Shown: positions 1 to 64,000 of the stretch, one piece after another
How the letters are laid out: every line of letters begins with the position of its first letter
How positions within the stretch are numbered: the first letter of the stretch is position 1
Origin: Vicugna vicugna
Lineage: Eukaryota
DNA length: 64,000 nt
Assembly: GCA_013265495.1 (NCBI GenBank)
Contig: MU057724.1
Span: 372,001 to 436,000, forward strand
Direction of reading: 5' to 3'
Notes under the pieces: model-generated
The model's input: the letters and a program-made list of their open reading frames with translations, nothing else
Databases searched by the model: none
What the model was told of the DNA's origin: nothing
Position numbers and translations under genes: made by a program

Positions 1-768
1 TTCTGACCTCTACTCCCCAGGGGAAGGGTTCTTCCTATGCCTTTGAAATACGGTACTGATTTTTCAGAGCAAAGCTTCACTGTCTGAGAAAATTCACATA
101 CACATGCTGTTGAAATAAAGTAACTCTTAAGCCACTGACGTCAGGACTGAGTCTCACGCATCTCTGCTCACAGCAGGGCTGCCAGCAGGAAGGACAAGAG
201 AGCTTATTAATCTGTCTGTCTCACCTGGTGAGAGGGGGCTGCGTGGCCGCTGCTGTGAGGTGTGGGCCCGGCCCGACCTACCCGCAGACTGCGTGGGGAC
301 CGCCGCCCGCCCAGAGACCCAGAGGTACCAGTAAAGACTGTAACTTATCACTCCTCAGCCACGTTAGCCTACTCCTGACCTGGTATTTTAAAATCACGTC
401 TTACATACGGTCAAAACAGCACAACCTTGCGACGAAACTGCTACTTTCTTCACTGAGGTCAGGAGCGGGCAGGAAGCCCTGACCACATCTTCGAGGTCAC
501 GACCTTCCTCACCTTGTGCAATCTGCATTTTCAGTCGTGTCACCACAGCCACGGGCCAGCTTCACCGGAGCATCACAGAAAACCGCCCCGCGCCCTCGGT
601 GGGGCCCCCCGCCAGGGGCTGAGCTGAGGGACCGCTGGGGCACGTGGCGCCTGGGGGAGGAGGCCCAGAGGCCCCACACAAACCGGGTCTGGGAGGGAGG
701 GCGCGTCTCCCTTGCGTTCATTGCCCTGGCCAGGGCACAGCACCCCGGGGCCCCGGGAGGAGCTCTCA

Positions 769-37479
<36,711 letters not shown>

Positions 37480-38377
37480 GACGCCCGCCGCAACCCGCGC
37501 CTGCGCACACGCTGCCCAGGCCCGGAAGTACCCCGGGGGACGGGGTCGGGGTTCCCGGCGCGTGCGCACAGCAGTCCGGGGCCCGGAAGTGCCGCGGACG
37601 CAGTCGCGGAGACTGGGCCCATGGCAGGTCTAGGGGCGGGGCTCCCGGCGCGTGCGCACACCGTGCCCGGGCGCATTGCCCAAGACCTTCGCGGAGGGTG
37701 TCCCTGTAAAATAGCGACGTAGAGGTGCGCTGAGATGTAGGCAGGCTTATGAATGTGTGGCCCACTGTACACTTAGCACAATTCGTCAAAACCTGGGGAG
37801 AGGCAGGAATTCAACGGCTCGACCCCAGAAGTAGATGCGGAGGGCAGGGGTGAATTGGGGTTGACCAAGCGCCCGGGGCAGAAAGAGACAGGCTTGGGTC
37901 AGGGGCCACCGCTGGCCCCTGGTCAGGAGGGCGGGGGTGGTGTTCGCATTCCCGCGGAACAAAGGAGCGGAGCCTCCTACTGACGCCCCTCGGAGGGCGG
38001 CGCCTGAACGCGAACCGCGGGCTCCCCAGATTCGCCGCGAAATCGCCCAGCGGTCGCGGGCGAGACCACCCGGACAGGGGAGCCCCGGCCGTCCCGCCAC
38101 CCTCTGCGCTGCGCAGTGGTGCCTCCCGGAGGCGGGGCCGCGTGAGGCCGCCTCTGTGATTGGTGGGCCTTCGCGGGGGGCGGAGACGAAGGTGCCGCCG
38201 GCGGGAAACCCGGGCCCAGCTGGAGCGGAGCAGGAGCGCGATCAGGTGGGGTTGGGCCGGGCCAGCGGGGCGGGCGGAAAGGGACGGGGTGCGGAGGGGC
38301 AGAGAGGCAGGAGCGAGGGGAGAGGGCCGGGGGTCTGTCGGAGGGTCCGCGCGAGCCCGCGTTCCTGTCGCGCAGCC
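37480..38377. promoter_or_regulatory. PRKDC/MCM4 bidirectional CpG-island promoter
   Basis: 898 bp between divergent ATGs, CpG-dense. ETS CCGGAAGT near 37522 and 37583, NRF1-like GCGTGCGCAC motifs, GC box at 37633, E2F-like TTCCCGCG 37949, TTCGCCGCGAAA 38031 and GGCGGGAAA 38200, reverse CCAAT 38159. Confidence 0.9.
38200..38245 (+). other. MCM4: probable MCM4 non-coding exon 1 (5' boundary uncertain)
   Basis: Donor-like ATCAG|GTGGGG at 38245/38246 and an acceptor cctgtcgcgcag just before the ATG; mammalian MCM4 has a 5' non-coding exon. Confidence 0.5.
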
Positions 38378-49125
<10,748 letters not shown>

Positions 49126-49555
49126 TGCCCAAGCGCAGCTGTGTCACTACCCTGCACCGTTGGATGGACGGCCTCAGGTCGTCACTTGGCCCCATGAATG
49201 TCCTCTAACTGGGTTCCATTTTCCCGGGAAGCCTGCGTGTTCACCGTGTTAACGTTTTAAGTAAAAGCTCTGTCAGTTTATAAGCCATATATTCAGGGTC
49301 ATTCTCTTGAAGTGCCGTTTCTTTAGCTCTATGGCTGAAAGGCACTTGTGTGCAGACAGCAGGATGACAGTCTTTGAAGACAGCCGTCTGGGTCGTGGTC
49401 TGTGCTGGACGTGGGGTCACTCGTGTGAGGTGATGAGGGACTGGTCCCTGCTGTAGTGCAGTCCCCGGGCTTGTCCTCTGCACTGCTGTGAGCCTGGAAG
49501 TGTTGGAATTCCTCATCAGCATCTGCTGCTTCACTCTGCTATGAAAACTTTCCTC

Positions 49556-49561
49556 AATAAA
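49556..49561 (+). terminator. MCM4: probable MCM4 polyadenylation signal AATAAA
   Basis: First AATAAA about 430 nt after the stop, followed by AT/U-rich sequence. Confidence 0.65.
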
Positions 49562-51870
49562 TGATAGAATAAGGAACACTTGATTATCTGGCATTATTTT
49601 TCATTAAGAGAAAAGCTTATATCGCTTTCATGAAAATTCTTGATAGTAAGTCCTTTACATAAGTCACAAAAGAAACTCACTAAAATGTAATTAATTTCAT
49701 TTTACTCAAAAATTATTTCAGTCCTAGCAGCCATTCTTGTAAAACCACCATTAAGTCCCATGTGGAAACACTGCTGTAGTAAGTAATCCCTGAGACGTGC
49801 AGGTCATTGTATGAGGTTGGCCTTTTTTTTGTAACTTAAGAGTCGACCTCTGCTGGTGAAGTGCCTGTGCAGTGACGGACTGAGTGCTTCAACAGCAGCG
49901 CAGTGTGAGGAGGTGGCCTTTAGAGGGCATCCCAGCAGGCGTGCCCCTTCGCTGCGTGGTCCTCGCTGCCCTGTATCTGATGGAGGTGGCAGTTAGTCTG
50001 GGTTTCACCAAGGGCTGCAGAGGAGGCTGAATGAAAACCCCTGAGTCTTCTGACCTCGGGAATCGCTCGGGCTTTAACTCTGCAGGGTGTGGATGCTGCT
50101 CACACTTCCAGAAACAGCGGAGGGAGGGCGGCGCCCCAGCCTGCTCCCTGGAGCAGAGGAGTCTGGGGAGCTGTGCTCCCAGCTCTAGTGACTGGAAATA
50201 ACTGGTCCTCAGGCCCCAGCCGAGCTGTGGGCAGCACACAGCCCTGTGTGCCAGGAGTTGTGAGGCCAGTTCCTGAGCCCAAGTGGAAGACAGACGTCCA
50301 GGGGACAAGCAAGAGCTGGCCTTCCTTTCCACTAAAGAGCACTCTGAACAGGGTCCCAGCTAGACGAGTGCTGCTGCCAGCTCTGTAATGGCAGATGACG
50401 CAGGAAACAGGTGCTGTCACCAAATCAAGCCCTCAGCCAGCGCCAATGTCTAAACCTGGTGCTTCAGCACCAGTGTAGGAATTACGCAGCTGTAGATGAA
50501 GTCCAACCCCAAGGGAACCGGAGCTGAGTGAGTGAATCCGGGCTCCGTCCTGGTGGATCGGCCTTTCCTGACACAGCTGTAACTGCCCAGTGGTCTGGGA
50601 GTCTCCGAACGCAAGAGGGCCTTGTCCCCCAGGGCAGGGCCCAGCGGCAGAGCTTGCTGGAGGTCTCTAGAGGGAAGAGTCCCAGGAAGGGGGAGTGAGC
50701 CTGTAAAAATTCAGGACCCCGAGAACCCCAGAAAGCGGGGAGGAGGGGAGGGTGTGTTCACGCGAGAGCTCTGCCCACCCGCCCACCTGCCCCTGAATTC
50801 TGAGAGCTGCTCCCTCAGAGGTGCAGGTGCAGGTGTGGAGGGTGCACCTCGTGACTCTGAGAGGCGCCTCTCCCATCCTTACAAGGCGGCCTGTGAGCAC
50901 AGGTGGGGCTGTGCAGGCTGGGATCCTGGCTCCGCCAACCTTCAGTGCTCAGGACACAGCAAGCGCTCAGTGCCCAATACCGCTCCCGTGAGCCAAGTAA
51001 GGACACCAGGGTTTTCTTACTAGGACAATTCAGCTCAATTGCTACAAACGTGTCTTATAAATGCTACAACACAATGCAATTGCATTTGAACTTTTCCTTA
51101 TAATTTTGACCCTGAAAGATACCCAGACTGGCTGGATCGACCTTACTTGATTTGCACACACACACAACACACTGTCCATCCAGCATCCCCCACAAATACA
51201 ACCAACTCCACCCAAGGGCTCAACAATCAGCAAGAAGAACGAGGAACCCAGACACCATGACCCACTCCCAGCACGAGGTTAGCAGAAATCTGCCTCAAGG
51301 AAGTACTGCTACATATCAAATCTGGGGTGATTCCTTAAAATACCTCTGCAATTTAATTTTTTAAACTTTTTTGAAATAAGTTTCAGGCTTACCCAAAAGT
51401 TGTAAGGATAATACAATTCCCATTTACCTTGCACTCAAATTCCTTTAATGTTAACATTTTCTCAACTCAGCTTTTATCATTACCCATAAATGTGTTTTTA
51501 ACTGAGCCTGCATTCCAGTCAGGATTTCCCTTTGCCTCTAAGTACTTCCTAAAAACCACATGTATCCTCAAACAGCCAGCTTGCCTTACGTAACCACCAC
51601 AGGACAATTTCATAACAATCAAAAAAATCAGTATTTGCCCCCTCTACAGACAATTAAAATCTCATCAGTTGTCTCAACAATGGTTTTCACAGCAAAAATG
51701 AAAATAGCCTGTTTCTGCTTCAGGGTCACAAGCTGCGTTTAGTTTTCGGGCGTCTCCTCTTCAGCCTGGCACATGCCTCGGGATTTTATCTTTTCATGCC
51801 CTTGACATTTTTAAAGAATACAAACCAGTTTTTTTTTGTAAATGTCCTGAAGTTGGGTTTGTCTGAGGTC

Positions 51871-52540
51871 TTTTTTTCCCCCCACAGACCACATCTTTAT
51901 TCATTCACCAGTCGATGGGCACTTAAGCTGCTTCCAAGGGTTGGCTACTGCAAATAATGCTACTACGAACACTGGGGTGCATGTGTCCCTTCAAACCAGT
52001 GTCTCCATTTTCCTCAGGAAAATACCTAGATGGGGAACTGCTGGCCTGAATGGTAGTTCTATTTTTAATTTTTTCTAGGAACCTCCATACTGCTCTCCAC
52101 AGTGGCTGCACCAATCCACACTGCCCCCAACAGTGCACGAGGGCTGCCTGTCCTCCACACCCTCTCCAACACTCGTTGCTTGTCCCTTGGTAACAGCCAC
52201 TCGGACAGGTGGGAGGTGACAGCCCACTGTGGTCCTGAGCCGCACCCCCGCTGACGAGCAGTGCTGAGCATCCTTGTGTCCGCCTGTATCTGCACGGCCT
52301 CTTTGGAAAAACGTCTATTCAAGTCCTCTGCCCTCCTTTTAGTCAGGTGCTTTGTTTTTTGATGTTGAGTTGTTTGAGCTCTATTGTACATCTTGGATAT
52401 TAACTCCTTCTCAGATACACTGTTGATAAATACCTTCTTCCACTCAGTATGCAGTCTTTTTCTCTTGTCAATCCCCCTTCGCTGTGCAAAAGCTTTCTCG
52501 TTTGTAGTCCCATTTGTTGAGCTTTGCTTGTTTCCCTTGC
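51871..52540 (-). mobile_element. LINE-1 ORF2 3' segment fused to the PMS1 retrocopy
   Basis: L1-type text (CGLVQPLWRAVWRFL; aaagctcaacaaatgggactac) ending in an A7 tract. Confidence 0.85.
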
Positions 52541-53390
52541 CTTGTTATATATTAAAAACAACCCTTACATCAGCTTTAAGTAGACCACAGCATAGGAGAT
52601 CTTGGACCTTTTTCATTTCATATTTACGCTTTTTAGCAGTTAGTAAAATTGCTCTCTTACAGGTTGACCCATGAACAGTTACAGTTGTGCCCATCCCCAT
52701 GGATAAGATGGTTTTCTGCTGGCGTCTTCAATCCAATGTGTGGACGTGATGGTGGTCCTTTTGGACTTAACACAGCTTTTTTCACTTGTGGCCGTTTTCC
52801 CTTTACAGGTCTCAGAAAGCACTTGTTGCTTTGGAAGAAAATATGAAATTGTTGTTTATTCCTTCACCAAGATGTGAAGGTTTTTGAGAAATTATGTGGC
52901 CACTGCCATCCGGAACATACTGGGTGCTAAAATTATCAGCAGCTGTCCTGGTTATAATTAAAACCTCAGCTACACAACAAAAGGACCCCCAGGCTTCTCC
53001 ACACGAACCGTAAGTTGTCAGATCTTCAAGATTATCGTGGTGACTTACTTTTGAGGTGCAGCACTTCATGGCCATTACGGGTGCATCAGCACCACTGTCT
53101 CGCACCTCAGTTCTGTCAAATCCACAGTCCCCCAGCTTAACATCTGTGCTTGTAGCACTGGCATCCAGGGGGTTTTCAGTGAGTTCTTTTACAACACTGA
53201 CCACTGAGGTGATCATCTGAGAACCTGAAAGGAGGCAAACTGTTGCTGCAGGCAACTGTCTCATTCTAGCTGTCAGCAGAGTAGCTTCTTGCTTGCATGA
53301 GGTGGGCAATTACAATCCACTGGTGGGATGCTGCACTGGCCCGGGCTCGCCAATCCCCAATTCACCCCCAGCGTGCGCGGCGGGGCGGGC
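52538..53390 (-). pseudogene. PMS1: processed (intronless), 3'-truncated PMS1 retrocopy: 5'UTR plus N-terminal GHKL ATPase coding region
   Basis: ATG at 53264: [44 protein letters not shown]...QKPSHLGEG matches the PMS1 N-terminus without introns; degenerate ATPase motifs; frameshifted continuation at 52541-52690. Confidence 0.93.
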
Positions 53391-54089
53391 CTGAGGTTGG
53401 TTTCTGGGCACCACTTGGCAGGAGCACCGCGGCGGTGAGGCTGTGTGCTCAGCGCGTCACGTCAGGGGGTCAGTGAACCTGACCATTACAGGTGAGGCTG
53501 ACTCGATCACCTGAGTCTCTTCCTCGTAAATGACTATTTTTCTTCAAAATTATAAATACCTTGTGGGGAGAAAATCTGGGGCTGTGTAACTTATTTTTCG
53601 TCAGGCTTTGGGAGTAAGCTGCACATACGATCCCCTTTACCCTCGAACACTGGATCTGATCTTTAAAACAAATGAAATCACATTATTCCAACTTGGCAAT
53701 GCCTACAATTTGACATTACATCTCTCATTTCTTAAAACCTTTAAAGGTTGCCTAATCTAATTAGAATAAAATAGAAATGCCTTGTCATTCATAACCAGAA
53801 CACCATGGGATCTGACCCACCTGCTTCTGGGACCCCATGACTAATAAGAACCTTCCAGTCACCCTGGATTTCTTTCAGTGGCCAAACTGGCCCATCTTCA
53901 AGGCCCAGGACAGACACCACAACCTTCCTGCCCAGAGGCCCACTTCCGCCTGCCCCAGGCTCCTGCCCTTAGCTGCTGATGCTGTCCAGGCTCCCTCCAG
54001 GTTTCACACGTCTGCCCCATGATCTGAGCAGCAGTCCTCTCCCGAGATGGCCTGGTTCTAACTGCCAGCACTGAAGAACAGGGCGGCCA

Positions 54090-54245
54090 GACATCTCTGT
54101 CAGTCTTCACCTCGTTACACCATTTTCTTTTTATCACTTACCATGGTTGGAAATTATCTCATATATCTATTTATTTAAGAGTTTACTGTTTGTCTGCTTC
54201 CATTAGCATGTAAGCTCCATGAAGGCAGAGACTTTTTCCAAGGCA
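54090..54245 (+). mobile_element. L2 3' fragment
   Basis: tttactgtttgtctgcttccattagcatgtaagctccatgaaggcagagac. Confidence 0.65.
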
Positions 54246-54289
54246 GCTACAAATTGTCCAGATAAAAAGCAACTTACAAAGCCTTGTGG

Positions 54290-54540
54290 GCCCCATGTTC
54301 ACTGCAGCACTGTTCACAACAGCCAAGACACGGGGACAGCCTGTACGCCCGTCGATGGGTGAGTGGACAAAGAAGCTGTGATGTATACACACAATGGAGT
54401 ATTAGTCATCCGTGAAAAAGAAGAAAACCCTGCCATTTGTGACAACATGGAAGGACCTAGAGGGTTTTGTGCTCAGTGAAGTAAGTCAGAGAGATACTGT
54501 TTGATCTCACTTGTATGTGGAATCTAAAAACAATTTAAAA
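54290..54540 (+). mobile_element. LINE-1 ORF2-end/3'UTR fragment
   Basis: ccccatgttcactgcagcactgttcacaacagccaagac...cttgtatgtggaatctaaaaa. Confidence 0.8.
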
Positions 54541-56118
54541 CCTCACAGGTGTTTGTCCTTCAGACTCTTTCGTCTCACTACTCCCTATCACAGCAAACGG
54601 AAAGTTACAAACTTTAAAATCTGCTTCCATTTCTTTCCAGCTTCATCAGCCTCTGGCAGAGACCGGGTGAGGGATCCCTGTTTTATGTGACACTTGCGTC
54701 GCCCAGACCAGGCACCACGCTCTCCCCGCAGCAGTGCTGTTCCCTTGTCACAGATGAGTCCCCAGTCCCCACACTGCTCCAGCTACCTCCCCACACACAC
54801 CCGTTGCAGGGGAGTCGCTGAGAACAGCCTCTTCTTTGCAGAGTCTCCTCGCACTGAGGACTGAAGTGAAGGGACGATTTCTAAAGAGGAGGTTGCCTGC
54901 AGGGAAGGCCCAGTCTTCCACAGGACCACCCGAGTGCAGTTACATAGGACGGGCCTGATTTGCCTCAAAAGAACAGCATCAGCCTTCCGACTCAAGGATC
55001 TGATTAAGTGAAACCTGCAGCTCATAAAACTCAAGTCTCCATTTCACCTTCTGCTGCTCAGATGCCCACAGCCTCTGGCACAGTCTCCCTGCTCTTCAAT
55101 GGGATTCCAAAGGCAAAGTGTGTGATCCGATGGCTTTTAGGACTGTGAAACCTAAATGCACAATCTCACAACAATGCAAAGTCTTTCCTTAGCTGGAAAA
55201 TTGTTAACAGTTGATAAAAAACGTCAGTCAATTTGAAAACTGCATGGAGCATCTGTAGTAGTTTCTGTAAGCTATCTGCTGGGATTATTTCAAACAGGTC
55301 TGCAGTACAAGGTCCCTGAGCACTGGGTCTGTTTCTACATTATCAGACCCATTAACACTCGAGTAACCAGAGGGCCAAACTCAAGCTCAGTGAAGTGTGT
55401 TTTAAGTGTATGAAACCTTTCCTCTGAGCCGCGGCGTTCTGGAGGAGGCTAGAGCACTAGAGAATCAATAATTAATTGGCAAAATGCTCCTCCTCCTCTT
55501 CAGGCATTATTACAGCAAAACAACACTAGACTCAAGAATAAAGTTTAATGACTGCTTCTTTCAAGACTCTTGCAAATTAAGAAAGGATACAGTAAATGCA
55601 GGCAAAGAAGTGAAATTACGGACAATCACAGAGGCTTCACAACCAGGTATAGCACATCCTTGGTCACGTACTCAGTAAATGTCTACAAACACAACAATGC
55701 ACCTTGTGCCCCAGTTGCCTCTACCATCCTGGAACCTGAACTTGCCGAATCATCCCTGCCTGCAGTTTAATACTGAAGTGTGCTGCAAAACGCACAATAG
55801 CTGGAAGGTCGTACACATCCAACCACTGTCACATGTGAAATTTTGCTCAGAATTAATATTTAAATGAGACGAGGCTTCAGAAGAAAAGATGCCAGCTTGG
55901 CAAACTTCCAGGCACGTGAAACTTTGCTCACTTATCCTCAATATCAGATTGCCAGACTATAGGTAAGCCTACATAAACTCTACTTCTCATGAAGAACAAC
56001 AGTTCCATGAAATAGGCTTTGAATGTGGAGTTCCAGGTGCTTTCCAAACTGTTGATTTTACATACTAATGATTCTAGAACAATGCTGATGTCATGTTAAG
56101 CTATTCTGTTACCTAACT

Positions 56119-56250
56119 AGCAGCTGTTATGAAAGAAAATTGAACTTTATCCACCAAGGAAAGACTGATTCATGTTGCTGATAAAGCAGCTGTTATGAAA
56201 GAAAATTGAACTTTATCCACCAAGGAAAGACTGATTCATGTTGCTGATAA
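56119..56250. repeat. perfect 2 x 66-bp tandem duplication
   Basis: agcagctgttatgaaagaaaattgaactttatccaccaaggaaagactgattcatgttgctgataa at 56119-56184 and 56185-56250. Confidence 0.97.
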
Positions 56251-56342
56251 GTATGTTTCTTTAAAATAGTAATATTTTGTCTTTATCTTTTGTACCCTCT
56301 GCATGTTAATAATAGATACGAAGGTTGCTCCGACATACCAAC

Positions 56343-57475
56343 TTTTTTATTGAAGTAGTTGATTTACATTATATGTTACAGGTATGTAAGTCACAATTTT
56401 TAGAGGTTACACTCCATTTAGTTACTATAAAACATTGGCTGTATTCCCTGTGCTGCACAGTACATCCTTGTAGTTTGTCTTCCATGTACATAGCAGTTTC
56501 TCTCTCTTAGTCCCTTGCCCTGTATCGCCCCCTTTCCCTCTCCCCACAGGTACCAGTTGCGCTCTGCATCTGTGGGTCTGCTACTTTCTGTTTTATTCAC
56601 TAGTTTGTTTGATTTCTTAGAGCGCCCATATAAGTGATATCATACAGTATTTGCCTTTCTCTGTCTGACTTATTTCACTGAGCATAATACCCTCCAAGTT
56701 CATCCATGCTGTTGCAAATGGCAAAATTTCATTCTTTTTTATGGCTGAGTAGTATTTCACTTAATATATATACCACAACTTCTTGTCAACTATACAGTGA
56801 AAAAAGAAACTCCCTGCTGTTACTGTACATTAGCTAATCTTACAAACATTGAGTAAACATTATCAAACATCAAAAACTCTTCAATGACTCTCAAGTGTAG
56901 ACTGAACAACACACTTCTAAATAACACCCACGGCAAAGATGAAATCTCAAGAGAAATTTACAAAGCTTAAAAAAAAAAAACAACCAAAGGTATAGTTGAT
57001 TTACATTATATTAGTTTCAGGTGTATTTGTAGTGATTTACAATCTGTAAAGGTTAAGCTCCATTTAAAGTTATTATAAAATATTGGCTATGTTCCCTGTG
57101 CTGTACAATATATCCTTGTAGTGTATCTATTTTATACATAGTATTTGTACCTCTTACTCCCCTACCCCTGTGCTGCCCTTCCCCCTTCCCTCTCCTGATT
57201 GGGAACCACTACTTTGTTCTCTGTATCTGTGAGTCTGCTTCTCTTCTGTTACATTCATTAGTTTCGTTTCTTAGATTCCACATAGAAGCGAAAATATAAG
57301 AGTATGTATTCTGTCTCACTTCACTGAGCATAATAGGTCCATCCATGTTGCTGCAAATGGCATTATTTCATTCTTGTTATGGCTGAGTAATATTCCATTG
57401 TGTATATACCACATTTTTATCTATTCATCTGTTGAAAGACACTTAGTTTGCTTCCATGTCTTGGGTATTGTAAGA
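56343..57475 (-). mobile_element. two adjacent LINE-1 3'UTR fragments (about 56343-56780 and 56990-57475)
   Basis: Both start tagttgatttacattatat and share tattccctgtgctg...ttcactgagcataata...gcaaatggca text. Confidence 0.85.
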
Positions 57476-57477
57476 GA

Positions 57478-58045
57478 GTATTAGTTTCCTATTGCTGCAT
57501 CCAAATTAGCCCCAAATGTAGTGGCTTAAAACAGCAAACACTTGTGATCTCATTTTCCGTGAGTCAGGAATCTGGGTAAGCATTAGCTGGGTTCCTCCAC
57601 CTCAAGGTCTCTAGCAGAGTTGCAATTACGGTGTTGGCCATGACTGCAGAGTCATAGGAAAGCTTGACTGGGGAGGAGCTGCTTTCACGTTCACCCCCAC
57701 GTTTGTTGACAGGATTCAGCTCTTCATGAAGCAGGGCCTCACCTTCTCAAGGTTAGTGGCCAGAGGATGACCTCAGCTCCTGCCACGTGGGTTTCTGTGT
57801 AAGGCAGTTGTCAGGATAGCAGCTGGCTTCCTCAGAGGGAGTAAGAACAATGTGGGTGGAATCTAATTTTTTAAAAACATAATCTCAGAAGCTCTATGCC
57901 TGCACTTCGGTCTTATTTCATTCATTTTATTCATTGGACGTTGGTCAGTAAGCCCAGCCCACACAAAAGGCAACAGGCTTTAATAAAAAAGGCATGAACG
58001 CCAGGAGGGGATCACTGGGAGCCACCTTCGAGGCTCCCTACCACG
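57478..58045 (-). mobile_element. MaLR solo LTR (MLT1-like)
   Basis: gtattagtttcctattgctgc...gtagtggcttaaaacagc...ccctaccac. Confidence 0.75.
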
Positions 58046-58199
58046 AAAAGGAAACGAAAGCCGTGTAGCAGTGTCACTTCATATTAGGCGGCATGGCTGG
58101 GACCAACTGGGAGGACAAGGCAGCGGACCTCCAAGCTCAGAAATTAAGAAGAGCTCTTTTCCCAAACCTCAGCCGCGTGTGAGACACGGCGTAAACAGG

Positions 58200-59420
58200 G
58201 GTGCAGGGCGGAAAGAATGAAGGGTCTCCACCCAGCAGGAACTGCCCCTCGGTGTGCGTGACAAGGGCTCAGACCGTGAGAGCCGGGGGCGGCCGGACAG
58301 GGGGCGTAGGGGGCCGGGACGCGGCGGGCGGAGTTCGGTCAGCACCCACTCCGTCGGGACTGCGGGTCCCCGCGCCCCACCCCTGGGGCTGCAGTCCCGG
58401 GTGTCGCCCGGCTATCGGGGCGTCCCCGCCGGCAAGGCTACCCGCGCGGGGAGCTTCCCCCGGGGCGCAGAGATGCTCCCTCATTACTAGGAAATTCTTA
58501 CACTTTTTGAAAGAACTTTCTAGACTTAGACCGAGGTTCTAATCATGTTCCAATGTCACGCTGAAAAGAAAACACGCACTAGCTGGCGTAACCCTAGGGG
58601 CCCTTTACGCTTTCCGCGAACTCCTGGCTCCGATCCACACAGAGCGCGCCCCGCCCCGCCCCGCCCCCAGCTCCACACGCACGCGCGCCACCTCCGCGCC
58701 CGGGGAGGCCCGCGCGGCGTCCGCGCACCTGCCCGGACGCACGCCTATGACGTCACGCCGGCGCGGGCTCTCCCAGGCAGCTGCCCCTCACGCAGCGTTT
58801 CCGCCTCGCGCGTTAGCCCGCCGCTCCGGTGTGCGGCTCAAGTCAGCTTCCCCGAGCTCTTCCTTCAGCCTCTTACTCTGCATTAGCGGCTGCGTCTCGG
58901 GCAGCCGGAAGCCGCCGGGCGAGTCCGCGGCGACGCGCCGGAAGCCGCCGGCCGGAAGCTGCGGGGCGGGCGGTGGCGCTCCCGGAAGTGGCGCGAACGT
59001 CGCGTGCGTGCAGGCGGTGCGTCCGGCTGCAGGAGAAGATGGCCGTCTCCACAGGTCGGTTACCGGCCGGCCGCCTGCTTTCCCACCCCGACCCGCGCTG
59101 CGCCTCCGCCTGCCGCTGGCGGCCGGCCCGGCCGTGTGGGAGAAGCCAGAATCCTGCCTCTCCGCCGCCGGGCTCCCCGCGGAGCGCAGCGGGGAGCAGG
59201 GAGGATTCGCGTGGCCGTCGGGGCGGCGGTCGTGCCCGCCCGTCGGCCGCGCGCTCGGGGACCAGGCTGGGCCGGGGGCCGGCGGGCGGGGTCCCGCGGG
59301 CGGTGTGGGAGCGAGGAGAGGATCCCGGGCGGGCCGCGTCCACCTGGGTGCTGAAGGGCTCGCGTGGGGTCCTGAATGGAGCGGATCCCATCCCCCGACT
59401 CGCCTTGATGTGGACGGAGG
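58200..59420. promoter_or_regulatory. UBE2V2: UBE2V2 CpG-island promoter
   Basis: CpG-dense. CRE TGACGTCA 58748-58755, four CCGGAAG ETS sites (58905, 58938, 58952, 58982), GC boxes. Confidence 0.88.
59039..59054 (+). CDS. UBE2V2: Ubiquitin-conjugating enzyme E2 variant 2 (MMS2 homolog) exon 1 coding part, MAVST(G); remainder lies beyond the window
   Basis: ATG GCC GTC TCC ACA G|GTCGGT in a CpG island; MAVSTG start plus conserved synteny downstream of MCM4. Confidence 0.88.
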
Positions 59421-60909
59421 CGGACCGGACCATTCTTACCTGAGTGTGTCTTGTCTTTATTTGAGTCAAAAACTGCGGTGCAGAGTAAAAGCGCAGAGCG
59501 AGGTGGAAGCTAATTGAAGAAAAAGCGGCTTCTTAGATTAGCTGTTCAACTGCTGTGTCGTGCTGAACACAATTTCGGTTTCCTATGAATACAGACTTCA
59601 AGTATTAACACTGAGGTTTTAGGAATTTGACCGTTAAAAGGTTGTGAAGTTTGAAAGGCTGTTTTATAGCTTTAAAATGTTAATACATATGGTCTTTCAT
59701 TTATCCTTATTGTTTAAACCAGATTATAGAATAGTGCCATATTTCATGCCATCGTTGCATAATAAAACGAATTTTCAATTCTGTAGGCGCTAAAATGGAA
59801 GGCTTCAGGGTATATTGTTTGATACTTACAAGGTAATAACCATTCTACATCCATTTTAGTGAAAAATTCTGTCTTTTAGATTCGTTTTTCATTACTTACA
59901 GTTGTTGGAGTAAGATCTTGAACAGTTTTAGTGCTGGGGAAATATTTCGGTATACTTGACGTCAGAACCAATTAATAAAGCATGGATAATTTAAAGAGTG
60001 ACCTTTTAGTAATAAAATTTTAATTACTGACCCTGCTGTTTGAAATCGAATGTGCTTGTGAATGGGGCCATGTCTTTTAGAGTTGTGCTTAGTACCTACC
60101 TATAGGCTTTTGAAAATGTAGTGATGAAGTGGTATATTTTAATTTGATAATTTTCACTTTGTGGATTTCATTTTTTATTTAAACATGGTACCCCCCCTAA
60201 CATTGTACGTATAAGAGAGTGTAGAAATATTTTGAGAAGATTAGATTATGTTAATGGCAGATACTTTAACCACATACAGTCAGTCTTGGAATTTGAATAT
60301 AAACTATAAAAAGTTACTGATTATTAGTATATTTATTGTACATTGGAAGCTTGCATTTTGTAGTTTATATTTCAGATATCTAATTGTTACATTTACACTG
60401 ATTTTAGATTTATAAAATTTGATACCTTAGCACAGTTAAAAAATCTATTTTAGGCAGTTAATTGATGTTTTCTTAAACCACTGAGATTTGTTTTGAAACT
60501 GTTGCTAAAAATCCCCCTGGCCAATTTCATATCCCACTTACTCCTTTTGTGTAGTTTACATCATTGACAGTATTCTCCAACTGGGGAGAAAGGAGCGCAG
60601 AAGCAGTTTTGGACTATGTTTTGAAACTATTTTAAAATTATACTTTCTATTAGCTATACTTTTGTTTGCTTTTGGTACCATGGGAGGGAAAAAGTACCTG
60701 TGTAGTTGTGAAATTTTAAAGTAGGTGAGCTAGATAGATGTACTGTACATGTTTTCTATTTAATCTTGATAAATAATTGATAGGCCAAAAAGGAAAAACA
60801 CCTGGCAAATACTTTTTGATCTTTATTAAAACATCATTTTTTAATGTGCATTATCTTAAGTCACATGCTTTTACCCTTTTCACTGGAGGAAAAACTGGGG
60901 AGGGGGATT

Positions 60910-61090
60910 CTAATTAGACTGAGACTTCTGAGCTGAAACACACTCTGCCCTACCACCCAGTCCTCTTGTTTTGCAGATGAGAAAACTGAGGCCTGAGGAA
61001 ATACAAGGTTTTATGTAGTTGTCTAGTAGCAGAGTCAAGATCAGAATCCAAGTTTTTTTTTCTTTTACTCAGTCTAGTGCTTTTTCCATC
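60910..61090 (-). mobile_element. MIR fragment
   Basis: ttttgcagatgagaaaactgaggcctgagg...gtagcagagtcaagatcagaatccaag. Confidence 0.75.
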
Positions 61091-61439
61091 ATGAGGAACT
61101 ATGATTTTTGAAATAATCCTGAATTTAGGAATTTTACTCCTTTTTAGGCTTGAGAGTGGCTTTCATACTTTGCTTCCCAGCAGAAACCTTGTTTCAGACT
61201 CTTAAATGGTTCATGGTTGAAAGCAGGGCTGTGGTGGAGACCCCACTGGCTAAGTTCCCCTTTCCCAAGAGACAGTCACCTGTGGGGCAAGATGGTTTCA
61301 CATGACACAGCTTAAGAAACATTACTCTAGGGAATAGAAATTTATTAGTATATTTAGTACTTGTGATTCAAAAATTTGATTCTATCCCAGCACTAACACA
61401 AGAATTAATGTTAAATAAAAAAGTATGTGCAGTACTTAA

Positions 61440-61680
61440 ATTTTTAATTTTCGAACAGTTCTAGATTTACAGAAAGACCGTGAAGGTAGTGCAGAGAGTT
61501 CTCATGCACTCCCTTCAATTCCCGGTTGTTCACATCTGACATTAGTATGGGGCATTCGTCAGAATTAATGAGCCAGTCTTGACACATTTATCATTAACTA
61601 AATGTGTTCAGGGTTCTTTAGTTTTTGCCTCATGTCCACTTTCCGTCCCAAGATCGGATCGCATCCAGGATATACTGTAA
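61440..61680 (-). mobile_element. old L1M 3' end fragment
   Basis: ttttcgaacagttctagatttacagaaagac...gtagtgcagagagttctcatg. Confidence 0.6.
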
Positions 61681-61773
61681 TGTGAAACATTAAAAAATTT
61701 TTCTTACCACTTAGTTATACTACTGTTACAGTGGAGGTCTCGTTTCTGAATGCAGGTGATTGTAAAATGTCTT

Positions 61774-61929
61774 TTTGTTGTTGTTGCCTCTTTTTTTTTG
61801 TTAGTTTTATTGGGGGGAGGTAGTTAGATTTTTTAAGTTTACTTATACTTGGAGGAAGTGCTGGGGATTGAACCCAGGAACTCGTGCATGCTAAGCATGA
61901 GCTCTACCACTGAGCTATACCCTCCCCTA
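61774..61929 (-). mobile_element. tRNA-Ala-derived SINE (vic-1-like), full length
   Basis: Minus strand ggggagggtatagctcagtggtagagctcatgcttagcatgcacgagttcctgggttcaatccccagc (A/B boxes), A-rich tail, TSD TAAAATGTCTT at 61763-61773 and 61930-61940. Confidence 0.9.
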
Positions 61930-64000
61930 TAAAATGTCTTCTAAGTTATGAAGGGCTCAGAAAAAAAATGGAGTATTTTTTTCTTTGATGGTAGGTCTAT
62001 GTAAGGCATCTGGGTTGAAAACGAAACCAAAATAAAACCTAATTACCTTTTTCAGCAGTGGTCAGTATTATGTGTCCTGGAACAGGAACTTGGTTAGCAG
62101 TGTTTTAGTTCCTCTGCTGCCTAGGAGGTTACTGTGCCATGCTCGGTGTGCCTCCAGGTCTTCTGAGCCTTACTTACCCATCCTCTCTGTGGGAAGTTCG
62201 GGCAGTAGGATTTTGCTTGTTTTCTCCGTCTGCAGGATGGAGCTGTGTGGATGTGGGCAGACCTTGGGAGTAGCAGCAGAAGAGGTTTGCCACTCGTGTT
62301 CTGACTGATGGTTCCGATGACCAGGTGAAGGCTATTTTACATGATGAACACGTGACAGAGGGTTGGGGTCCAAACCCTGCCTTGCCAGGTGGGAGGTTTA
62401 ACCTCACATTAACGGTTATGCAGCCAGATAGCAGGCATGCTTCAAGCAGCATATTCTTTGTAAGTACCGTAAGTAGGCCATAGACTTTTCAGCCTAGTCA
62501 CGGAATGCTACTGAAAAGTACAAGCAGTGCAGAGCTTGGTGTACTGTCTGTCATTCATGCTGTTGTCAGCTGCCGCCTGGATTATCAGTTGTGGTTTACT
62601 AAACACGGTTGCTGTAAGTGACTGTTACCTGAGAGGATATAGTTAAGTTATTGAAAACTTTTTCATTTTGTAGAATGTTTACGCTACCAGAGGCGACCTG
62701 GAGGGATGTTTACATTGTCTCCAGTTGCAGCTCCCGGAGGCATAGGAGAGCCTCACACACTCCAGTGAGTGGGTGGGTGAGTGGTCTCCGTCAGAGGAAG
62801 ACCTCACATCTTCCCCGGGGTCCTCACTTCCCTCGGAAATCCGTGCTAGAGAAGAGCCAGAGGCTGCTGTAGTTGACTGACTTTCTTCCACTCCCTGGTT
62901 TATTCTAAGGGAAACATTCCTTCTTAGTTCTGAAGTAGACGTTGTTAGCAGCTTTCCTGGAGAATTTAAGTAACTTGTGTGTTCCCCCTGGTTTGTCTGT
63001 CTCGTTGGGGTATCTGTAAGGTGTCCAGCAGGTTCTTTGGTGACAGCTTGTTGCATTTGAATGCACCTCCCTACATGGTTCTCTTCTCACCCCCCCACCC
63101 GCCGCCACTGCCCAGATGAAGGGGTATGTTCATGTCAGCAGCACCTGCTCAGGACGGGCCTGTAAATATTGACAGAGGCTGAAAGTAAGCATCTCCGTAA
63201 AGTCCCACGTATTTACTGAGTGCCTCTTGTGGTGCCATCATTTCTTACGGTACGGTTTCCATGTAAGTGAGTTAATAATAAGGAAACAGATGAGTTAAGT
63301 CAAATCTAGCTTTCCCCCTTTGTATATTACAATGTTCCACTCATAATTTTTCCTTTTAGTTTACTTTTCTGAAGTGAAACAGGACTAAAGGAGTATTTTG
63401 TGTTCAGATACGTTCATTGAATAAACTCAGGAAGTGGCCTGTGTTCTCCTTGTCCGAGTTGGTGCATGCACCGCCCGTCGACTGTAAGAATAGTTGCCGA
63501 GTGTGGGGGAGTGGCTGGGCAGGGTGGCTTTGGCTGTAACCTGGAGTCCCAGGAGCACAACTCGCAGTCTGCTGTAGTGATGCCTCCAAAACACGGGATG
63601 AAGTACTGTGCAATCCTCTAACCCAAAGGTTGTTCTACTTCAGAAGGCATAGCACACATGCTTCAGCTATACAGCATTTAACTTGAGATTTTTCTTCAGG
63701 TTTATCTTTTCTACCATATTTCATCAATTCTAAAACATTTTAGTGTCTGAAATGAATTTGTGTCCTATAGTTTAATTGGCAGTGTTTTTAAAGTTTTTAA
63801 AATTATGATTAAAAAAGAAAATTAAAAAATTCATCATATAGTTGATGCCATCTAAGATTTGATGAAAAGCAATATTTAAAAATTATTAAAAAGCTGTCAG
63901 TGAGGTGAGTATATACCAGATTTTAAAATACTGGGTTTTACAAACATATTAACATGTCTTCTCGTTTATTAATTGAATATTAAGCAATTTGTTATAAATT

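Follow-up and report, generated by a model that had tools for sequence, protein, structure and literature searches.

Chimeric insertions that join a cellular RNA to L1 sequence have been described in several forms. In human, Law and Burns (bioRxiv 10.1101/2025.02.02.635956) list 17 chimeras of mRNA and L1, six of which end at splice donors, and two cis-spliced RAP1GDS1/L1PA2 insertions are found among the set. Processes by which such RNAs could arise are covered in three further articles, which describe splicing into retroelements together with premature polyadenylation that leads to 3′-truncated insertions (PMC4859970), exonisation and cryptic polyadenylation caused by an intronic L1 (PMC3192792), and L1 RNA that is itself spliced and prematurely polyadenylated (PMC2896524).

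The window analysed here, a 64-kb stretch of Vicugna vicugna DNA, holds on its minus strand a PMS1/L1 insertion situated between MCM4 and UBE2V2. The coding exons of MCM4 extend from ~38800 to 49122 and UBE2V2 starts near 59000, so that the insertion is intergenic. We consider it very likely that the insert is a processed pseudogene of a PMS1 pre-mRNA which was joined by cis-splicing to an intronic L1 in sense orientation, received its poly(A) tail there and was retroposed once. Splicing and intronic polyadenylation most likely created the chimera as RNA, ahead of reverse transcription, and it most likely works like the cis-spliced mRNA/L1 class, a known kind of event. With the RAP1GDS1/L1PA2 insertions, as described by Law and Burns, it has in common the host 5′ exons in sense orientation to the L1, the junction at an exon end, the single TSD and the poly(A). 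It differs from them in its L1, which in RAP1GDS1/L1PA2 is nearly full-length and was proposed to be retrotransposition-competent, whereas here it is a 0.66-kb ORF2 fragment ended at an internal AATAAA. Since this L1 part is a non-autonomous ORF2 fragment, the PMS1/L1 RNA would have been a passenger mobilised in trans. The main text of Law and Burns mentions neither PMS1 nor camel, no description of a camel PMS1 retrocopy or of this locus was found in the literature, and the publications found on intronic polyadenylation are general and do not mention PMS1.

The insert is bounded by two copies of ACCTCAG, at 53391..53397 (minus strand) on its 5′ side and at 51863..51869 (minus strand) on its 3′ side, as the sequence-only reading had stated. 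That reading had also pointed to a GC-rich leader and an A7 tract, and both were found. The leader comprises the 126 nt before the ATG at 53264 (53265..53390, minus strand; 63% GC, 7 CpG) and is presumably PMS1 5′UTR, judging from the human mRNA, and the A7 tract (51871..51877, minus strand) is the remnant of a poly(A) tail. The flanks of the insertion, which the sequence-only reading took for consecutive halves of one older L1M element, may resemble an old L1MC/MD-type 3′UTR, and no colinear homologue of them was found in the 64-kb window. Outside the insertion, ~0.9 kb past the 5′ TSD copy, there is an oppositely oriented L1 ORF2 3′ fragment (54271-54547, minus strand). The ACCTCAG motif occurs ten times on the minus strand of the 64 kb, and the chance of finding one inside an 80-nt window is ~1.2%. 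The repeat comprises seven exact bases and can be extended into the A-tract with mismatches, 10 of 13 bases matching. We accept this 7-mer as an eroded TSD, and it is short: seven exact bp fall under the 8-20 bp range used by Law and Burns, which counts against the cis-splice reading, and compare with a median of 14-16 bp in recent canid retrocopies. The earlier proposal of one insertion, with PMS1 mRNA and L1 sequence inside one TSD, stands as the most likely account.

The 5′ part of the insert is homologous to PMS1 (tblastn E 2e-63, residues 1-190). Codons 1-139 and the first base of codon 140 occupy 52862..53264 (minus strand), with a five-codon deletion and 33 of 134 residues differing from camel PMS1. 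This part is free of introns across the boundaries 44/45 and 105/106 which, like the other PMS1 boundaries given here by codon position, are deduced from isoforms. It is followed by a cassette of 171 nt that is not PMS1 (52691..52861, minus strand), placed inside codon 140, at an exon boundary, and containing five stops in the PMS1 frame. The decayed codons 140-194 come next (52541..52690, minus strand; 150 nt vs 164 expected) and close with the exon end AAG. The intronless PMS1 coding sequence that had been proposed is therefore borne out in its homology and in its joined exons, but it is interrupted at codon 140 by the non-PMS1 cassette. The cassette is probably a cryptic exon from a PMS1 intron. 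A search for its source gave no match in 292 PMS1 proteins, no matches in Rfam, nothing significant in Pfam (best chance-level E 0.073) and no colinear match in the window. Among the 292 PMS1 proteins there was likewise no isoform that contains the cassette or that passes into L1 at the end of codon 194, a point against the cis-splice reading.

The change from PMS1 to L1 is abrupt and has no poly(A) in between, as had been noted, and it falls at 52541/52540. This position is the end of the exon at codon 194, so that the PMS1 portion breaks off at a splice donor, as in cis-spliced chimeras. Among the best 120 of 353 PMS1 protein matches, 72 are without exactly residues 195-233. Short PMS1 isoforms diverge right after residue 194 in 27 of 99 cases, at 196-198 in nine and at 139-143 in 32, these counts not being independent because the isoforms are related, often orthologous gene models. 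The points of divergence indicate that foreign sequence meets PMS1 at an exon boundary in both places. In many mammals the annotation includes PMS1 isoforms that end after codon 140 or 194 and carry lineage-specific tails (one of them shared by several cetaceans), which suggests that both introns often give alternative last exons.

The L1 piece (51878..52540, minus strand) is a sense, internal fragment of ORF2 that covers approximately residues 1001-1224 of 1275, on a residue scale obtained by aligning the window L1 copies at 28974-30203 to the solved ORF2p. The fragment stops ~50 codons short of the ORF2 stop and carries no 3′UTR, and it is not an L1 3′ end, contrary to the earlier description; other L1 copies in the window continue past that point through the end of ORF2. 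Inside ORF2, 18 nt before the A-tract and thus at canonical spacing, lies an AATAAA signal (51896..51901, minus strand), which the sequence-only reading had not mentioned. None of five other window L1 copies has AATAAA at this site, four reading GATAAA and one GATACA. A G>A change is needed to obtain the signal, against the decay bias of the insert (A>G 11 vs G>A 3), which weakly suggests that the signal was already present in the template before insertion. We infer that the piece is an L1-derived alternative last exon. At the point of L1 entry, the sequence upstream of the homologous position is 61% and 70% pyrimidine in two decayed window L1 copies; the AG expected directly before it is missing in both, which weighs against cis-splicing. 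Viral contigs (0 confirmed of 37 candidates) and metagenome contigs supplied no further mammalian L1 copies for the acceptor context. As a separate observation, the L1 ORF2 stretch at 28974-29489 (plus strand) is arranged in tandem, with one copy stopping near 29255 and a second restarting at an earlier ORF2 position, an arrangement suggesting that a younger L1 landed within or next to an older copy.

The strongest evidence comes from a predicted gene model of Camelus bactrianus. PMS1 isoform X3 (XP_074220124.1, 167 aa) consists of intact PMS1 residues 1-140 followed by an L1-like tail, and its N-terminus comes from the parent gene and not from the insert, which is identical at 101 of 134 residues. 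The tail corresponds to the opening ~60 nt of the L1 piece of the insert (70% over 20 aa, E 2e-8) and gave the only match among 250, then 292 PMS1 proteins. It is in exact register from the first L1 base, with a codon-fit cost of 9 compared with a minimum of 22 and a median of 26 over 300 random stretches. Within the window it scores highest against the insert, at 40.9 bits, followed by another L1 at 31.6 bits, and by codon-fit cost the insert stands only weakly apart from another L1 copy (9 vs 11). The tail begins with GKR, and these three residues are also similar to read-through into the intron as seen in other mammals, and none of the best-scoring stretches of the top 150 representatives covers the tail as such. 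An Arg codon common to the tail and the insert was considered as a diagnostic character and rejected, as window copy L1b also has it.

As far as this predicted model goes, the annotation of camel PMS1 runs into L1 at the point where the insert does, and through the X3 tail the source L1 may be placed in an intron of the parent PMS1 gene. X3 passes into L1 at the codon-140 boundary and not at codon 194, so that, with an L1 located behind codon 194, it would have to leave out the exon in between. The same entry could place the L1 in the earlier intron, which is a point against the cis-splice reading, as a second copy or trans-splicing would then be needed.

Based on these features, we propose the following sequence of events. 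In an ancestor of camels, the PMS1 intron that follows the exon ending at codon 194 would have contained an L1 in sense orientation. The pre-mRNA would have taken up the 171-nt cryptic exon after the codon-140 boundary, where the cassette is seen to lie, and splicing would have joined the codon-194 donor to a cryptic acceptor in L1 ORF2 at the junction now visible in the insert. Cleavage and polyadenylation could then have taken place ~18 nt past the AATAAA that this L1 copy had gained, the signal itself being present at that site. L1 ORF2p acting in trans would have copied the resulting RNA of ~1.5 kb from its poly(A) almost up to its 5′ end, and this single TPRT event left one TSD. The copy has since decayed.

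A rival route is trans-splicing, in which the PMS1 codon-194 donor would have been joined to an L1 RNA of independent origin that had been polyadenylated prematurely, with the same cryptic acceptor in use and the product then being retroposed. Such a route would account for the exon-exact junction, and it has human precedents, as 15 of the 17 chimera gene loci of Law and Burns are without an intronic L1; the entry of X3 solely from the codon-140 boundary is also in its favour. We nevertheless regard trans-splicing as highly unlikely, because X3 implies an L1 with the same entry point within the camel PMS1 locus itself, and because the trans-type chimeras reported there mostly have a near full-length L1, while the L1 part of the insert measures 0.66 kb and is truncated on either side.

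The sequence-only reading had instead attributed the chimera to a TPRT event in which reverse transcriptase started on L1 RNA and moved to PMS1 mRNA at a short microhomology. Template switching is a recognised route (Law and Burns), and it would produce the same orientation, the single TSD and a junction without poly(A). Canonical PMS1 moreover reads AAG-GCN at Ala195, a real short homology that gives an apparent AG-GC microhomology with the L1 and counts to that extent against cis-splicing. A switch of this kind would however have to fall exactly on an exon end, and the probability that a random switch lands on a coding exon junction is p ~0.004-0.03. It would also have to use the L1 base that is entered by a camel PMS1 isoform, an L1 RNA that ended within ORF2 behind a non-consensus AATAAA, and a PMS1 template that already held an aberrant exon. 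With the L1 3′ end missing, a derived AATAAA, a junction at an exon boundary, the X3 entry point and a second aberrant exon all opposed to it, this mechanism is not supported, and we regard it as highly unlikely.

The comparison with U6/L1 chimeras, which have been ascribed to RNA ligation or template switching (PMC4859970; Law and Burns), leads in the same direction. In these chimeras, cellular RNA at the 5′ side and L1 at the 3′ side lie in the same orientation within one TSD, as in the insert. Their L1 parts are 5′-truncated; the junction in the insert is an exon boundary. The same orientation and the single TSD are thus shared with U6/L1 template-switch products, and two other features of those products, an L1 3′ terminus with its 3′UTR and a junction unrelated to splice sites, are absent from the insert. 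U6/L1 chimeras keep the L1 3′ end, which the L1 part of the insert is without.

That two events were involved, with an L1 fragment and a more extended PMS1 retrocopy arriving independently or being brought together by a subsequent deletion, draws some credit from the exact TSD of just 7 bp with its ~1.2% chance occurrence, but is the most improbable account given the exon-exact junction and its match to the X3 entry point, the arrangement of AATAAA, A-tract and TSD at the 3′ end, and the finding of no separate repeat bracketing the L1 piece among the 20 largest repeat families listed.

The joined exons, the poly(A) remnant after AATAAA, the TSD and the disabled frame are the hallmarks of a processed pseudogene. 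L1-mediated processed pseudogenes of alternatively spliced or intronically polyadenylated mRNAs (PMC9435743, PMC3192792 and PMC4859970) have intron loss, a poly(A) remnant, a TSD and decay in common with the insert, and in that class exonisation and cryptic polyadenylation are tied to an intronic L1, as proposed here. The insert differs in that its template had two non-canonical exons. Its PMS1 frame contains six stops plus indels, and the retrocopy is dead and encodes no intact protein. No evidence of its expression or function was found. Within 52862-53264 (minus strand) the decay is GC-biased (AT>GC 19 vs GC>AT 6), in the manner that GC-biased gene conversion would produce.

Divergence from camel PMS1 is roughly estimated at ~0.11-0.13 substitutions per site. 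At positions 78, 86 and 128, where camel PMS1 has residues that set it apart from all 13 other mammals compared, the insert has none of the three camel-only residues, which indicates that it is old; the insertion probably dates to the camelid stem or earlier. The region 51300-53900 was represented by 0.91-0.98 of its words in 14 of 24 listed runs and, once four possible source runs were removed, ten rows from seven studies and three organism labels were still word-rich, so that the insertion is shared and not private. The RNA-type runs (six rows) contained 0.06-0.26 of the words of the region, which is not evidence of expression.

The sequence-only reading had also drawn attention to the placement of the insert within a DNA repair and replication gene cluster. 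No evidence was found for any significance of the PRKDC-MCM4-UBE2V2 landing site, and nothing indicates that the location means anything. Elsewhere in this neighbourhood, a 47-base N run was noted at 38694-38740, in the MCM4 5′ region, within the CpG island between PRKDC and MCM4. The MCM4 ATPase exon at 45258-45623 (plus strand) is 100% identical to that of Camelus ferus MCM4 and at most 93% identical to other listed mammals (91-93%), with amphibians at 92-93%, a pattern of identities that suggests accelerated change of this exon in camels.

As a single dead copy, the insert changes no mechanism. It does offer a caution, as an apparent template-switch mRNA/L1 chimera is here better read as a spliced, intronically polyadenylated transcript on the basis of its junction and its L1 3′ end. 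A further proposition, that the L1-derived exon is a long-maintained and selected intronic-polyadenylation switch which cuts PMS1 to an N-terminal ATPase fragment, appears to us unlikely; if true, it would be a camelid-specific attenuator of the output of a mismatch-repair gene, acting on the MutL homologue PMS1. More modestly, the insert may be regarded as a fossil which suggests that camelid PMS1 made use of one cryptic L1 acceptor long ago and, according to the annotation, still does so today.

Follow-up and report, generated by a model that had tools for sequence, protein, structure and literature searches.

Shemesh and colleagues are said to have described, in PNAS in 2006, processed pseudogenes as fossils of alternative transcripts. 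Retrocopies have also been presented as records of unannotated splice forms (bioRxiv 10.1101/2020.06.07.139212), among them a new exon of MIR302CHG (PMC7692494), according to the parts of the two reports cited here. In human PMS1, the cited part of PMC11015039 describes a 91-bp pseudoexon in intron 5 that is induced by branaplam or risdiplam and is predicted to give truncated PMS1 or NMD, and forcing a cryptic exon into PMS1 is described there as lowering PMS1 and slowing CAG expansion. Splicing of a DNA-repair gene into an intronic DNA transposon is exemplified by CSB-PGBD3, an abundant and conserved product in which a whole transposase is fused in frame (PMC2268245). HTH_Tnp_Tc5 is a DNA-binding motif common to the transposases of the pogo superfamily, including Tigger, pogoR and Passer (PMC7386202, likewise cited in part). 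The locus described here, a PMS1 retrocopy on the minus strand of a 64,000-nt stretch of Vicugna vicugna DNA (the whole of which we call the window), carries a stop-bearing DNA-transposon fragment exactly at an exon junction and an L1-derived terminal exon.

Architecture of the PMS1 retrocopy

The features of the locus, in the direction of the copied mRNA and in window coordinates, are as follows.

53390..53403, minus strand: candidate TSD, 5' copy, 12/14 identical to 51859-51846, adjoining the start of the similarity to parent exon 1
53283..53389, minus strand: PMS1 exon 1 copy, 3' part only (5' UTR), matching C7665:1393002-1393115
53132..53282, minus strand: PMS1 exon 2 copy with the ATG at 53264, 133/151 identical to the parent
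52965..53131, minus strand: PMS1 exon 3 copy, 167 nt against 183 nt in the parent (16 nt shorter), 132/167 identical
52862..52964, minus strand: PMS1 exon 4 copy, complete up to the donor site, 95/103 identical
52691..52861, minus strand: 171-nt insert, putative cryptic cassette exon, matched by a profile of genomic copies as a sense pogo/Tigger-type fragment (linker and start of HTH_Tnp_Tc5)
52812..52814, minus strand: first TGA in the PMS1 frame, 272 nt ahead of the exon 5/L1 junction
52541..52690, minus strand: PMS1 exon 5 copy, both ends complete, with an 11-nt internal deletion, 128/149 identical
51878..52540, minus strand: alternative terminal exon, a sense L1 ORF2 fragment of parent intron 5, best non-self match C7665:1444912-1445578
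51896..51901, minus strand: AATAAA polyadenylation signal in the sequence of the L1 exon
51871..51877, minus strand: A7, putative remnant of the poly(A) tail, 19 nt past AATAAA and beyond the end of the similarity to the parent L1
51846..51859, minus strand: candidate TSD, 3' copy, 11 nt past A7 and not directly adjacent to it

The exons stand in the order of the parent PMS1 gene, which lies on the plus strand of C7665 and whose exons 2 and 3 have a translation identical to that of Camelus bactrianus PMS1 isoform X3. Introns have been removed at the parental junctions, and the claim of the first-pass annotation that the junctions other than that of the insert are cleanly spliced holds for all of them except exon 1/2, which has one extra base. 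The 3' end shows AATAAA (51901-51896) followed by a short and decayed A7 (51877-51871). The candidate TSD is the best pair from a search of both flanks, matching at 12/14 positions with the 3' copy 11 nt off A7; the poly(A) signal, A7 and the candidate TSD enclose the whole retrocopy unit. Elsewhere in the window, reading frames place the 3' end of a gene, which we take to be MCM4-like, at ~47.7-49.1 kb, and Rfam gave no match at gathering score in window positions 51700-53600. The locus is likely a single processed pseudogene that L1 made from an aberrant, truncated PMS1 mRNA; the donor of its cassette would since have been deleted, if it is not just lacking in the assembly. The copied mRNA would have comprised exons 1-4, the 171-nt cassette, exon 5 and a terminal L1 exon that supplied its own polyadenylation signal.

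What follows exon 5 is L1 sequence that belongs to the copied mRNA and not to the flanking DNA, a point that the first-pass annotation had missed. Apart from itself, its best match is the sense L1 in parent intron 5 (522 bits vs 335 for the next; 523/646 identical), with 40 of 5929 candidates scored. This match begins exactly past a pyrimidine-rich CAG acceptor, and in the retrocopy it is joined to the exact end of exon 5. The AATAAA of the retrocopy reads AATAGG in the parent copy today. The same intron-5 L1 acceptor is used by XP_074220124.1 (Camelus bactrianus PMS1 isoform X3), whose tail agrees in 28/28 residues with C7665:1444911-1444994; in that protein, however, exon 4 is followed at once by the L1 exon, whereas the retrocopy has the cassette and exon 5 in between. 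On the evidence of the retrocopy, camel PMS1 would have been using this acceptor for at least tens of millions of years. In many mammals, annotated PMS1 isoforms run only a short way past exon 4 or 5 and end in tails peculiar to the lineage. Introns 4 and 5 of PMS1 seem prone to cryptic terminal exons.

Nature of the 171-nt insert

On the minus strand, similarity to PMS1 breaks off at 52862 and is taken up again at 52690, with 171 nt in between, as the first-pass annotation had read from the letters, and comparison with the parent gene confirms the break. The parental exon ends also place it at the PMS1 exon 4/5 boundary: exon 4 ends at C7665:1413314 (CAAG/GT) and exon 5 starts at 1426952 (CAG/GTAC), with an intron 4 of 13,637 nt in between. 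Both exon ends are fully kept around the insert (52861-52691), with a one-base G ambiguity on each side. The several in-frame stops reported earlier were found again, five of them in the PMS1 frame with the first TGA at 52814-52812. The insert shows no poly(A) and no TSD or other flanking direct repeat, as had been stated, and an inverted repeat is also absent. A random insertion would fall onto a junction with a chance of ~1.1% (5 junctions x 3 registers, 1341 nt). The exact position on the junction, the absence of any loss of exon bases and the lack of a TSD support a cassette exon. Simple intron retention or exon extension was ruled out, as the parent intron begins and ends with unrelated sequence.

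The insert had been described as non-repetitive, which is wrong: over its whole length it aligns collinearly as a fragment of an old dispersed repeat family. In a genome-wide search of the 2.03-Gb assembly with the insert, 3 of 3 candidates were scored: the query and two matches over part of its length, at 75% and 77%. When one of these partial matches was searched in turn, 40 of 73 candidates were scored and all 40 matched, at 66–82% identity if the query is left aside. A family profile of 22 genomic copies (20 of those 40 and the first two), built on the ~570-nt core common to the copies, detects the insert at E 1.9e-16; no other part of the window scores below E 3. The insert is collinear with profile positions 241-431 and matches in 124/164 columns. 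Its 3' 76 nt scored better than 150/150 shuffles in the profile test; the last 32 nt alone were not significant (37/150 shuffles), nor was the 3' part in an earlier single-copy test, in which 31/500 shuffles reached the score.

The class of the element was read from its coding remains. HTH_Tnp_Tc5 (PF03221) reaches the Pfam cut-off in 1/15 family pieces (22.3 vs 22.2 bits) and is found in another copy at E 0.0046, below the cut-off. The insert's own two frames gave no HTH_Tnp_Tc5 match, and the insert is tied to the family through the DNA profile. No BrkDBD or CENP-B_N match was obtained in the 15 short, decayed family pieces scanned, and searches of PDB and longer proteins with a family copy returned nothing useful and no full-length protein match. 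The family may be akin to POGK/Passer. These comparisons identify the insert as part of an ancient DNA transposon of the pogo/Tigger type, lying in sense orientation and derived from within the transposase region. Transposition into the retrocopy was ruled out, since copies that are 66–82% alike make the family too old for such a jump, the fragment is internal, and TSD and inverted repeat are lacking.

At the position of the insert start, 12/19 family copies have AG, in a weak acceptor context (GAG with a poor pyrimidine tract). Past the insert end the profile reads ATGAAAG; most copies have ATG there, and GT occurs in 1/16. The earlier proposal that the copied mRNA was an alternative isoform gains support from the exact junction, from the AG in most copies and from the second cryptic exon, that of parent intron 5. 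The insert is the likelier to be a spliced exon because the same mRNA carries a transposon-derived terminal exon that can be traced to the parent. As a sequence, the insert has aged like its relatives. It is 76% identical to the profile majority, compared with a mean of 77.6% for ordinary copies, and so shows no sign of selection; 21 family copies are 63–74% identical to the insert, and ~nine indels separate it from the profile.

One frame of the insert (window 52657-52863, minus strand), partly the old transposase frame, runs through 57 codons without a stop. This openness is probably inherited, and Pfam gave no match for the frame. An original cassette that was open and frame-preserving would have fused the N-terminal ATPase of PMS1 with a transposase HTH, in the manner of CSB-PGBD3. 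The first 14 codons do stay in the transposase frame, the profile span of 191 nt with one extra base near the start amounts to 192 nt in a frame without stop in the profile majority, and the retrocopy has its own deletions in exons 3 and 5. However, most of the ~nine indels should predate retroposition, since the retrocopy is younger than the element, and no such isoform occurs among the 98 PMS1 proteins sampled. We give this fusion hardly any credence.

Search for a donor in the parent locus

Neither BLASTN at word size 7 nor the family profile found a match to the insert in intron 4 or in C7665:1382500-1506499 (124 kb). The best intron-4 BLASTN matches to the insert were 11-mers, and a genome search with its 3' 80 nt returned only itself. 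In a sensitivity control with mutated donors planted in the intron, 40/40, 40/40, 37/40 and 32/40 were recovered at 15, 20, 25 and 30% substitution, respectively. The first-pass annotation had expected the insert within the parental PMS1 intron with AG...GT flanks, and this expectation failed in a search that found every simulated donor at 20%. Intron 4 holds N runs of 140 and 409 nt, inside the 3' ends of young L1 elements. A similar L1 in the window has 586 nt where the spans with these runs have 263 and 418 nt. The runs are thus smaller than the L1 sequence expected there, which can account for them, and they probably hide no donor.

The absence of the donor from the assembled parent is the main result against the cassette reading; the weak family acceptor and the rarity of GT at the end position also count against it. 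A missing intron match and a transposon match had both been named beforehand as grounds for giving up the idea, and both were obtained. The first carries the weight just described. The second leaves a cassette exon standing, since such exons commonly arise by exonisation of transposons.

A missing donor is what would be expected if the insert stemmed from an unrelated RNA or DNA molecule, taken up either when the reverse transcriptase switched templates twice or through templated capture at a break formed later, with the junction hit by chance or through short AG(G) microhomology. At this point exon 4 ends in AAG and the element has GAG. Retrocopies made by LTR elements have been described as undergoing repeated template switching (PMC5470649). 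The differences of the insert are also free of GC bias, with 14 vs 14 AT-to-GC changes against the profile compared with 94 vs 16 for the L1 exon against the parent, although these comparisons are not like for like. But this origin requires an exact out-and-back at one exon junction without loss or duplication, for which the position alone has the chance of ~1.1% given above. It has no closer donor either, as the best non-self matches are the two at 75% and 77% over part of the length and the 3' 80 nt match only themselves. The other odd segment of the same mRNA is, moreover, a true spliced exon. We regard a switch or capture as unlikely, and an exon spliced from a donor since lost to the assembled parent as the preferred origin of the insert.

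Across the five segments of the retrocopy aligned to the parent (window 51878-53389), G/C stands for A/T at 149 positions vs 35 in the opposite sense, in a two-sequence comparison that is unpolarised. The G/C excess suggests GC-biased gene conversion at the retrocopy locus.

Parent intron 4 contains a separate conserved element. The peptide that follows exon 4 in a Tasmanian devil PMS1 isoform (UniRef100_A0A7N4NUD8) matches camel C7665:1414806-1414907 in 26/34 residues at E 1.6e-20. The element (C7665:1414806-1414992) has an in-phase, pyrimidine-rich TAG acceptor and, 186 nt on, CAG/GTATGC, which together would delimit a stop-bearing cassette. It is single-copy in the genome, and it gave no Rfam match at gathering score and no other protein match. 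The element may be a conserved poison exon or an enhancer, with one annotated isoform in favour of its splicing. It is unrelated to the 171-nt insert. Conserved as far as marsupials, it would be a better candidate for a natural regulatory exon than the insert.

Function, age and comparison with known systems

The isoform sample comprised at least 98 PMS1 proteins, 87 with the exon-4 end and 38 flagged as non-canonical. The 38 flagged tails include 2 canonical lizard sequences and many cases of intron-4 read-through, and none of the PMS1 isoforms sampled has an insert-like tail. In the literature searched, with the supplementary isoform figures of PMC11015039 outside its scope, no report was found of a PMS1 intron-4 cassette exon or of PMS1 with Tigger.

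The cassette could have been, or in other mammals could still be, a regulated poison exon that tunes PMS1 by AS-NMD. NMD acts on stops more than 50–55 nt upstream of the last junction; in the retrocopy as it stands the first stop lies 272 nt upstream, and the family sequence has 4, 0 and 3 stops across its three frames. PMS1 has been lowered through a stop-bearing pseudoexon in human cells (PMC11015039, in the part cited), but that known pseudoexon is the one of 91 bp in intron 5. Against such a function stand also the decay of the insert at the rate of ordinary copies, which shows no constraint, the absence of the donor from the parent assembly, and the lack of an insert-like tail after exon 4 among the 87 proteins with the exon-4 end. 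The stops in the insert may postdate retroposition. We consider a regulated poison exon quite improbable. The unannotated AS-NMD switch put forward in the first-pass annotation is not supported: the segment is a decayed piece of a transposon, with no donor in the assembled intron and no insert-like tail among the isoforms sampled, and the mRNA was already truncated by its L1 terminal exon. The insert is probably not a PMS1-lowering switch.

In its most far-reaching form, the proposal would make the retrocopy the surviving record of a stop-bearing PMS1 switch that operated in germ cells of the early camel lineage or of wider artiodactyls, by means of a DNA-transposon exon that camels have lost and that is perhaps present and inducible in relatives. 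This is a long shot. If true, it would mean that intron 4 of PMS1, a modifier of repeat-expansion disease, has contained a natural off-switch.

The age of the locus was estimated from sequence divergence. The difference between two neutral copies is ~19%, compared with ~23% between family copies and their majority, and the retrocopy would be ~40% as old as the element, i.e., tens of millions of years. Over such a time a neutral fragment in an intron can well be lost by deletion; the poly(A) signal of the parent L1 has also changed. When 35 words of the insert region were sampled in sequencing runs, organisms A and B held all of them, organism C a share of 0.91 and organism D up to 0.63, counting shared words only; 11/20 of the word-holding runs may come from the source of this DNA. 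By word shares alone, the insert stretch appears to be common to relatives (organisms C and D).

Up to 0.63 of the words sampled from window positions 52600-52960 are present in RNA runs, of organism D and of a reproductive-system sample. These shares could reflect read-through from the MCM4-like gene or DNA in the libraries, and the RNA runs of organism D with 0.63 or 0.29 of the words were not taken as evidence of transcription. No inclusion of the cassette was seen in RNA: in a mapping of two DNA and two RNA runs at 80% likeness, nothing was placed from the RNA runs, and the retrocopy's own DNA contigs were likewise unplaced. The one piece that came out of this mapping, 35 nt with 5 differences, maps to C8534, where it has no wider similarity, and was taken as chance.

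On the preferred reading, an ancient pogo/Tigger-type fragment would have lain in sense orientation in PMS1 intron 4, where the element itself would have supplied the AG acceptor and a single transition in the family's ATG the GT donor. The fragment would have been spliced at a low level in a germ-line cell, and the resulting mRNA retroposed tens of millions of years ago, after which the intronic donor would have been deleted from the parent, unless this assembly merely lacks it. Most likely the cassette arose as splicing noise and served no selected function, and ancient noise is favoured over a working switch because the source of the 171 nt was not found in the assembled parent gene. The retrocopy would then be a clear case of a record of germ-line splicing that is tens of millions of years old, with the unusual trait that the source of the recorded exon is no longer in the assembled parent gene.

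The human pseudoexon described in the cited part of PMC11015039 resembles the insert as a stop-bearing cryptic exon of the same gene, but the insert differs in its length of 171 nt and is set apart by its position between exons 4 and 5. CSB-PGBD3, as far as the cited part of its report goes, shares with the locus the combination of a DNA-repair gene with DNA-transposon sequence, whereas the PMS1 fragment is short, frameshifted, unconserved and confined to a pseudogene. With the pogo-superfamily transposons Tigger, pogoR and Passer, the family of the insert has HTH_Tnp_Tc5 in common, while the insert itself is only a decayed internal fragment. The locus also resembles the fossil retrocopies, which are likewise L1-made copies that keep an unannotated splice form. 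In contrast to those, the PMS1 copy would hold two transposon-derived exons, one of them with a donor that is not in the assembled parent, and the copy may be the only trace that this exon has left.
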